Below are positions 1 through 48,927 of a stretch of DNA of 48,927 nt, one piece after another. The position numbers and the translations under genes are program-made. How positions within the stretch are numbered: position 1 is the first letter of the stretch; every line of letters begins with the position of its first letter. The notes beneath the pieces are model-generated. The model ran no database searches and had not been told where the DNA came from. It saw only the letters and a list, made by a program, of their open reading frames with translations. Location: the IMG/VR virus record IMGVR_UViG_3300045809_000027. One strand, given 5' to 3'. The DNA comes from a virus.

Positions 1-127
1 CCATGCGTGCGTCTTTTTGTGCTGAATCATTTTGAGCGTTAGATAGTTCATTACGCAGCTTATCCGCCTCTTGCTGTTTCTGCGTGACTTCCTGTTGCTT
101 AGATTCGACTTCACGTTGTTTGGCTTC
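1..127. repeat. Terminal direct repeat, copy 1 (circular-closure overlap)
   Basis: Bases 1-127 read identically to 48801-48927. An exact 127-nt end overlap is typical of a circular contig from a de Bruijn assembler. Confidence 0.95.
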
Positions 128-412
128 GATCTCAGACTGCTTCGCATTGACCTCGTTTTGTTTGTTTGCCAATTGCTGTTTCAGGCTGTCTAGTTGATCT
201 TGAAGGTTCTTTTGTTGCCCCGTCGTTTGATCAAGTTTGCTTTGAACGTCTGCAGCCTTCTGTTTGTTCTGCGTAGCAATGTTAGCCAGTTTGTAGATGT
301 TCTGTTCAACAGTTGTTGCGTTATCGAAGAAACCAACGCCTGCCGCGAATCCTACAGTCGATCCTAGAAATAATGCAGCGCTAACTCCTAGTGCGATTTT
401 TTTGTTTTTCAT
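1..412 (-). CDS. N-terminal 137 codons of a 153-aa signal-peptide/TM plus coiled-coil protein; continues across the junction into 48751-48800
   Basis: ATG at 412 overlaps the stop of the upstream gene (ATGA). N-terminus is MKNKKIALGVSAALFLGSTVGFAAG, followed by Q/K/E-rich heptad-like sequence. The frame stays open to base 1 and joins 48800 in frame (412+50=462 nt). Confidence 0.6.
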   Translation of the reverse strand, partial: MKNKKIALGVSAALFLGSTVGFAAGVGFFDNATTVEQNIYKLANIATQNKQKAADVQSKLDQTTGQQKNLQDQLDSLKQQLANKQNEVNAKQSEIEAKQREVESKQQEVTQKQQEADKLRNELSNAQNDSAQKDARM

Positions 413-669
413 GCTGTTCCCTCCTTTTTCATTTCCAAAATATTTTTGTTTAGTTTTGATAACTCTTTGCGCTGTTTTTCTTCTGAAATCACATTTCTAA
501 AACTTTTTCCTGCATTTTCGAATAAAAACCTTTCGGCTTCACGTATACTAACCAGTTTTTGAGAACTAAATTGAACTGTCTTTATCAAACCTAAGTCGAC
601 CAAAATGTAAATGTTATCTTTTGACGTTCTGTACTCACTAGCTAATTCCGGTAATGTGTACGCAAGCAT
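409..669 (-). CDS. HTH_17/excisionase-like DNA-binding protein (possible Xis)
   Basis: 86 aa. YTLPELASEY..SKDNIYILVDLGLIKTV....VSIREAERFL fits the MerR/excisionase winged-helix pattern. Lies in the early operon and is translationally coupled to its neighbours. Confidence 0.5.
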   Translation of the reverse strand: MLAYTLPELASEYRTSKDNIYILVDLGLIKTVQFSSQKLVSIREAERFLFENAGKSFRNVISEEKQRKELSKLNKNILEMKKEGTA

Positions 670-1197
670 TTAATCATTCCTTTCTCTCGATTCTGCATCC
701 TTGACGATTGCTCTTGAATTGAAATTGTATCGATCGCAAACTGAGTTAAAAACTGCAATTTCTGATGAAATCTCGTCTACCACTTCCAACAACCAGAGTT
801 TTATTTCAGTTCTTTCATCGTGACTGATTTCTTCATTAGATATCGATAGTAAATCCCAAATTTCATATTTCTTTTCTACTTCAATTCTTTCAATTTCTTC
901 TTTGTCTTGACCAACCATTTTTGAAAGTGGATGCGCATCTCGACGTTTTCGATTTAATGGTTTTGGTGTATAGAACATCGCAGCAGCTACCTCGAAATCT
1001 GTTTCTGGATTTTGCAAGTAATCAGCAATTTCTACAACTCTTTCTAATCCCATCGTCCGTCTACCATTTAACATGTGACTTAGATTCTGCGCTGAGAAGT
1101 TCAGGTGATCAGCCATGACTCTTTGGTTCAAAGCCTGTTTGTCAACTTCCTGTCTAAAAATAGATGCGACTTGCTTCTCCATCGAAGAAACTCCCAT
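670..1197 (-). CDS. XRE-family HTH protein with unknown C-terminal domain
   Basis: QRVMADHLNFSAQNLSHMLNGRRTMGLERVVEIADYL is an HTH_3 motif. AAGGAG lies 6 nt upstream of the ATG at 1197 (internal Met of track ORF 670..1221). Confidence 0.6.
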   Translation of the reverse strand: MGVSSMEKQVASIFRQEVDKQALNQRVMADHLNFSAQNLSHMLNGRRTMGLERVVEIADYLQNPETDFEVAAAMFYTPKPLNRKRRDAHPLSKMVGQDKEEIERIEVEKKYEIWDLLSISNEEISHDERTEIKLWLLEVVDEISSEIAVFNSVCDRYNFNSRAIVKDAESRERND

Positions 1198-1262
1198 ATT
1201 AATCACTCCTTTTGTATTCAATTGTCATTTTTCATAGCAGTCATACTGCTATAAACTGTTTA

Positions 1263-1424
1263 TTAGAAGTAGAACATCATGTCTTCAATCAGACGGTCAT
1301 CCTGTTGACTCTCAACTTCATACAGTTGATTGATGAACTGATCCGATTTTGTTTCTAAGTAGGCTTTAGTTAAGTGATCGCCTAAACGTTTAAGTATGAA
1401 CTCAATTTTTTCTTGTTTTGACAT
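1263..1424 (-). CDS. Small early protein, unknown function (53 aa)
   Basis: GGAGGTGA RBS lies upstream of the ATG at 1424 (internal Met of track ORF 1263..1469). Confidence 0.5.
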   Translation of the reverse strand: MSKQEKIEFILKRLGDHLTKAYLETKSDQFINQLYEVESQQDDRLIEDMMFYF

Positions 1425-1474
1425 TAGATCACCTCCATAATTTCTAGTTATTTTTGATTGTACAAACAAACTGG

Positions 1475-1696
1475 TTAATCAATTTGTTCCGTTTTAGTTA
1501 ACTCCGTTTCCAAAAAAATATCATCTGGTTCTTTACCGAAAACCAAAGCAATTTTTACGGCATTCTCATAAGAAAGCCTTCTTTTACCTTTTTCGATCAT
1601 CCAGTAAAATTCCTTTGTAAGTCCAGCGGCATCAGCGACCTGTTGAAAAGTTTTTCCATTCTCTTTTCTTATTGTTTCTAAATTTTGCAAAACCAT
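1475..1696 (-). CDS. Cro-like XRE HTH regulator
   Basis: KTFQQVADAAGLTKEFYWMIEKGKRRLSYENAVKIALVFG is an HTH_3 motif. First gene of the leftward operon and divergent from the repressor. GGAGGG sits 6 nt before the ATG at 1696 but abuts the ATG at 1702. Confidence 0.8.
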   Translation of the reverse strand: MVLQNLETIRKENGKTFQQVADAAGLTKEFYWMIEKGKRRLSYENAVKIALVFGKEPDDIFLETELTKTEQID

Positions 1697-1734
1697 TACC
1701 ATCCCTCCTTCTAAGTTAACCTGATGTTAACTAC

Positions 1735-1763
1735 AGTATAGTTAACCGCAAGTTAATTGTCAA
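1735..1763 (-). promoter_or_regulatory. Early lytic promoter (TTGACA-17-TATACT)
   Basis: On the minus strand, TTGACA (1763-1758), a 17-nt spacer containing the operator pair 1741-1757, then TATACT (1740-1735). Operator pair 1715-1731 covers the expected transcription start. Confidence 0.75.
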
Positions 1764-1802
1764 CTATTTTTATACTCATTTAGTTAACTTTTTTCCAATC
1801 AA

Positions 1803-1831
1803 TTGAGTTAACTGTTTGTTAACGGTAAAAT
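1803..1831 (+). promoter_or_regulatory. Repressor-operon promoter (TTGAGT-17-TAAAAT)
   Basis: -35 TTGAGT at 1803-1808 and -10 TAAAAT at 1826-1831. The 17-nt spacer holds operator pair 1807-1823. Confidence 0.6.
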
Positions 1832-1854
1832 AATAAAAGAAACGAGGTGTTAAC

Positions 1855-2511
1855 ATGGACTTTGGATCTCGATTAAAAGAATTACGAGTTTCAAAAAAAC
1901 TTACTCAACAACAATTAGGAGATAAGATTCACGTTTCTAAAGTATCAATTTCTGGTTATGAACGTGGTGAACGTAGTCCTGATAGAGAAACTCTCACTTC
2001 TCTCGCAGATTTTTTTGATGTATCTACAGACTTTCTGTTAGGACGTGAACCTAAAGACATTAATAATTCTGTTGGTATCGGTGGAGTCATTCCAGAGGAC
2101 TATTCAATTCCTATTTTAGGTAGGATTGCAGCTTCATCGCCAGCTGGTTTAGTAAGCGATTACGAAGGAGAAATTTTCATACAGCCCTCTACTATAAAAA
2201 AGTATGGTAGACACGATATTTTCGCTTTACGAGTTTTAGGCGATTCAATGAATCGAATCATTCCTGATGGCGCAATCGCAGTAATCAGAAAAAGTTGCGA
2301 TTGGGAAGATGGAGATATCTGCGCTGTAACAATTAATGGAGATGACGCAACTCTCAAACAAGTTCATAAAACAAACCGTGGAATTAGATTTTCACCATTA
2401 ACTTACTCACGTTTCCACACACCATGGGAATATATTAAAGATGAGGACGATGTTGACGTTATCATCCATGGAGTTTTTTTATATGGCATAATACCAACTG
2501 ATAAAATGTAG
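1855..2511 (+). CDS. CI-like repressor, XRE HTH plus S24 (LexA-like) autopeptidase domain
   Basis: N-terminal KLTQQQLGDKIHVSKVSISGYERGERSP is an HTH. The C-terminal part has LGDSMNRIIPDGAIAVIRK (catalytic Ser) and ATLKQV (Lys). GAGGTG RBS. Confidence 0.9.
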   Translation: MDFGSRLKELRVSKKLTQQQLGDKIHVSKVSISGYERGERSPDRETLTSLADFFDVSTDFLLGREPKDINNSVGIGGVIPEDYSIPILGRIAASSPAGLVSDYEGEIFIQPSTIKKYGRHDIFALRVLGDSMNRIIPDGAIAVIRKSCDWEDGDICAVTINGDDATLKQVHKTNRGIRFSPLTYSRFHTPWEYIKDEDDVDVIIHGVFLYGIIPTDKM

Positions 2512-2526
2512 AATGGAGTGTTAAAT

Positions 2527-3597
2527 ATGGAAATGGAAAAATTTAAAGATGATTTAAAACAATTGGGAAAGCGCGTAATAAAGCTAAAAGACAATATTGG
2601 TACGGAAGAAGCAACTAAAACTTCACTCATTATGCCTTTTTTTGCAGCGTTGGGCTATGATCTATTCGATCCCACTGAATTTGTTCCAGAGTTCACTGCA
2701 GACGTGGGTATTAAAAAAGGTGAAAAAGTCGATTATGCTATTGTTATCGATAGTAAGCCTACTATTCTAATTGAAGCGAAGTCAATTAATGAAAAATTAA
2801 CAAAACATGATTCACAACTTTTTAGATACTTTGGGACTACAGAATCTAAATTCGGGATCTTAACGAATGGTCAAGAATACAAATTTTTTACTGATCTAGA
2901 TGAACCTAATAAAATGGATTTAGCACCCTTCCTTACAATAGATATAACAAATATTAAAGACAACCAAGTTCCTGAGTTAGCTAAGTTTCATAAGGAAAAT
3001 TTTGATGTTGACAAGATTACTAGTTCTGCCGCTGAGCTTAAATACTTGAGTCGTTTAAAGGATTATTTATCGTCTGAGCTTGACAATCCTAATGATGAGT
3101 TTATTAAGTTCCTTCTTGGTGAAATTTATGATGGGATGAAAACAAAACAGATCATTGATAAATTTAAACCAATTATAAAAAAAGGACTCAATCAGTTTAT
3201 CTCTGAAAAGGTAAATGATAAATTAAGCGCTGCATTAAAATCATCAGTCTCAGTAGATGAATTAGATACTAAATCAGAATCAAATACTACAGAAATTGAC
3301 GAACCTGAAGTTATTACAACACCTGAAGAACTAGAGTCATATACTATTGTCAAGGTGGTTTTAAAAGATGTAATTCCTCTTGATCGTTTATTCTATCGTG
3401 ATAATCGCAGTTACTTCAATATTTTATTAGATGATAATATTCGCAAGTGGATTCTAAGAGTACGATTCAATACTAATGGTATGAAGATTGAATTAAATGA
3501 TGAAAAACACTCTGTGTTTGAATTATCTCAACCGATGGATATTAATAATTACGCCAAAGAAATAATCACAATTGTAAATAGATTTAATCAGAAGTAG
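2527..3597 (+). CDS. HsdR_N-like (type I restriction enzyme R N-terminal domain) PD-(D/E)XK protein with unknown C-terminal half
   Basis: EEATKTSLIMPFFAALGYD...GEKVDYAIV...PTILIEAKS...HDSQLFRY...FGILTNGQEYKFF matches the HSDR_N_2 pattern (D...EAK core). GGAG lies 8 nt before the ATG at 2527. Starts 16 nt after the cI stop. Confidence 0.65.
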   Translation: MEMEKFKDDLKQLGKRVIKLKDNIGTEEATKTSLIMPFFAALGYDLFDPTEFVPEFTADVGIKKGEKVDYAIVIDSKPTILIEAKSINEKLTKHDSQLFRYFGTTESKFGILTNGQEYKFFTDLDEPNKMDLAPFLTIDITNIKDNQVPELAKFHKENFDVDKITSSAAELKYLSRLKDYLSSELDNPNDEFIKFLLGEIYDGMKTKQIIDKFKPIIKKGLNQFISEKVNDKLSAALKSSVSVDELDTKSESNTTEIDEPEVITTPEELESYTIVKVVLKDVIPLDRLFYRDNRSYFNILLDDNIRKWILRVRFNTNGMKIELNDEKHSVFELSQPMDINNYAKEIITIVNRFNQK

Positions 3598-3613
3598 AAA
3601 AGAGTGGGTTTTT

Positions 3614-4225
3614 ATGGTTGATTGGAAAGATTTAGGAAAAAGAACCTTCGATGCAACGAAAGATATCACAGAAAAGACAGTCGACTCATTTCAAGAATGG
3701 AAAGATGATCCTGAACGAATTGCTAAAGTTGAAACGAAAAAGGCTACAAAGAAAGCACAGAAAAAAATTGAGAAAGCTGAAAAAATGCAGAAAAAGGAAA
3801 TCAAAAGAGTAAAAAGCGAACCGGATCATGATTATTATTTTACTGAGAAAACATTTGAACCTTTCTCTTCTAAAGGCGTAGTTGAAGAATCGACATATAA
3901 AAAGATTAAAAGAGTAAAGCTTTCGAAAATCACTCAAGAAGAACCTAATAGAATTTCTATAAAACAAGGTAGAAAAAAAATTGATTTTTTATTGGAAAAA
4001 ATTGAATTCTCCGACAAAAAAAATTCAACTGGTGGCGCATTACTCGGTGTTGCAATTGCTGGAACTGCTGGTGCTGTTATTGGTAGCTCGATGAACTCAA
4101 GTAAAGTCTATGCAAACTTATACGTCCGTCCATTAGATGAAAAAGGAGTGCTACATGTAATTCGTTTTTATGCTGACAATAAAGAAGCTGCTCAACTCTT
4201 AAGACTTCAGGCAACGGAGGATTAA
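3614..4225 (+). CDS. Lys-rich protein with glycine-zipper membrane segment, unknown function
   Basis: 203 aa. GGALLGVAIAGTAGAVIGS is a glycine-zipper-like hydrophobic stretch. The stop lies 1 nt before the next ATG. Confidence 0.55.
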   Translation: MVDWKDLGKRTFDATKDITEKTVDSFQEWKDDPERIAKVETKKATKKAQKKIEKAEKMQKKEIKRVKSEPDHDYYFTEKTFEPFSSKGVVEESTYKKIKRVKLSKITQEEPNRISIKQGRKKIDFLLEKIEFSDKKNSTGGALLGVAIAGTAGAVIGSSMNSSKVYANLYVRPLDEKGVLHVIRFYADNKEAAQLLRLQATED

Positions 4226-4226
4226 A

Positions 4227-5165
4227 ATGAAAAAACTAACGATTGTATTCTTACTCTGCTCTACCCTGCTCTTATCAGCATGTTCGGGCGATAAGAAGGC
4301 TGATACGACTGATTCGACTAGAACTAAACTTACAACGAGTAGTTCAACTCAGAAAAAAGAAGCGATAAGTTTGGATTCTATATTGGAAAAGTTCAAGGAT
4401 GATGGATTAACAGTTGATGAGGCTAAATCCATGAACAAGGAAGATTTCGGTATGGCTCCAATGTCTGCTAAAGAAGCGAAGATTTTTGGTATTCAAAAAG
4501 ATGATTCAGGCGACTACATGAATGGCAGAATTTTTCTGTTTGAAAAAGAAAAAGACCTAACTAAAACAAAAGACTATTATGATGAACTTGGTAAAGAGTC
4601 GGCAATGGCCTTCTCTTACACTGCAGCAAATGAAAAGAAATTAGTTCTAATGCAGTTCAATGGAGATTTACCTCAGGATCTAGTTCAAAAATATGCTGAC
4701 TCTGCTGAACTCGAGTTTACTCATTCTAATTTCACTAGTTCACATGATTCAACAAGTAACTCTAGCAAGCAAAGCAACGGTAACTTGACTAACAATACCA
4801 ATACACAATCTTCAGCGTCACAGGGCCTAGGCTATGGTGATCATAATGCGAACATTAGAGACGCAAGGTATCAAGAAGCTATTGAAAAAGGCGCTACTGA
4901 ACAAGAAGCTACTGATTTTGCAAACGGAAGCGAGCCAACATACGTTCCAAAAACTCCTGAACCATCTGCGGACGCACAAGGTTCTAGCGCTCAACAAGAT
5001 GCCGACACCTTATCTCTTACAGACTTTGTAAATAAGTACGGCATGTCACCTGCAGCTTGGAAAGTGCAAAATGGAATGTCAGAGGAAGAAGCGTTAAGAA
5101 GCACCCAAAATCTTACCTCTGGTGAGATGCAACTCGCCTTTTCGAAGTACGGAATTCAGAAGTAA
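4227..5165 (+). CDS. Lipoprotein (candidate superinfection-exclusion factor)
   Basis: Signal peptide MKKLTIVFLLCSTLLLSAC with lipobox LSAC. GGAGGA RBS. Contains S/T/N/Q-rich linkers. Confidence 0.75.
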   Translation: MKKLTIVFLLCSTLLLSACSGDKKADTTDSTRTKLTTSSSTQKKEAISLDSILEKFKDDGLTVDEAKSMNKEDFGMAPMSAKEAKIFGIQKDDSGDYMNGRIFLFEKEKDLTKTKDYYDELGKESAMAFSYTAANEKKLVLMQFNGDLPQDLVQKYADSAELEFTHSNFTSSHDSTSNSSKQSNGNLTNNTNTQSSASQGLGYGDHNANIRDARYQEAIEKGATEQEATDFANGSEPTYVPKTPEPSADAQGSSAQQDADTLSLTDFVNKYGMSPAAWKVQNGMSEEEALRSTQNLTSGEMQLAFSKYGIQK

Positions 5166-5259
5166 TTGATTTCCAATAACTCTGGTAAGTTTGTTTAACT
5201 GGTGGCTACTTCTACCTGCCATAATTGGGAGTTAAAATGATTTTTTTTGGAGGATGCAT

Positions 5260-6498
5260 ATGGCAACTTTGTTAGTGTTAGTAGGATTTTTTGGATTTAT
5301 TTTTGGTGTAGTAAGACTAATTAGAGCGTTTTTCAAGAAAACACCTAAGAAGCCAGAACTTTTAATTATTCTTGGTACTGTTATTGTATTTTTTGCTGGT
5401 GGAACTCTCTTAGAACCATCTGAACAAAAGTCAGCAGAAACAACCATAAGCAGCACACAGCAAAGTAAAACTGGAAACAAATCTTCATCCAGCTCTAGTG
5501 AAACAAAAAAAGAACAAGACAAATCTTCGGATGAAAAGAATAAGCAAAAACAAGCACTTATCTCTTTTAATGATCGTGTGAAGCAAGATAATACTAATCT
5601 TGCAAATATGGAATACAATGGCACGCAAACGATTGAAATTAATGATAATAATCCAACGTTTTCGGAAGATGATTTATCTTTGGCCAATAAAGCTTGGGAA
5701 AAATACGGGGACCTTGATCAACTAAACCGTGCTACTTCTGCCGAAGCTATGCTGAATCAATCATTGATGCCTGCAGCTAAACGTGGAGATATTTCTAATG
5801 TTAAGCCTACTGGCTGGCATAATAAGAAAATTGGTAAAGGATATCTCTATAATCGATCTCATTTGATTGGCTATACCCTTTCTGGTGAAAACGATAATTG
5901 GAAGAATCTGATCACAGGAACAGCACAGTTAAATAATCCAGAGATGCTTCGCTATGAAATGGATATAAAATATTATCTGGAAAAAAGTAAAGATAACTAT
6001 GTACGGTACTCAGTAACTCCTGTATTCCGTGGTGATGAATTACTTGCTCGCGGCGTTCATTTAATGGCTCAATCAATTAAATCTGACGACATTAAATTTA
6101 ATGTTTATATCTTCAATGTACAAGATGATGTAACTTTGAATTATTTAGATGGAACAAGCCAAACTAAAAGCGAGATTCTTGCTGCTCAACAAAAAGAAGA
6201 AGAAAGAAAAAATGCTGAAATTAAAGCTCAACAAGCTGCTGAAGAACAACAGCGAATTGAAGCTCAAAAGCAAGCTGAGGCAGCTCAAAGCGCAGCGAAT
6301 GAACAACAAGCAGCCGCTACTCAAACAAATGGTCCAGAATACGTTGATGCCAACGGGAACGGATTAATCAAAGGTTCTAACAACGGAATATATCACGTTC
6401 CAGGGAGCAGATATTATGATAAAACAACTAATCCAGCAGCTTTGTTTAAAACAGTTGATGAAGCTGAAAGAGCCGGATATCGCGCTCCTAGAAATTAG
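5260..6498 (+). CDS. Membrane-anchored DNA/RNA non-specific endonuclease (EndA / DNA-entry nuclease family)
   Basis: Two N-terminal hydrophobic helices. [31 protein letters not shown] is the nuclease core. Followed by a Q/A/E-rich coiled-coil linker and a C-terminal tail, YHVPGSRYY...[21 protein letters not shown] lies 7 nt before the ATG at 5260. Confidence 0.75.
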
Positions 6499-6503
6499 TA
6501 CTG

Positions 6504-6532
6504 CCTCCCCACCTAACTCTGCAAGTTCGATT
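6504..6532 (+). repeat. Degenerate copy (E1) of the tRNA T-arm-like intergenic element
   Basis: CCTCCCCaCCT-N10-GTTCGATT begins 6 nt after the nuclease stop. It aligns with 6721-6749 (about 22 of 29 identical, same spacing). Confidence 0.7.
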
Positions 6533-6561
6533 AGATCCAAAAAGAAAGAAGGTGAATCGAA

Positions 6562-6714
6562 ATGTCAGATGAAGAAATTAGAAAAGCGGCTCACGATCTA
6601 GCGATCATTTATTTGGAAAAAGTGGACTTAGATCACAAATCTGCCAAGCAAGTAGCTAACTACTACGTGCAAGCGAAAAAAGACATTGAAAAAGTTTTAC
6701 GAGAAAAAGATTAG
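6562..6714 (+). CDS. Small protein, 50 aa, unknown function (absent from the ORF track)
   Basis: GAAGGTG RBS lies 6-7 nt before the ATG at 6562. Translates to MSDEEIRKAAHDLAIIYLEKVDLDHKSAKQVANYYVQAKKDIEKVLREKD, stop TAG at 6712-6714. Predicted helical. Confidence 0.55.
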   Translation: MSDEEIRKAAHDLAIIYLEKVDLDHKSAKQVANYYVQAKKDIEKVLREKD

Positions 6715-6720
6715 CTCTAC

Positions 6721-6762
6721 CCTCCCCGCCTGGCGCCGCCGGTTCGATTCCGGTTCGGGGAA
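6721..6762 (+). repeat. GC-rich tRNA acceptor/T-arm minihelix-like element (E2)
   Basis: TCCCCG (6723-6728) pairs with CGGGGA (6756-6761). Inside it, GCCGG-TTCGATT-CCGGT (6738-6754) is a canonical T-arm. No D or anticodon arm and no CCA. Sits 33 nt upstream of the ATPase start. Confidence 0.75.
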
Positions 6763-6794
6763 TAAAAAATGCAGTGAAGTGAAAGGAAATTTAT

Positions 6795-8561
6795 ATGGCT
6801 TGGAAGAATCCACAACATTATTATATTTCAAATGCAACTTTTGAGAATTTTAGAATCATCAACAATATCAATTTTAAACCAGCGAAACATTTAAATATTT
6901 TAGCGGGAAAAAACGGGACTGCAAAATCAACGATTCTTGGTATGATTGCACAAGGCTTCTCATTTAATCCAAAAATTATTTATGACATATCAAAAACAGA
7001 GTATGAAACTATTAATTCGAAAACAAACCCCACCCCTGCTGAAATAGAAAAGATGCAACTATTCGAGAGTATTACTACTTATAATGAGAAAAATTTTGAA
7101 TCCCGTGCAGATGAACACTTCAAGCTTTCGACAGCAGATGTTAAAAGGAAAAGGCATGCCTCTATTACCATGAAAGCAAATCAGAACAATAAGCCAGACA
7201 TCAATTACTTAATTGAAAGCAATGATTATGCTGATCGTCGAAATCCTAGATTAGTTACCAGAAGAATAAACAATATAGATGAAAGTTCTACGGATACTTC
7301 ATCTTCAAATATTATATTTCCAGTGATATATCTTGGCTTAAAAAGAGTTAATCCGATTGTTCAAGAACGAGGACTAAAGGAAAAAAACTATGGATTACCT
7401 GAATCCGATATTGAAGAAATTTTTGATTTATATCAATCAATTTTATTAAAAAAATACAATTCTAATTTTATTGGAATTAGTAATAATAACGATAAGAGGA
7501 CTGCTGCCTTTATTCCTAAAGAAAGATCCATCGAAATGATTTCCTCTGGAGAGGATAACATTGGACAAATCTTACTGGCATTATATTCATTTAAAAAACT
7601 TAAAAAAAATTATGATGAATATTCTGGTGGAATTTTGTTAATTGATGAAATTGACGTCACTTTATATCCAGCAGCACAAATAAGGTTATTAAAAATACTA
7701 TATAGCAAGGCAAAAGAATTTGGTATCCAAATTTTTTGCACTACACATTCACTTGAACTAATAGAGTACGCAATGGACTTAAAATTAAGTCCAAATAATA
7801 GAAATTTAATTGAGTTGTTTAATCTAAATATCGAACATCGTGATCTAGGCATTATGCCTATCACCAACATAAATACGATAAAAAATCAGTTTTTTGTCGC
7901 AGCCGAAAAGGAAATGAGTAGTGAAAAAATTCCTGTATACTTTGAAGATAAAGAAGCAATCTATGTTTTTAAAGGGCTAGTTACTAAGAAGAAAATTCTG
8001 TCATATTTAAATATTCAAAACAGTTTTTCTCTCGGTTGCACAGAATTATTAAAATTGCACAAATTTAAAATCCCTGAATTCAACGCTAGATCAATTGTCT
8101 GTTTGGATGGAGACAATGTCGCACCAAAAAATATTAAAAATTATATAAATCTACCATCTGAAAATAAATATCCTCCAGAACGATTTGTTTTTGAAATACT
8201 TGACGATAATAATTCTGAGTACTGGGATAATACCAAAAATTATTCCCACGAAATATTTATGAATAATCCACATTACGACATTATCAAACGTATCTTGCGT
8301 GATACATACGCAAATGATGATGGCCCATATAACATTGTCCATTCTGATTATTATAAAAAGAAACCTCGTGAAGTTTGGAAAATGTGGTTTAAACACGAAC
8401 AATTAAATTGGAAAGGCCCTAACAATCCCGTTAAGTTTTGGAAAAGTAAAAACAATCTATCTCCAAGTCTCGAAAAATTCTATGAGGATTTAAAGAAATC
8501 AATCGAATATGTTGCAAATAAAAGTGGTATTGACATTAGCGATATTGAACATCTATTGTAA
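6795..8561 (+). CDS. ABC/AAA_15-21-type ATPase fused to a Toprim/DUF4435-like domain (OLD / AbiL / PARIS-like)
   Basis: Walker A GKNGTAKST (aa 38-46), SSGE signature, Walker B GGILLIDEIDV, H-loop CTTHS. The C-terminal part has VYFED(E384)KEAIYVF and CLD(438)GD(440)N, spaced 54 aa apart like a Toprim E...DxD. The Toprim assignment is inferred, not searched. Confidence 0.65.
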   Translation: MAWKNPQHYYISNATFENFRIINNINFKPAKHLNILAGKNGTAKSTILGMIAQGFSFNPKIIYDISKTEYETINSKTNPTPAEIEKMQLFESITTYNEKNFESRADEHFKLSTADVKRKRHASITMKANQNNKPDINYLIESNDYADRRNPRLVTRRINNIDESSTDTSSSNIIFPVIYLGLKRVNPIVQERGLKEKNYGLPESDIEEIFDLYQSILLKKYNSNFIGISNNNDKRTAAFIPKERSIEMISSGEDNIGQILLALYSFKKLKKNYDEYSGGILLIDEIDVTLYPAAQIRLLKILYSKAKEFGIQIFCTTHSLELIEYAMDLKLSPNNRNLIELFNLNIEHRDLGIMPITNINTIKNQFFVAAEKEMSSEKIPVYFEDKEAIYVFKGLVTKKKILSYLNIQNSFSLGCTELLKLHKFKIPEFNARSIVCLDGDNVAPKNIKNYINLPSENKYPPERFVFEILDDNNSEYWDNTKNYSHEIFMNNPHYDIIKRILRDTYANDDGPYNIVHSDYYKKKPREVWKMWFKHEQLNWKGPNNPVKFWKSKNNLSPSLEKFYEDLKKSIEYVANKSGIDISDIEHLL

Positions 8562-8616
8562 TAGATTATTGGCCAAAAGACATTTAATTTGATAATATGG
8601 AATTGAGGTGATCATA

Positions 8617-9492
8617 ATGCCACACACAAAATCCCCGCTTAGGTATCCAGGTGGGAAAACTCAGTTATGGAAGTTTGTAGATTCGACAATTAAGCAGAAC
8701 AATATAATCGCTCCAATCTATTGCGAGCCTTTTGCGGGTGGGGCCGGGGTGGCCATTGAATTACTTCTTATTAAAAAAGTTGAAGAAATTATCATAAATG
8801 ATTTTGACCCCGCTATTTATAATTTTTGGAGAGCTATTATAAATGATACAGATAAATTTATTCAGTTAATCAATACTACTGAAATTTCTATCGAAGAATG
8901 GCATAATCAAAAAGAAATATATAGTAATTGCGGCAGAGTCATAGGCTCATTAGAAGGTGCATTTGCTACCTTCTTTCTGAATCGGACAAACGTTAGCGGT
9001 ATTATTTCTGGCGGTCCCATTGGTGGACGCAATCAAAATGGAAAATACAAAATTGACTGCCGTTTTAATAAGTTAAATCTAATAAAAAAAATCAGAAATA
9101 TTGCTGAGCAAAAAGACAAAATTCATTTGTACAATGAAGATGCTGCAAATCTTGTTGAATTACTAAAAAAAGAGTATCCAAAAGATCGTCTTTTCATTTT
9201 CTTTGATCCCCCATACTACGTTCAAGGACAATCCTTGTATCTATCTTTTTATAAAAAATATCAACATCAACTTATTAGAGATAAAATATTAAGTATGGAT
9301 GATTATTATTGGATTTTAACTTATGACAAGGCTCCACAAATTTCTGAACTCTATTCTAAAGCTGATAAAGGGTTTCAATACTCTTTAAATTATTCAGCTA
9401 ATAAGAAGCGCGTGGCTAATGAATATATTTTTGCCAGTTCTGTAACACGCCTACTTTCGACTAATAAAGTTGATCTTCAACCAATTACTTAA
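8617..9492 (+). CDS. D12-class N6-adenine DNA methyltransferase (Dam family)
   Basis: PLRYPGGK near the N-terminus, FAGGAG (AdoMet-binding), and FFDPPYY (motif IV DPPY). GAGGTG lies 6 nt before the ATG at 8617. Confidence 0.85.
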   Translation: MPHTKSPLRYPGGKTQLWKFVDSTIKQNNIIAPIYCEPFAGGAGVAIELLLIKKVEEIIINDFDPAIYNFWRAIINDTDKFIQLINTTEISIEEWHNQKEIYSNCGRVIGSLEGAFATFFLNRTNVSGIISGGPIGGRNQNGKYKIDCRFNKLNLIKKIRNIAEQKDKIHLYNEDAANLVELLKKEYPKDRLFIFFDPPYYVQGQSLYLSFYKKYQHQLIRDKILSMDDYYWILTYDKAPQISELYSKADKGFQYSLNYSANKKRVANEYIFASSVTRLLSTNKVDLQPIT

Positions 9493-9497
9493 AGATT

Positions 9498-9517
9498 AGC
9501 CTTCGGGCTTTTCTTTT
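9498..9517 (+). terminator. Weak intrinsic terminator after the methyltransferase
   Basis: AGCC-TTCG-GGCT hairpin (4 bp, UUCG loop) followed by TTTCTTTT. Confidence 0.35.
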
Positions 9518-9528
9518 AACATCAAAAA

Positions 9529-9542
9529 GAACATACGTTTGT
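9529..9542. promoter_or_regulatory. LexA (Cheo) box-like motif upstream of int
   Basis: GAACATACGTTTGT fits GAAC-N4-GTTy. It abuts a possible TTTACA-16-TACAAA promoter. The near-identical 14-mer occurs at 11094-11107. Confidence 0.5.
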
Positions 9543-9582
9543 TTACATCAATACCAATCTGAATACAAAAGGAGCGTTTGTT

Positions 9583-10734
9583 ATGAATGGACATGTAAGA
9601 AAAATCGGCAACAAATGGCACTATACCATCGAAATGGCAAAAGTTGGCGGTAAACGTCAGCGTATACAAAAAGGTGGATGGAATACAAAAACTGAGGCAC
9701 AAGAACATCTAAGAGAAGCGCTGAACGAATATAAACGTGGCGGTAAAGTGGATTTAACGGATATTAGTGTTTCTGATTATTTTGATTACTGGTTTGAAAA
9801 TTATGTTGAGAAGAAACTTAAGTATAATACGCAAAAAAACTATAAAAATGTAATTGATAAATACGTGAAGCCAGAAATTGGGAAATACCTACTTCAATCA
9901 ATAGGCCCTGCGAAATTGCAGGAGCTTGTAAATAAACTACCTGAAGGATTTAATAAACAGCTCTCAAAACATTCTGTAGAGATTATCTTCACTGTCCTAA
10001 AAGGTGCATTTCGAAGAGCAGTCTTCCCTTATCAACTAATTAATAGCAATCCAATGGACTATGTCGAAATGCCGGCATTCCCTTCTAAACCAAAACAGTC
10101 AAGAGATGATATGAAAATTATAACAATGGATCAGTACCTTAAAATTTTAGATAACACCCCTATTTCGGATTCTTTTCACATTCCTCTTGTCATTGCTTTC
10201 CACACAGGGTTGCGTCGCGGCGAAGTTTGTGGGATGACCTGGGACAATGTGTCATTTGAAGATCAGACTTTAACTATCACTAAAATTATGTTACAAGACA
10301 AGAATGGGATACAAATAGGAACACCCAAAACGCAGGCTAGTTATCGAACCATCAGTATTGATGACATGCTGCTTGAAGAGTTAAAAAGCCATAAAAAAAG
10401 ACAATTAGAAAACAGAATGAGATATGGAAAGTTTTATTATGAAAGTTCATTTGTATGTACTAAAGAAAACGGACAGCCTGTCACACCAAATTCAATAAAA
10501 TGGTCAGCAAGTAAAATCAAGAAGAATTTAGGTATTAACTTTAACTTCCATTCTTTGAGACACACGCATGCAACAATGCTCTTAGAGGATGGAGTAAAAC
10601 CGAAAATTGTTCAAGAAAGACTCGGCCATTCGAGGATTTCTACTACTATGGATAAATATGTACATGTTACTAAGAAAATGAGAACTGAAGCCGTTGATAT
10701 TTTCGCCGAACGTCTTCGCCGTTCAATGAACTAA
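9583..10734 (+). CDS. int: Tyrosine site-specific integrase
   Basis: N-terminal SAM-like domain. The catalytic region has GLRRGEVCGMTW, HSLRHTHATMLL and LGHSRISTTMDKYVHV (R..HxxR..Y). Confidence 0.93.
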   Translation: MNGHVRKIGNKWHYTIEMAKVGGKRQRIQKGGWNTKTEAQEHLREALNEYKRGGKVDLTDISVSDYFDYWFENYVEKKLKYNTQKNYKNVIDKYVKPEIGKYLLQSIGPAKLQELVNKLPEGFNKQLSKHSVEIIFTVLKGAFRRAVFPYQLINSNPMDYVEMPAFPSKPKQSRDDMKIITMDQYLKILDNTPISDSFHIPLVIAFHTGLRRGEVCGMTWDNVSFEDQTLTITKIMLQDKNGIQIGTPKTQASYRTISIDDMLLEELKSHKKRQLENRMRYGKFYYESSFVCTKENGQPVTPNSIKWSASKIKKNLGINFNFHSLRHTHATMLLEDGVKPKIVQERLGHSRISTTMDKYVHVTKKMRTEAVDIFAERLRRSMN

Positions 10735-10755
10735 ATTCGCTCTTTTTCATTAAAA

Positions 10756-10800
10756 ATGTTCGCCCAAATAAAACATCGGGCGAACATTGGGCGAATTTTT
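10756..10800 (+). terminator. int terminator
   Basis: 10-bp stem ATGTTCGCCC/GGGCGAACAT (10756-10765 and 10778-10787), followed by TGGGCGAATTTTT. Confidence 0.7.
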
Positions 10801-11093
10801 ATGAAAATCACAATCATTCATAGCGGATATTTTCAAACAAACCCTTATTTCTTCTTGGGTTCATCCTCATCCATTTTCAGAACGGCCATGAATGCCTCTT
10901 ATCTTATTTCCTGATTCACAAAGGTTTAAGAGTTCCTCAAGAGGTTTAATAATACCTAGACAAATATACTTCATCAGGTAACAAATATCAAATTCAAGCT
11001 CTAACGATATTGGTGATTACTCATGCAGTTTTTAGCTTTGGGCGGCGATATGACGAACAATCAAATTTAATAAATTGTTCCCCTTCACAACCG

Positions 11094-11117
11094 GAACATA
11101 TGTTTGTATGATATAAA
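11094..11117 (+). promoter_or_regulatory. LexA-box-like motif plus extended -10 promoter of the 11141-12352 cassette
   Basis: GAACATATGTTTGT (11094-11107) lies immediately upstream of TGATATAAA (11109-11117). RBS GGGGTGA precedes the ATG at 11141. Confidence 0.5.
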
Positions 11118-11140
11118 TATCTTATTCTAGGGGTGATCGT

Positions 11141-11395
11141 ATGAAATCGTTAAATGGTATTGTAAGTAGCGTAAAAATTCTTAAGTATTCTGAACGTCCC
11201 CTCGTCTATTTTAAGCTTGATGATACTAGCTGTTTGATTGCTGGTCACTCGTTGAATTTTTTTGCAGATGTAGAGGATGGAATGCGGATCGCTGTTGCTG
11301 GCGAGTACAATAGTAGGAAACAGTTCATTGTGCGGAAATATAGTGTGATCGGAGAAACTAGAATCATGTTAGAGTTAAATCGATTGTCAGTTTAA
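11141..11395 (+). CDS. Small protein, 84 aa, unknown (possibly beta-rich/OB-like)
   Basis: ORF with RBS and its own promoter. No motif recognised. Confidence 0.55.
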   Translation: MKSLNGIVSSVKILKYSERPLVYFKLDDTSCLIAGHSLNFFADVEDGMRIAVAGEYNSRKQFIVRKYSVIGETRIMLELNRLSV

Positions 11396-11449
11396 TTCTA
11401 AATTGCTATTGTTCTGATTATTTTTATAAAGTATCATATAGAAAGAAAG

Positions 11450-12352
11450 GTGGTAAAAGTGTTGGCAAAGTACGAATTTTCTGTAAGATATGCAGGAGAA
11501 GCTTTGGTTGATGGAAGGATTCCTATCAGAGACTTGGCTCCTTCTTTGTTAGCTCTTTCTGAAGCCTTTCAAGAAATACAACAGATCACTCATCCATATC
11601 AACAACCTGTTTCACTAGATATTAAGGCTTCTGAAAAAGGATCGTTTATTGTTGATTTAATATTAGCAAATGGAAACGATTTGTTGTCGAGTGCTATTGA
11701 TTTACTAAATGGAAATGAATCAGAAGCTTTAAGAAATTTAATTGAACTGGCTACTGGTTTCACAGCAGCAGTTATTTTCATTACCAAAGTAGGTAAAAAG
11801 AAAATAAAAAGAAAAAAAGAATTGCCTGAAGGAGAAGTAAAGATTACTTTGGACGATGAAACTTCAATTACTGTTTCCAAAGATGTTTTTGAAGCATATA
11901 GAAATGTTGAATTTAGAAAAACGACTAAGGAATTTGTTCGGCCGTTAGAATCAGAAGGTATTGAAGCAATTGAATTTTCAACTGAGAAAAATGCTTCTGT
12001 GTCAATATCTAAGCAAGATGTCTCAGCTTTTGATGTTCCAGAGATTGAAGATAAAGAATTCCCTTCAACTGAAAGTACTGTATATTTGCAAATTATCAAT
12101 ATTTCATTTGCGAATGAAAAATGGAAACTGACTGATGGTAACAAACCTTTTTGGGCAAAAATTGAAGATGAAGAATTTCTCACTTCTATTGAAAATAATC
12201 AACAACAATTCGGTGCTAGTGATGCTCTAAAAGTTATACTGGAGACACAGCAAAAGTTTACTGACAATGGTTTGAAAACGGAGTATTCTGTAAAAAAAGT
12301 AATCGAACACATTAAAGGGCCCAAACAATTAAAATTGGATTTTGAAGAATAA
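11450..12352 (+). CDS. 300-aa protein, unknown; central hydrophobic segment followed by a poly-Lys stretch
   Basis: GTG start preceded by AAAGAAAGG. LIELATGFTAAVIFITKVGKKKIKRKK suggests a membrane anchor or amphipathic hinge. Followed by a strong terminator. Confidence 0.6.
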   Translation: MVKVLAKYEFSVRYAGEALVDGRIPIRDLAPSLLALSEAFQEIQQITHPYQQPVSLDIKASEKGSFIVDLILANGNDLLSSAIDLLNGNESEALRNLIELATGFTAAVIFITKVGKKKIKRKKELPEGEVKITLDDETSITVSKDVFEAYRNVEFRKTTKEFVRPLESEGIEAIEFSTEKNASVSISKQDVSAFDVPEIEDKEFPSTESTVYLQIINISFANEKWKLTDGNKPFWAKIEDEEFLTSIENNQQQFGASDALKVILETQQKFTDNGLKTEYSVKKVIEHIKGPKQLKLDFEE

Positions 12353-12366
12353 TCATTCTTTTTGCG

Positions 12367-12396
12367 TACCTTCTCTAAAAGAGGAGGTATTTTTTA
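12367..12396 (+). terminator. Intrinsic terminator of the att-proximal cassette
   Basis: TACCTTCTC-TAAAA-GAGGAGGTA (9-bp stem with one G-U), then TTTTTT. Confidence 0.85.
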
Positions 12397-12403
12397 TGTA
12401 CCC

Positions 12404-12480
12404 TGTAGGGCCTTGTAGGACTCGAACCCGCATCTTCCGATATGAACCGGAGTATTCTACCAATTGAACTAGGAATACTC
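12404..12480 (-). pseudogene. Chimeric tRNA-like fragment; candidate attP core
   Basis: The minus strand reads a D-arm (GTTC-AATTGGTA-GAAT), a CAT-containing anticodon-like loop with a defective stem, then GCGGG-TTCGAGT-CCTAC-AAGGCCC. The 5' acceptor (GTATTCC) cannot pair with the 3' acceptor (AAGGCCC), and the T-stem has a mismatch. Confidence 0.55.
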
Positions 12481-12508
12481 TTAAATAAGGATTATTATTT
12501 TTAAAACG

Positions 12509-12517
12509 TGTTATAAT
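12509..12517 (+). promoter_or_regulatory. Extended -10 promoter (TGTTATAAT)
   Basis: Perfect TGnTATAAT lying 10 nt upstream of the hairpin at 12527. Confidence 0.55.
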
Positions 12518-12523
12518 ACAGAA

Positions 12524-12588
12524 TAGAACGTCAGATCTTCCCCACAGTCCACTTCCCCAAGTAACTGTATCTGACGTTCCCTTTTTTT
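12524..12588 (+). ncRNA. Candidate ~65-nt small RNA with two C-rich (CUUCCCC) unpaired motifs
   Basis: Stem AACGTCAGAT (12527-12536) pairs with ATCTGACGTT (12569-12578). Inner stem ACAGT/ACTGT. CTTCCCC appears at 12537-12543 (bulge) and 12552-12558 (apical loop). Followed by CCC and T7 (12582-12588). Confidence 0.5.
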
Positions 12589-12733
12589 ATGGGCGAGTGA
12601 CTTCCCATTAAAATTAACTTACCCATAAAACGTTTACTTTGCAAATGATACACTCATGACAAAGTGATACACTACACAAAGAAACAACCAGCCCGCACAC
12701 GACTGGTTGCCGATCAAGATGAAACTTAGTTAT

Positions 12734-12763
12734 GAAAAAGAAGTAAGTTCTGGCAAAACTTAC
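12734..12763 (-). terminator. Endolysin terminator
   Basis: On the minus strand, GTAAGTT-TTGCCAG-AACTTAC followed by TTCTTTTTC, about 65 nt after the lysin stop. Confidence 0.65.
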
Positions 12764-12828
12764 ACATTCATAATAGCTCTTTTGTTAATATCTTGCAAGC
12801 GCATTCTCGTCTAAACTCTTTTTTAATG

Positions 12829-13836
12829 TCACTTAATATCGTGATACCAACGTGTTTCGTAGAAGTCTTGATGACCTCCACTTACATCACCTTTAGCGTC
12901 ATTTGTAGCACGTGTCATCACAATGACTGACTTACCACTAAAATGCTTAGCATTGAAATTCACATCATAACCGACATTCCCAGTCGTCCGATAAGCAGCA
13001 TTCACATCTGGTCTTGCTACTACAGGTGCTTTCTGGCGTGCCAATTCTTTGCCAGTTGTCCGATCAATAATAAATACATATTGATACTTGTAATTAGCGA
13101 TATGCCACCCACGCGCCTTCAAGGTGTTCCCGATTCTCCCCCATTGATCAACATGAGCATGGTTTCCTTTGCCATCGTTCATTACAGAATATCCTGATCC
13201 TGCGGTAGTTGGATCTACAGGTTTGCTTGGAGTCGGTGCAGGTTTGTTCTCGTTTGATTCAAAACCATACTTCACATCATGTGCAAATTGCGCTTGTGAG
13301 ACACCGTGACTTGCTAAGTAGCCATACGGGTCCGTATGATCGCCCCACCAATTCGTAGAAATGTATTGGTGACTGATGACCCCTTTGCCGCCTACTGGAC
13401 TGTCTACAGTAAGAGGAATATTAAACCGTTTCGCACTGTCACGAATTAATTCAATGTAAACTTTATAGTTCTGTTTAAAGAGCGCTGGATTGGGCGTTGC
13501 TTGCAATTCAATTTGTACTGGCGAATTCGCATTGGCATAAGAGCCGCCTCCGTATTGCACATAGCCGGGTTCACCAACTTGGTAGACAATACCGTCACCA
13601 ACAATATAGCTAGTGTAGGCATTCATCCAATTGCGCTTCATAAAGGTAGCTTCGTTACGTCCTGTTGCGCTAGGATTTGCAGTATCGTGCGCCACAATAT
13701 AATTTGGATTTGCTCTAATTGGACTGCCTTCATTCGCCCCTAAATTGAACTCGTTATTGATCGTGTAAGCAAACCCATTAATAGGCAATAAAAAAAGAGC
13801 CAGTAAAAGGCTCAGTAACGTAATTTTCTTTTTCAT
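12829..13836 (-). CDS. Endolysin: N-acetylmuramoyl-L-alanine amidase (Amidase_2/PGRP-like) with N-terminal Sec signal peptide and C-terminal wall-binding domain
   Basis: AGGAGG RBS before the ATG at 13836. MKKKITLLSLLLALFLLPINGFA is a signal peptide. NYIVAHDTANPSATGRNEATFM and VQIELQ are amidase_2-like motifs. Confidence 0.8.
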   Translation of the reverse strand: MKKKITLLSLLLALFLLPINGFAYTINNEFNLGANEGSPIRANPNYIVAHDTANPSATGRNEATFMKRNWMNAYTSYIVGDGIVYQVGEPGYVQYGGGSYANANSPVQIELQATPNPALFKQNYKVYIELIRDSAKRFNIPLTVDSPVGGKGVISHQYISTNWWGDHTDPYGYLASHGVSQAQFAHDVKYGFESNENKPAPTPSKPVDPTTAGSGYSVMNDGKGNHAHVDQWGRIGNTLKARGWHIANYKYQYVFIIDRTTGKELARQKAPVVARPDVNAAYRTTGNVGYDVNFNAKHFSGKSVIVMTRATNDAKGDVSGGHQDFYETRWYHDIK

Positions 13837-13846
13837 GTGATTCCTC

Positions 13847-14044
13847 CTATTTTTTCGAATTGTATGCTGAGACACCTGTAACTACTCCTAAAAAAGTAGC
13901 TACAGCATTAATTGTTAGCACAGTCATATCCGCGCCACCCCAACCGTATGCCTTTCCAAGTGTGCCAACTAAAACAGATGCAGCTGGCAACACTGTGAGA
14001 ACCGCCCATTTAATAATTTGGTAATACTTGTCCGGTAAAATCAT
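13847..14044 (-). CDS. Holin (phage_holin_1-like, two TM segments)
   Basis: MILPDKYYQIIKWAVLTVLPAASVLVGTLGKAYGWGGADMTVLTINAVATFLGVVTGVSAYNSKK. Internal Met of track ORF 13847..14122. Lies directly upstream of the lysin. Confidence 0.75.
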   Translation of the reverse strand: MILPDKYYQIIKWAVLTVLPAASVLVGTLGKAYGWGGADMTVLTINAVATFLGVVTGVSAYNSKK

Positions 14045-14055
14045 TTCAAACCCCC

Positions 14056-14316
14056 CTATAATTTCGTTAAGAAATAGCCTAATATAGTAATACCTAAACC
14101 GATCATGTAACCCCATGACCATTTATTATTTGCTTTAATTTCTTTGATGTCATCAGCATTGTTGAGTGCAATAGAATATGCGTGATCCGCCACATCTTTC
14201 GCAGCATCCGCCTTCTCTCTCAATGCCTCGTAATTATCAAGTTTTGTTTCAATGCGCACTAAGCGCTCAATAACATCTTGTGCAGTATCATCTTTCAAAA
14301 CTCCCCCGCCTTCCAA
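14056..14316 (-). CDS. xhlA: XhlA-like lysis-associated membrane protein
   Basis: N-terminal coiled coil (ERLVRIETKLDNYEALREK), ANNKWSWGY motif and a C-terminal TM segment, as in XhlA. Confidence 0.65.
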   Translation of the reverse strand: MEGGGVLKDDTAQDVIERLVRIETKLDNYEALREKADAAKDVADHAYSIALNNADDIKEIKANNKWSWGYMIGLGITILGYFLTKL

Positions 14317-14353
14317 CTAAATAATTAGCCCCGTTAAAAACGAGGCTAAATTG

Positions 14354-14479
14354 TTATTCAGCCAATTCTGGCAAATCCATATCTACTAGAATCTCTTTCA
14401 CTTGCTCGCGAATTAGACCTGGTACTTGTTCAATCGTTTTCTTACCTTTAATAATTAAAATCGCATACACTACAGCCAT
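14354..14479 (-). CDS. XkdX-like small tail-region protein (41 aa)
   Basis: GGAGGTGG RBS. MAVVYAILIIKGKKTIEQVPGLIREQVKEILVDMD. Paralog of the ORF at 14517-14630. Confidence 0.6.
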   Translation of the reverse strand: MAVVYAILIIKGKKTIEQVPGLIREQVKEILVDMDLPELAE

Positions 14480-14516
14480 TTCTTCCACCTCCCTTCTGAG
14501 TAAATAAAAAGCAATC

Positions 14517-14630
14517 CTAATTCGCAGTTTCTGCATCAAGGATTGCTTGTACTTCATTTCTGATTGTTCTAGGAACTTCTTCAATAGTCTTCAGGCCTTT
14601 CTGAATCAAATTGACGTAAATATTTGCCAT
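14517..14630 (-). CDS. XkdX-like small protein (37 aa), not in the ORF track
   Basis: The ATG at 14630 directly follows the stop of 14631..14975. MANIYVNLIQKGLKTIEEVPRTIRNEVQAILDAETAN. Confidence 0.55.
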   Translation of the reverse strand: MANIYVNLIQKGLKTIEEVPRTIRNEVQAILDAETAN

Positions 14631-14975
14631 CTAATTAACCTCCCTGTCTGCTGGAACGAGCATTTCATACACTTCAGCTAACGCTAATTGAGTTTTAGTC
14701 AATTGGTTTTCTTGGACTTCTGCCTTTTCTTTTAAGAATTCATTTTCCTTTTGGACAGTTTCTGTTAAAGTCTCAATAAACTCTAATTTTTCTGCGTAAT
14801 TTGGAGTAATCGCCTCTTCCCATCTGTTCTTAGAAAAATTAAAGAACTGAGATTGTGGGTTTTCTAAATTTTGAATAGGTTCGATTTCCACAAAAGGAAT
14901 AGATGTTGGAAAATCATCTGCTACTTCGTGTTCTTCAAATCCCATCGGGTATAATACTTTATAAATTGTTTTCAT
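14631..14975 (-). CDS. Tail-fibre-associated protein, unknown function
   Basis: ORF in the tail module with a C-terminal coiled coil. Confidence 0.5.
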   Translation of the reverse strand: MKTIYKVLYPMGFEEHEVADDFPTSIPFVEIEPIQNLENPQSQFFNFSKNRWEEAITPNYAEKLEFIETLTETVQKENEFLKEKAEVQENQLTKTQLALAEVYEMLVPADREVN

Positions 14976-14987
14976 CGTTTTCCTCCT

Positions 14988-16895
14988 TTAATAAGGGTCT
15001 CTTGCTAACCAACAAAACGAACCTGTTAACCACGTATCTTGTGCGACATTATCTATGCAAATAATATTATTAATCGTTGATGGATCGAAAGCTAGCAAAT
15101 AAAAATTGCTGCCAGAGCTCCAGTACATTCGAGGCCTGTCAATCGGCGCTGCCCATGATGGAACATTAAACCAAACAGCTTGATTATATTTCGCCGCTGA
15201 CAATTTAAACGAACCTGTCAGATAAACGATATCTCCTCTTCGATACAATCTCATACTGCCGTCCGAAATAACTGAAGCATTGTTGTTTTTATCTACTGAC
15301 GCATAATCATTTACTGATTTTGTTAAAACGGGCAATTTCCCTTTCACTTGAATACCATCTTGAAAATTCTTTGTTCCTAAAATCGTTTCGTTACCAGCAG
15401 TAGAAACAAACTTGCCTTGAACCCATTTTGCGATTGCTTTAAATACTAAATTAGGCGTCATAAACACACTGTTAGATTCTCCCGCTTCAGCTTCTTCACC
15501 AGTAGCGATACTTTCTACTTGATTGGCCGCGAACATTGATTCAATGTGTTCATTCGCTGAAATGTTCAGTGCAATTTCTAATTCAGAATAATCAATGCTT
15601 GTTCCGGATGGTATAGTTCCATCACTAACATAAGAGTAAAGTAAAATATTAATCTTTCCATACTGGTCAACCACGACTGGCGAGTGCTTTGCATAAATAT
15701 CTTTTACCTGATTAGTACTATTGATAGCAGTAACACCGTTGTCATTCCAAACTTTAGTGTCAGGTCTCCACGTAACTAATTGTAATCTGTTTCCCGAAGG
15801 CCCACTTCCGAACCCAAAAACATGAGGAGTAATTTCAGAAACATTATTCTTAATATATGTGACTTTCTCATCCAACGTGGAAATCCCTTGCGATAGCCAA
15901 AAATTATTAGAGTAGACACTAGTTAGGATATCGACAACGTCATACTCAATTCTTATTAAAACCATTTGACCATTCACTTTATGTGATCCGACATCTCTGA
16001 TATCATCTAAGTCTGAAATTTTTGAGTATCGCTCATCGCTAAATTCGTACCACGTACCAGCAGTAGGAGCGTTTAGCGCGGTACTATAAGCTATATAGGC
16101 ACTGTTGGCATTCTCAACCAAACTGCCACTAACTTTCCCTGAAAAGTTGGGACTGAAAACTATTTTCTCCTTTTTCCCACTTACTATTTGATAGATCACG
16201 TTTGCGGAACTTTCTGGCTTATTGAAAACTTCGTCTTTTCGATAAACATCCGCTTCATCGATCTTTTTATTCGTTTCGTCTAACTGATCAGAAAGCTCGA
16301 TTTGAGATTGCTGCAGCTCTGACATTTTTTGATTGGATTGAACGAACTTTTCATCATACTCTTTAATTTTTGTATCAGCATACTTAGTAATCCGTTCAGA
16401 TTCTTCATCAATATTTTGAATTTCCAATAGAGCTTTTTCTTTTACTTGAAACAACCATTCTTCAAAGCTTTTGAAGTAGATCACACCAGCAACACCAGCT
16501 CCATCATCAATCGATGATTTAAACATTCTGAATTGAACGTTTTGAATGTCGATCGCCTCACCAGAAGGTAGATCAACATACAAACCCATAACTACTGTAC
16601 CATCATAGCCCCTCAGTTCTTCGGGTAAAAGGTAATAAATCTGATTTATCGTGTTGGCTTCGACGCCACCATTGTCCTCAATTATTCCTTTTTTTCCATC
16701 ATTACCAACGTAAGTTAGTAGTACTCTGACTGTTGCTCCAGTTAAGTCGATTTCTGCTTCTTTACTCGTTAGTTCAAAAAGAAACTTACTAACATTCTTA
16801 TCATATGAAAACACTTCTGCTCTAAGATCAATAGATGTGCTCCTACTTGAACCGTTGATTTCAAGCGTTTTTCTTACTATTTTGAAATATGCCAT
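14988..16895 (-). CDS. BppU-family baseplate upper / receptor-binding protein
   Basis: The N-terminus (FKIVRKTLEINGSS..IDLRAEVFSYDKNVSKFLFELT) resembles BppU_N. Has a central coiled coil. Lies downstream of Tal. Confidence 0.6.
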   Translation of the reverse strand: MAYFKIVRKTLEINGSSRSTSIDLRAEVFSYDKNVSKFLFELTSKEAEIDLTGATVRVLLTYVGNDGKKGIIEDNGGVEANTINQIYYLLPEELRGYDGTVVMGLYVDLPSGEAIDIQNVQFRMFKSSIDDGAGVAGVIYFKSFEEWLFQVKEKALLEIQNIDEESERITKYADTKIKEYDEKFVQSNQKMSELQQSQIELSDQLDETNKKIDEADVYRKDEVFNKPESSANVIYQIVSGKKEKIVFSPNFSGKVSGSLVENANSAYIAYSTALNAPTAGTWYEFSDERYSKISDLDDIRDVGSHKVNGQMVLIRIEYDVVDILTSVYSNNFWLSQGISTLDEKVTYIKNNVSEITPHVFGFGSGPSGNRLQLVTWRPDTKVWNDNGVTAINSTNQVKDIYAKHSPVVVDQYGKINILLYSYVSDGTIPSGTSIDYSELEIALNISANEHIESMFAANQVESIATGEEAEAGESNSVFMTPNLVFKAIAKWVQGKFVSTAGNETILGTKNFQDGIQVKGKLPVLTKSVNDYASVDKNNNASVISDGSMRLYRRGDIVYLTGSFKLSAAKYNQAVWFNVPSWAAPIDRPRMYWSSGSNFYLLAFDPSTINNIICIDNVAQDTWLTGSFCWLARDPY

Positions 16896-16923
16896 GTATT
16901 TGTTTTACCTCCAATTCCAGTAC

Positions 16924-18642
16924 CTAAGTGCCAGTACTTCCTTCCAATTTTTCCAAACGCTCTGCCAACCAATCTGAGTTAATTTGCCATGTATATTGAG
17001 CCGGATTTACGGGTTGCGTAACAGAGGATGTCGAACAAATCCCCATGAAGTGCTTTATTTCATTTATCGGTTTTGTTAGTACAAATCCTGTAGAACCGGT
17101 TTGGTCATCCGCCCACGCATAATATAGATAAGCACCTACGCCTTGACCACCATTTTTTAAATTAAGAATAGTAGTCCGACCGCTTCCTATTTGAGTTTTC
17201 TCTGAATTATAGACATCACAACAATATGTCCAAAGATTTTTCGCATCAGGATAAACGGTAAGAATGCTATTCGAAGCGGACCAATTATCATCAATTTCAC
17301 CAGCTTCATTTAATCGAGTCCAACGAAAATCACTATAATTTGTACTTACATCAAGAGTACCATCGTACACTTTTGCGGATATTTTAATTGTTCCTTTTCC
17401 ATCAACAAACGCTTGAGAAGTAGGTTCAAGCTTAACGTCAAATCGTTTTCTGCCTACCTGATCTCGCAACTCATAAGCTAAATCAAGTAAGCTTTGGGAT
17501 GTTCCGCCGGATTGGATAAGATAATCACCCAATGTAGCAACATAAGAGTGTATTGAATACTGATTTATCAGTTCAAGAATCCGTGCACTCAGATAGACTT
17601 CTTCATTCTCATCAACTAAATAGATTGTGTCCCCGATATTCACTCCCTTAGGCAGATCGATAATCTCAACCTCATAATTAATAGCTGGTTGACTGATTTT
17701 CTTTAGTTCTCTAATGACACTGTCACACAAAGTCTTTTGATCAGTAGTTTCGTAACGTTTTAATCGCTGAATATGTGAGCTTTTGGGATTGGGATTACTT
17801 GTCGATAATAAACGACTCCAGAGCTGTACACTTTCCGTATCTCTCATGACCCCATCAGAGCCTAAGACAAAGCGGCCATCTGGATCCGTATACTTGTATC
17901 CTTTCAGATTAATTGGATCGTTTTTACCCTCAGGCGTTCCACCAGTCGCATAAATCGAAGTTCCAAGATCATAGATGTCAGACTTCACGATAATGTTTTC
18001 GACATCAACATTGACATAAAGCGTTTGGTGGTTATCTTTACCACGTTTTTTGTAAATATTAATGTATTTATTGATAACAGTAGTCCCTTCTACCTTGAAA
18101 CTAAAGTCAATTTCTGCGTTATCAAACTGAGTTGCAACAGAAACTAAACGTGCTAAAGCCGTCGAATCCTCACTTTCCCATTCAAGTTTCCTAGTGAGCG
18201 TAGGAATCTCGTTAAATCCTATTTCAAAGCCAGAATCATACATAAACTTTTCAATATAGAATGCTATGGAATATGCTTTGTCAGCTTTGTAGGGTCCAAC
18301 AAGTTCATTCAAAAGATCAACCCCTGCATCCTCTGCAACGAAATAATGCGTGCATTCTTTTGGGTTATGAATTGTTTCAACAATTGTCATCCAGATATCT
18401 TTGTTATTGTAATCATGAAAAAGAACATAATTACCTACTTTAGCAAAATCTTTTACTTTTTTTGTTTGAACCGAACTAAAATACAATGTTCCGCTTAGTG
18501 TTCTATTCCCGTTTTCAACGCTCAGTTTGTCCTCTTCATCAGCGATTACAACTTCAGTAGTATTATTAGTAGATACAATTTCTTTAAGTTGAAATTGTCT
18601 ATCAGCAAAGTAGAAATCCAATCCTTCACCTCCTCTCGACAA
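16924..18642 (-). CDS. Tail-associated lysin-type baseplate hub protein (Tal / prophage tail endopeptidase family)
   Basis: Third position in the TMP-Dit-Tal order. The N-terminus resembles the phage minor structural protein family. Confidence 0.65.
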   Translation of the reverse strand: MSRGGEGLDFYFADRQFQLKEIVSTNNTTEVVIADEEDKLSVENGNRTLSGTLYFSSVQTKKVKDFAKVGNYVLFHDYNNKDIWMTIVETIHNPKECTHYFVAEDAGVDLLNELVGPYKADKAYSIAFYIEKFMYDSGFEIGFNEIPTLTRKLEWESEDSTALARLVSVATQFDNAEIDFSFKVEGTTVINKYINIYKKRGKDNHQTLYVNVDVENIIVKSDIYDLGTSIYATGGTPEGKNDPINLKGYKYTDPDGRFVLGSDGVMRDTESVQLWSRLLSTSNPNPKSSHIQRLKRYETTDQKTLCDSVIRELKKISQPAINYEVEIIDLPKGVNIGDTIYLVDENEEVYLSARILELINQYSIHSYVATLGDYLIQSGGTSQSLLDLAYELRDQVGRKRFDVKLEPTSQAFVDGKGTIKISAKVYDGTLDVSTNYSDFRWTRLNEAGEIDDNWSASNSILTVYPDAKNLWTYCCDVYNSEKTQIGSGRTTILNLKNGGQGVGAYLYYAWADDQTGSTGFVLTKPINEIKHFMGICSTSSVTQPVNPAQYTWQINSDWLAERLEKLEGSTGT

Positions 18643-18671
18643 AAAAAGAGAACCTCTATTCTAGAAGTTCC

Positions 18672-20720
18672 CTAAATAAATACTCTTCTAACCGTAACAC
18701 CGACAATTGGTGTAATCGCCCAATCAGAAGGGACTATTTGAATTGTATGTTTACCATAGTCAAACCTGAACTTATCATACTCATTTCCCAATTTATGGAG
18801 AGTACGATCTTCCACTCCATTAACTAAAACCTTTCTCGTTTTAGTATTTATTTCTACAAAATCTTTGTCGCTGAACAGATTATTGACATTCGAGTTTATC
18901 GTCTCGTTGGTCCAATCAAACTTCGAATCCGTCCACGCCATTAGATTATGATGCTGATTCGAGAAGCGTTGAAACCAGCCTTTTTCATATATTGCATTTG
19001 TTTCTTCAGCCTCAGTAAAGTTCATAACAAACTCATGATCGTGCGAAGTAAACGCACCATCATTGGCTGGATTTAAAGCTTTAATTTGACTGAATACCCA
19101 TCTTAGTCGTTTATTTGAATTCAGACGCTCCATTTTTACTTCGAAGAAATTTCCGTTAAACGTCTTTCTAGAAAGACTGGTTGACTTCACACACTTCGTC
19201 TTGTACCAAAACTCAATGATAAGTTCATTGTTTAGTGTCGTACTATCTCGAATAACAACGGCCATAAAGACTTTTTTATTCTCATCAGCCAGTAGAAATT
19301 CAACACGCCCTCTAGCCGTTTTGACGTTTGATCCATTATTAAAATTCATACGCTGAACACATGAGAAGTCTCCACTTGAAATATTATTAGCATTTTTAGG
19401 AATTTGAAAACTCAGCGTAGGACCATGCCACACATTAATAGCTCCTACGCCAGTGAAAACTGGATAAATAGCTTCACCACCATCCCACTTCATGTTTCCT
19501 TGAACTATATTCGGTGTAGATGGGTTACTTAAATAGTTGGGATAAGTAGACGGCATTGTCTTGTCATTTAATGAAACACCAACAGGAAGGTTTGCAGTGC
19601 GCCATCCATGGTTAATCACACGGTGCTTTCCAACTTTGCGAACAGTATCGACATCCTCAGGATCACCGTACTGCAATATGCCTCCATTCGAATTAACCAA
19701 TCCAATCAACCCGTTCTCTCCTTGCATCGTAACTTCAAACTGCGGTTCAGCTTTCCACGTTCCATAATGAGTCACTTCAATCTGATCACTGACTGTGAGT
19801 TTACTAGCTGTGTAAGGATTAAGAATAGGCCCGACATTATACTGTGGCTTACAGATCACTAACCTAGAATTGCCTCTGACACCAACTGTCAGGCATAGTG
19901 CGGTAGTTTTTTCGTTCGTTATTCGAATAGTTTCATTGATTGTCTGCCATTCATTTTCTAAAACTTTTGCATCAATTGAGTGGCGTTTTAAGATATCACC
20001 ACCAACCTTAGACCTTTCTTCTAGTATTACGGTACATGGTCTATCGGTTCCGTCTGTAGGTAATATTTCAATGTTTATGAGCATCCCGAAAGATACATAA
20101 TCACCAAGACTTACCTTGATAGGGCGAGTGATCTCGGTCGTTTTTGGTAACCAGTTCTCTTTACCATGAATAGTAACTAAATCAGTAAAATCTGCTATGA
20201 GTGTATTTGAGCCATTGTACTTTGGTCCTAATGCGGTAAAATCTTTCCAGTAATGTGCCTTATTTTCAAACTCACTATCTAAACAAAGGTTTTCTTTTGC
20301 AGGATTAGCATTGGTAAAATAGTCTGCTTCAACAGCATAAGCAACTCCTTCTGGCACTTTAAAACTCAACTCAACTTTTGCTGCATCACGATTTACATAT
20401 TCGGGAACAATCTCACCTTCAAATCGAGCGGACCAGTAACGATCCGCTTGATCGGTAAATATTAGTTGACCATCTGTTCCATCAGCTTGATAAAGGACGC
20501 GATACATCTCATCTTTGAGCGTATCTACGTCCGTATTATCATTTCTCTTCTTATTTTTCCTAATCCATCCTTTAACAGTAATTGTTGTTGCACTGTCCTT
20601 AGCATAGAGAAGTTTTTCACCCATCACTAAATCTTTTTTTTCATATTCTCGCTTTTTAGTGGGGCGAGATATTTCACTAATAGTCAGCCATTTATAGAAA
20701 TCAATTCCTCTAAAAATCAT
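18672..20720 (-). CDS. Distal tail protein (Dit), long 'evolved' form with insertion domains
   Basis: MIFRGIDFYKWLTISEISRP is a siphovirus tail-component-like N-terminus. Lies immediately after the TMP. At 682 aa it is much longer than a minimal Dit. Confidence 0.7.
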   Translation of the reverse strand: MIFRGIDFYKWLTISEISRPTKKREYEKKDLVMGEKLLYAKDSATTITVKGWIRKNKKRNDNTDVDTLKDEMYRVLYQADGTDGQLIFTDQADRYWSARFEGEIVPEYVNRDAAKVELSFKVPEGVAYAVEADYFTNANPAKENLCLDSEFENKAHYWKDFTALGPKYNGSNTLIADFTDLVTIHGKENWLPKTTEITRPIKVSLGDYVSFGMLINIEILPTDGTDRPCTVILEERSKVGGDILKRHSIDAKVLENEWQTINETIRITNEKTTALCLTVGVRGNSRLVICKPQYNVGPILNPYTASKLTVSDQIEVTHYGTWKAEPQFEVTMQGENGLIGLVNSNGGILQYGDPEDVDTVRKVGKHRVINHGWRTANLPVGVSLNDKTMPSTYPNYLSNPSTPNIVQGNMKWDGGEAIYPVFTGVGAINVWHGPTLSFQIPKNANNISSGDFSCVQRMNFNNGSNVKTARGRVEFLLADENKKVFMAVVIRDSTTLNNELIIEFWYKTKCVKSTSLSRKTFNGNFFEVKMERLNSNKRLRWVFSQIKALNPANDGAFTSHDHEFVMNFTEAEETNAIYEKGWFQRFSNQHHNLMAWTDSKFDWTNETINSNVNNLFSDKDFVEINTKTRKVLVNGVEDRTLHKLGNEYDKFRFDYGKHTIQIVPSDWAITPIVGVTVRRVFI

Positions 20721-20734
20721 CCTAGTCTCTGCGA

Positions 20735-23700
20735 TTATGCTCGCCCCTTTCTTCTTTCGGATAACCGTTCGTTACGCGCATTTTCTTTGGCAACAGTTGG
20801 CGCAACTTTCTTACCAACTTTTTCTTTATCCATATAAATGTCGGACTCTTGATCTCGAATCTCGGCCAACAATTGATTATTAACATTAAGTAATCGAATC
20901 ACTTCTTGTAGATCAATACTTGCTGAACTAGCAAAGTTACTTCGAATCGCTTGAGTATCAATACCAATCAAATCTGCGAGATTTAAGGTCATGTTTGAAG
21001 CCATGTTGCTCAATCCAGTCGTCGCAGATTGGATGATTCCTGAACCATTTTGAGCCATGTAATTCAGTGCTTGACCGATTAATTCCATAGCTCTGGCAGG
21101 TTTAGTAACAGGCAGAACTACTTCTGGTTTATTATTCTCTCCTGCTCGATAAACCTCATTCATTACCCAACCACCATCTTTGTATCCTTTGATACGACTT
21201 CCAGTTGGTCCCCATCCAGAACGTCCGTATGGTAAATCTCTACGCCAATTAGAATTATTGAAGAATGCCAATAATTGATCGTATCCACTAAAGATGTTTC
21301 CATGACCTCTCACTTTATAAGCATCAAAAGTTGATTGAATATATTGAAGCAATCCTTTAGCACCGCCAGAACCATTTGTACTATTCACATCAATAATCTG
21401 CTGACGTATCTTCTCGTTCCCAGATGATTCTCTTTGAATTTGTGCAAGGATTCCGTTTAGTTCAGAGGCAGAGATTCTTTGTCCCATTACTTTAGCGGCC
21501 CGCTTAATTTGTGCAGTCCAGTTACTTCCAGTAACTCCTGAACTTGTTTTCAAACCACCATCAACATCAGTTCCGGCTTTAAAAATATTTCCTGAACCCA
21601 ATGCACCGTTTAAATGGATATGATCATAATGGTCGTTGTCTGGCCATGGTACCCACTGACTTGTTGCTGCTTGCCCTGAAATTCCCATCCGGTCACGAAC
21701 TCTACCGTTAGTTATTACGTATGCAATCTGTTTAGGGAATTTCTCAAACGCCCAATTGGCCGCTTCCGTATATCTTGGACTACCGTAAGGGTAACCAGAA
21801 ATATCGAGAGCTTGATGTTTTCCGTGCCAATAAGGATCACCAGGACGATATCCAGAAGTTATTGTTAATCCTCCAAATTTAGACATGACTTTTTGAGCGA
21901 TATCTACTAAGTATTGATAAACATTATTCGCATTCATTGCACCGTCAAAACTTCCGCCCCCAAATGCGTCTTCGACATGCTTTTGTGCAAATGGATATGC
22001 TGCGCTAGTCATCAACTTAACGCCTGCTTTTGTCATGTTTCTCCAAGGTTCGACGATACTGTTATAATCTACACGTTGATCAACAAGTTTTTTGAAGGCT
22101 CCTTCGTCATCAATGATGTCGAAAATATCGAACTCTCCAATTCCGTCTTCATATTTCGGAATCATACTTCCAAGATTATTCTGAGCTTTTAGCACTCGCT
22201 CAGTCATCGTTGCATTGAGCACCTTCGCACCCTTTTTAAGCCAAACAAGAGCATTTCTACCCTTAGCGATAAAGGTAGATCCGTCTGGTTCTTGGATGAT
22301 TTCCTGATATTTAGAACCTTTTTGATCATTTACTATTGCTGGACCATCAGATGGATGACCTTCACTTCCTTTGGCATATTGTGGTACTGTCCAGTTACCT
22401 AATTTCTTGTCGGACTCTACTTCCTTAAGAACGTAGTTAACCCCACCAATTACACCATTGACACCTTTTCCGATTCCGCCAACCATTTTGTTAGCAACAC
22501 CATTCATCGTAGCTGACAAGGATCCGCCCATTGAGTTGATGCCATCGATCAGCGTTTGCATCAAAAAACGTCCAGCGCTATTAAAGCCGCTCGACTTCGA
22601 CCGAAGATTATTAATAGAATCATTTCCAAGCTGATTCACTCGTGCGATAAATGAGCCGTAAAGTGCGTTCCAACCGTTTAGTAGGTTTTGAAGCCATGTA
22701 CGTCCGGTTTGGTACATCGCGCTATAGAAACTACGCAACAAACTTACCACTTGATTACAAAAGTTCCGAACAGTGTTGATAAACGTCGAGACAAGACTAT
22801 TCCAACCGTTCAGTTTGTTCTGCATCCACGCACGACCCATTTGGTAGTTCGGATTGTTCTGGTTCTTAATCAGTGTCGTGTACTGGTTGATAAACGTTTT
22901 AACTGTCGTCATCATAGTTGGTACTACTGAATTCCAACCAGTCATGAAATTAGTCAGCCATTCAGCCCCCTGAAGAACCATAGAAGGACTAATCGAACTG
23001 AACTGTCCAAGGATTCCATTAGCTGCTGATAGAGCGGTTTGAATAAGCTGAGGCGTTGAATCAGCCATCCCTTGGTTACCTGCTTGTGACGCTTGTTGTG
23101 CTGATAACTGCATCTGGTTTGCGTCAGGCATCCCGTAGCTTTCAGTCACAATCATGTTACTAGAAAGTCCGACAGGTTCAGCATCTTGTACAGCCTTTGT
23201 CATCAAATCAGTCACTGCGTCCATAGCTTGCTGAATCTTAGGCTTTCCTTTGTCAATACCTACTGCAATCCCAGCCGGTACCCATTGCGCATCAGCCATC
23301 ATCACACGTGATGGAGATTTGATTTTCAATTTATCTTTGAACCACTTGCTGACATTTCCTGCTACATCTGTAACAGATTTCTTAAGCGAGTCTACTGCCC
23401 CAGTTATTCCTTTTCCAATACCAGAAATGATATCTTTACCAATCTTACCCCATTTGATATCTCCAAATGCTTTAAATATTGCGCTAAAGACCTGCGGTAG
23501 CATTTTTATCAATGTTCCGATCGTATCTATGATCCCTTTGCCGATTGCTAGTAGAATTTTTACTCCGGCTGCGATAATTGTTGGTAGGTTTTGGATCAGA
23601 ACAGCTGCAATTGTAATGATCAATTTGATCGCAGTTTCAATCAATTTCGGTAGAATGCTGATTACACCCTGGATCAACGCTCCCAGTATTTTTACGCCAG

Positions 23701-26700
23701 CTTCAATGATCTTAGGTAAGCTTTGAATCAGAGTAGTAACGATTGAAAGTATTAGTTTGTTCGCCGCTTCAACTAATTTCGGCAACAACATAACGATCCC
23801 GCTCACTAAAGCAAGTAAGATATTCATACCGGATTCAATGATTTTGGGTAAATAAGTAATGATCAAAGATAAAATCATTTCGACTACTGAAATCACTGCG
23901 TTGATTAAATTAGGCAGCATCTGAATGATACCTGTAATGATTGAGGTCAAAATGGAAATTCCAGATTCAATCAATTGAGGCAACACTGATAGTAGTGTCT
24001 CGATAATCGTCGTTGAAATAGTGAGTGCGATAGTTACAGCTGTTTGTGCTAACGGAACGATTGTCTGCAAGATTCCTTGAATGATTCCACTCAAGATACT
24101 GATTCCTACTTCAATCATTTTTGGTAGTATTGCAGTAAACGAAGTCACTAGATTCAAGACGACTTCTGATACTTTTTCTAGTAATTGAGGAACCGTGGTT
24201 CCCATACCCTCAGCAAGTTTAGAAATTAGATTGCTACCAGTAATGATTAGTCCTGGTATACCACCAATTAAAATAGCAATGATCTTCGGTAATATTGATT
24301 TGAAGATATTAATGAGAGGCTCGAAATTCCCGATAAACGCTTTGTCGATCGCCTCTTTGAGTTGAGCGAATTTTTCTTTTGCTCCATCAACAAAGTTGCG
24401 AATACCTTCTCCTAATCGATAAATCACTTCTAATTGGTTGTCACTAAATGAATCACCAAATAGATTCGTCAGACCTTCAAGGCTGGTAATATTTCCTGAA
24501 ATAATGAACTTCAATCCTAAAAAAGCACGCCGAATTTGCTGAACGATTTCATAGAATTTTTCGAATCGTTGAATTGTTGCATCACTGAACATACTTGTAT
24601 TGATAGCTTCAGAGAACGAATGGAAATCAGTATCTCCAGTCAGAACATCTTTAACGATCTTTATACCGTTTTTCAGTTTTTCAAGACTCTCATGAAGTGC
24701 GATAATCCGATTAATAATTGCATTCACTGTGTCTTGTGGCAGAAAATCAGATAGTGCTAATTTCAAATCTTCAAACTGTTTCCGATCACCGCCATGTAGA
24801 ATTTGATCCAAACTTGATCGGATAATATTCGATGCAACCTGAACTCTTTCATTCGCATCTTTCTTGAACCGTTCAAATGTTTCATGGAGAATAGTCAGAC
24901 GTTCTACGATCTTGTTAGTGGTTTCTTGAGGAAACAGTTCATTTAAAGTCTGTTTTAGTTCTTCAGTCTTTCTTCTATCGCCACCAACGAAGATTAAGTC
25001 AAAACTACTCTTGATGGCTTGAGCCGCCAGTTCAAACTTTTCACTAGCTTTCTCTTTAAATTCTTCGAAAGCTTTGTGTAGAGCTGTTAAGCGGTCAATA
25101 ATAATGTTGACTGTTTGCTGCGGTAGTAATTGACTAAGATTCTGACGTAACTCTTCTGTTTTCTTGCGGTCACCGCCAACAAAAATAAGACGCAATGCTC
25201 CATGAATTGCATTTCCCGCAATGACAAATGTTTCTCCAAACTTCTTAACAAAGTTAATCAACGGAGCGACTAATTGCCGGAATCTCTCAGAACGTTTGTA
25301 TAAATCGGTAATAGCAATTGCTAAACCTATTACTGCAGCTGCAACAATCGCAAACGGACTGATTTGTAATACTGTGATGAATCCCAAGAATATAGATTTC
25401 AGTTTACTGAATAGGTTGATCACTAGAATAAGCGATCCAAAGGATAATAAAGCTGTAACAAGACCTTTTACAATTGATATCAGTGGATTCGCAGATTTGC
25501 TAATTCCTTCTAGAGATTTTGCTATTGAATTCAGAACCCCTTGAACCTTTTCTGCTCCTATTGTGTTATCTCGAAATGCTTTAATTGATGCTGTTGCTGA
25601 TCCCAATGCATCAACCGCAACTTTTTTAAAAGGTTCTAACCCTTTGACAATAGTTGTAGTGATAGCCGTTCTAAAGTTGGCCATTGAACCTGATAAAGTA
25701 TCACCAGCAGTTTTGGCTAGTCCCGCCATCTTAGCAGTAGTTCCAGCAACGCCTGTCGTTCCTTCCTCAATACCTCTTCGAAGATCCTCAATGGCTTCGC
25801 CGGCTTGAAGGGTTCCATCGGAAACGGCTTCTTTCATATCTGTCACGGATTTTTGACTAGCATTCGCTAAAATTTGCCATGCTGGAATGCCGGCATCTAC
25901 TAATCTATTAATATCATCAGCATAGACAACGCCAGCTGATTGCATGCCTGCGATTGCATCGGTTATTTGATCAATGGATTCTGCTCCATTTCCGACCCCA
26001 TACGCTGCATCCGCTATCGCCTGAAAGACTTCCTTAACCTTCGTGCCTTCCATTCCGGCCGCAACCATTTTCTTTGCGCCCATGGCGACATCATTTAGAG
26101 CGATAGGAGTTCCTTCAATGGCAGCTGCTAGGTCGTCCATTACTTGCTTAGCAATACTTGCGCTTCCTGTTAATACAGTTAGTGATTTAGTGGCAGTATC
26201 AATAGTGTCAATACGATCAATTGCTCGCCCGATTGAATCACTCAGAACACTAAAAGCTTTAGAAACGATTGCAATTGAAGCTATTGATGATGCTAAGTCT
26301 TCGATGGATCCCTTAGCATCTTTAGATGGTTCGTTAACTCCAGACTTGATTTGGTTTTTTATGTTCGGGAAAATCGCCTTTGCTCTATCCAATACAGACT
26401 TGAACCCATTGGAAAGACTATTCTTAACAGAATTTGCCGTTCCTGAAGCATAATCAGAGATCGTCTTCACTCCATTTTTAAGCGAACTCCAAATATTTGA
26501 TGCTATGTTCGGTAAATTCTTTACACCGTTAATAAATCCAGTCTTTATGTTTGATGCTACTTTTGTCGCTTTTGAAGGAAGTTGAGACAAGCCGGTTCCG
26601 ATTTTCGTTACAGCGTTAGCTGTCGAGTTAACAACCGAATTGAATCCAGTGACGAAAACATCTTTCGTTCTATTTATCGCTTGTGTGGCTTTCGTTGGAA

Positions 26701-27376
26701 TCTGCTGTATCTGAGAAATTGCTTGATTCTTAGCTTGAGCAAATCCAGAGCTGACAAAACCTGTGACAGATTTCATCGTGTTTTGGATTGTCTTCGGCAT
26801 TGATTTCACTTTTTCAATCGGATTCTTGATTAACTCAAGCAATGAAGAACCGATAGATTTAAAGCCATTCTTTAAGTCGCCGAAGCTAGACTTTAGGTTG
26901 GACAAGCTATCCTTCATAGAAATAACGAGCGCTCGATTCATTGCCTTGCTGTCTTTTGTCATTTCGTTGTAGGATACTTTCGCATCGCTCTTCATCTGAT
27001 TGAACGTCTGCTTGCTATTTGATGATAAGACGTTGTTTGAATTCGTAATCTTTGAAGTCAACGCCTGATAACCCTTTGTACCAGAACTAGTCATATCCGT
27101 AATTGCTTTCTTTGTGCTATTGAATGATTCAGTAGTTTTGCTCACACGATCTTTTAGATCAGCGTAGCTAGCGACCATTGATTTCGTCGAACTTGAACCT
27201 CTCTTACCGAGTTCTTCCGCACGCTCGGCAACACTACTAATTGTTCCCGCGAGTTCGGTTGCTTTTTCGCCAGTTCGTTCAAACCAACCGAAAAAAGAGG
27301 CCACAGCTTTCTCTGCTGGGCCACTATCTGCGGTGATCGTTAGCTTCGCCCCACCTACGTTTACATCCTCTGCCAA
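20735..27376 (-). CDS. Tape measure protein (2213 aa) with embedded zinc-peptidase-like and lytic transglycosylase domains
   Basis: Largest ORF, with TM-rich 22-aa LPxxIE repeats. WHGKHQALD...DHYDHIHL is a metallopeptidase motif. AQIQRESSGN...AKGLLQYIQSTF is an SLT motif. Confidence 0.9.
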   Translation of the reverse strand: MAEDVNVGGAKLTITADSGPAEKAVASFFGWFERTGEKATELAGTISSVAERAEELGKRGSSSTKSMVASYADLKDRVSKTTESFNSTKKAITDMTSSGTKGYQALTSKITNSNNVLSSNSKQTFNQMKSDAKVSYNEMTKDSKAMNRALVISMKDSLSNLKSSFGDLKNGFKSIGSSLLELIKNPIEKVKSMPKTIQNTMKSVTGFVSSGFAQAKNQAISQIQQIPTKATQAINRTKDVFVTGFNSVVNSTANAVTKIGTGLSQLPSKATKVASNIKTGFINGVKNLPNIASNIWSSLKNGVKTISDYASGTANSVKNSLSNGFKSVLDRAKAIFPNIKNQIKSGVNEPSKDAKGSIEDLASSIASIAIVSKAFSVLSDSIGRAIDRIDTIDTATKSLTVLTGSASIAKQVMDDLAAAIEGTPIALNDVAMGAKKMVAAGMEGTKVKEVFQAIADAAYGVGNGAESIDQITDAIAGMQSAGVVYADDINRLVDAGIPAWQILANASQKSVTDMKEAVSDGTLQAGEAIEDLRRGIEEGTTGVAGTTAKMAGLAKTAGDTLSGSMANFRTAITTTIVKGLEPFKKVAVDALGSATASIKAFRDNTIGAEKVQGVLNSIAKSLEGISKSANPLISIVKGLVTALLSFGSLILVINLFSKLKSIFLGFITVLQISPFAIVAAAVIGLAIAITDLYKRSERFRQLVAPLINFVKKFGETFVIAGNAIHGALRLIFVGGDRKKTEELRQNLSQLLPQQTVNIIIDRLTALHKAFEEFKEKASEKFELAAQAIKSSFDLIFVGGDRRKTEELKQTLNELFPQETTNKIVERLTILHETFERFKKDANERVQVASNIIRSSLDQILHGGDRKQFEDLKLALSDFLPQDTVNAIINRIIALHESLEKLKNGIKIVKDVLTGDTDFHSFSEAINTSMFSDATIQRFEKFYEIVQQIRRAFLGLKFIISGNITSLEGLTNLFGDSFSDNQLEVIYRLGEGIRNFVDGAKEKFAQLKEAIDKAFIGNFEPLINIFKSILPKIIAILIGGIPGLIITGSNLISKLAEGMGTTVPQLLEKVSEVVLNLVTSFTAILPKMIEVGISILSGIIQGILQTIVPLAQTAVTIALTISTTIIETLLSVLPQLIESGISILTSIITGIIQMLPNLINAVISVVEMILSLIITYLPKIIESGMNILLALVSGIVMLLPKLVEAANKLILSIVTTLIQSLPKIIEAGVKILGALIQGVISILPKLIETAIKLIITIAAVLIQNLPTIIAAGVKILLAIGKGIIDTIGTLIKMLPQVFSAIFKAFGDIKWGKIGKDIISGIGKGITGAVDSLKKSVTDVAGNVSKWFKDKLKIKSPSRVMMADAQWVPAGIAVGIDKGKPKIQQAMDAVTDLMTKAVQDAEPVGLSSNMIVTESYGMPDANQMQLSAQQASQAGNQGMADSTPQLIQTALSAANGILGQFSSISPSMVLQGAEWLTNFMTGWNSVVPTMMTTVKTFINQYTTLIKNQNNPNYQMGRAWMQNKLNGWNSLVSTFINTVRNFCNQVVSLLRSFYSAMYQTGRTWLQNLLNGWNALYGSFIARVNQLGNDSINNLRSKSSGFNSAGRFLMQTLIDGINSMGGSLSATMNGVANKMVGGIGKGVNGVIGGVNYVLKEVESDKKLGNWTVPQYAKGSEGHPSDGPAIVNDQKGSKYQEIIQEPDGSTFIAKGRNALVWLKKGAKVLNATMTERVLKAQNNLGSMIPKYEDGIGEFDIFDIIDDEGAFKKLVDQRVDYNSIVEPWRNMTKAGVKLMTSAAYPFAQKHVEDAFGGGSFDGAMNANNVYQYLVDIAQKVMSKFGGLTITSGYRPGDPYWHGKHQALDISGYPYGSPRYTEAANWAFEKFPKQIAYVITNGRVRDRMGISGQAATSQWVPWPDNDHYDHIHLNGALGSGNIFKAGTDVDGGLKTSSGVTGSNWTAQIKRAAKVMGQRISASELNGILAQIQRESSGNEKIRQQIIDVNSTNGSGGAKGLLQYIQSTFDAYKVRGHGNIFSGYDQLLAFFNNSNWRRDLPYGRSGWGPTGSRIKGYKDGGWVMNEVYRAGENNKPEVVLPVTKPARAMELIGQALNYMAQNGSGIIQSATTGLSNMASNMTLNLADLIGIDTQAIRSNFASSASIDLQEVIRLLNVNNQLLAEIRDQESDIYMDKEKVGKKVAPTVAKENARNERLSERRKGRA
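24600..25200 (-). repeat. Three tandem 192-nt (64-aa) repeats inside the TMP
   Basis: The (F/L)(V/H)GGDR(K/R)(K/Q)..EL(K/R)..L..L.PQ(Q/E/D)T.N.I..R...LHE.(F/L)E.(F/L)K units recur. GGDR codons lie near 25173, 24981 and 24789, exactly 192 nt apart. Confidence 0.8.
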
Positions 27377-27403
27377 TTGCTCAACTCCCTTCTATATGTA
27401 TTT

Positions 27404-27646
27404 TTATTTCTTCCACCATTGAGTTGTATCAACGCCATCGTTGTTAGCAGACTCAGTTAACTGACCTTTCGCCTTTTCAATCGCTTCTTCATACGGCTTC
27501 ATCAAGATTGACTCATAGCTATTTCCGCCAGTCAGGTTACTCAAGAACATACTCACTGAATCAACTATCGCCATTTGAATCTCATACTGTCTTGATCTCC
27601 GAGCGTTATACTCTTGTTTATTTCCCCATTCATACTTCCGCTTCAA
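27404..27646 (-). CDS. Tail assembly chaperone, frameshift extension (gpT-like part of G-T)
   Basis: No convincing start (TTG in the track). This frame is -1 relative to the upstream chaperone gene and stays open upstream through at least 27792, overlapping its 3' end. Confidence 0.6.
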   Translation of the reverse strand: MKRKYEWGNKQEYNARRSRQYEIQMAIVDSVSMFLSNLTGGNSYESILMKPYEEAIEKAKGQLTESANNDGVDTTQWWKK

Positions 27647-27720
27647 CCAAGTAAATGTCTGGTCTAAAACATAATCCTCTGAGAGAGAGTAGAAATAAGA
27701 AACGTATTGGATTTGCTCTA

Positions 27721-28305
27721 TTAAGCTTGTGGTGAAGGTTTCAATGGCACTACTGATTCCGGTTGATCCTGAGTGTCTGCTTTCGTTTTCCCTGCTGCGT
27801 TCATGTCCTCTTTCTTCACTGGTCGGAATTTCGGACGGATCTTTTTTACTAATGCAGTCAACTTATCAATCGGTGTATTATCTAAGAATGAAGTTACGAT
27901 CAAAGCTGTGTCAAAGAAATCCATTTCCTCTGTTTCTTCAGCAGTATTACCAAGTACAATCGCAAGTATTTCCGCAATCTTCTCATCTGGTAAAATTTCT
28001 AGAGCAAACTCGACCGTTTGTTCCATAGATGGCGGTGTGAAGTCCCAGAGCAGGTTCTTATTCTCATCTTTCATTTGTTCCCCAGTCTTCTCGTCAATCG
28101 CTGGTTTTTTCTCAGTGTTCTCGCTTCTCCACTTAACAAATCGGTCGTACATGATTACACCATCACCTGCTACAAATTTGATCAATCGCACCACTTTTCT
28201 ATTTGTCAGTCGCGGCATTGGTACCTTTGAACCATCGCTCAATTCAACCATTTTCATTTCAGTTACTACGCTGTTGATTTGTTCTACTGTTGTATTTCCA
28301 GTCAT
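27721..28305 (-). CDS. Tail assembly chaperone (gpG-like)
   Basis: AAGGAG RBS before the ATG at 28305. Lies between the major tail protein and the TMP. Has an acidic C-terminal half. Confidence 0.7.
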   Translation of the reverse strand: MTGNTTVEQINSVVTEMKMVELSDGSKVPMPRLTNRKVVRLIKFVAGDGVIMYDRFVKWRSENTEKKPAIDEKTGEQMKDENKNLLWDFTPPSMEQTVEFALEILPDEKIAEILAIVLGNTAEETEEMDFFDTALIVTSFLDNTPIDKLTALVKKIRPKFRPVKKEDMNAAGKTKADTQDQPESVVPLKPSPQA

Positions 28306-28362
28306 GTTTTTCTCCTTTTTTAGATAAAATAAAAGACCCTGCATTATAGCAAGGCCTTATGA

Positions 28363-29178
28363 TTACAATACTTGTTCTATTTCTTTAAATACATTTTCAT
28401 CTTCTGGTAAATCATCCTGAGCAAAAGCTGAGAATGATACCGGGAGAGTTCCTTTTTCCTTACCGTGATTGGTTTCAACGTTATCACTAATTTTTGTTTC
28501 ATAATAGTGAGCCATTAAGAACGTACCATCTTCTCTCTTAACAATGTTAGTTAAGCTGTATGAATCAACAGAAGTTGGCGCACCATAAGATACGGTTTTA
28601 GTCCCTAGTTCTTCAACAGGTGTTAGAGTATCAGATGTCGTGTACGCAGCGGTAACACCTTTTTTCAATGTAACAATGTCACCAGATACTTGAGATATTT
28701 CGATTGTTTCATCACCGACTTTAGCAAATTTCACGGTTTCGAAACTTGCTCCTTTACCAGTTTCGACCTTAATCTTCTTGTTTCCTTTATTGACCGCAGC
28801 TGCCAATGTTGCTGGCGTTCCAAGCGTCGCTGCGGTTTCAGTGATACTACCACCAGCCCATGCTAGAACGCGGTTATCAATTGATGTTTCCATCATAGTT
28901 GTATTGAGTGTATTAGTCCATGAGGAAACAGTTGAATCAATTGGTACGACAGATTGATCAATCATTACATCCTCTGATTCGTAACCTCTTGCTCGAGCAA
29001 TGCCTTCGGTTGTAGCACCTAAATCACGAAAGCCAGGTTGTAATTCATAGGTATCCATGTCCATAACGTCAGAGATTTTTGTTGGACGAACAGTGGTGTC
29101 TTCCCCAAGGATTAGTCGCCCAGCTCCACCTTGAATATCCTTTTTATTAAAACGATAAAATTGATCCTTTTTATTCAT
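28363..29178 (-). CDS. Major tail protein
   Basis: Position upstream of the chaperones and TMP, 271 aa, and a strong context. Confidence 0.7.
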   Translation of the reverse strand: MNKKDQFYRFNKKDIQGGAGRLILGEDTTVRPTKISDVMDMDTYELQPGFRDLGATTEGIARARGYESEDVMIDQSVVPIDSTVSSWTNTLNTTMMETSIDNRVLAWAGGSITETAATLGTPATLAAAVNKGNKKIKVETGKGASFETVKFAKVGDETIEISQVSGDIVTLKKGVTAAYTTSDTLTPVEELGTKTVSYGAPTSVDSYSLTNIVKREDGTFLMAHYYETKISDNVETNHGKEKGTLPVSFSAFAQDDLPEDENVFKEIEQVL

Positions 29179-29429
29179 TATTTATCTTCCCCCTTCTTTA
29201 CCTCTTCGTAGCTCCACGAAGAACTAGAGACTTTCAGTTTTAGTAACTGCGCATCATTTAGTTCAAGAGTTTCTCCATGAATGATCTCCTTAGGAATACC
29301 TTCGATATTAACTTTAAGAGTCGTACCTGCACCTGAATTCGATTTAGCCATCACTTTGACTTTCGATTCTTTCGTACCGAGTGCTCCTTGCTTTGTTTCC
29401 TGTTTCTTTTCTTGTGCTTTATCTGCCAA
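29178..29429 (-). CDS. Small structural-module protein, unknown function
   Basis: 83-aa ORF, translationally coupled to the major tail gene. Confidence 0.45.
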   Translation of the reverse strand: MADKAQEKKQETKQGALGTKESKVKVMAKSNSGAGTTLKVNIEGIPKEIIHGETLELNDAQLLKLKVSSSSWSYEEVKKGEDK

Positions 29430-29441
29430 AATAGTTCCTCC

Positions 29442-29795
29442 TTAATTTTCAAAATAACTAATTCTCATATAGCACCATGCTTCGTTTTTCTTTGATTGAT
29501 CATCAACATCAGGAGTTGGTGGCATCTGAAAATCAACATCAAACACATTGACTCCCTCAATATCTGCAAAGTTACGTTTCAGAAAATTACCGACCTCAGT
29601 GCATTTCGTGAGAGCTTCAACGTCATCATCAGAACGCACAAGAAGCTGTAAACTACCCTTGCCAATCGGCTTGACAAGCAGACATGGTAGTTCTGCTCCT
29701 GCTTCAATTTTCCATATTCTGAATGATTTGAACTCATCTTCAAACGCAGCCTTTAGAAATCCATGTATGCTGCTGGATGCATCTACATAGTCCAT
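29442..29795 (-). CDS. Tail terminator / tail completion protein (DUF3168-like)
   Basis: Assigned from position in the neck-gene order and from size. Confidence 0.5.
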   Translation of the reverse strand: MDYVDASSSIHGFLKAAFEDEFKSFRIWKIEAGAELPCLLVKPIGKGSLQLLVRSDDDVEALTKCTEVGNFLKRNFADIEGVNVFDVDFQMPPTPDVDDQSKKNEAWCYMRISYFEN

Positions 29796-29804
29796 CTAGC
29801 CACC

Positions 29805-30239
29805 TCACATCCTGTTTTTGATGTACTTCTTGATTGTTGTTTGACCCTGTGTTTTCATTCGGTTTAGCTCTGCGTCCAACGCCCGGCCAAAGATATTGAA
29901 TCGTTTCTCTAGCGGCTTCGCGTAAATGACCCCAGAGCCGATTTCCAAAATAGTTTTACGACCTTCACTCGTCAAATTATGGATCACGGGCCCTACATCT
30001 GAACCGTTTGGACCCGATTCATGTCCCGCATAACCGATAGAATTAATATAAGCAGCCGTGTCAATATGATGATCCGTTCGAGTGATATCTTTCGCACCAT
30101 CTGCCCAAACACGTCCCATAGATTCAACAGCAAGCTCTCTAGCCTCATCAAGAACCCTCGGAAACTGTTTGGTGAACTTAGCCATATCATCGTCTAAATC
30201 GAAAGTTACCGAAGCATACTTGGCTTTTCCTTCAACCAT
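29805..30239 (-). CDS. HK97 gp10-family neck protein
   Basis: ILEIGSGVIYAKPLEKR resembles the gp10-family C-terminal motif. Position is consistent. Confidence 0.6.
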   Translation of the reverse strand: MVEGKAKYASVTFDLDDDMAKFTKQFPRVLDEARELAVESMGRVWADGAKDITRTDHHIDTAAYINSIGYAGHESGPNGSDVGPVIHNLTSEGRKTILEIGSGVIYAKPLEKRFNIFGRALDAELNRMKTQGQTTIKKYIKNRM

Positions 30240-30240
30240 A

Positions 30241-30600
30241 TTATTCAGCTCCTTTTAGATAAATCTTATGATGATGTAGCTTTTTCCTTCCTGTTTGTCT
30301 AATAATTCGATCAACTTCAAGTTTGGCTGTGGTGATAGAATTCCCTTCATCATCAACTATGTTTAAAATATCCATTTCTGGATCAATCTCTGTTGTTTTC
30401 GGTACCAAAATATAGAGCGACCTCACCACATCAGAACCAGTGTTGTCTCTATTTCTGATCGTTTCTTCAACAAAGCGACAACGAGACTGAAACGGTTCTT
30501 TTGGTTTGGTTATCGGTCGTCCCCAGCCATCTTCTCCCACTTTTTCTTCACCAGGAAATTGAATGGTACAAAAATGAGGCAGCAAACGATCAAAAGACAC
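30241..30600 (-). CDS. Head closure / head-tail adaptor protein
   Basis: GAGGTGG RBS lies 5 nt before the GTG at 30600, overlapping the upstream stop (track ORF extends to 30672). Start is uncertain. Confidence 0.5.
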   Translation of the reverse strand: MSFDRLLPHFCTIQFPGEEKVGEDGWGRPITKPKEPFQSRCRFVEETIRNRDNTGSDVVRSLYILVPKTTEIDPEMDILNIVDDEGNSITTAKLEVDRIIRQTGRKKLHHHKIYLKGAE

Positions 30601-31036
30601 GTTTACCACCTCTTTTCGGTTTTCTTCTTGTCGGACCACTGACATTGAAATAAGTTGGATTCTGCTTACCAACTGTTAATGCATCTAACAGCATATCCAA
30701 CTCATAGTCTCCGGTAATACCAATCCCAACATCATCACCAATTGATTTCACAGTGTACGAATAATCTCCGATGTTCTCGGATTTAATCCCCTCAAACCGG
30801 TTCTCCATATCCATCTCATTGTCACAGTAGTAGAGATAGTCGACTAAACGCCAAGTAATCGTTTTGAGTGATTGCATCGTGATTAGATTTTCAGTTTTTG
30901 AATAATCAAATCCCGTTCGTTGAGTCGTGTAATTATCAGCACGATCCATCAACGAAGTAAAAGCCTCATCTTCTAGTTTGTCCAACTGATCTTTAAAGCG
31001 AGAATGAAGAAGAACTTCTTTTTTTTCAATGAACAT
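30590..31036 (-). CDS. Head-tail connector (gp6-like)
   Basis: Assigned from position after the capsid gene and from size. Confidence 0.5.
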   Translation of the reverse strand: MFIEKKEVLLHSRFKDQLDKLEDEAFTSLMDRADNYTTQRTGFDYSKTENLITMQSLKTITWRLVDYLYYCDNEMDMENRFEGIKSENIGDYSYTVKSIGDDVGIGITGDYELDMLLDALTVGKQNPTYFNVSGPTRRKPKRGGKRVF

Positions 31037-31288
31037 CTAGCTCACTTCCTTAATGAAACCTTCCTTGATGCGGGCTTTCAGTTCAGAAGAATACGGCTTT
31101 TCGATTGCTACATTTTCCCCGTATCTAATCACAACACCCTTCGAAATGAACTGTTTATCTTCCACCGTGCAAGTCAATAACACTTCTTCAGAGTTCTTTT
31201 CATCCGCAACAACGTCTTCCTCTTTTGGTTCGACTACTTTGTCTTCCAATACTTCTTCAGAATTCTTTTCATCCTTTTTCTTTGCCAT
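31037..31288 (-). CDS. Small acidic protein with internal EKNSEEVL duplication
   Basis: ORF with a ~24-nt direct repeat (about 31187-31210 and 31250-31275). Confidence 0.45.
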   Translation of the reverse strand: MAKKKDEKNSEEVLEDKVVEPKEEDVVADEKNSEEVLLTCTVEDKQFISKGVVIRYGENVAIEKPYSSELKARIKEGFIKEVS

Positions 31289-31299
31289 AGAATTTCCTC

Positions 31300-32388
31300 C
31301 TAAAGAGACTTACTTAAATCCATGATCATACGAGCTTTAGTCTCAAACGGCACGTAATCAGAAGTCTTAGTCGTATACGATCCATCAATTTGAGTTTTCG
31401 CATTCCGTTCAGTCTCAGTGGAAAGAGCTTTGAAAACATACTCATTGATTGCAAATTTCGTATCGACAAACATAATTTGACCGTCAGGCATTTGCTTAGA
31501 AATAAACGGTTTTGAAGCTAACACATCAGGTGCAGTACCATTCAACTGATTTTGCAAGAAAATTGGCGTGCCTTGAGTAGTTTCGATTGATGTCCATTGC
31601 TTCGCTGTCTTACGGTTCATAACCGCACGATTAGGCGTGAATCCTGTTTCATCCTCCATATACGTCTGAGCGTCCCATGCATCCATGATGGTCAATTTTC
31701 CGACTGTTTCAACTCCGCGAACCTCTGGCGCGTCAGAGCCATCATCGAAGTATCCATTCATCAGTCGATCGACAACCATTCGTTCATCCGTTCGACCTAA
31801 CACCAATCCTTGGCGATTGAAGAATGCAGCAAGCATATCGAATTTCATTGCTTTCGCTTCATCAGTTAATTCAATACCGCCTCCACGCTTGTATACTTGA
31901 ATCATTTTCTTTTCGGCCAATTTAATGGTCATTACCGGAATTGGTCCGCCTTGTGCTACTGTTTTGAAATCGAAGTCTTCATCATCGTATTCGTCAGCAT
32001 AGTACCAAGATGTAGTCTGCTGATCGATGTTGACGGTTCCCATTAACAATTCTGCCGCACGGCCAGTTTTTTCGAATACGCCACGTACATACGATTCTAC
32101 TAACGTTTCAAATAATGGCTTTGTATTGTCGTTTGCTAGTAGTGATCCGACATTCGTACGAATCAACGAAGGATTTAACATCTTGCGGAAATCATCCATC
32201 GTCAAGTCGTTTTGATCTAAATAAGAACGCACCATTAACGAGGTGTTCTTATTGATCAAATCTTGGCTGACACCATCTGCTTTTGCAGCTTTTCGAGCTT
32301 CTTCCCAAAATTCATGTTGCTGCGGCATTTCGATGATTCGATTGCCGATAGCAAATTTATCTTTCTTGAATAATTTTAGTTCTGCCAT
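31300..32388 (-). CDS. Major capsid protein
   Basis: 362 aa. Follows the protease/scaffold and decoration-like genes in a lambda C-D-E-like order. Confidence 0.7.
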   Translation of the reverse strand: MAELKLFKKDKFAIGNRIIEMPQQHEFWEEARKAAKADGVSQDLINKNTSLMVRSYLDQNDLTMDDFRKMLNPSLIRTNVGSLLANDNTKPLFETLVESYVRGVFEKTGRAAELLMGTVNIDQQTTSWYYADEYDDEDFDFKTVAQGGPIPVMTIKLAEKKMIQVYKRGGGIELTDEAKAMKFDMLAAFFNRQGLVLGRTDERMVVDRLMNGYFDDGSDAPEVRGVETVGKLTIMDAWDAQTYMEDETGFTPNRAVMNRKTAKQWTSIETTQGTPIFLQNQLNGTAPDVLASKPFISKQMPDGQIMFVDTKFAINEYVFKALSTETERNAKTQIDGSYTTKTSDYVPFETKARMIMDLSKSL

Positions 32389-32759
32389 TAAATCAACACC
32401 TCCGCTGTTTTATCAGGATTCCCTTTCAAAACAAGTAACCCTTTGTCATCTCCTGATTTGATGAACTTCCCGCTTGCATCAGCGATCACTCGATCACCCA
32501 TCGCCACAACTGCATCAACCTCTACTTTGACATTGCGAGACTTCCCAACTACATAAATTGAAACGGGATCACCTGCCTTGCCACCGACTTTTACAATACC
32601 ATCCACTTTGTCGTCAACGGACAACGACACTCCATAGTCACCTTCCGCTGCATCGAATACCACAGGCTGACCAGAGACCACATCCGTCTTCGGATAAACT
32701 GTCAAGCTTAATCCATAATTCTCAGGGACGATGCCCCCACGATTAAAAATTGCTCCCAT
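32388..32759 (-). CDS. DUF2190-like head decoration/cement protein
   Basis: 123 aa, beta-rich and G/V-rich. Lies between the protease and the capsid gene. Confidence 0.5.
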   Translation of the reverse strand: MGAIFNRGGIVPENYGLSLTVYPKTDVVSGQPVVFDAAEGDYGVSLSVDDKVDGIVKVGGKAGDPVSIYVVGKSRNVKVEVDAVVAMGDRVIADASGKFIKSGDDKGLLVLKGNPDKTAEVLI

Positions 32760-32773
32760 ATTTTTCTTTCCTC

Positions 32774-33922
32774 CTATCGAAGTACCATGACTTCATCATC
32801 TTTTTCTTCTGATCCGATTTGCCGGCCACTGCTAAATTTTTTCGACTTCATTTTTTCGTAGCTTTCCCGTTCTTCTTTGATGAATTCTAAATCAGCGCGG
32901 GTCAACATAGACTTGTAACTCTCAGCATTGAAATCTTCCCCTTGAACAGCAACACGTGCTTTAACAGCTGAATCAATCAAGTCCTCTTTGTACTTGCGGC
33001 CAGCTTCTGCCTCTTGCTTCATACGATTGATTGCTTCAACACTTGCGTTACCTTCTCCAAGAGCGTTACGGATAGCAACGTCCTCTTGAGATTCAAAACG
33101 GATTTCATGATCTTCCATAACTTTGCGGAGATCAGTTACTGCTAATTTCCCATCAGTAATTGCACTACGAATTTCTTTAATGTCCACTTGCTTCACTCCT
33201 TTTGTTTTTTGTCTTTTTAATGCATCAAAAAAAGGCTTGTCCAACTCATCGAAACGAGTACCTAAGCCTTCCTGTAATACCGCTATTCTGTTTTCATCCA
33301 TCAAACCATCATCAACCATCTGTCGTGCTTTCTGTATGTAAGCATTATGGTTTGATCCTTTGTATACCGTTGAAACTTCTCGCAGATGGGCGTTCTTAAT
33401 CCAATAAAATACCTTTTGACCTTCTTCAGTCCGATCACCAGGGAAGTATGGAGACATCATCATGGATTTACCATCCACAGAACATATATAGTCTTCAATC
33501 CCGGCTGAGAACCCAACTGACAAATCTCTCGTGATCCCGCCTTCAATGTTACGAATAATATCATTCGTTGATCGTCCGTTTGAATTGCTATCTCTTAGCA
33601 TGTAAAAGCTACCTGAGACCTTGGTCAGTTCACCATCTTGGTAAATACTCGAATCAAATGAGCGAGCATAAGGCTCTCTATTCGTGTCGTGCCAGTCAAT
33701 CATAGACACGCCTGACAATAAATCTGCTGCATAATTTCTTAATGTCGTTTCAGGATCCATTCGAGTATCAAAGGTGTCTAGTGAGTCATCGCTGATCACA
33801 CCTTCGAATGCAAATAACTCATTAGCATTGAATGTCCTACGCGTGTGCTTATTGATTTTCGATAGCAGTTCATCGTCAATGTCCGTTGCATGAACTGACA
33901 TTGGAAAACTGTTTTCTGTCAT
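32774..33922 (-). CDS. Prohead protease-scaffold fusion
   Basis: GGGGGTGAAAGG RBS before the ATG at 33922. N-terminal protease-like domain and C-terminal charged coiled coil. Confidence 0.55.
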   Translation of the reverse strand: MTENSFPMSVHATDIDDELLSKINKHTRRTFNANELFAFEGVISDDSLDTFDTRMDPETTLRNYAADLLSGVSMIDWHDTNREPYARSFDSSIYQDGELTKVSGSFYMLRDSNSNGRSTNDIIRNIEGGITRDLSVGFSAGIEDYICSVDGKSMMMSPYFPGDRTEEGQKVFYWIKNAHLREVSTVYKGSNHNAYIQKARQMVDDGLMDENRIAVLQEGLGTRFDELDKPFFDALKRQKTKGVKQVDIKEIRSAITDGKLAVTDLRKVMEDHEIRFESQEDVAIRNALGEGNASVEAINRMKQEAEAGRKYKEDLIDSAVKARVAVQGEDFNAESYKSMLTRADLEFIKEERESYEKMKSKKFSSGRQIGSEEKDDEVMVLR

Positions 33923-33926
33923 CCTT

Positions 33927-34661
33927 TCACCCCCTTTCATCATTTCTCATTTCTTCTATTTTACTAATTTCATAAAGAGAAATATTTTCTGTTAAATTCT
34001 TAATTGCTCTGAGTAAATCAATATATTGATCGTAGGAAAGTAAGAAATCGTTTGATTTCAGGTCATCGTCTTGATTTTCTAATTTTGGCTCCTGATAAAC
34101 ATTAAAAAGATGATCGGAAATACTTCTTATAATATCTAGAGAGGTTTTATGCTCATCAGGTAGCTTGAACCTGACAATTGTGAGATTAATCTCAAAAATT
34201 GCATCTAATCCTTTGTTTGCTATTCCTGTCATTTTTTCTTCTAAAACTATTTTTTCTTTTTCGAGAATATCCAATCTATCGAGCTCGTGGATACGCTTTT
34301 CATAGCTCATTTTTCTCTGTTTTAGTGCATTTTTCTCATTTTCAAGTCTTTTTCTTAAATTCACCAACCTATTAGACAATGGATAAAGCTCATTAACAGT
34401 AGCATTCAATAAGAAAAGTGAGCTTTTAGCCTTTCTCAAATCATCAATCTCTTTTTGTTTTAAAAATAAATCTGTCTCAAGTCTGAGATTTGCTTCATTT
34501 TGTTTCTTTATTAAATAAATTGAACTTGCTGCTGCTAGTAATGCACCGATAAGTATACCAAGCAAATTTGTAGAAACTTGAATCCATTCTGGTGTTGCAT
34601 ATTCTATTTGTATCGGTGGAAATTGTTGTTCAGAAATTTTTTGAATAGTGTTAATAATCAT
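33927..34661 (-). CDS. Moron: membrane-anchored coiled-coil protein, unknown function
   Basis: 244 aa. TM segment VSTNLLGILIGALLAAASSIYLI followed by long K/E/L heptads. Visibly more AT-rich than the flanking head genes. Has its own promoter and a GGAGGG RBS. Confidence 0.7.
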   Translation of the reverse strand: MIINTIQKISEQQFPPIQIEYATPEWIQVSTNLLGILIGALLAAASSIYLIKKQNEANLRLETDLFLKQKEIDDLRKAKSSLFLLNATVNELYPLSNRLVNLRKRLENEKNALKQRKMSYEKRIHELDRLDILEKEKIVLEEKMTGIANKGLDAIFEINLTIVRFKLPDEHKTSLDIIRSISDHLFNVYQEPKLENQDDDLKSNDFLLSYDQYIDLLRAIKNLTENISLYEISKIEEMRNDERG

Positions 34662-34682
34662 CTAAATCCCTCCTATTTGATA

Positions 34683-34691
34683 ATCATACCA
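34683..34691 (-). promoter_or_regulatory. Extended -10 promoter (TGGTATGAT) of the moron
   Basis: The minus strand reads TTTGGTATGATTATCAAATAGGAGGGATTTAGATG. Confidence 0.55.
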
Positions 34692-34926
34692 AACGATACT
34701 CAGGTAAGGAAGGTAGTATTAGCCTTTGCGACAGCTAACGAGATGATGGATCACCAACCGTTCCGGCACTATCTGCCTTTCCAGAATGGTACAGTGAGTC
34801 CGGTGGTTTTCGTTTGTGTTCCAACATATTCAAGTGTGTTTTGTGGAATATGAGTAATAAACTTGTTAGTGTCATTGACTGAAAGATATCGCGGTTTTCT
34901 TGATTTTCCATAGCTTTCACTCCTCA

Positions 34927-35871
34927 TCAAGATATTAATTGATTCAATTTATCTTCATCTAGGCCTTTCCAGAGCAACTGATAGGTGCAGCGGCACTGAA
35001 TGACATTGTTTGCGCTCGCTCCCATTTCAGAGTCTCTTGGGTACATTAACAGTTCGCCATTAACAATGAATGGTTCGTAAAACTCTTTGAATTGACCATT
35101 CGCATGATGATGCCAATCACGCACTCTTGGATAATCATTTGAATCTCGCCACACTTTGCCTAATAGTAAATCCTCTTCTGCGAATTTCATATCTGACCCG
35201 AATTGTCCGGTTGTCTGAGCTGTTAAAATCTCTGTTCTAGCTATAGAACGAGCACGATCATCACTGAACGCATAATCACGCTGCAATACAGATTGCACCT
35301 TGTCTATCGAATACGGACTATCTGAGATAGTGTCATAGATCAACTTACGGACACGGTCGGCAGAAGTTCCGACAATCTCTGATGCGCTGAACTTCGATCG
35401 CCACTCAATCCAATCTAATAGTTTGTCATCTATGAAATCATACTTACCAAATACTCCCTCTGGACTGAACGGTATTTCAACAGGAATGTTCAAATAGTTG
35501 ATCTCTCCGACCACCATGATCGTTCCGAGTAACCACTCATTAAACAGCTTCTCCCAATCCTCAACCATTTTATCAATCGTTCGGTTGTTCAAAACATACT
35601 CTTCTACCCAGTCCTGAAAGTCTTTAGGATAATCTGATAAATCGGCGCGGTTATTCGCAAAATTGGGTGGTTCTGGTGCATCGTTTAACGTGTCATGGAT
35701 TAATTGTCGTTGATTAGATAAAACGTCTATAAATGCCAAATAAGCCTGTTCAGCAACGATAGCAACATCTGCTGACCACGGCTCATTCATCTCAGCAACA
35801 AATGGATCACTACTTAGTTTTTTCTTTGAGGAAGATCTCGCTTGGGAAACGTCTGATTTGTCTGCCTTCAT
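34927..35871 (-). CDS. Head morphogenesis protein (SPP1 gp7 / Mu F family)
   Basis: ARSIARTEILTAQT...VWRDSNDYPRVRDWHHHANGQ...NVIQCRCTY are family motifs. GAGGAGGA RBS lies 6 nt before the ATG at 35871. Confidence 0.8.
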   Translation of the reverse strand: MKADKSDVSQARSSSKKKLSSDPFVAEMNEPWSADVAIVAEQAYLAFIDVLSNQRQLIHDTLNDAPEPPNFANNRADLSDYPKDFQDWVEEYVLNNRTIDKMVEDWEKLFNEWLLGTIMVVGEINYLNIPVEIPFSPEGVFGKYDFIDDKLLDWIEWRSKFSASEIVGTSADRVRKLIYDTISDSPYSIDKVQSVLQRDYAFSDDRARSIARTEILTAQTTGQFGSDMKFAEEDLLLGKVWRDSNDYPRVRDWHHHANGQFKEFYEPFIVNGELLMYPRDSEMGASANNVIQCRCTYQLLWKGLDEDKLNQLIS

Positions 35872-37228
35872 CGTCGTCCTCCTCATCCTCTTTTGATTTT
35901 TGAGTATTGCCAAATAAATTAGAATAGCCTACTTGTTGTTTAGGTTCTGATATTGCATCATGGCCAACCATCTCATTGGCTGCTTCGTCATTATCGATCC
36001 ACCCTTGATTAACCTTAGCTATCAAGTTGTTAATCTCCGTTGCTTCTGCGGTTGCTTCAGCTTGACGATCCTTCGAACGAACTTCATTAAATGTAACTGA
36101 AACACTAGACTGGCTACCTTTCACTCTTAAGGCAACTGTGTAGGCTTTTTCCAGTAGTCGCTTCGTCATGTTCTGAATGCTTCGAATACCTGCAACTTGT
36201 ATTTCCCATTGAATGGACCCGTGTGTTTCTGTTGTAGACTGATTCTGTCCTAACATAATTGGCAACTGCTTAAGTGCGACAGTGACTTGTCGATCGAGGA
36301 TATCTAAGAGAGATTTAAAATCAATACTCTTCCCACCCATACCGGAAACCTGCTCAACTTTGATCGTGTCATCATGATAGAAATCATCATCTATATCAAT
36401 CTCTGCAAAAGCCGTTTCTATCGTATCCATATAGTCATTAATGAACTTCTCAGAGCCTTCTTTATCGAATTGTAGCCGTTCAGGAATATTACTGACTATC
36501 GCCTCTGTTGAAACGGACACATCAAAACGGGGATAGCCCATCTTGTGAGCGATAATCCGCAGATCGTTTAAGACCTCTGCTTGAAAGATAACTGCTTCAA
36601 GTGCTGGCAGCATTGGTGAACGACCATAAGGATCGTCAATGTCAGGATCTAAAGGAACATAAAACACTTGCTCCGGATTCAATGTCAGCCATTTCCCGTC
36701 CGGTTGCCGCTGAGACAATTCAAGCTCGCCTGATTCTTCATTGGGAATGAAGTCAACCTTTGACGGTTGAATCGGATGAAAGTCCACAATCTCAGTTAAT
36801 GAATCATCAAGTTCAACTTCCAATGCTTCAGCGCCATAGGTAAATCCTGCTAGATTTAGGACATTCACTAATTGGTCAGTTCCACCACCGTATATCTTCC
36901 CAATTCGAGGAGCCAAATCCTCGTTGATGTATTGCTGCATCTCTTCATCGTTTTCTCCATCAATACCAAATACCTGAACCTCATGTCCTTGGTTACCTAA
37001 ACGGAGAAAGTTCCAGACTGCCATTGAAGCATCCGGATTAATGTCTCTTAGTAACTTCAGCGAGTCGAGTATCTTCTTTTCTCGGTGCAACTCTCTTTTT
37101 ACAGGTTGGTTCAATTGCTTAAGAAAACCATAGTCCCACTTCGCTTTCGTTTGCCTGCCGCTCTCGAACTTGCCCGCAACTACTTTTTTTAAAGTATCTT
37201 TGCGAATGTTTCCTAATACTTTGCGCAT
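35810..37228 (-). CDS. Portal protein
   Basis: 472 aa. Lies between TerL and the Mu F-like protein. Acidic C-terminus. Confidence 0.8.
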   Translation of the reverse strand: MRKVLGNIRKDTLKKVVAGKFESGRQTKAKWDYGFLKQLNQPVKRELHREKKILDSLKLLRDINPDASMAVWNFLRLGNQGHEVQVFGIDGENDEEMQQYINEDLAPRIGKIYGGGTDQLVNVLNLAGFTYGAEALEVELDDSLTEIVDFHPIQPSKVDFIPNEESGELELSQRQPDGKWLTLNPEQVFYVPLDPDIDDPYGRSPMLPALEAVIFQAEVLNDLRIIAHKMGYPRFDVSVSTEAIVSNIPERLQFDKEGSEKFINDYMDTIETAFAEIDIDDDFYHDDTIKVEQVSGMGGKSIDFKSLLDILDRQVTVALKQLPIMLGQNQSTTETHGSIQWEIQVAGIRSIQNMTKRLLEKAYTVALRVKGSQSSVSVTFNEVRSKDRQAEATAEATEINNLIAKVNQGWIDNDEAANEMVGHDAISEPKQQVGYSNLFGNTQKSKEDEEDDDEGRQIRRFPSEIFLKEKTK

Positions 37229-37275
37229 ACGTTTTTGTTTTCTGTTACGTCTGAATCGTTCAATAGGTCCTATTG

Positions 37276-38739
37276 TTATTTCCTCCTTCCTCTTATCTTA
37301 GGCAGATTGGGTTTAACATCGTCTGGATCAAAAGGCTTATCCATCTTAACCAACGCCTGAGACATCGAATCCACATCGTCATCATGAGCTCCATTAGGGA
37401 ATGCTTCTAACTCATCTAACACTTCATCAGTCCATGCTTTCCATAGCGGATGAGGTACGTAGACATTTCCTGACTCCCAAAATGGTGCCACTGCTTGTGC
37501 GCGCACTTCTTTACCTCCTTGAGGATTCACTGCAACCATGCCAGGGATCTTTTTTTGTAGCATTTCAATGACGGCAGTACCATTCGCCTTATCTTCGACT
37601 AGTTTTGCCGTTGCTTCCGGCCAACGAGCTGTCAATGATTGGATAGCTCGCATCGTTTCTACGATGCCCATTCGCTCATGATGCCGATCTAGTAAATAAA
37701 AATCAGCATTATCTCTTGCCCATACTTGACCAGCCACATAGTCAGAAGTGCTTTTGTCCTTAAAAGTACAATCCCAAGACTGTATCTGCTGACTAAAAGA
37801 ACTAGGCATGACTTTTACATCATCGCCTAGTCCCAATCGCACTTTCATTTCAATGGAAGGCACATAATATTTCGCCCATGATCGTTTAAAGATATCTCCA
37901 CCAGCAGGTGTTGGTCGCTGCTGGTACAATGATGCCCAACCACGGGACCCAGTAACAGCTTTGGTTTGCTCCGCCCATTCTTCATCTTTACCAATTTCAG
38001 GGGCTAAAGCATCGCCGACCTTACGATCAAGCAAGTCCTTTTCCTCCGCAATAGCTGGTATTTTGATTTCGATCCAAGGTAATGTTTTTTCTTTTAATAA
38101 ACGACCCGCTAAATCATCTTCATGCCAACGAGTCATAATAATGATTACAGAACCATTTGCCGATAAACGAGAATAAAACGTATCACGCCATTCAGAATAA
38201 ATTTTATCTCGGATTGTCTTACTTTCTGCCTCAGCTCTGTTTTTTACAGGATCATCAATTATCAATAGATCGGAGCCACGGCCAGTTGCACCACCTAAGA
38301 TAGATGTGCTGTATAACTGACCTAAATGATTATCAATACCCCATTCAGAAACACTCGCTATCTCAGAACTTAGTTTCAAATCGAATAGTTCATCACTGTA
38401 TAAACGAAATTTTTCTCGGTTTTTTCGTCCGAACTTTTTGTAAAGTTCCTCTGAATATGAAACAACCATCGCCAATTTATCAGGATTCTTGCATAAAAAA
38501 TAAGCTGGGAAGGTCTCTGTGATAAAAGTAGATTTACCATGTTGTGGTGGTAACTCCACGATGATAAATAATCGTTCTCTATTTGCTATACGATCCAAGT
38601 AAGGTGATATATATAACTGGTGTCGTAATGGTTTAAATGTGCACCCGTGGGTATAGAAAAAGAAGTCAGCAAAATTTCTCCTCGCTAACTCCTTTAGTGA
38701 TTCTTTTCTAATTATCTCAAGATCAACCATCTTGTTCAT
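37276..38739 (-). CDS. terL: Terminase large subunit
   Basis: Walker A VELPPQHGKST, Walker B LLIIDDP, and the C-terminal nuclease motif GAHDDDVDS. Confidence 0.9.
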   Translation of the reverse strand: MNKMVDLEIIRKESLKELARRNFADFFFYTHGCTFKPLRHQLYISPYLDRIANRERLFIIVELPPQHGKSTFITETFPAYFLCKNPDKLAMVVSYSEELYKKFGRKNREKFRLYSDELFDLKLSSEIASVSEWGIDNHLGQLYSTSILGGATGRGSDLLIIDDPVKNRAEAESKTIRDKIYSEWRDTFYSRLSANGSVIIIMTRWHEDDLAGRLLKEKTLPWIEIKIPAIAEEKDLLDRKVGDALAPEIGKDEEWAEQTKAVTGSRGWASLYQQRPTPAGGDIFKRSWAKYYVPSIEMKVRLGLGDDVKVMPSSFSQQIQSWDCTFKDKSTSDYVAGQVWARDNADFYLLDRHHERMGIVETMRAIQSLTARWPEATAKLVEDKANGTAVIEMLQKKIPGMVAVNPQGGKEVRAQAVAPFWESGNVYVPHPLWKAWTDEVLDELEAFPNGAHDDDVDSMSQALVKMDKPFDPDDVKPNLPKIRGRRK

Positions 38740-39145
38740 AGGCTAATCGCCTCAATTCTTCGGTGCTTAGTTCAGCATATGGATTTTTTGCTTTCACTTC
38801 ACCGGATAACTCCAATTTCTTAGTGTATATTCCATCCATTTTGTTCAAAGTATCAATCGCTCGAATCTGGTCTCCTGGATACTCATCGTCATTAGCAATC
38901 TCTGAAAGCTTCACCATACGTTCCTTTCGGGTCATAATAGCTTCGTCTTGAGCTTCTTCTTGGAGTTCTTTATACCTAGCCAGAATCTCATTTTCTCTGA
39001 ACAAAGCACTCGCCTTGTTGTCTACTGTAGCGTCTTTCCACCTATTGGCGGAAGCGAACGCCTCGCGATATGCTTTCCGTTGTGTCATGCCTGAAATTAG
39101 GCATTGAACGAACTTTTCATGTCTCGCGTTTTCTAATACAGACAT
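38723..39145 (-). CDS. terS: Terminase small subunit
   Basis: MSVLENARHEKFVQCLISGMTQRKAYREA is a TerS (Terminase_2/P27-like) N-terminal HTH. AAGGAG RBS. Overlaps the terL start. Confidence 0.8.
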   Translation of the reverse strand: MSVLENARHEKFVQCLISGMTQRKAYREAFASANRWKDATVDNKASALFRENEILARYKELQEEAQDEAIMTRKERMVKLSEIANDDEYPGDQIRAIDTLNKMDGIYTKKLELSGEVKAKNPYAELSTEELRRLAYEQDG

Positions 39146-39160
39146 GCTCTCAACTCCTTT

Positions 39161-39192
39161 GAAAAATAAAAAGACCACCCAATTGAGTGGTC
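39161..39192 (-). terminator. Hairpin plus T-tract immediately upstream of the terS RBS
   Basis: On the minus strand, GACCAC-TCAATTGG-GTGGTC followed by TTTTTATTTTTC, then AAGGAG and the ATG. Confidence 0.6.
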
Positions 39193-39499
39193 CTGGTTAT
39201 GTACTGGGCGGCACGTGAACTTTAAAGGAAGAGGAGCTATTCACTTCCTTCTTTATTTTTTTAATTGTGCCGCCTAAGATTGTAGAAACCGAGAGAGGAA
39301 GCTGTTCACCTCCTTCTGTTTTTTTATAGGTTATGTGAGTAGCCTATAAAATATTTTGATGCTCTCTATAAAAACAGCTAGTTCAGATGGTTGTTCATTT
39401 ACTCCACTTTTTAGCAGTTGTCCTGTTTATGATGTTCGTCTGACTAGCTGTAAATATACTAATTTGATAATAATAGTATATAGCAGAAAAACGTGATTA

Positions 39500-39531
39500 A
39501 ACCGCCAAATATCCCGCAAAAAACCGCCAAA
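39500..39531. promoter_or_regulatory. Two AAACCGCCAAA direct repeats 22 bp apart (candidate late-activator binding site)
   Basis: AACCGCCAAA occurs at 39500-39509 and 39522-39531, just downstream of arpU and upstream of terS. Confidence 0.4.
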
Positions 39532-39539
39532 ATAATTGT

Positions 39540-39956
39540 TCAACGATATGCGATCAATCTGCCTTTTTTATAAGCTTCAGCAAATTCAATTAGAGCTTCT
39601 GACATTAGTCTTTCAACGCTGCGCTCAGAGTAGCCAATTTCACGGCCGATTTTATAATTAGAATAACTATCAGGTGCACAGTAGCGGTAATAGAGAACTT
39701 GACGACTTGTTATTCCCAAAGACATCAAAGCTGCTAAAATAGCATCTCTTTCAGCTTCAGCTTCCATAAATTGGATCATTCCGTCTTCCGCCTTGTTCCC
39801 CCATCTATCGCCTTTTGGCATGTCTGACATGACTGGTGATTTAATATCTATCATTGACTTTCCCGCTATACGTACCCACTTACGATAATTTTTCAATATT
39901 TTTCTTGCATTACATTTAGTTTGATAAAAATCGACTTCTCTCAATAGCGCTATCAT
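39540..39956 (-). CDS. arpU: ArpU-family late transcriptional activator
   Basis: 138 aa. Has a sigma-region-4-like C-terminus (GYSERSVERLMSEALIEFAEAY) and the typical position upstream of terS. Confidence 0.75.
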   Translation of the reverse strand: MIALLREVDFYQTKCNARKILKNYRKWVRIAGKSMIDIKSPVMSDMPKGDRWGNKAEDGMIQFMEAEAERDAILAALMSLGITSRQVLYYRYCAPDSYSNYKIGREIGYSERSVERLMSEALIEFAEAYKKGRLIAYR

Positions 39957-39971
39957 GCCATCCGCTCCTTG

Positions 39972-40040
39972 TGCTATAATGTTATTGACTAGATAACGTT
40001 TAGCACTGAGTGAAAGCTTGGTGTTTTTTTATGATATAAT
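39972..40040 (+). promoter_or_regulatory. Two perfect extended -10 boxes on the plus strand
   Basis: TGCTATAAT at 39972-39980 and TGATATAAT at 40032-40040. Confidence 0.55.
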
Positions 40041-40046
40041 TGTTGT

Positions 40047-40122
40047 GAGCTAGGCTTTTCCTTCAATGGGCGCAAGCATATTTCAACTAGCTCACTGGCA
40101 ACCGACCACTGGTTGCTTTTTT
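40047..40122 (+). ncRNA. Candidate ~75-nt antisense RNA opposite the arpU leader
   Basis: 9-bp stem GTGAGCTAG (40045-40053) with CTAGCTCAC (40087-40095). Then a terminator: GCAACC-GACCACT-GGTTGC (40098-40116) plus T6 (40117-40122). Confidence 0.5.
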
Positions 40123-40150
40123 CTATGCAGTTGACGACGTTAGCGGAACG

Positions 40151-40345
40151 CTAACACTCTTCTTCAAACAACTTATTCATATCTATTTCACTAAACTTCT
40201 CTTTGATCCTGACCAATATCTCAAAACTTGGCTTCCTGAAATCATTCTCCATTTGTCGGTAGTATCCATACGAAAGATTTAATGCTTCGGCCATTTGACG
40301 CTGAGTTAATCCTGCTTGCTGACGAAAACTTTTTAAATATTCCAT
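40151..40345 (-). CDS. Small XRE-family HTH protein (Aca-like position)
   Basis: AGLTQRQMAEALNLSYGYYRQMENDFRKPS is an HTH motif. 64 aa. Confidence 0.75.
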   Translation of the reverse strand: MEYLKSFRQQAGLTQRQMAEALNLSYGYYRQMENDFRKPSFEILVRIKEKFSEIDMNKLFEEEC

Positions 40346-40408
40346 GTCTACACCTCCATGTGGTGCTTAACTCCAATACGGGTCATTTTATAGAGCTTTT
40401 TCTGCTCT

Positions 40409-40840
40409 CTAAACTATGACGGTTTCAATATTTCCAATCGTGTAGCATGTTGGATTGTATTTATATTTTTCAAACCAATTGATAATCAAACTCTCTAGTT
40501 CATTTTTATGTTCTTCCAAAACATCATCCAAATAGTCTTCAGCGACTTCTCCGCATTGATCATACACACCTGCGGCAATCCCCTCTAGAATATAACCAGC
40601 ATCAATATCAAGACTTGGGCAAAAACACTGACCAACGGCAAAACTGACAATCTTCACATCTTCCTTGAACCAATCACCGAGTATGTCTTCGATTTCTGTA
40701 TCAGTGTTTCCTTGGTTCCACTGAGATATGACTTTTTTTCCTGCTTCAATAGCCGCTTCTTTTGTTTCAAAATATTCAGTAGACTTCCAAATATCACAGT
40801 CTGCAGACGGGGCGCAAACCCATTCTTTATCATGACTCAT
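40409..40840 (-). CDS. Highly acidic 143-aa protein, unknown function
   Basis: By my count 13 D and 17 E against 10 K and 0 R. No recognisable motif. Confidence 0.6.
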   Translation of the reverse strand: MSHDKEWVCAPSADCDIWKSTEYFETKEAAIEAGKKVISQWNQGNTDTEIEDILGDWFKEDVKIVSFAVGQCFCPSLDIDAGYILEGIAAGVYDQCGEVAEDYLDDVLEEHKNELESLIINWFEKYKYNPTCYTIGNIETVIV

Positions 40841-40886
40841 AAAAATTTCCTCCTTTATCTATGCAATCGCTTCGGTTACCGGATCT

Positions 40887-41072
40887 TTAGTGATACAGCA
40901 TATTTTGGCTGACTATGTTAATTTCAATTATCCTGAACAAGTTTCCTTCACTAGATAAATGATCTATGTAAAACTCACTTGCTTCTTTTCCCGTAGTAAA
41001 AGTTTCAGGAAATAGTTTCCATGGCTTGCCTACTCCTGCGCATGTCATGATTCCGTAGCAGTCTACATTCAT
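40887..41072 (-). CDS. Small early protein
   Basis: GAGGTGG RBS. The ATG at 41072 overlaps the upstream stop (ATGA). Confidence 0.45.
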   Translation of the reverse strand: MNVDCYGIMTCAGVGKPWKLFPETFTTGKEASEFYIDHLSSEGNLFRIIEINIVSQNMLYH

Positions 41073-41464
41073 TCCGCCACCTCTTTCATTCCCCATTCCG
41101 CGAAGGCTGCTAGGACTTGGGTCTGCTGATCTGGTGTCAATGCTATATATGCTAGAGAAACGGAATCGAGTGATTCTCCAAGTACAAGCAAGTAAACAGC
41201 GTCCATAGGAGAAACTCCTTGCTCTTCAACAGACCACTTCAACCACTCCAACACGACCTGCTGGTTTTCGTTGAGTTCATACGGCAATATTTTTCTAAAC
41301 ATTTCAGTATTTTCTCTGATCCAATCTCTCAAATATGGATTGTCAATGTAGTAATGTCCGTTGTTAGTAAGCGTATCTGTCAATACAGACTCATACGATT
41401 TTCTTGTTAAACGATGCTTCACTATCCAATTTCTGACAAACTCAATCGTGATATTCTCTTCCAT
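41069..41464 (-). CDS. Early protein, unknown function
   Basis: ORF in the operon. The ATG at 41464 follows the upstream stop. Confidence 0.5.
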   Translation of the reverse strand: MEENITIEFVRNWIVKHRLTRKSYESVLTDTLTNNGHYYIDNPYLRDWIRENTEMFRKILPYELNENQQVVLEWLKWSVEEQGVSPMDAVYLLVLGESLDSVSLAYIALTPDQQTQVLAAFAEWGMKEVAE

Positions 41465-41466
41465 TC

Positions 41467-41958
41467 TCACACCCACACTTTCTCGACTGTACCATTAAAG
41501 AATATTGTCAGCGCTTCTGCTTTAGATTCATCGGTGAATCTATAAGCCCTTTTCTCCCCTCCCAAGAGCGGTTCCATTTCTTCGTTGAATCTGGTAAAAT
41601 ACATCCCGCTTTGATGTTTTAGTACCCACTTCGGTTCTTCCTCAACCTCGTCTGGAATATGAAGTTCAGTAAAATGTGTCTTATACTTTGGAAAATCGTC
41701 ATCTAGTGGTGTGCCGCAATATGGTGGTTCTTCGACTGGGAAATCCCACCAGAGAACAGGACCAATGTCTTCGTGCCATTTTCCGGCCAAATGAGCAATC
41801 ACTTTCGTCGGTTCGTCTAGTTGATTAACAATTCCGATAATGTCATCGGAGGCATCATTGTATCCTTCCTTATAATCCGATCTGTCCAGTGACGTCCACG
41901 GTTTTGAAAAATCATATTTTTCTTTATTAATTTCTTTGATTAAATCTTGTTTTTCCAT
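41467..41958 (-). CDS. Early protein, unknown function
   Basis: 163-aa ORF in the operon. Confidence 0.5.
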   Translation of the reverse strand: MEKQDLIKEINKEKYDFSKPWTSLDRSDYKEGYNDASDDIIGIVNQLDEPTKVIAHLAGKWHEDIGPVLWWDFPVEEPPYCGTPLDDDFPKYKTHFTELHIPDEVEEEPKWVLKHQSGMYFTRFNEEMEPLLGGEKRAYRFTDESKAEALTIFFNGTVEKVWV

Positions 41959-41990
41959 TTCATCCCTCTTTTCTTACTTGATAGGCTGAG

Positions 41991-42746
41991 TTAATTAACC
42001 TTTAATTCATTACGAACCTGATTGAAAATATCCTTAATCAGACTGAATGGGATATTTGAACGAGCGTTATATGCTCCGCCCTTCCGGTCCAACCTCTTGA
42101 CTCCTAGCTCATTTGGTATATTGGCTTTTCTCAAGCCTAAATCGATATTACTTTTAAACTTAGTCGCTTTCTTTGCTGGGTAGCCGTAATTGTTGTAGTA
42201 AGTCAAATTGTCGAATGGAATACTAAAACCCAGAACTTTTTCGATGTATTCCCACATCCTGCTGCTGGTTGGATTCTCAATAATATAAATCTGAGGATCG
42301 TACCGCTTAATAATCTGTATCGTGTTGAAGGTGCATAGCTCGCCGTTTATTCTATTCAACAAAGATTTCTCCGGCTTATATTGATACCGATCATAGTCTC
42401 TATAATCCCTGATAGTAAAACGTGACAACGGAGTTTGAGACTCAAACAACCCGTCTCCTTTTTCCTGTTTCCATGAAGCATTACCATCTTTCATTGCGCT
42501 AGCTACACTCCAGCTCTCACAAGGAGGACTCGCAATGATCAAATCTGGGTCTGGTAACTGATCTAATGTTTCAAACAATCCATTTTGTCCAAACAGATGG
42601 GAGTAATCAGCTAGATTTAAACTAATGAAATGGTCATGCTTACCTTCTATATCTAATCCGACACTGTACAATTCTATATATGGAAACTCTTTTGCTGCTT
42701 GGGCATAGCAACCATTTCCGCTATCAAACAACGCCCATACTATCAA
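41991..42746 (-). CDS. Compact DNA (cytosine-5) methyltransferase
   Basis: Motif I LFDSGNG, motif IV ASPPCESWS, motif VI IIENP, motif X-like RSNIPFSLIKDI. TTG start 7 nt after GGAGGG. At 251 aa it implies a very short target-recognition domain. Confidence 0.75.
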   Translation of the reverse strand: MIVWALFDSGNGCYAQAAKEFPYIELYSVGLDIEGKHDHFISLNLADYSHLFGQNGLFETLDQLPDPDLIIASPPCESWSVASAMKDGNASWKQEKGDGLFESQTPLSRFTIRDYRDYDRYQYKPEKSLLNRINGELCTFNTIQIIKRYDPQIYIIENPTSSRMWEYIEKVLGFSIPFDNLTYYNNYGYPAKKATKFKSNIDLGLRKANIPNELGVKRLDRKGGAYNARSNIPFSLIKDIFNQVRNELKVN

Positions 42747-42779
42747 TTGCTATCCCTCCTTTAAAATGAAGATTTATGA

Positions 42780-42788
42780 TGATATACT
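42780..42788 (+). promoter_or_regulatory. Extended -10 promoter (TGATATACT) for the plus-strand small gene
   Basis: TGnTATACT lies 39 nt upstream of the ATG at 42827. Confidence 0.5.
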
Positions 42789-42826
42789 CATTTGTAAATA
42801 CTATGACTGAAAGGAGTGTCTCAATA

Positions 42827-43012
42827 ATGAGCACAAATAATGAAACCACTCAGCCACAACAATCTCATCTGTACAAGCAAGAACATATAAAGGGAACTGG
42901 TACAGGAGATTACGAATGTATCCGTTGTGGACACGTTACCTCAAATAAAGACCTAGACACCACTAAATGTGAGCCAAAAGATGATAAGGAAAACCACATG
43001 TCTGACTATTGA
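42827..43012 (+). CDS. Opposite-strand 61-aa protein with CxxC-H...C motif
   Basis: AAAGGAG RBS lies 8 nt before the ATG at 42827. Contains YECIRCGH...TKCEP. Has its own promoter and terminator and is embedded antisense in the early operon. Confidence 0.6.
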   Translation: MSTNNETTQPQQSHLYKQEHIKGTGTGDYECIRCGHVTSNKDLDTTKCEPKDDKENHMSDY

Positions 43013-43032
43013 TTGCTCAATAGTCTTTTTTT
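43004..43032 (+). terminator. Intrinsic terminator
   Basis: GACTATTGA-TTGC-TCAATAGTC (9 bp) plus T7. Confidence 0.85.
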
Positions 43033-43056
43033 ACTTAATTGGTGTGGTTACCGGAA

Positions 43057-43212
43057 CTATTCGTCCATTTCATTAATAATTTTTACAACTTCTGACTTAG
43101 CGGATTTACTTAATCTGTAAAAAATAATCTGATTTCTGTTTCTAAATTTCATGTTTGCATATTCTCTTCCAAGCGCTATGCCTAAAATGAATAGAATAAT
43201 GGTCCATGTCAT
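43057..43212 (-). CDS. 51-aa single-TM peptide (not in the ORF track)
   Basis: GGAGGACGGCGA then ATG. MTWTIILFILGIALGREYANMKFRNRNQIIFYRLSKSAKSEVVKIINEMDE. Confidence 0.5.
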   Translation of the reverse strand: MTWTIILFILGIALGREYANMKFRNRNQIIFYRLSKSAKSEVVKIINEMDE

Positions 43213-43223
43213 TCGCCGTCCTC

Positions 43224-43460
43224 CTAATCACTCAAACTCTCACTAATCATTTTTTCTAATTCCATCATAATTTCATGTGGCAAATTCACTTCTACATCGA
43301 TACCTTTATCAAAGCAATTCATTCGTAATAGATAGGTGACATCTTCGTCGCTAACTTCCTTAACTATTCCAAGTTTGTATAAATTGCAGTTGTTCACTAC
43401 GACGTTTTTTTGTAAGTCGTGCAAACTAGTTTTGTTTTCGTATCTCACTTCATAGCTCAT
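43224..43460 (-). CDS. Early protein, unknown function
   Basis: ORF in the operon with an AGGAGG RBS. Confidence 0.5.
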   Translation of the reverse strand: MSYEVRYENKTSLHDLQKNVVVNNCNLYKLGIVKEVSDEDVTYLLRMNCFDKGIDVEVNLPHEIMMELEKMISESLSD

Positions 43461-43496
43461 GATTTAAATCCTCCTTGATTGTTGTCGTTAGCAGAA

Positions 43497-43739
43497 CTAG
43501 CCTGCATCATAAACTAAATCAACATTTTTAAACCTATTCCACATAATCGGAACTTTTGACGTGTCAATTTCTGTATTGAAATTAAATTTTGGTCTAAAAT
43601 CCCCGTCTCCATCACAGTGGAATCCAATCATTCGTGAGCCTCCGATACTTCCGTAATACTCCATATGTTCTAACATTGAAATAAAATAAGTTAGCCATCT
43701 TTCTTCCATTTCGACATCGATAGTTATCTTTTTTCTCAT
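43497..43739 (-). CDS. Early protein, unknown function
   Basis: ORF in the operon. Confidence 0.5.
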   Translation of the reverse strand: MRKKITIDVEMEERWLTYFISMLEHMEYYGSIGGSRMIGFHCDGDGDFRPKFNFNTEIDTSKVPIMWNRFKNVDLVYDAG

Positions 43740-43773
43740 TCATTCCACCTCGTTTCCTCTTCTATGTCTTCCG

Positions 43774-44241
43774 TTACATGAACTGCACACAGCCATCTTC
43801 ACTTGCTAATTCAAATGCTTTTTTAAAGTTCAAATACGTTTCCATGTCATAGTCATCCAACTGCTCTCTAGCGATTTTTTCTAAATCTTTAAAATCTTTA
43901 GCCAATTTTTTTGATACAACGGGACCGATAAATCCTTCGCAGTCGGAGAACATTATTAACTCGAATAATTGTGAGTTCGACGCCATTTTTTCCAATTTTT
44001 CTCTGAAACGGTTGTAATGCGAGTAAGCTCCTGCACTAAAACTAAATGAATCGTCAGAAGAATACACACCAGTGACTAGACCTTGTGTCCGTCCTTTAAA
44101 GTGCTCTTCTGTATAGTCTAGTGTCGGTTGATTGATTTCTACTAGTTTATCCCAATCTACTAAACAACCATCCTCATCTCTTTTTGGATTATCAACTTTC
44201 ATCATTTTTTTATAAGCTTCTACATCTAAACCCATTATCAT
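43774..44241 (-). CDS. Early protein, unknown function
   Basis: ORF in the operon. The start may be the third codon (ATG at 44235). Confidence 0.5.
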   Translation of the reverse strand: MIMGLDVEAYKKMMKVDNPKRDEDGCLVDWDKLVEINQPTLDYTEEHFKGRTQGLVTGVYSSDDSFSFSAGAYSHYNRFREKLEKMASNSQLFELIMFSDCEGFIGPVVSKKLAKDFKDLEKIAREQLDDYDMETYLNFKKAFELASEDGCVQFM

Positions 44242-44313
44242 TCCTTCTTTCTTTTTCTCTGCTAATGCCCCATGTAAGTGAGCTTTGTTCCCTGAATTTC
44301 TCCAATAGCGTAT

Positions 44314-44559
44314 CTATTTATTTGAAATAAAAAAACTTTCTGCCTGTTCATCGTCACCGTACTTTTCCGCCATCATAACTTCAATTTCATTCTTGTAAAC
44401 AGACATCACTCTATTGATTCCCCAAAGAGGATGACTCTCGCGCCATTTTTTATACTCTTGCGTTTTCTCAAGTTCTTGAATAAGTTGATGTTCTATATCA
44501 TCCAATTCGTCCTTTTGGGTTTGCCATTTTTCAGCTAGTACTCTTTTTTCTTGTTTCAT
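44314..44559 (-). CDS. Early protein, unknown function
   Basis: ORF in the operon. Confidence 0.45.
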   Translation of the reverse strand: MKQEKRVLAEKWQTQKDELDDIEHQLIQELEKTQEYKKWRESHPLWGINRVMSVYKNEIEVMMAEKYGDDEQAESFFISNK

Positions 44560-44599
44560 ATCAAATCTCCTTCCCTATGCAAATGCTCCAGTTAGCGGA

Positions 44600-44797
44600 C
44601 TATCCAATAAATTTCTCTTTCTTATATCCAACTTCGATCAGAAACTCTTCTCGCTGATTCAACGCTGTTCGATAACTCGTTTTCGATTCAATACTCTTAG
44701 CTATTTGTTGTGCTTTATCAATGCTGGTATAGCAGAACAGTTTTCTATCTTCGTCTGCTACGATTGCTGCAATCTTATCGTGATATATGCGATACAT
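44600..44797 (-). CDS. Early protein, unknown function
   Basis: ORF in the operon. Confidence 0.45.
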   Translation of the reverse strand: MYRIYHDKIAAIVADEDRKLFCYTSIDKAQQIAKSIESKTSYRTALNQREEFLIEVGYKKEKFIG

Positions 44798-44832
44798 AGA
44801 ATCACCTCGAATTTAGTTTGATGCCATAACTC

Positions 44833-45015
44833 TCATTTTTTCATTAGCTTTTTTGTATTGCTATTCCACTCAAATAGTTCACAGGTTCTTAAATCTACGA
44901 CAACAGCTACCCCGTCTGCAATTGCAGAATAATGCCGATTGTCCCATTGACGATATTTTTTAACTTCGCAATATCCATAACGCTGAATCAGCTCTTTAAT
45001 CCTCTTTTTTTGCAC
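44833..45015 (-). CDS. Early protein, unknown function
   Basis: ORF in the operon. Confidence 0.4.
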   Translation of the reverse strand: MQKKRIKELIQRYGYCEVKKYRQWDNRHYSAIADGVAVVVDLRTCELFEWNSNTKKLMKK

Positions 45016-45427
45016 TAACTATAAACGCCTCTTTTCTCTTGTTTGCTGGCATGTTGAACGGATAGTGAATAAAGCCATATCGTGTCTTCTTAGCCAGTTC
45101 AATTACTATGCCTAACTCTTTAGCTATCATCTTTGCTTTAAGCTTGAAATCCTTCGTTTCCACGCCTTTAACGTCAACCAGTCGAATAAGTTCACCTTTG
45201 TCATAAAAAGCATAGTCAGCGACGTATTGAGTCTTTCTAATGGCCCATTGATTAAGTTTTAACGTCGGCAAAATATCTAGACGATCTTGAAGTTTAAGCT
45301 CATATCCGTGATCCTTGGCATAAGCGACAGCGATTGGATAATAATCAGCCTCAGCAATCGAATCAAACCAGCGTCCATTACGATATACTTTCTTATTGCC
45401 ATATTTCGATCTTGAGCGATATTTCAT
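44996..45427 (-). CDS. DUF1064-family protein (PD-(D/E)XK-like, putative junction-resolving nuclease)
   Basis: SKYGNKKVYRNGRWFDSIAEADYY...YVADYAFYDKGELIRLVDVKG matches the DUF1064 pattern. Confidence 0.65.
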   Translation of the reverse strand: MKYRSRSKYGNKKVYRNGRWFDSIAEADYYPIAVAYAKDHGYELKLQDRLDILPTLKLNQWAIRKTQYVADYAFYDKGELIRLVDVKGVETKDFKLKAKMIAKELGIVIELAKKTRYGFIHYPFNMPANKRKEAFIVSAKKED

Positions 45428-45687
45428 GCAGGCACCTCAGCATTCAATCGACTAGTGAGAAATGTGAGATAGTAATCGGCATTTAATTTGCTGTAATCTA
45501 CTTGTTTAGTGACGTATCGAAGAATATAGCAAGTGATCATTAGGCAGAAGCGGTGTTCAATTTCTTCGTGAGAACAATCAATTCGAACCATCTTTCTTAA
45601 ACGTTCATAGTACGAACGTAATAATTCTTTCTCATCCTCGTTACTCGCTGTTTCGCCTAATTTGCTAATGATCTCAAGAAATCGCAT
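45424..45687 (-). CDS. Early protein, unknown function
   Basis: ORF coupled to its neighbours by overlaps. Confidence 0.45.
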   Translation of the reverse strand: MRFLEIISKLGETASNEDEKELLRSYYERLRKMVRIDCSHEEIEHRFCLMITCYILRYVTKQVDYSKLNADYYLTFLTSRLNAEVPA

Positions 45688-46552
45688 GTTCCATCCCCCG
45701 CTTCTTAATTTCTTCGGTCAGTATTCCCAATTCTTGCTCTGTGACACTATACTTTTCTGCAAAATAATCTAGCGAAGGGTGTCCACCCATCTTTTCAGCC
45801 CACCAATAGTCAAATAGTTTTTTAGGCGTCCATTTGCTTTTAGAATTACGAGCTGAATTATTTTTGTTATAGTGTCCATCCAAAAAGTGTTGGACCTTTT
45901 CTAACGAATCTAGACCTTGTGATTCCCATGATTTAAGAATTTTCTCAAGGTATTTATAGCTACGAGCATTGTTCTTTAGCATCTCATCAATAGCAGCGAT
46001 CACGATCGCATCATCACCAAAGTCATTGACCCAATGGCCTAAAGACTGAACGATGAATGGCGCTTCTGCTGGGTTCACTTGATTGAGCCAATAACGTACA
46101 GCGCTCTCTTCTGAATTTTTAGTAATACTAGATTCAGAAGCATTATTACTTTGTTTAGTTTTGTTTTGTTTAGTCTTGTTTATATAAGCTGAAGTATCTA
46201 CTGAAGAAACTACTGAACTATTTACTGAAGTATCTACTGAACAATCTACTGTAGTCTTTACTGTAAAATTTCCAGTTATATCAGATAAGATATAAATTCC
46301 AGCTTTTGTTCTACCACGCTTTTTATATTGAAGGAGCCCGTTTTGGATTAACTGATTCCTATTATTAATCAATGTTTTCTCAGACGTTTTAGTCATTGAT
46401 TGTAGCCTTGTATTTGAAATAGATAACTCCTTCTGCCAACCGCTCAGGTTTGCTACTCGCATAAGCTTGTACCAAAGCAACTGTGCCCCAGGCCCGATGT
46501 CATTAAACTCATTCAAATTTTCGAAAGCGTTAATCTGTCTGATGTAGTCCAA
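45674..46552 (-). CDS. Replisome organizer / DnaD-domain replication initiation protein
   Basis: N-terminal phage replisome-organizer-like winged helix. C-terminal DnaD-like region (IAAIDEMLKNNARSYKYLEKILKSWESQG). Confidence 0.75.
   Translation of the reverse strand: MDYIRQINAFENLNEFNDIGPGAQLLWYKLMRVANLSGWQKELSISNTRLQSMTKTSEKTLINNRNQLIQNGLLQYKKRGRTKAGIYILSDITGNFTVKTTVDCSVDTSVNSSVVSSVDTSAYINKTKQNKTKQSNNASESSITKNSEESAVRYWLNQVNPAEAPFIVQSLGHWVNDFGDDAIVIAAIDEMLKNNARSYKYLEKILKSWESQGLDSLEKVQHFLDGHYNKNNSARNSKSKWTPKKLFDYWWAEKMGGHPSLDYFAEKYSVTEQELGILTEEIKKRGMEHAIS
46151..46270. repeat. Iteron cluster (candidate origin) inside the replisome-organizer gene
   Basis: GAAGTATCTACTGAA at 46191-46205 and 46227-46241. 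Additional TACTGAA/TACTGTA units. TTGTTTAGT repeats at 46151-46180. Confidence 0.6.
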
Positions 46553-46567
46553 AATCGTTACTCCTTT

Positions 46568-47374
46568 CTATAGATCATTCATATTGATGAAACCAGTGAT
46601 TCGTTTGTGACCTCTGCAGTAATCGCATTGACCACATTGAATAGGTTCTTCTTGTCCCATCTTCACTCGATGGATATGATCAATGTTTTCTTCTAATCTC
46701 GATAGTTCTGATTGCATTTTTGATTCATCTAAAGTAATTAGACCAACATCACTAGGTGTCTGCTTACTGACTGCTGCAATGAATGGAACGAATTGTTTAT
46801 TGTATTGTTGCTCTAGCAACTCTCGATAGACAGCCATTTGAAGCGCATATCCGTAACGTTCAATGAAGTTAGCTCTAGGGCCCCAATAAAGGTCATACTT
46901 CTTTTCATGTATATCTTTTGTTGTCTTGATATCAACAAAGTAACCATCATTTAGATTTAAACAATCAATCTTGCCTTTCCATTCGATTCCAAATAATTCA
47001 CCAGTCACAATGACTTCCTTATCTCCTTGATAAATCTGATTGAATGCGGGTTCCTGTTTTAGTCGATCAATCATTTGTTCTGCGATTTGAAAGTCTTTTA
47101 AAAGTCCGAATGGGTTGCGACTGGAGAACATTTTTTCTTTGTTTTCTTCTTTAAATGCTTCGTGTGCTGCTGATGATTCAAAATAAGAATGAACATAGTT
47201 TCCAACTAACAAAGGTTTCTTGTCATGATCAGGCTCCCATTCCCCTTTTAATTCTGCTAATGCCGCAACTTCACAATTTAAAAAGTTTTTATATTGGCTG
47301 ACTGACATATAATGCCAATCAGCCTCATTTGAATAGTAGTTTTCATCAGAAAGGATATCCGTCTCCATCTTCAT
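46568..47374 (-). CDS. PD-(D/E)XK exonuclease with C-terminal Cys cluster (RecE/Cas4-like partner of RecT)
   Basis: GKIDCLNLNDGYFVDIKTTKD is a D...(D/E)xK motif. QCGQCDYCRGH is the Cys cluster. GAGGAAGTGG RBS before the ATG at 47374. Overlaps the recT stop. Confidence 0.7.
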   Translation of the reverse strand: MKMETDILSDENYYSNEADWHYMSVSQYKNFLNCEVAALAELKGEWEPDHDKKPLLVGNYVHSYFESSAAHEAFKEENKEKMFSSRNPFGLLKDFQIAEQMIDRLKQEPAFNQIYQGDKEVIVTGELFGIEWKGKIDCLNLNDGYFVDIKTTKDIHEKKYDLYWGPRANFIERYGYALQMAVYRELLEQQYNKQFVPFIAAVSKQTPSDVGLITLDESKMQSELSRLEENIDHIHRVKMGQEEPIQCGQCDYCRGHKRITGFINMNDL

Positions 47375-48143
47375 CAATTGGAGCCACTTCCTCTCTATCG
47401 AAATTAATTGCATTTGGATCTTTATAGTTAAGGTCTAATGATTCTTGCTCAGGTTCATTTTCTAGCTCGACTACATCAGCTTCTCTAGGACCATTCACAG
47501 CATTGCTAAAGAATTTATTTTCTAGTTCCTGTGTTTTTTCAGGTTCAGGCGTTACTTGTTTAGCATTTGTTTGTTGCAGTTTTACGTTTTGGTCATCTTC
47601 TGTATACATAGCTCCCAAAGCTTCTGGAAAGGCTTCTCTTAATGCGTTAACGATTGCTGTTTTTCTAATCATTGTGTTTGGCATGTTCTTCCAAGTAGCT
47701 TGTCCTTTAGAAAATTCTTCCAATGCTACTTGAGAGACAATAGGCATCGTTCTATCTTTTCTATAAACCTTAGCCCAGCCGCCGATTAACACATCTTTAG
47801 GCAATTTAATCGCTCCAGCCAATTCCTTAATGTCCTCACCACGTTGGACAACGATTCCTGCTTCAAATCCATCATATTGAGGATGACTTTCTGCTCGTTT
47901 CATAAAAGCTTCTTTTGAAACAATAATTTGTGCAGGTTGTGTTCCGAACTTGACTAAATATGCTTCATTCAAGAATGGATTTAGCTTTTGATACTTAGCC
48001 AATTGTAGAAACATTACTAACTCTTGGTCCGTCACATTCCCATTTCCAGAAACAAGATATTGTTTAACCATGTTTCCGGTAAGTTTTACTTCTTCACCGT
48101 TTACTTCATATTCAATCGGTTTTTCTAGAATTTCATTACTCAC
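47346..48143 (-). CDS. recT: RecT/Bet-family single-strand annealing recombinase
   Basis: LNPFLNEAYLVKFG..AQIIVSKEAFMKRAE...WKNMPNTMIRKTAIVNALREAFPE are family motifs. Confidence 0.8.
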   Translation of the reverse strand: MSNEILEKPIEYEVNGEEVKLTGNMVKQYLVSGNGNVTDQELVMFLQLAKYQKLNPFLNEAYLVKFGTQPAQIIVSKEAFMKRAESHPQYDGFEAGIVVQRGEDIKELAGAIKLPKDVLIGGWAKVYRKDRTMPIVSQVALEEFSKGQATWKNMPNTMIRKTAIVNALREAFPEALGAMYTEDDQNVKLQQTNAKQVTPEPEKTQELENKFFSNAVNGPREADVVELENEPEQESLDLNYKDPNAINFDREEVAPIDEDGDGYPF

Positions 48144-48483
48144 GATCCAACACTCCTTCTAGTTTCTTCTGTAGGTATTCTCTGCCTTCAATAGCAAAGC
48201 TGTAATCTTGATACACAATGCCGATATCATCGATCAATTCCACGTAATTATCGATCACTACGTATTTAGCAAAAGTGACTTTTACTATTCTGTCTTGTGT
48301 GATTTGTCTTTTCGAAAAAACTACTTTCATAACTAAATCACTGTCATAAACCTGAGTGCCATAATCATCGAACATATAATCATATTCAGTATTGATATTG
48401 CTTTGACTAACGTTTGTAAAAATATGGCTCTTTGTATCTGCCATTGCACGATCGTAATTAAACATTGTTATTTCCCCCTTCAT
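48136..48483 (-). CDS. Early protein, unknown function
   Basis: ORF upstream of recT. The likely start is the ATG at 48465, after AAGGGGGA. Confidence 0.5.
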   Translation of the reverse strand: MKGEITMFNYDRAMADTKSHIFTNVSQSNINTEYDYMFDDYGTQVYDSDLVMKVVFSKRQITQDRIVKVTFAKYVVIDNYVELIDDIGIVYQDYSFAIEGREYLQKKLEGVLDRE

Positions 48484-48538
48484 TTGTTAAAATGAGGTCA
48501 AATAGATTAACCTTTTGCGACTTACTTTTGCTGTCAGG

Positions 48539-48739
48539 CTAGTAAGTCTCTTTTTTTGTGCGTTGTTCGTATTCTTTCTCGTCGTAGATCATAGTAGTTG
48601 GGATTAAAACGCTTGCTGCTGCTATGCAAATGATCATTACTAAAACTTTTAACGATTGGATCGAGCTGAGTTTCAGCATCAGTACTAGTCCAGCAACAAA
48701 GGCTATTCCAAATCCACGAATAATTTTTATTTTCTTCAT
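48539..48739 (-). CDS. 66-aa two-TM membrane protein
   Basis: IIRGFGIAFVAGLVLMLKL and VLVMIICIAAASVLIPTTMI are hydrophobic segments. GGAGG RBS. Confidence 0.55.
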   Translation of the reverse strand: MKKIKIIRGFGIAFVAGLVLMLKLSSIQSLKVLVMIICIAAASVLIPTTMIYDEKEYEQRTKKETY

Positions 48740-48750
48740 GCTTGCGCCTC

Positions 48751-48927
48751 CTACTGGCCCAACTCGTTTACTTTTTGTTGGCTCAAATTTGCTAACTCCG
48801 CCATGCGTGCGTCTTTTTGTGCTGAATCATTTTGAGCGTTAGATAGTTCATTACGCAGCTTATCCGCCTCTTGCTGTTTCTGCGTGACTTCCTGTTGCTT
48901 AGATTCGACTTCACGTTGTTTGGCTTC
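48751..48927 (-). CDS. C-terminal part of the junction-spanning coiled-coil protein (48801-48927 duplicates 1-127)
   Basis: Stop TAG at 48751-48753. In frame with 1-412 across the circular junction. Confidence 0.6.
   Translation of the reverse strand, partial: EAKQREVESKQQEVTQKQQEADKLRNELSNAQNDSAQKDARMAELANLSQQKVNELGQ
48801..48927. repeat. Terminal direct repeat, copy 2
   Basis: Identical to 1-127. Confidence 0.95.

Follow-up and report, generated by a model that had tools for sequence, protein, structure and literature searches.

The lysogeny module of a temperate Enterococcus phage carries, between the repressor and the integrase, a gene for a 588-residue ABC ATPase with a Toprim-like C-terminal region and, on the same strand, a gene for an adenine methyltransferase. 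The locus raises the question of whether the two genes form a single defence unit, in which a methylase is wired to an OLD-type nuclease, and by what logic such a unit would tell self from non-self. The locus was analysed in its context of 48,927 nucleotides of viral DNA (IMG/VR record IMGVR_UViG_3300045809_000027), referred to here as the window.

A mobile cassette in the lysogeny module

The extent of the cassette (Table 1) is set by homology to an Enterococcus prophage (L044, GCA_016909115.1), which matches positions 6720-9517 with 99.9% identity over 2798 bp, three substitutions separating the two copies. This prophage is otherwise unlike the window, with another integrase and other upstream genes, and homology stops exactly at 6720 and 9517. 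The GC content of the cassette is 31.7% (30.2% in the ATPase gene and 32.9% in the methylase gene) as against 39.2% in the late region and 38.0% in the whole window, which bears out the prediction that both genes are richer in AT than the rest of the phage; they also lie just upstream of the integrase gene, as predicted. Homology of the window with Enterococcus prophages ends at 10888, and the attP core is likely to lie near this position. We regard the cassette as a horizontally mobile lysogenic-conversion 'moron', in a hotspot that also holds other defence-like genes (PDC-S42 and an HSDR_N nuclease); no helicase or Hma genes were found near it. A megablast search of the region and the structural genes against GenBank phages found no close relative. 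On the right, a short AGCC-UUCG-GGCU hairpin with a T-run behind it is likely, as read from the sequence, to be a terminator and the edge of the cassette; a terminator scan did not report it, the stem being too short for the scan.

At the left edge, the original prediction placed a tRNA-like minihelix ahead of the genes and called this tRNA mimic a notable coincidence, given that PARIS effectors cleave tRNA. A structure of this kind is present, with an acceptor-like stem of 6 bp, a T-arm-like stem of 5 bp and the loop UUCGAUU, but ARAGORN called no tRNA here, Rfam did not call the element, and it folds no more stably than shuffled sequences do (z = 0.46). Two of the three substitutions that distinguish the L044 copy fall in the 5-bp stem, where both keep the pairing. 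The suggested link did not hold for the system as a whole: a relative with 88% identity (L046) has only a degenerate form of the element, and the cassettes of Listeria, Lactococcus and Streptococcus have none upstream. On all of these grounds, the idea that the minihelix is a conserved working part, or that it mimics a target, was rejected, and it is probably a relic of the 3' end of a tRNA gene (an att scar) rather than a conserved part of the system.

Table 1. Features of the cassette and its immediate context in the window.
Feature	Position	Strand	Basis
Mobile two-gene cassette (minihelix, ATPase-Toprim gene, methylase gene, terminator-like hairpin)	6720..9517	+	Edges of homology with L044
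tRNA-like minihelix	6723..6761	+	Sequence and fold; left edge of cassette
588-residue ATPase-Toprim open reading frame	6795-8561	+	Open reading frame as originally described
ABC-type ATPase head, residues 1-345	6795..7829	+	Pfam AAA_21 (7.4e-12) and AAA_15; invariant motifs
Toprim-like core, residues ~375-460 (beta1 ends E384-D385, beta3 ends D438-G-D440, L453-P454 after beta4)	7917..8174	+	AF2 topology, Foldseek, HEC-04 profile
C-terminal helical domain, residues ~461-588, with K529	8175..8558	+	All-helical secondary structure
D12-class N6-adenine DNA methyltransferase, PD-Lambda-5_B family, 291 residues	8617..9492	+	PADLOC, Pfam, RefSeq WP_137618335.1
Short hairpin with T-run	9498..9517	+	Read from sequence; L044 homology ends at 9517
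Phage tyrosine integrase (context, outside cassette)	9583..10734	+	Pfam Phage_integrase (5.5e-28)

An ABC ATPase with a divergent Toprim-like region

The 588-residue protein, a member of family phrog_3940, contains all of the ABC-type ATPase motifs attributed to it, GKNGTAKST (residues 38-46), SSGE (250-253), LLIDEID (281-287) and TTHS (316-319), which supply the Walker A lysine K44, the signature sequence, the Walker B residues D284 and E285 and the H-loop histidine H318; K44, D284/E285 and H318 are invariant in the family alignment. The best matches of the ATPase among PDB sequences are PtuA, OLD and AriA. A model of the full protein (pLDDT 88.6) has GajA (8sm3_A) as its top Foldseek match, with an alignment of 655 columns, and OLD (6p74) is aligned over 634 columns. 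Matches of the ATPase head extend to SMC_N, RecF and Rad50 and, given that Dam-directed processes exist, an SMC/RecF-like ATPase with a Dam-like methylase might serve DNA metabolism or epigenetic control outside defence, as in methylation-directed repair, replication control or packaging. This is very improbable: the pair sits in a moron hotspot beside the defence-like genes named above, its composition is foreign to the phage, its distribution is sporadic and mobile, the proteins nearest to it in function all serve in defence, and the partner methylase comes from a validated defence system.

The C-terminal 210 residues, predicted to hold a Toprim-like nuclease, were modelled alone by AF2 (pLDDT 93.4), and the model has Toprim topology, with four strands alternating with helices. 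The acidic motifs YFE(384)DKEA and LD(438)GD(440) fall at residues 382-388 and 437-440, with an E-to-DxD spacing of 54 residues compared with 55 in BpOLD. No substitution of E384, D385, D438, D440 or K529 occurs among 27 diverged members, whose identity falls as low as about 27%, and the acidic pattern is thus not a product of chance; the residues originally chosen for mutation (K44, E384, D438 and D440) prove to be exactly invariant ones. In a Foldseek search of the PDB, the top three matches of this domain are the C-terminal regions of OLD proteins (6njx, 6njw and 6nk8), at weak E-values of 0.07-0.33 (0.03-0.3 for the domain overall, with a TM-score of about 0.34), and the second match in a BFVD structure search is an RloB-like protein. 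The TOPRIM region of PADLOC HEC-04 is the only profile that detects the domain (5.8e-4; 13 of 26 relatives match, the best at 2.2e-5). Pfam gave no match for the C-terminal region alone, to Toprim or otherwise, and a Pfam scan of 26 relatives gave two weak Toprim_2 matches (0.017) amid noise; a profile search of the region against PDB sequences returned just a spurious match to RPC6 (E 1.2), and hhalign of the family profile with P2 Old aligned nothing beyond the Walker B region, this one sequence being too distant. Statistical support is modest, and the best reading of the region is an OLD-type Toprim that has diverged, with a helical domain behind it. In BpOLD, the helical domain supplies the catalytic K562; the helical domain here, which carries K529 and, in the core family, R525, is possibly its counterpart, with K529 as the equivalent lysine.

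The methylase is a dedicated partner

The methylase gene starts with an ATG exactly 55 nt past the ATPase stop codon, in agreement with the original prediction; an alternative GTG start lies at 8608. The PLRYPGGK and FFDPPYY motifs are present, the protein matches the PADLOC models PD-Lambda-5_B (PDLC04018) over its full length at 2e-111 and MTase_II at 7.8e-94, and Pfam MethyltransfD12 at 4.3e-21; RefSeq names it 'DNA adenine methylase'. Throughout the methylase subfamily, neither the SAM-binding motif (EPFAGGAG) nor the catalytic DPPY motif varies, from which it follows that catalysis is under selection. 'Partial' methylases in two Enterococcus assemblies were considered as decay products and set aside, their truncations being masked runs of N. 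As a guide to the methylation motif, palindrome avoidance in the window was uninformative, only CGCG being low (O/E 0.5).

A survey of homologues for co-occurrence found the methylase adjoining the ATPase in 74 of 76 testable IMG/VR viral contigs (about 97%) and, after clustering of these loci, in 41 of 43 clusters at 90% identity and 12 of 14 at 50%. The two adjoin in 17 of 21 testable loci in species-representative genomes, and in an eighteenth (L010) the methylase lies 1.8 kb away, within a PD-lambda-5 pair. Pairs occur in both gene orders, with intergenic gaps of 17-55 nt, in Bacillota, Actinomycetota, Pseudomonadota and Fusobacteriota, and are distributed sporadically, as mobile units: Streptococcus and Lactococcus carry the cassette in prophages or remnants of prophages, Enterococcus contigs contain it, ATPase homologues occur also in Pseudomonas aeruginosa and Listeria marthii, and the L. 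marthii pair is a stand-alone chromosomal island outside any prophage, with its own promoter-like sequence. The ATPase and the methylase are an almost obligatory unit across phyla, and their pairing is not due to chance; the methylase moves with the ATPase and is dedicated to it, as had been claimed. A mirror-tree comparison of ATPase and methylase identities (Pearson 0.66, Spearman 0.29) suggests co-evolution that is only moderate, weak by rank and not decisive.

The near-absence of the ATPase without the methylase is what one would see if the effector did harm on its own. Three more distant and shorter members (L014, L021 and L024) lack the methylase and keep all catalytic residues, which implies that the nuclease can be tolerated without a cognate methylase. 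The two genes might instead be independent hitch-hikers, an orphan Dam-like anti-restriction methylase beside a stand-alone exclusion gene of the OLD or HEC-04 kind. Orphan methylases are frequent in phages, members of this very subfamily lie among the structural genes of Helicobacter prophages with no recognised partner, and HEC-04 and class 1 OLD proteins work alone. Against this stand the adjacency, which holds in either gene order and from phylum to phylum, the pair in a chromosomal island outside prophages, the movement of the exact two-gene unit between prophages, and the PD-Lambda-5_A-like gene that most methylase-only cases have as a neighbour; we consider hitch-hiking improbable, and rate it as highly probable that the ATPase-Toprim protein and the adenine methylase together make up a working defence unit.

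Effector exchange on a PD-lambda-5 methylase

The subfamily of the methylase is that of PD-lambda-5, a system from a prophage of E. coli ECOR7 (Vassallo et al., 2022). PD-lambda-5 is likewise an adjacent, prophage-borne two-gene cassette, and its B protein belongs to the same methylase subfamily; the need of that methylase for a delta-mrr host implies DNA methylation in vivo. Its A protein differs, being a ParB(DUF262)/HEPN protein of about 460 residues unrelated to the ABC ATPase-Toprim protein found here: PD-Lambda-5_A was absent among the 25 best PADLOC families for the ATPase and among those for its C-terminal region, whereas genuine PD-Lambda-5_A proteins score 4e-90 to 6e-132. Among 80 methylase-centred viral loci, 24 have the ATPase and at least 29 have PD-Lambda-5_A, so that in viral contigs the subfamily is partnered by either effector about equally. 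Methylases of the two partner groups are intermixed phylogenetically, with cross-group identity of up to 92%, and two loci (L010 and L123) are three-gene composites with both effectors. Close relatives among the 80 loci nearly all adjoin one effector or the other, and an orphan Dam-like anti-restriction role was rejected because of this conserved linkage.

The pair is thus best seen as an effector-swapped PD-lambda-5-like module in which the killing component has been exchanged. This precedent qualifies the claim that no ATPase-nuclease paired with its own methylase had been described: PADLOC 2.0, NCBIfam (2026) and Pfam have no specific model for the ATPase or the pair, and our literature searches found no description of it, though an earlier mention of the neighbourhood is possible, but the methylase half belongs to a known system. 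PADLOC recognises only the methylase of this cassette, and inventories of prophage defence probably under-count it for that reason.

Restriction-modification or guard logic

The explanation that we favour overall, with a probability of about one half, is a mobile methylation-coupled anti-phage cassette with a mechanism resembling restriction-modification (R-M). The predicted-active N6-adenine methylase would mark the DNA of the lysogen at its recognition motif, and would probably also serve as the DNA-recognition or anchoring subunit, like Mod in Type III R-M, which would explain how unrelated effectors are exchanged on a nearly unchanged methylase. The ATPase-Toprim protein would engage DNA through ATP binding or hydrolysis, and its putative two-metal Toprim site (E384, D438 and D440, with K529) would nick or cleave unmethylated incoming DNA, sparing methylated self. 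The R-M-like logic taken by itself is slightly less secure, falling a little short of an even chance. The more specific proposal that this is a new kind of R-M, with an ABC ATPase-driven Toprim as the restriction subunit and a D12 methylase as a plug-in specificity subunit that also supplies the self/non-self information, is doubtful.

Guard or abortive-infection logic fits the data about as well as R-M-like logic does. As a compact 'RM+Abi' system comparable to PrrC-EcoprrI or PARIS, the methylase would restrain the ATPase-Toprim protein or be watched by it, until a phage anti-restriction factor that attacks the methylase or mimics its substrate (an Ocr-like DNA mimic or a Stp-like peptide) frees the nuclease. 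tRNA or bulk DNA would then be destroyed and the infection aborted, methylation being a bonus or a bait and not a mark of self. Vassallo et al. described PD-lambda-5 as a highly compacted prophage 'RM+Abi', protecting best against T-even phages, and removed classical R-M escape clones before arriving at the 21 candidates among which it stands; this label, filter and preference lean towards a guard. Anti-defence proteins of phages are often what triggers the OLD-type effectors characterised so far, as in the sensing of Ocr by PARIS, and some cut tRNA and not DNA, among them P2 Old and AriB. The solo family members with intact active sites are consistent with a guard, and the exchange of unrelated effectors, including an RNase-type HEPN protein, on one methylase would be natural if the effectors bind it. 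However, a pure bait needs no catalysis, whereas neither the catalytic nor the SAM-binding motif varies. That the ATPase is almost never found without the methylase would equally fit protection against self-cleavage. A guard is a tentative but serious alternative to the R-M-like reading.

OLD nucleases are among the most widespread anti-phage effectors, and a methylase-wired family offers a handle on their self-restraint and sensing. In this light PD-lambda-5 belongs to a modular family whose single methylase subfamily takes interchangeable effectors. The plug-in-methylase proposal, if true, would yield a restriction enzyme based on Toprim, the first of its kind, and a fifth OLD nuclease class, and would make PD-lambda-5 and the present cassette two faces of a single immune architecture, a methylase hub plus an interchangeable effector; an ATP-dependent, methylation-sensitive Toprim nuclease of the kind proposed could interest biotechnology.

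Comparison with known systems

The coupling of a methylase to an ATP-dependent nuclease subunit in one operon is shared with Type III and Type I R-M, and the exchange of effectors on a constant methylase may be likened to the reliance of Res on Mod for recognition. In place of an SF2 helicase motor and a PD-(D/E)XK nuclease, the present pair has an ABC ATPase, a Toprim-like region and a small D12 (alpha-class) methylase, and no restriction endonuclease model is among the 25 best PADLOC families for the ATPase. PrrC-EcoprrI, RloC and the MADS and Hma systems similarly tie an ABC ATPase-effector or ABC-type ATPase to a DNA-modification module. In PrrC and RloC the effector is a HEPN-type anticodon nuclease where here it is Toprim-like, and MADS and Hma comprise many genes in contrast to this minimal two-gene unit; NCBIfam MAD3 matches the ATPase weakly, and PADLOC mad3 matches a sister ATPase.

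HEC-04 (Payne et al., 2024) is likewise an ABC-ATPase-TOPRIM fusion, and its TOPRIM profile matches the C-terminal domain. It is experimentally validated, with loss of defence in Walker A and E/D/D mutants and apparent toxicity on induction. It differs from the present protein in being a single gene that acts alone, embedded in Hma (helicase-methylase-ATPase) loci and not in a lysogeny module. The whole-protein match to HEC-04 (1.1e-11, 42 bits) falls below the generic GajA and PtuA matches, which suggests that the two are related but probably not of the same family.

OLD proteins of classes 1-4 (P2 Old, GajA of Gabija, retron I-B effectors and AriA/AriB) have, as here, an ABC ATPase and a Toprim with E and DxD, followed by a helical domain with a conserved lysine to which the helical tail with K529 may correspond, and are phage-borne defence genes as well. 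The full model is nearest to GajA and TsOLD, and the C-terminal domain to BpOLD and XccOLD. The joining of both halves in one polypeptide, which the original prediction singled out, is no novelty: it already defines the architecture of OLD classes 1-3 and HEC-04. Sequence similarity to the OLD classes is limited to the ATPase motifs, the Toprim being highly divergent. PARIS has a separate DUF4435/Toprim protein, AriB, where here the gene after the ATPase is the methylase; the AriA profile does not reach beyond the ATPase head (6.1e-14), and just one relative gave an AriB-like or AbiLii-like signal (0.012). Gabija has the UvrD-like helicase GajB, which is not found beside the ATPase here. Genes of the known classes stand alone, beside a UvrD-like helicase, beside a retron RT and ncRNA, or as the split AriA/AriB pair; with a D12 methylase as its neighbour, the cassette amounts to a fifth neighbourhood class of OLD nucleases, one linked to a methylase.

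The ATPase and methylase genes form a linked, mobile cassette

The window represents a temperate phage in circularly permuted form. On rechecking the 588-aa ORF and the gene that follows it, the positions and motifs of the original prediction proved correct, with exactly 55 nt between the ATPase stop codon and the ATG of the methylase. Both genes, described there as AT-rich, have a GC content of 31.7% against 39.2% in the late genes, and are compositionally foreign to the phage. RefSeq entries for the exact proteins of the window come from Enterococcus (WP_137618336.1 and WP_137618335.1).

Features of the window
Feature	Position	Strand	Remarks
Cro-like gene	670-1221	-	
cI-like HTH/S24 repressor	1855-2511	+	
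Accessory gene run	after the repressor		last gene is the integrase
HSDR_N-domain gene	2518-3597	+	359 aa; directly after the repressor
Lipoprotein-like gene, then nuclease gene	4227-6498	+	312 aa and 414 aa
tRNA-like element	6723-6761		
ATPase-Toprim	6795-8561	+	ORF of 588 aa; GKNGTAKST 38-46, SSGE 250-253, LLIDEID 281-287, TTHS 316-319, YFE384DKEA, LD438GD440
Methylase	start 8617 (ATG)	+	291 aa; start chosen by gene callers; D12-class, Pfam 4.3e-21
Tyrosine integrase	9583-10734		3' of the methylase
ORF without matches	11141-11395		84 aa; precedes the PDC-S42-like gene
PDC-S42-like gene	11450-12352	+	300 aa
Late genes	replication genes near 48.4 kb down to amidase 12829-13875	-	

The methylase had been proposed to be dedicated to the ATPase, and a survey of co-occurrence bore this out, with clear linkage across genomes. 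Among the 80 IMG/VR loci retrieved with the ATPase profile, 76 were testable, and a methylase of the same subfamily lies directly adjacent to the ATPase in 74 of them, in 73 cases downstream on the same strand; dereplication left this adjacency in 41 of 43 clusters at 90% identity, 25 of 27 at 70% and 12 of 14 at 50%. Species-representative genomes have the methylase next to the ATPase, in either gene order, in 17 of 21 testable loci, and these loci span Bacillota, Actinomycetota, Pseudomonadota and Fusobacteriota. An eighteenth locus, L010 from Mycobacterium, carries the methylase about 1.8 kb from the ATPase, inside a PD-lambda-5 pair; the ATPase proteins of the three loci that lack a methylase are shorter and more distant.

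In Listeria marthii the pair stands alone on the chromosome and has a promoter-like sequence of its own; it sits between repressor and integrase in Lactococcus prophages and a Streptococcus oralis prophage remnant. Vibrio phage ValB1MD-2 is another carrier, and Citrobacter phage phiNP has an unannotated methylase ORF. In the latter (L001 5760-6647; OR565852.1 ~43917-44804), this same-subfamily methylase (5.5e-70) directly follows an 'AAA family ATPase' and is missing from the GenBank record. A different Enterococcus prophage, whose integrase and upstream genes are not those of the window, carries a segment that matches window 6720-9517 at 99.9% identity; the two genes thus travel together as a single cassette. 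Linkage and context alike speak against two genes that hitch-hike independently, and against a role for the pair outside defence, both of which we consider unlikely.

The tRNA-like element, whose presence in the sequence is real, marks the left edge of this mobile cassette; the original prediction had called it a notable coincidence that a tRNA mimic lies beside the pair, since PARIS effectors cleave tRNA. Searches of the element detected no tRNA and no Rfam family, and its predicted folding is no more stable than that of shuffled versions. An 88%-identical relative has a degenerate form of it, and the cassettes of Listeria, Lactococcus and Streptococcus lack it; a link between the system and a tRNA mimic does not hold. 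The simplest reading of the element is a remnant of the 3' end of a tRNA gene, left at the boundary of the cassette as an att-site scar. Compared with positions 2929-2967 of L044, the prophage with the near-identical cassette, two of only three substitutions in 2798 bp fall in its 5-bp T-arm-like stem, and both keep the pairing (G-U to G-C; C-G to U-G). Two explanations offer themselves, a recombination hot spot at the edge of the cassette or a structural constraint on the stem.

The 588-aa protein is probably a divergent OLD-like ATPase-Toprim

The head of the protein (residues ~1-345) is an ABC-type ATPase of the AAA_15/AAA_21 kind, whose nearest relatives by sequence and by fold are defence ATPases. 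A PDB sequence search returned PtuA, OLD and AriA as closest, and the PADLOC matches of the protein were GajA, PtuA, AriA, AbiLi and HEC-04. The confident full-length model (pLDDT 88.6) found GajA (8sm3_A, 655 aligned columns) as its best Foldseek match, and TsOLD (6p74) aligned over 634 columns.

None of the libraries searched has a model covering the C-terminal 210-240 residues. This part was approached through a family alignment and a model of the C-terminal domain by itself (pLDDT 93.4). This model has Toprim topology, with four strands alternating with helices, followed by an all-helical domain; strand 1 ends with the invariant E384-D385 and strand 3 with D438-G-D440. The top three fold matches among 350,000 PDB chains were the Toprim-plus-helical C-terminal regions of Xanthomonas and Burkholderia OLD proteins, at weak scores (E 0.07-0.33, TM about 0.34), and the second match in a fold search of viral models was an RloB-like protein. 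The sole sequence profile to detect the domain was PADLOC HEC-04, in its TOPRIM region (5.8e-4 for the window protein), which 13 of 26 relatives matched independently (best 2.2e-5). Experiments have validated HEC-04, an ATPase-TOPRIM protein, as a defence protein; it loses this function in a Walker A mutant and in an E319/D375/D377 mutant. K44, D284/E285, H318, E384, D385, D438, D440, L453-P454 and K529 are invariant across 27 members of the family, at identities down to about 27%. The spacing from the glutamate to the DxD motif is 54 residues, compared with 55 in BpOLD, in which the helical domain supplies the catalytic lysine, K562.

Taken together, these lines of evidence from sequence and model, each modest and mutually consistent, point to an OLD-like enzyme of the ATPase-Toprim type whose nuclease module is highly divergent. 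The original prediction had the architecture and the catalytic residues right; the fusion of both halves in one polypeptide, which it pointed out, is ordinary for OLD proteins and so is not what is new.

The family corresponds to phrog_3940, 'unknown function' (7e-99, full length). Its C-terminal domain recruits 337 representative clusters at E <= 1e-10 and 599 at E <= 1e-3; in the best 150 it is C-terminal in full-length proteins of ~500-650 aa, and the shorter matches look like fragments. Streptococcus phage Javan645 (L039 1693-4346), and likewise Javan640 and phiGBSVK-D, carry 579-aa ABC ATPases of a sister family, 'Prophage Lp2 protein 4'. The C-terminus of this family is of other sequence, yet keeps the E-D ... 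D-x-D pattern, and the gene is followed by the same methylase subfamily and then an integrase.

Other genes and sites in the window

In PADLOC, the PDC-S42-like protein hits PDC-S42, a candidate defence system of one gene (4.4e-76), and its phrog match is phrog_3243 (unknown function). Its gene, located between the endolysin and the likely attP region, is a second putative defence moron. The 359-aa protein has the N-terminal nuclease domain of Type I restriction enzyme R (HSDR_N, 9.9e-16; phrog_4225 'endonuclease', 5e-140) and may be another defence or exclusion gene of the lysogeny module. The 414-aa protein combines an N-terminal hydrophobic segment with a DNA/RNA non-specific endonuclease domain (Endonuclea_NS_2, 6.6e-36), and nucleases that are membrane-anchored or secreted are unusual in such a module.

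Similarity to Enterococcus prophages of two genomes stops at 10888, where another integrase-bearing element starts; the attP core is probably at this break, within ~10735-11140. Partial Listeria phage records match 10641-10900 at 73% identity. Over the whole window, CGCG is the scarcest 4-bp palindrome relative to expectation (29 observed, 58 expected), the others being unremarkable, and its shortage may reflect a host restriction system.

The methylase subfamily is shared with PD-lambda-5

PADLOC assigns the methylase to PD-Lambda-5_B (2e-111). PD-lambda-5, found in E. coli by functional selection, consists of a ParB/HEPN protein and a methyltransferase, gives broad protection, and required a delta-mrr host for cloning. 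The window ATPase is unrelated to PD-Lambda-5_A, which is not among its 25 best-scoring PADLOC families; genuine A proteins score 4e-90 to 6e-132. The best 80 methylase-centred viral loci comprised 24 with ATPase-Toprim, 29 with PD-Lambda-5_A and 27 with neither at first pass, nine of the last lying too near a contig end to test; among the other 18, several close relatives have divergent A-like neighbours. Methylases of the two effector groups are intermixed (mean identity 0.44 and 0.42 within, 0.41 between), and those with different effectors reach 92% identity (L137, L140).

Two loci, L010 and L123, combine ATPase-Toprim with a full PD-lambda-5 pair. The genes adjoin in L010 3171-7643 (Mycobacterium sp. 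1081908.1) and L123 3474-8065 (IMG/VR), with A proteins at 6.4e-132 and 4.5e-86; the ATPase frame of L010 is broken into two ORFs, which suggests a frameshift. In Vibrio phage 10N.286.54.E5_PE002 (L040 3501-5760), a methylase gene of the same subfamily converges on the gene for a 459-aa protein. This protein lacks Pfam and PADLOC matches, resembles neither PD-Lambda-5_A nor the ATPase, and may be a third type of effector; HerA-like and P-loop genes adjoin.

Proposed mechanism and comparison with known systems

These comparisons show a mobile unit of two genes, conserved as a pair, in which an OLD-like ATPase-Toprim accompanies a methylase whose catalytic motifs are intact and invariant; the effector can be exchanged on the same methylase. 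Our preferred reading, held tentatively at a probability of about 0.45, is an R-M-like logic in which the methylase would mark self DNA and probably also supply DNA recognition, as Mod does for Res, and the ATPase-Toprim would cut unmodified DNA. Such a logic accounts for selection on methylase catalysis, for an effector that is nearly never without its methylase, and for easy effector exchange. The main rival, somewhat less probable, is a guard-type abortive system whose effector is freed once a phage anti-restriction factor hits the methylase. The PD-lambda-5 authors' own reading favors this logic, as do the design of their screen, in which clones with an R-M-escape phenotype were discarded before the 21 candidates were chosen, and the stronger effect on T-even phages. 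The triggering mode of other OLD-type systems also fits a guard, and solo members of the ATPase-Toprim family keep intact active sites.

We found no description of the ATPase-Toprim and methylase pair in the literature, where an earlier mention in Krishnan et al. (2020) is possible. The described OLD classes are solo, helicase-linked (Gabija), retron-linked or split (PARIS), and none is methylase-linked, unlike the pair in the window. The original prediction knew of no comparable system; the methylase is PD-Lambda-5_B, so this widespread, mobile and unnamed cassette is a sibling of PD-lambda-5 with an exchanged effector, rather than unprecedented.

Follow-up and report, generated by a model that had tools for sequence, protein, structure and literature searches.

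The DNA under study (the window, 48,927 nucleotides from an IMG/VR virus record) is from an Enterococcus (avium-group) temperate phage, and the region described here lies between its attP site and its lysis genes. Two open reading frames of 84 and 300 codons, separated by 54 nt, occupy this region (Table 1). Both were found as a preliminary description of the sequence had reported them and both are under purifying selection. The small ORF begins with ATG behind the Shine-Dalgarno sequence GGGGTGA. For the larger ORF, which is termed LAPAL below after the family to which it belongs, the true start is probably the downstream TTG codon, as this position matches the N-termini of the family and the NCBI call for the E. 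raffinosus orthologue. The protein would then begin with MAKYEF and the intergenic gap would amount to 66 nt. An antisense ORF of 194 aa (11599-12183) was treated as spurious, since the plus-strand frame is under strong purifying selection.

The position near the att site, in the slot between int and lysin that is typical of morons, could be confirmed by comparing the window with integrated copies of the phage. In these copies, attL is found on the YitT side (L006) and attR on the lepA side, where int is followed by lepA (L067). The attP core is identical to the 3' end of the host lepA gene and the crossover took place to the right of position 10857. Approximately 190 nt separate the core from the start of the two-gene cassette. 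Both ORFs run against the late genes, as had been described, with the lysin encoded on the opposite strand. A tRNA-like stretch at 12.4 kb was ruled out as a functional att site because the integrated copies place attP in the lepA core. A nucleotide search of the region against phages returned only a 150-nt stretch of the att region, matched in Listeria fragments.

Table 1. Features of the region between int and the lysin gene (window coordinates)
Feature	Position	Strand	Details
int	9583-10734	+	
attP common core	10846..10898	.	Three-way alignments of attP (window), attL (L006) and attR (L067)
Promoter of the 84-aa gene	11084..11112	+	-35 TTCACA (11084-11089), 17-nt spacer, -10 TATGAT (11107-11112); consensus scan
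Candidate LexA (Cheo)-type operator GGAACATATGTTTG	11093..11106	.	Inside the promoter spacer, between -35 and -10
Gene of the 84-aa protein (predicted single OB fold, C-terminal helix)	11141..11395	+	AF2, Foldseek, dN/dS
Candidate weak internal promoters for LAPAL	11403..11437	+	TTGCTA-16-TATAAA (11403-11430); TTGTTC-17-TATCAT (11409-11437); consensus matches only
LAPAL-family / PDC-S42 gene	11462..12352	+	296 aa from TTG 11462; ORF open from GTG 11450 (300 aa)
Intrinsic terminator of the LAPAL module	12366..12397	+	11-bp stem (12366-12390) and U-run, -13.9 kcal/mol, z = -4.2
Fossil 3' part of a tRNA-Met gene (anticodon CAT region)	12400..12475	-	Rfam tRNA 20.5 bits, below gathering score
Second long hairpin with T-run	12526..12590	+	-21.7 kcal/mol, z = -3.1; homology to L011 resumes here
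Lysin (Amidase_2)	12829-13875	-	

A candidate LexA operator in the promoter of the small gene

The two ORFs were proposed to have their own promoter with an extended -10 element and an SOS-like box. The -35 and -10 hexamers were identified upstream of the small gene. The extended -10 element fits only an overlapping alternative, TGaTATAAA (11109-11117), and homologous promoters favour the -10 hexamer that abuts the box. The box itself was borne out: the operator fits the pattern CGAACRNRYGTTYC, overlaps the promoter and contains an exact match to the core GAACRNRYGTTY. This refined Cheo pattern has two exact matches in the window, compared to 0.4 expected, and two or more matches were obtained in 7 of 100 shuffled sequences. 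One of the two is the box in the promoter of the small gene; the other is located approximately 45 nt upstream of int and is kept in Enterococcus, Listeria and Latilactobacillus phages. Further support for the promoter box comes from diverged homologous promoters, which retain both the box and the order of -35, box and -10. Upstream of homologues of the small gene or of their operons, a box followed by a TATAAT-like hexamer was found in 39 of the 67 viral contigs that carry the gene, and the same layout recurs in two genera, at loci of phages, plasmids and megaplasmids. The box directly abuts TATAAT in ten loci (L010, L011, L017, L020, L061, L062, L063, L064, L070 and L071). LAPAL genes elsewhere have no upstream LexA box and mostly possess promoter-like hexamers of their own. 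The SOS box is a property of the family of the small gene and not of the LAPAL family.

The 84-aa protein and its operons

The AF2 model of the 84-aa protein (pLDDT 82.6) has the topology b1-b2-b3-a-b4-b5. Nearly all Foldseek matches of this model in the PDB are OB-fold proteins, with probabilities up to 1.0, yet with E-values of 0.011 or above. At the sequence level, a weak match to Pfam tRNA_anti_2 (E = 0.15) was obtained, and a profile search of solved-structure sequences gave chance hits only. According to the model, the protein is a single OB fold. Both this protein and the C-terminal domain of the LAPAL protein display, in the AF2 strand order, a five-stranded barrel with a helix between strands 3 and 4, and local Foldseek matches of the OB folds include Rim1, Rfa1, RPA, LEF-3, RecO and PriB (probability 0.9-1.0, E >= 0.01). 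The OB assignments of both proteins are based on AF2 models and Foldseek matches with E-values of at least 0.01. A relationship of the two OB folds as paralogues was ruled out by hhalign (probability 0.7%).

Homologues of the 84-aa protein form at least 362 clusters, and three comparisons gave dN/dS values of 0.13-0.20 for the gene; the closest pair gave 0.49. The family is found in Enterococcus and Latilactobacillus phages and in Enterococcus megaplasmids. The gene usually shares its operon with YolD-like, gp31-like (88-aa) and DUF5960 genes and sometimes also with a Y-family polymerase gene, which is present in only 4 of the 67 contigs. The YolD-like genes (motif DRGMxKWxGFFLSEHT) share an operon with the 84-aa homologues in three lineages, an assignment to YolD that is weak (Pfam E = 0.002, below the cutoff). 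The OB gene is tied to translesion synthesis by association only.

An excisionase role of the 84-aa protein is unlikely, as the family occurs at several att sites and at non-phage loci, though no canonical xis gene was found among 10 small early ORFs. A broader alternative is that both OB proteins act on DNA metabolism at prophage induction, after LexA cleavage, and not in defence. They would bind ssDNA or a recombination intermediate and thereby tune RecA-dependent induction, protect the excised genome or aid Int as a directionality factor. The only two exact LexA-type boxes of the window precede the small gene and int, the latter box is conserved across three groups of phages, both proteins have predicted OB folds, YolD-like and Y-family polymerase genes occur in association with the OB gene, and none of the 10 small early ORFs is recognisable by Pfam as an excisionase; all of this is in line with such a function. 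However, the phage repressor CI contains an S24 self-cleavage domain, which makes an additional SOS relay needless, and LAPAL genes at other loci are preceded by promoter-like hexamers but by no LexA box. Moreover, prophages that encode 84-aa proteins of 73-85% identity are integrated at no fewer than three different sites, which does not fit a site-specific directionality factor, and the gene is also present in non-phage megaplasmid loci without int. Such a role of both proteins at induction, in place of defence, is regarded as unlikely.

The larger gene encodes a full-length LAPAL-family protein

The larger protein had been considered unrecognisable, which did not hold. It is a full-length member of the family covered by the NCBIfam profile LAPAL_fam (NF053583; 242.3 bits against a curated cutoff of 60 bits, E = 6.9e-72, with residues 10-289 aligned to profile positions 1-292 of 292), the PADLOC profile PDC-S42 (PDLC05015; E = 4.4e-76, residues 7-298 on positions 3-300 of 302) and PHROG 3243 (E = 2e-72). 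The family is weakly related to Pfam DUF7946. The LAPAL motif is present as DLAPSLLAL at residues 28-36; in an alignment of 44 sequences, L29, A30 and P31 are conserved to at least 90% and L33 is invariant. Depending on the search method, 5197 clusters at 50% identity (profile search), 83 homologue clusters (word-indexed search) or 8 loci (profile search of genome contigs with a narrower LAPAL alignment) were retrieved. The family is uniform in length (approximately 300 aa) and has one architecture. Comparison of the gene with a 93%-identical orthologue yielded a dN/dS of 0.037 at a dS of 0.86. The existing family labels conflict: NCBIfam names it a "putative phage structural protein", whereas PADLOC lists it as a defence candidate. 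The PDC systems of PADLOC are described as candidates only, and PDC-S42 is a single-gene candidate. No publication that mentions PDC-S42, the LAPAL motif, phrog_3243 or DUF7946 was found.

The AF2 model of the LAPAL protein (pLDDT 82) has three domains. The N-terminal one is ferredoxin-like and contains the DLAPSLLAL motif, the middle one is of the a/b type and the C-terminal one is an OB fold, for which local Foldseek matches to other OB folds were obtained. The full-length model found no whole-protein match in the PDB (best TM-score 0.14), a profile search of solved-structure sequences returned nothing, and a structure search of BFVD identified only four uncharacterised phage proteins. In the OB domain, a putative binding face for ssDNA or RNA is suggested only by the conserved residues K224 and W225, which are both invariant, F234 and H287.

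A hydrophobic stretch followed by KKKIKRKK is present at residues 97-123, as previously noticed, but the membrane association that was deduced from it is not upheld. The uncharged run comprises only 15 residues, and the approximate Hessa insertion energy of the helix is unfavourable (median of +4.3 kcal/mol for 44 family members). Fitted to the model, the stretch is the second helix of a beta-alpha-beta-beta-alpha-beta domain and suits the core of this domain, and it shows sequence-specific conservation at A93, N96, F104 and G106. Its Kyte-Doolittle value of 1.6 is borderline and the helix resembles transmembrane segments in some actinobacterial members. The hydrophobic segment is most likely a core helix of the modelled domain and LAPAL is probably not a membrane protein; a transmembrane anchor was rejected as the main reading, though not with certainty.

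LAPAL genes at other loci

LAPAL genes are located at the ends of prophages or satellites in Firmicutes and Actinobacteria, where they adjoin int or lysin genes in either orientation. The 89 ORFs that neighbour them include 7 integrases, 7 endolysins, several holins and host housekeeping genes, and no recurrent neighbour was detected across at least 20 loci. LAPAL has the traits of a moron that stands by itself, in most cases with a promoter of its own.

The NCBIfam name and the placement of LAPAL behind the endolysin gene on the same strand in phage A2 (ORF19), in E. casseliflavus (L036) and in several IMG/VR loci would be expected if the protein were a virion component or a lysis accessory instead of an accessory protein expressed during lysogeny. 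In the window, in Listeria and Bifidobacterium phages and in L. kalixensis, however, the gene adjoins int and either runs against the late operon or is separate from it. A terminator of its own follows the gene, and at other loci promoter-like hexamers precede it. In Lactococcus it resides in an int-HTH element of approximately 7 kb without visible structural genes, in Nocardioides it is part of an island, and an intact copy persists next to tRNA-Met in what is left of a prophage. Among 50,697 phage records, LAPAL is encoded by only 4 distinct phages, all of them temperate. Judged by genomic context, a structural or lysis-accessory function appears very unlikely.

The slot at the prophage end hosts many kinds of conversion genes, and LAPAL could be a different lysogenic-conversion or counter-defence factor which, for example, blocks a system of the host or of a rival element and uses its OB fold as a protein-binding module. 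This possibility agrees with the apparent lack of a catalytic motif and with the mostly structural nature of the invariant residues. Defence neighbours of LAPAL are rare, and only the Nocardioides locus (ArdA, a McrA-like HNH protein, Dcm and Vsr) resembles a defence island; the LAPAL homologue there adjoins the anti-restriction gene ardA, which would also suit a counter-defence factor. Direct evidence for this role is absent, PADLOC files the family under defence and not anti-defence candidates, and the gene persists, under strong purifying selection, in the remnant of a prophage that has decayed, a finding that suggests a benefit to the host. A counter-defence or other conversion function is consequently regarded as rather improbable.

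Insertion of the LAPAL module and the junction of the two genes

Relative to the related locus L011, the LAPAL gene is part of an insertion that spans approximately 11396-12520. The strong intrinsic terminator noted earlier behind the gene was confirmed and is kept after the orthologues in L023 and L010. The module thus combines an insertion relative to related phages with its own terminator, while its own promoter in the window is a weak consensus match; one of the two candidates (TTGTTx-17-TATCAT) is retained in L023. A fold scan found no hairpin or terminator in the intergenic region between the two ORFs. The terminator is followed by the remnant of a tRNA-Met gene, in which ARAGORN found no tRNA. 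L023 contains a real tRNA-Met in the same place, after the same terminator, and by this comparison the fossil is probably the att core of the element that donated the LAPAL module. The second hairpin is the terminator of the 84-aa gene in phages without the LAPAL insertion and marks the right end of the insertion.

The two genes had been suggested to form a toxin/antitoxin-like or two-component Abi pair under SOS control, with a small partner and a membrane-associated effector. They are adjacent and co-directional, share the upstream promoter and have no terminator between them. LexA-controlled toxin systems exist. The pairing recurs in L010, and in L023 the LAPAL gene is preceded by a remnant of the 3' end of the small gene, which means that the junction predates this phage. 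Nevertheless, the co-occurrence is confined to one lineage. LAPAL was detected in 1 of the 67 OB-bearing viral contigs, whereas the OB gene stands without it in the other 66 and at loci L011-L022, L061-L063 and L070-L071. Conversely, no OB gene is present in an operon upstream of LAPAL in at least 20 other loci outside this Enterococcus lineage, among them those of Listeria, Lactobacillus, Bifidobacterium, Lactococcus and Nocardioides. In its natural operons, the OB gene is accompanied by genes other than LAPAL. Between L010 and the window, the small gene is 92% and the large gene 99% identical, which indicates a mosaic junction, and in E. diestrammenae the genes converge and LAPAL carries a frameshift. 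There is no translational coupling across the gap of 54-66 nt, no Pfam or PADLOC toxin or antitoxin matches were obtained, and the hydrophobic helix of the presumed effector is unlikely to be transmembrane. A functional pair is therefore most improbable. Comparison of the loci instead points to a chance junction of independent accessory modules, and the earlier notion of a TA-like pair is corrected accordingly to that of a mosaic junction.

A model of two independent accessory modules

The preferred explanation, to which a probability of roughly 55% is assigned, is that two accessory modules, independent of each other, make up a mosaic in the stretch from attP to the lysis genes. The first module (approximately 11084-11395) would consist of the LexA-operator promoter and the gene of the OB-fold protein that it drives. 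This gene would be repressed by the host LexA protein and turned on by DNA damage, and its product may serve as a nucleic-acid-binding accessory of an SOS or damage-tolerance-type module. Of the larger operon, this phage appears to have kept only the promoter and the OB gene.

The second module (approximately 11396-12520) would be an inserted moron made up of the LAPAL gene, its terminator and the fossil tRNA-Met att fragment. It may have been captured by recombination from the end of a prophage integrated at tRNA-Met, with its left junction inside the 3' end of the OB gene. Transcripts that start at the SOS-controlled promoter would read through into LAPAL, and a weak promoter of its own may contribute as well. 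LAPAL is predicted to be a soluble cytoplasmic protein without a recognisable catalytic site, and would for this reason act as a binder of nucleic acid or protein, by way of its C-terminal OB fold. Its likeliest role would be a benefit to the lysogen, namely the exclusion of, or defence against, other phages. A defence role, which would be analogous to that of the OB-containing prophage proteins discussed below, is plausible. As the LAPAL promoter in the window is weak, the gene may here be mainly SOS-induced, which would be odd for a constitutive defence gene.

A more far-reaching proposal, which is possible but considerably more speculative, has two parts. LAPAL/PDC-S42 would be an anti-phage system that consists of a single gene and is very widespread in temperate phages and satellites (at least 5000 clusters at 50% identity); it would have no enzymatic domain, act stoichiometrically and sense phage ssDNA or a phage protein with its C-terminal OB fold. 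Separately, the 84-aa protein would represent a new OB component of LexA-controlled, phage-borne modules with YolD-like and Y-family polymerase genes.

Significance and comparison with known systems

LAPAL constitutes a large and uniform family at prophage and satellite ends in Firmicutes and Actinobacteria whose two curated labels contradict each other. Tractable members are ORF19 of Lactobacillus phage A2, ORF27 of Listeria phage vB_LmoS_188 and a chromosomal copy in Lactococcus lactis. The small gene points to a conserved and apparently undescribed LexA-box operon in enterococcal and Latilactobacillus phages. This operon, with YolD-like, gp31-like or DUF5960 and OB genes and sometimes a Y-family polymerase gene, is relevant to damage tolerance and mutagenesis encoded by prophages. 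The locus is also an example of how part of a former att site can accompany a moron on its transfer.

As a member of NF053583, PDC-S42 and PHROG 3243, the protein of the window shows no sequence difference that would set it apart from the family, and it is likewise encoded by a stand-alone gene. Among characterised systems, PdpSau of S. aureus prophages (phage 53 ORF016) confers abortive infection against lytic phages (PMC10127798). PdpSau and lactococcal AbiP resemble LAPAL in being single prophage accessory genes for proteins of approximately 280-300 aa, in occupying the slot between endolysin and int/att and in having an OB-fold-like region. In contrast, both possess an N-terminal transmembrane anchor, whereas LAPAL has no N-terminal hydrophobic segment and its helix is internal and probably buried. 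Homology of LAPAL to PdpSau was ruled out by hhalign of the family profile against PdpSau (probability 0.2), and the likeness to PdpSau and AbiP is understood as analogy, not homology.

LexA-regulated operons with YolD-like and Y-family polymerase genes are found in Firmicutes and their phages, for example yqjX-yqjW of B. subtilis and yolD-uvrX of SPbeta. The operons of the OB-gene homologues are alike in the Cheo box that overlaps the promoter, in the YolD-like genes and in the prophage location, while the window keeps only the promoter and the OB gene. To our knowledge, no OB-fold member of such operons has been described. Genes at prophage ends under LexA control also include tum of coliphage 186 and the Gifsy antirepressors. 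With these, the 84-aa gene shares its small size, its position at the prophage end and the direct control by host LexA, which is predicted here; it differs from them in its fold, which is modelled as OB. The repressor of this phage has its own S24 self-cleavage domain, which makes a tum-like antirepressor needless. Finally, the LAPAL module is similar to classical morons in its insertion relative to L011, its own terminator, its place beside the att site and its orientation opposed to the late genes, and it differs from them in its weak own promoter and its apparent wiring behind an SOS promoter.

Location and integrity of the two genes

The two adjacent ORFs between int and the lysin gene lie where they had been placed (see table) and are both genuine genes, as judged from dN/dS values and from the many homologues found for the 84-aa and 300-aa proteins alike. 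A dN/dS of 0.037 (dS 0.86) was obtained for the 300-aa LAPAL gene against a 93%-identical orthologue, while the 84-aa OB gene yielded 0.13-0.20 in three comparisons and 0.49 in the closest pair. Family N-termini and the NCBI call for a near-identical E. raffinosus protein indicate that LAPAL translation probably starts at TTG 11462, giving 296 aa with the N-terminus MAKYEF. The promoter and terminator ascribed to the cassette were both located, and a search of the 54-nt spacer between the genes yielded no hairpin.

Features of the window in the region of the cassette and upstream of int
Feature	Position	Strand	Remarks
HSDR_N-domain protein	2518-3597
203-aa gene without Pfam match	3614-4225
312-aa protein, lipoprotein-like N-terminus	4227-5165
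Endonuclea_NS_2 nuclease	5254-6498
int (integrase gene)	9583-10734	+	upstream of cassette
attP common core, 53 nt	10846-10898		three-way alignments
Promoter-like site TTCACA, 17 nt, TATGAT	11084-11112		upstream of OB gene
LexA-type box GGAACATATGTTTG	11093-11106		in OB-gene promoter
84-aa ORF (OB gene)	11141-11395	+	position as in preliminary description
Candidate LAPAL promoter TTGCTA-16-TATAAA	11403-11430		consensus match only
Candidate LAPAL promoter TTGTTC-17-TATCAT	11409-11437		consensus match only
300-aa ORF (LAPAL gene)	11450-12352	+	position as in preliminary description
Terminator after LAPAL gene	12366-12390		11-bp stem and U-run; -13.9 kcal/mol, z = -4.2
tRNA-like stretch	12400-12475	-	Rfam tRNA 20.5 bits, below gathering score
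Hairpin with T-run (AACGTCAGAT...ATCTGACGTT)	12526-12590		-21.7 kcal/mol; long, conserved; homology with sister prophage L011 resumes here
Amidase_2 endolysin	12829-13875	-	downstream of cassette

Public contigs contain the genes of the window in the integrated state, with host YitT followed by the 84-aa gene on one prophage side (contigs L006-L009) and int followed by the 3' end of host lepA on the other (L065, L067, L069). attL carries host-type bases at two positions, 10851 and 10857, so the crossover lies to the right of 10857. Mapped against these integrated copies, the window is in the attP configuration. The cassette starts ~190 nt from the att core on the lysin side, at the far prophage end, where morons classically lie; its assignment to the moron slot is thereby borne out. 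The int-attP-OB junction was also found within a 209,938-bp JGI contig (L005/L066), which implies tandem prophage copies or an assembly path via the excised circle.

The OB gene is probably part of a LexA-controlled phage module

The AF2 model of the 84-aa protein (pLDDT 82.6) consists of a single OB fold and a C-terminal helix. Its Foldseek matches in the PDB are almost all OB folds (LEF-3, RecO, PolD DP1, Rim1 and PriB), with probabilities up to 1.0 but E >= 0.011, and Pfam returned a weak tRNA_anti_2 match. Independently, the depositors of E. gallinarum phage EG-TP1 matched a homologue structurally to an ssDNA-binding protein. The family is abundant among Enterococcus avium-group prophages and extends to EG-TP1, Latilactobacillus curvatus phages, an E. 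faecium plasmid and megaplasmids of E. gilvus and E. raffinosus. On these megaplasmids (L070 and L071, 5760-6261), which provide a non-phage context, the OB gene overlaps the DUF5960 gene upstream of it by 14 nt, the two genes follow a perfect Cheo box (CGAACAAATGTTCG), and the syntenic locus lies amid universal stress protein genes; it may represent the module in an ancestral host form.

The refined Cheo consensus of LexA-type operators is CGAACRNRYGTTYC, which the box of the window matches. Exact matches to the Cheo core occur only twice in the window (0.4 expected), one of them being this box. All EG-TP1, Latilactobacillus, plasmid and megaplasmid cases share a promoter layout before the OB gene or its operon, comprising a TTTACA-like -35 element, [C/A]GAACnnnnGTT[C/T]G and TATAAT. 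As the operator is kept while its flanks diverge, there is good comparative evidence for LexA control of the OB-gene promoter, and the box noticed earlier as SOS-like is thereby substantiated. A second LexA-type box (AAAAAGAACATACGTTTG, 9529-9540) follows a terminator hairpin ~45 nt upstream of the int ATG (9583). The same hairpin and box precede int in other Enterococcus prophages, Listeria phage vB_LmoS_188 and a Latilactobacillus phage, and this conserved arrangement suggests that int expression is SOS-controlled.

Neighbours within 4 kb were surveyed on 67 IMG/VR contigs carrying an OB gene. A gp31-like 88-aa gene was present on 48 of them, a YolD-like gene on 24, DUF5960 on six and a Y-family polymerase on four; a LexA box with a TATAAT-like hexamer preceded the OB gene on at least 39, upstream counts being lower bounds as many contigs stop <600 nt upstream. 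The YolD-like proteins of three lineages match each other in blastp (1e-10 to 1e-16) and have the motif DRGMxKWxGFFLSEHT in common; one of them has a weak Pfam YolD match (E = 0.002). In L064, a prophage whose integrase is identical to that of the window, this slot after attP is filled by a more complete operon (4747-7152), in which a LexA box is followed by a 180-aa gene, then by genes for a Y-family DNA polymerase (IMS) and a YolD-like protein, and finally by DUF5960. This operon is a phage-borne translesion-synthesis-type module, of which, by comparison, the window retains only the promoter and the OB gene. The LexA-controlled OB/YolD-like operon of enterococcal phages appears to be undescribed. 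In Latilactobacillus phage TMW 1.1365 P3 (L062), a 408-aa gene (2149-3375) with a putAbiC domain (E = 1.9e-6) adjoins the OB/YolD-like pair in the amidase-int interval, a further case of defence-type cargo in this slot.

The 300-aa protein belongs to the LAPAL family

The 300-aa protein, without a match in Pfam, had been considered unrecognisable. This view was revised by full-length matches to PADLOC PDC-S42 (E = 4.4e-76), PHROG 3243 (E = 1.8e-72) and NCBIfam NF053583 (242 bits, cutoff 60), named "LAPAL motif-containing putative phage structural protein"; the eponymous motif, DLAPSLLAL, spans residues 28-36. The locus is a further member of already catalogued, uncharacterised families. PADLOC PDC systems are candidates only, and a literature search found no paper naming PDC-S42, the LAPAL motif, PHROG 3243 or DUF7946. 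When 1.84 billion cluster representatives were searched with a profile, 5197 proteins were detected at E <= 1e-3, of which 1480 reached E <= 1e-30; among the 150 best matches listed of the 5197, most are ~300 aa long and matched over nearly their full length. The family is large and testable, which gives it some upside.

In the AF2 model (pLDDT 82, pTM 0.64) three parts can be distinguished: an N-terminal beta-alpha-beta-beta-alpha-beta unit (residues 6-125), a middle alpha/beta region (129-200) and a C-terminal barrel of five strands, the third and fourth of which are linked by a helix (207-288). Foldseek found no PDB match for the whole chain. Local matches with probabilities of 0.99-1.0 were to the OB folds of Rim1, Rfa1-N and RPA, weaker ones to ferredoxin-like and ACT folds, and BFVD returned four phage proteins, all uncharacterised. 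No catalytic constellation is evident; the invariant residues include K224, W225, D240, F254 and D258, with H287 nearly so, all within the OB domain. The hydrophobic segment followed by KKKIKRKK, on which the idea of a membrane-associated effector had rested, corresponds in the model to helix 2 of the N-terminal unit. Its uncharged run spans only 15 residues (97-111), specific positions are conserved (A93 in 43, N96 in 37, F104 in 30 and G106 in 32 of 44 sequences), the Kyte-Doolittle value over 19 residues is borderline (1.6), and the median of the approximate Hessa insertion energy is +4.3 kcal/mol, with only 4 of 44 members below +2. These properties argue against a transmembrane anchor and for a helix predicted to be buried, although it is more membrane-like in a few actinobacterial members.

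LAPAL genes usually lie at prophage ends

In phage records, LAPAL genes adjoin int or sit between endolysin and int, as in Listeria vB_LmoS_188 (ORF27), Lactobacillus A2 (ORF19, with an annotated terminator) and Bifidobacterium PMBT6 and Bbif-1. The gene follows the amidase as the last gene of an E. casseliflavus prophage, closes a small int-HTH-pRha element in Lactococcus lactis, and in Nocardioides lies in an island with ArdA, an McrA-like HNH protein, MTaX1, Dcm and Vsr. On IMG/VR prophage contigs it is mostly <~3 kb from the contig end. Among 89 neighbouring ORFs at 20 loci, the commonest were integrases (7), endolysins (Amidase_2, 4; GH25, 3), holins and HTH repressors, then host housekeeping genes. 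No LexA box was found upstream of LAPAL genes elsewhere, and consensus-like promoter hexamers precede most of them, e.g. TTGACA-17-TATAAT at locus L026. The NCBIfam name would make the protein structural, a virion or lysis component; the prophage-end and int-adjacent context and the promoter hexamers elsewhere argue against this, and fit an autonomously expressed accessory gene of prophage ends.

The two genes were probably joined by recombination

The OB and LAPAL genes had been proposed to form a functional pair, but LAPAL was near the OB gene on only 1 of the 67 OB contigs, that of the window's phage, and at the LAPAL loci examined beyond this Enterococcus lineage the OB gene never stands upstream in an operon arrangement. 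The family profiles are unrelated, and at locus L010 the OB gene is 92% and the LAPAL gene 99% identical to those of the window. The single co-occurrence, the LAPAL loci without OB and these unequal identities argue against a conserved pair. In E. diestrammenae (L028), a 57%-identical OB gene (7372-7130) is convergent to a frameshifted LAPAL gene (6001-6881), which is probably a pseudogene because it is split into two reading frames at ~6303.

Compared with the sister prophage L011, which has the same att site and the OB gene alone, the window contains an insertion from the OB 3' end to ~12520 that comprises the LAPAL gene, its terminator and the tRNA-like stretch, in which ARAGORN called no tRNA. 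In sister prophages the 12526-12590 hairpin directly follows the 84-aa gene; with the insertion, the window therefore has two tandem terminators. Locus L023 of Enterococcus sp. AZ128 has a LAPAL gene of 93% identity among host genes; of an OB gene, no more than the last ~12 codons stand in front of it, and it is followed by the same terminator and then, in the position of the tRNA-like stretch, by a genuine tRNA-Met. The tRNA-like stretch, which resembles the 3' part of a tRNA-Met gene in degenerate form, looks like a fossil att core that came along with the LAPAL module; as a functional att site it was rejected, the attP core being elsewhere. On the simplest reading, the block of OB 3' end, LAPAL, terminator and att(tRNA-Met) would be the former end of a prophage integrated at tRNA-Met, which would have moved into the window's phage by recombination within the conserved OB gene.

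Other cargo in the window

The lysogeny module encodes a likely defence pair, consisting of a 588-aa AAA_15/AAA_21 ATPase resembling GajA/PtuA/AriA (6795-8561) and a D12 adenine methyltransferase with a PADLOC PD-Lambda-5_B match (8608-9492; E = 2e-111). Upstream of int, other prophages that share this integrase have different cargo (ParA-like in L064, DUF5067 in L069). Further cargo (2518-6498; see table) lies between the S24-type repressor (1855-2511) and int.

Proposed expression and function

In the lysogen, LexA would occupy the operator in the spacer of the OB-gene promoter; DNA damage would free it and allow the OB protein to be made, by association an accessory of an SOS/damage-tolerance-type module. 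As no terminator separates the genes, LAPAL would be expressed via read-through, and perhaps also weakly and constitutively from its own candidate promoters. The LAPAL protein is predicted to be a binding protein rather than an enzyme, with an OB fold at its C-terminus. Its location and autonomy make a benefit to the lysogen most likely, and a role in phage exclusion or defence is the leading candidate. In this it parallels AbiP and the PdpSau protein of S. aureus prophages, which have OB-like regions and are encoded in the same slot (PMC10127798); however, both are membrane-anchored, unlike LAPAL as modelled here, and they are not homologous to it.

Follow-up and report, generated by a model that had tools for sequence, protein, structure and literature searches.

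In the toxin-antitoxin systems IstR-1/tisB and Sok/hok, the regulator pairs upstream of a structured ribosome binding site (RBS) by means of a single-stranded 5΄ tail. The sar RNA of phage P22 is a constitutive transcript of ~69 nt, which starts from a promoter in the leader/intercistronic region, ends at an intrinsic terminator and covers the RBS of ant. It is an antisense RNA against ant (PMC5415839). In phage lambda, OOP is a terminator-ended RNA of 77 nt that is antisense to cII and forms a duplex leading to RNase III-dependent decay (PMC5415839), and paQ is antisense to Q, the late regulator gene, and restrains late expression (PMC2327240; PMC5415839). Among Gram-positive plasmids, RNAIII of pIP501 and RNAI of pT181 are constitutive small antisense RNAs directed against the leader of a key gene (PMC5415839). 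The ArpU-family proteins turn on packaging and lysis, and hence transduction, in a very large group of temperate phages of Gram-positive bacteria. In phiFL2A, ArpU activates the terS late promoter, and ltr genes are reported to come last in the early operon controlled by cI (PMC3753634). In the literature that we searched, no antisense RNA against arpU is described, the only paper found being Quiles-Puchalt 2013, which contains no such RNA; stem-loops annotated upstream of arpU in the TP-J34 paper are not discussed there.

We analyzed the arpU region of IMG/VR virus record IMGVR_UViG_3300045809_000027, a window of 48,927 nt (the whole stretch of DNA that was analyzed). The window represents an Enterococcus temperate phage or prophage, whose ArpU is 100% identical to one from E. 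hailinensis and shares 62–67% identity with the ArpU proteins of phiFL and phiEf11. The phage genes around the gap upstream of arpU all lie on the minus strand, and the features of the locus are as follows.

37276–38739, minus strand: terL.
38723–39178, minus strand: terS.
39540–39956, minus strand: arpU, the late-gene activator and presumed target (TIGR01637 phage_arpU, E 4.4e-33).
39965–39970, minus strand: Shine-Dalgarno (SD) sequence AAGGAG of arpU, 8 nt before the ATG, read in the sequence and kept in all loci of family A, the sequence family of this phage.
40151–40345, minus strand: XRE-type HTH gene of 64 aa, the last gene before the gap (HTH_3, E 1.1e-11).

The arpU product also matches the phrog_248 transcriptional activator (E 1.4e-40). 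A sequence-only reading of this DNA had placed a 194-bp gap between the HTH gene and arpU, and both neighbors were found there by their HTH_3 and TIGR01637 matches. The same reading had seen no minus-strand terminator after the HTH gene, and a terminator scan of the gap likewise found none. Since the gap holds neither a sense terminator nor a clear sense promoter, read-through from the HTH gene into arpU is expected. The HTH gene itself is not a conserved partner of the elements described below, relatives with the same units having other genes at that place.

Several further elements were observed near arpU. Two direct repeats, AAACCGCCAAA, lie at 39500–39531, immediately downstream of the arpU stop codon, where the gene strand reads TTTGGCGGTTT. 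ArpU-binding direct repeats have been shown at the equivalent position after arpU in phiFL2A (PMC3753634), and the 50 nt upstream of a minus-strand transcription start site (TSS) of E. faecalis V583 that lies downstream of arpU (1952358; PMC7724050, from the available part of Table S1) contain TGGCGG...TTGGCGG. Because of this position and this motif, we regard the AAACCGCCAAA repeats, by analogy, as the probable ArpU boxes in the late promoter. On the minus strand, a strong terminator-like hairpin with 10 pairs and a T-rich tail is located at 39171–39194, where the listed terS ORF begins, and thus after the presumed late-promoter region, not right behind arpU. At the HTH end of the gap, a perfect palindrome, GTTAGCGGAACGCTAAC (40139–40155), extends over the HTH stop codon; neither strand has a T-run behind it, so that it is not a terminator, and it may be an operator. 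In phiEf11 and phiFL1A (L014, L015), a tRNA gene was found at 2142–2214, ~230 nt downstream of arpU.

On the plus strand of the gap, opposite the arpU leader, we identified two tandem units, each running from a promoter to a terminator. These units and the hairpin predicted in the sense leader are listed below.

39972–39980, plus strand: P1, an extended –10 box, TGCTATAAT, with no –35 element, back to back with the arpU SD (read in the sequence).
39988–40031, plus strand: unit 1, a predicted antisense RNA of ~44 nt, in which a single-stranded 5΄ tail of 14 nt precedes the terminator hairpin (fold of the whole RNA, –10.4 kcal/mol).
40002–40030, plus strand: T1, an intrinsic terminator with a 10-pair stem at 40002–40025 (4 G–U pairs), a GAAA tetraloop and seven T at 40024–40030 (terminator scan).
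40032–40040, plus strand: P2, an extended –10 box, TGATATAAT, likewise lacking a –35 element, kept in 12/12 viral contigs with the unit 2 body.
40048–40122, plus strand: unit 2, a predicted small RNA of ~75 nt with a long 5΄ stem-loop (40045–40095) followed by T2 (fold, –20.2 kcal/mol).
40098–40122, plus strand: T2, the intrinsic terminator of unit 2 (terminator scan).
39971–40006, minus strand: sense leader hairpin, which ends 1 nt before the SD (MFE folds; outer arms 40001–40006/39971–39976, inner arms 39993–39997/39981–39985).

Most of this anatomy had been read correctly from the sequence. Both –10 boxes are present, as are the 9-bp stem formed by GTGAGCTAG (40045–40053) and CTAGCTCAC (40087–40095) and the terminator composed of GCAACC (40098–40103), the loop GACCACT, GGTTGC (40111–40116) and T6 (40117–40122); no plus-strand ORF of at least 30 aa was found in the gap, and the boxes do head real-looking promoter-to-terminator units. 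With regard to the two RNAs that had been predicted, ~75 nt and ~135 nt, the former stands and the latter needs to be revised, because T1, a plus-strand terminator between the two –10 boxes that had been overlooked, would end the first RNA at ~44 nt. The gap therefore resolves into two tandem units of ~44 nt and ~75 nt, and a 135-nt RNA would arise only through read-through of T1. The start of unit 1 was set 8 nt after the –10 box by analogy with V583. Unit 1 has its weak points, namely the missing –35 element of P1 and the weak stem of T1. The segment from 40044 to 40124 folds at –28.5 kcal/mol (z = –3.65 compared with shuffled sequences). A 22-codon ATG frame within unit 2 was considered as a possible peptide and rejected for want of an SD, and unit 2 was treated as non-coding.

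Searches of known RNA classes and phage records placed these units in no described group. Rfam yielded no match across the whole window and, within 39800–40300, only chance-level matches (E 7–9); a tRNA/tmRNA scan found no genes; and blastn of 39900–40200 against 50,697 phage records found no match, so that loci were compared via the ArpU protein.

We accordingly collected arpU loci from species genomes, IMG/VR and GenBank phages by means of five ArpU queries that are mutually 28–37% identical, covering five lineages: Enterococcus, pneumococcal, S. pyogenes, S. thermophilus and Lactobacillus phages. An extended –10 box on the opposite strand, followed by a terminator, was observed in 238 out of 249 distinct arpU upstream regions (376 loci), although loci within one lineage are close relatives and the independent evidence amounts to about five to seven lineages rather than hundreds. 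The box starts 17–23 nt from the arpU start codon, directly beside the SD, and the median predicted RNA length is 40–42 nt in each of the five lineages; the sequences are unrelated between lineages. Unit 1 is thus strongly conserved in architecture and not in sequence. Within the motif TGnTATAAT, TG and TATAAT are invariant, and n is C, A, T or G according to lineage. When the strict motif was scored in the same DNA, it was present at 113 of 117 distinct arpU starts, compared with 2 of 336 other ORF starts. By contrast, the count of TGNTATAAT in the whole window (6, compared with 2.9 expected) was reached in 7/100 shuffles; the motif count by itself is not above chance, whereas the position-specific conservation is. 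The recurrence of unit 1 at this position in hundreds of ArpU phages has exceptions: it is absent from Listeria A118, Oenococcus phiS13 and one Enterococcus larvae prophage, in all of which arpU is pressed against the upstream gene. The control exerted by ArpU therefore does not require unit 1.

Some of the collected records deserve separate mention. The GenBank record of EJ-1 annotates the box as an extended –10 promoter and does not mention the terminator behind it. In the pneumococcal phages 109751 and EJ-1 (L097, L104), a 14-bp leader helix ~20–75 nt upstream of arpU can bury the SD, one of its G–U pairs being valid in the sense RNA only; the antisense RNA of these phages contains an exact SD look-alike, and past its terminator lies a divergent AbrB-type regulator gene with its own promoter. 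An Enterococcus-type arpU with the antisense unit was also found on a 1340-bp contig of a Streptomyces assembly (L011), and the records named Listeria phage LM 4-11-1 / 4-14-1 and Acinetobacter phage D2SVT score the same as Enterococcus phages; these records are probably contaminated or mislabelled. Listeria rliG was tried as an analog of the units and rejected: in A118 (L096), which has no room for the unit, the Rfam rliG match (3155–3526, 274 bits) is on the same strand as the arpU homolog and right after it, overlapping its last ~40 nt.

The terminator hairpins were also compared between the two strands. Of 112 distinct hairpins, 105 are more stable as antisense-strand RNA than as the complement, and the T-run is on the antisense side in every case. 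This tendency arises from G–U pairs, of which each hairpin contains 1.5–2 in the antisense RNA, compared with ~0.1 in the complement (Wilcoxon p = 3e-19), and which make the terminator hairpins specific to the antisense RNA. For example, the four G–U pairs of the T1 stem of this phage become C–A mismatches in the sense RNA. Across 13 family A sequences, 99.2% of the cells of the T1 stem are paired, and 5 of its 10 pairs vary, always via G–U. The hairpin loops are always GNRA in both Enterococcus families (GAAA, GAGA, GCGA, GCAA, GUAA).

In this phage, an inverted repeat around the P1 –10 box and the start of the antisense RNA forms the predicted sense leader hairpin, and in its arm variants, GTCAT (L004, L028) and ATTAT (L387, L390, L392), the pairing is kept via G–U in the sense RNA only. 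The 5΄ arm of this hairpin and half of its loop have their complement in the 5΄ tail of the antisense RNA. Countertranscript-driven attenuation was considered for this leader and ruled out by the absence of a sense-strand terminator before the SD.

Published transcription start sites of E. faecalis V583 are available for homologous promoters. We used the available part of Table S1 of Michaux et al. 2020 (PMC7724050), according to which V583 arpU is the prophage gene EF2024, on the minus strand with a CDS start at 1952842. Position 1952877 of the plus strand is listed there as a TSS (step height 178, enrichment 26.6 in dRNA-seq) and classed as antisense, a putative asRNA to EF2024 (PMC7724050). 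In the 50 nt upstream of this TSS, the start codon, the SD and TGGTATAAT are arranged as in the present phage, and the TSS falls on the eighth base past the box. A further plus-strand TSS, strong (height 1603) and classed as orphan, is listed at 1953002 (PMC7724050, Table S1); it has a TGATATAAA box, lies 125 nt beyond TSS 1952877 and matches P2 in position. The sense TSSs of V583 arpU at 1952986 and 1953135 give 5΄UTRs of 144 and 293 nt, which overlap both plus-strand units (PMC7724050). In V583-like viral contigs, the 125-nt spacing is reproduced, and the predicted RNAs of 54 and 68 nt each end at a terminator. Judging from these contigs and the listed TSSs, the two-unit design of the present phage is mirrored in the V583 phage, where both promoters fire in uninduced cultures and are overlapped by the arpU 5΄UTRs. 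The signal at 1952877 is moderate, and it is the sole P1-type TSS among the Table S1 rows listed; the authors of the study did not include these two RNAs among their sRNAs (PMC7724050). The start-site evidence pertains to the V583 homologs, and in this phage and in family A the units are predicted from sequence. Separately, ~400 nt upstream of arpU in V583 pp4, the same table lists a plus-strand TSS at 1953273 with a step height of 92,897, a TGGTATAAT box and an antisense orientation to EF2025 (PMC7724050; L403 and relatives). On the listed values, a prophage RNA that is very abundant in the lysogen starts at this TSS, and its counterpart is missing in the phage analyzed here.

Because unit 1 occupies the same spot in hundreds of phages and its start site is mapped in V583, we read it as an overlooked brake, probably acting on the onset of packaging and lysis. 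With the promoter, terminator, strand specificity and conservation of unit 1 established at the level of sequence, we infer three further steps, namely the pairing, the route of repression and the sign of the effect. We lean, with slightly better than even confidence, towards the reading that the gap carries two tandem non-coding plus-strand units, of which unit 1 belongs to a conserved class of cis-antisense RNAs and acts as a countertranscript brake on ArpU. The RNA of unit 1 would be made constitutively, and its single-stranded 5΄ tail would pair with the arpU leader at about –32 to –75. This pairing, together with head-on transcription from P1, would lower ArpU synthesis, either through cleavage or decay of the duplex or through blocking of ribosome access beside the structured RBS. 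Stray arpU transcripts would thereby be kept silent in the lysogen, and ArpU synthesis after induction would have to wait until early transcription is strong enough to outrun and occlude P1.

Unit 2 is less uniform than unit 1. Its body was observed in 12 viral contigs, always just past unit 1, and accompanied by any of three terminators and by two or more arpU alleles; in some relatives it is followed by a third unit, and other members of family A have either a different unit 2 of like design or no unit 2. An A-to-G difference in its 5΄ arm leaves the pair intact as G–U on the plus strand only. Unit 2 is thus a variable add-on that is likewise antisense to the read-through transcript, and it probably reinforces unit 1. 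The 7-nt terminator loop recurs behind these small units: it is GACCACT here (40098–40116), and in relatives (unit 2 of L001/L002/L003/L026; L034/L065/L088; L390/L392) it is reverse-complemented, as AGTGGTC or GGTGGTC, with the T-run on the same side. The loop would be either inverted or an orientation-free site, and the pattern is unexplained.

The conserved element could alternatively be the promoter alone. Polymerase starting at P1 and moving 40 nt head-on would then form a roadblock or collision zone that throttles read-through, the terminator merely shielding the early genes. Such an arrangement would account for a unit whose position relative to the SD is fixed and whose very short length is conserved while its sequence is not, and which converges on the early operon without a sense terminator; in addition, the listed V583 start sites place P2 and the arpU sense promoter in a back-to-back overlap. 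We nevertheless consider this explanation unlikely, since a single-stranded 5΄ tail followed by a hairpin is the classic shape of a pairing RNA, and the complementary bases are presented by the sense leader hairpin. Interference and pairing are moreover compatible and would have the same direction of effect.

An effect of opposite sign would be expected if the upstream arm of the leader closes the SD, and the antisense RNA, as the exact complement of this arm, opens the leader (anti-antisense, as in DsrA/rpoS) or directs a cleavage that removes the arm. We found that the SD pairs with a segment complementary to the terminator of the RNA in the leaders of Enterococcus family B, phiEf11, phiFL1A, pneumococcal phages, Javan515 and a Latilactobacillus phage, and that the arm co-varies with the SD of each lineage. 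In family B, phiEf11, phiFL1A and the pneumococcal phages, the duplex energies are about –16 to –18 kcal/mol, compared with –8 to –9 kcal/mol for shuffled sequences (family B, –18.5 compared with –9.4 kcal/mol, z –4.3; pneumococcal phages, z –4.5). However, the pairing is not significant in family A (E –11.5, z –1.1, 9/100 shuffles being as good), nor in the S. thermophilus or Lactobacillus groups, and for this reason activation cannot explain a unit that is universal. SD sequestration as a general principle was accordingly ruled out for this phage by the z of –1.1, although it is valid in other lineages. A constitutive supply of the RNA in the lysogen would, furthermore, cancel the guard that a closed leader provides against stray arpU transcripts, and a role as activator appears distinctly unlikely to us for this phage, although it is a serious alternative wherever the SD is sequestered.

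Alternatively, the RNAs may have targets in trans, either in the host or in the arpU leaders of related phages that superinfect the cell or reside in it (RNA-based exclusion, cross-talk between prophages), in which case the proximity to arpU would reflect linkage. The homologous promoters are active in uninduced V583 cultures, according to the listed start sites, and unit 2 is modular, as described above. The strongest variation was observed in family B, where 37 distinct sequences (loci e.g. L005–L095) contain 1 variant of the –10 box, 4 of the SD region and 20 of the 27-nt single-stranded RNA tail, as would be anticipated for a specificity determinant. This variation could represent a diversified pairing specificity among co-resident prophages, or it could simply be relaxed constraint. 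As no target was found besides the complementary leader, and unit 1 was never seen apart from arpU, we regard an action in trans instead of control in cis as quite improbable. That the features have no function, being chance features of AT-rich intergenic DNA or, for the hairpin, the terminator of the upstream operon, is barely credible: although the TGNTATAAT count is not above chance and compact phages have the hairpin directly behind the stop codon of the upstream gene, this view is contradicted by the counts at arpU and other ORF starts (113/117 compared with 2/336), by the antisense-side T-run and the G–U pairs that disable the hairpin in the sense RNA, and by the TSS listed at the homologous promoter of V583.

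The timing of ArpU synthesis has so far been known only as that of the 'last gene of the cI-controlled early operon'. If the countertranscript reading is true, a post-transcriptional layer would be added to the ArpU switch, which would guard lysogens against accidental lysis, possibly serve as a timer after induction, and make the start of late expression sharper; the phages concerned would be those of enterococci, pyogenic and oral streptococci, dairy streptococci and lactobacilli. In its widest form, and only tentatively, we suggest that an antisense RNA of ~40 nt, among the shortest of bacterial regulatory RNAs, may be a near-universal and so far undescribed part of the ArpU switch in temperate phages of Lactobacillales, spanning dairy S. 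thermophilus phages and S. pyogenes, S. pneumoniae and enterococcal prophages, where it may set the threshold or timing of packaging and lysis and might even act in trans as an immunity or incompatibility determinant between prophages. Such a trans action on related phages is suggested by the fact that the RNA would be made in lysogens and that the pairing tail is its variable part. A length of ~40 nt is probably below the usual size cut-offs of libraries, which may explain why standard RNA-seq annotation missed the RNA.

Finally, unit 1 can be compared with the systems described at the outset. The sequence-only reading had likened the design to countertranscripts of lambda and P22, and this comparison is apt in its logic, the closest system being paQ, likewise a phage countertranscript aimed at the gene for the master regulator of late genes. 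However, paQ sits inside the Q coding region and needs CII, whereas the arpU unit lies outside the coding region, has an extended –10 box that looks activator-independent and yields an RNA of ~40 nt; the target Q is an antiterminator and ArpU a sigma-like activator, and there is no sequence relationship between the two systems. In form, sar and OOP are the closest, sar being a small terminator-ended antisense RNA from the leader region of a phage regulatory gene. The part of the earlier comparison that does not hold is a sar-like cover of the RBS: sar covers the ant RBS, whereas the arpU RNA starts (39988) ~17 nt upstream of the SD (39965–39970) and runs away from it and from the start codon, in all lineages alike, and is therefore not of the RBS-masking sar type. 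The decay of a duplex, as for OOP, is one of the mechanisms proposed here, although OOP overlaps the 3΄ end of its target gene and the arpU RNA the 5΄ leader. The arpU unit is related to paQ, sar and OOP neither in sequence nor through Rfam, and it is not a member of these types. It resembles pIP501 RNAIII and pT181 RNAI in being antisense to a leader in the same host group, but those RNAs induce a terminator in the nascent leader, and arpU has no such sense-strand terminator. With IstR-1/tisB and Sok/hok, the unit would share a pairing upstream of the RBS and not on it, and by analogy with these systems the arpU RNA might block a standby site, a mechanism that is hypothetical for arpU.
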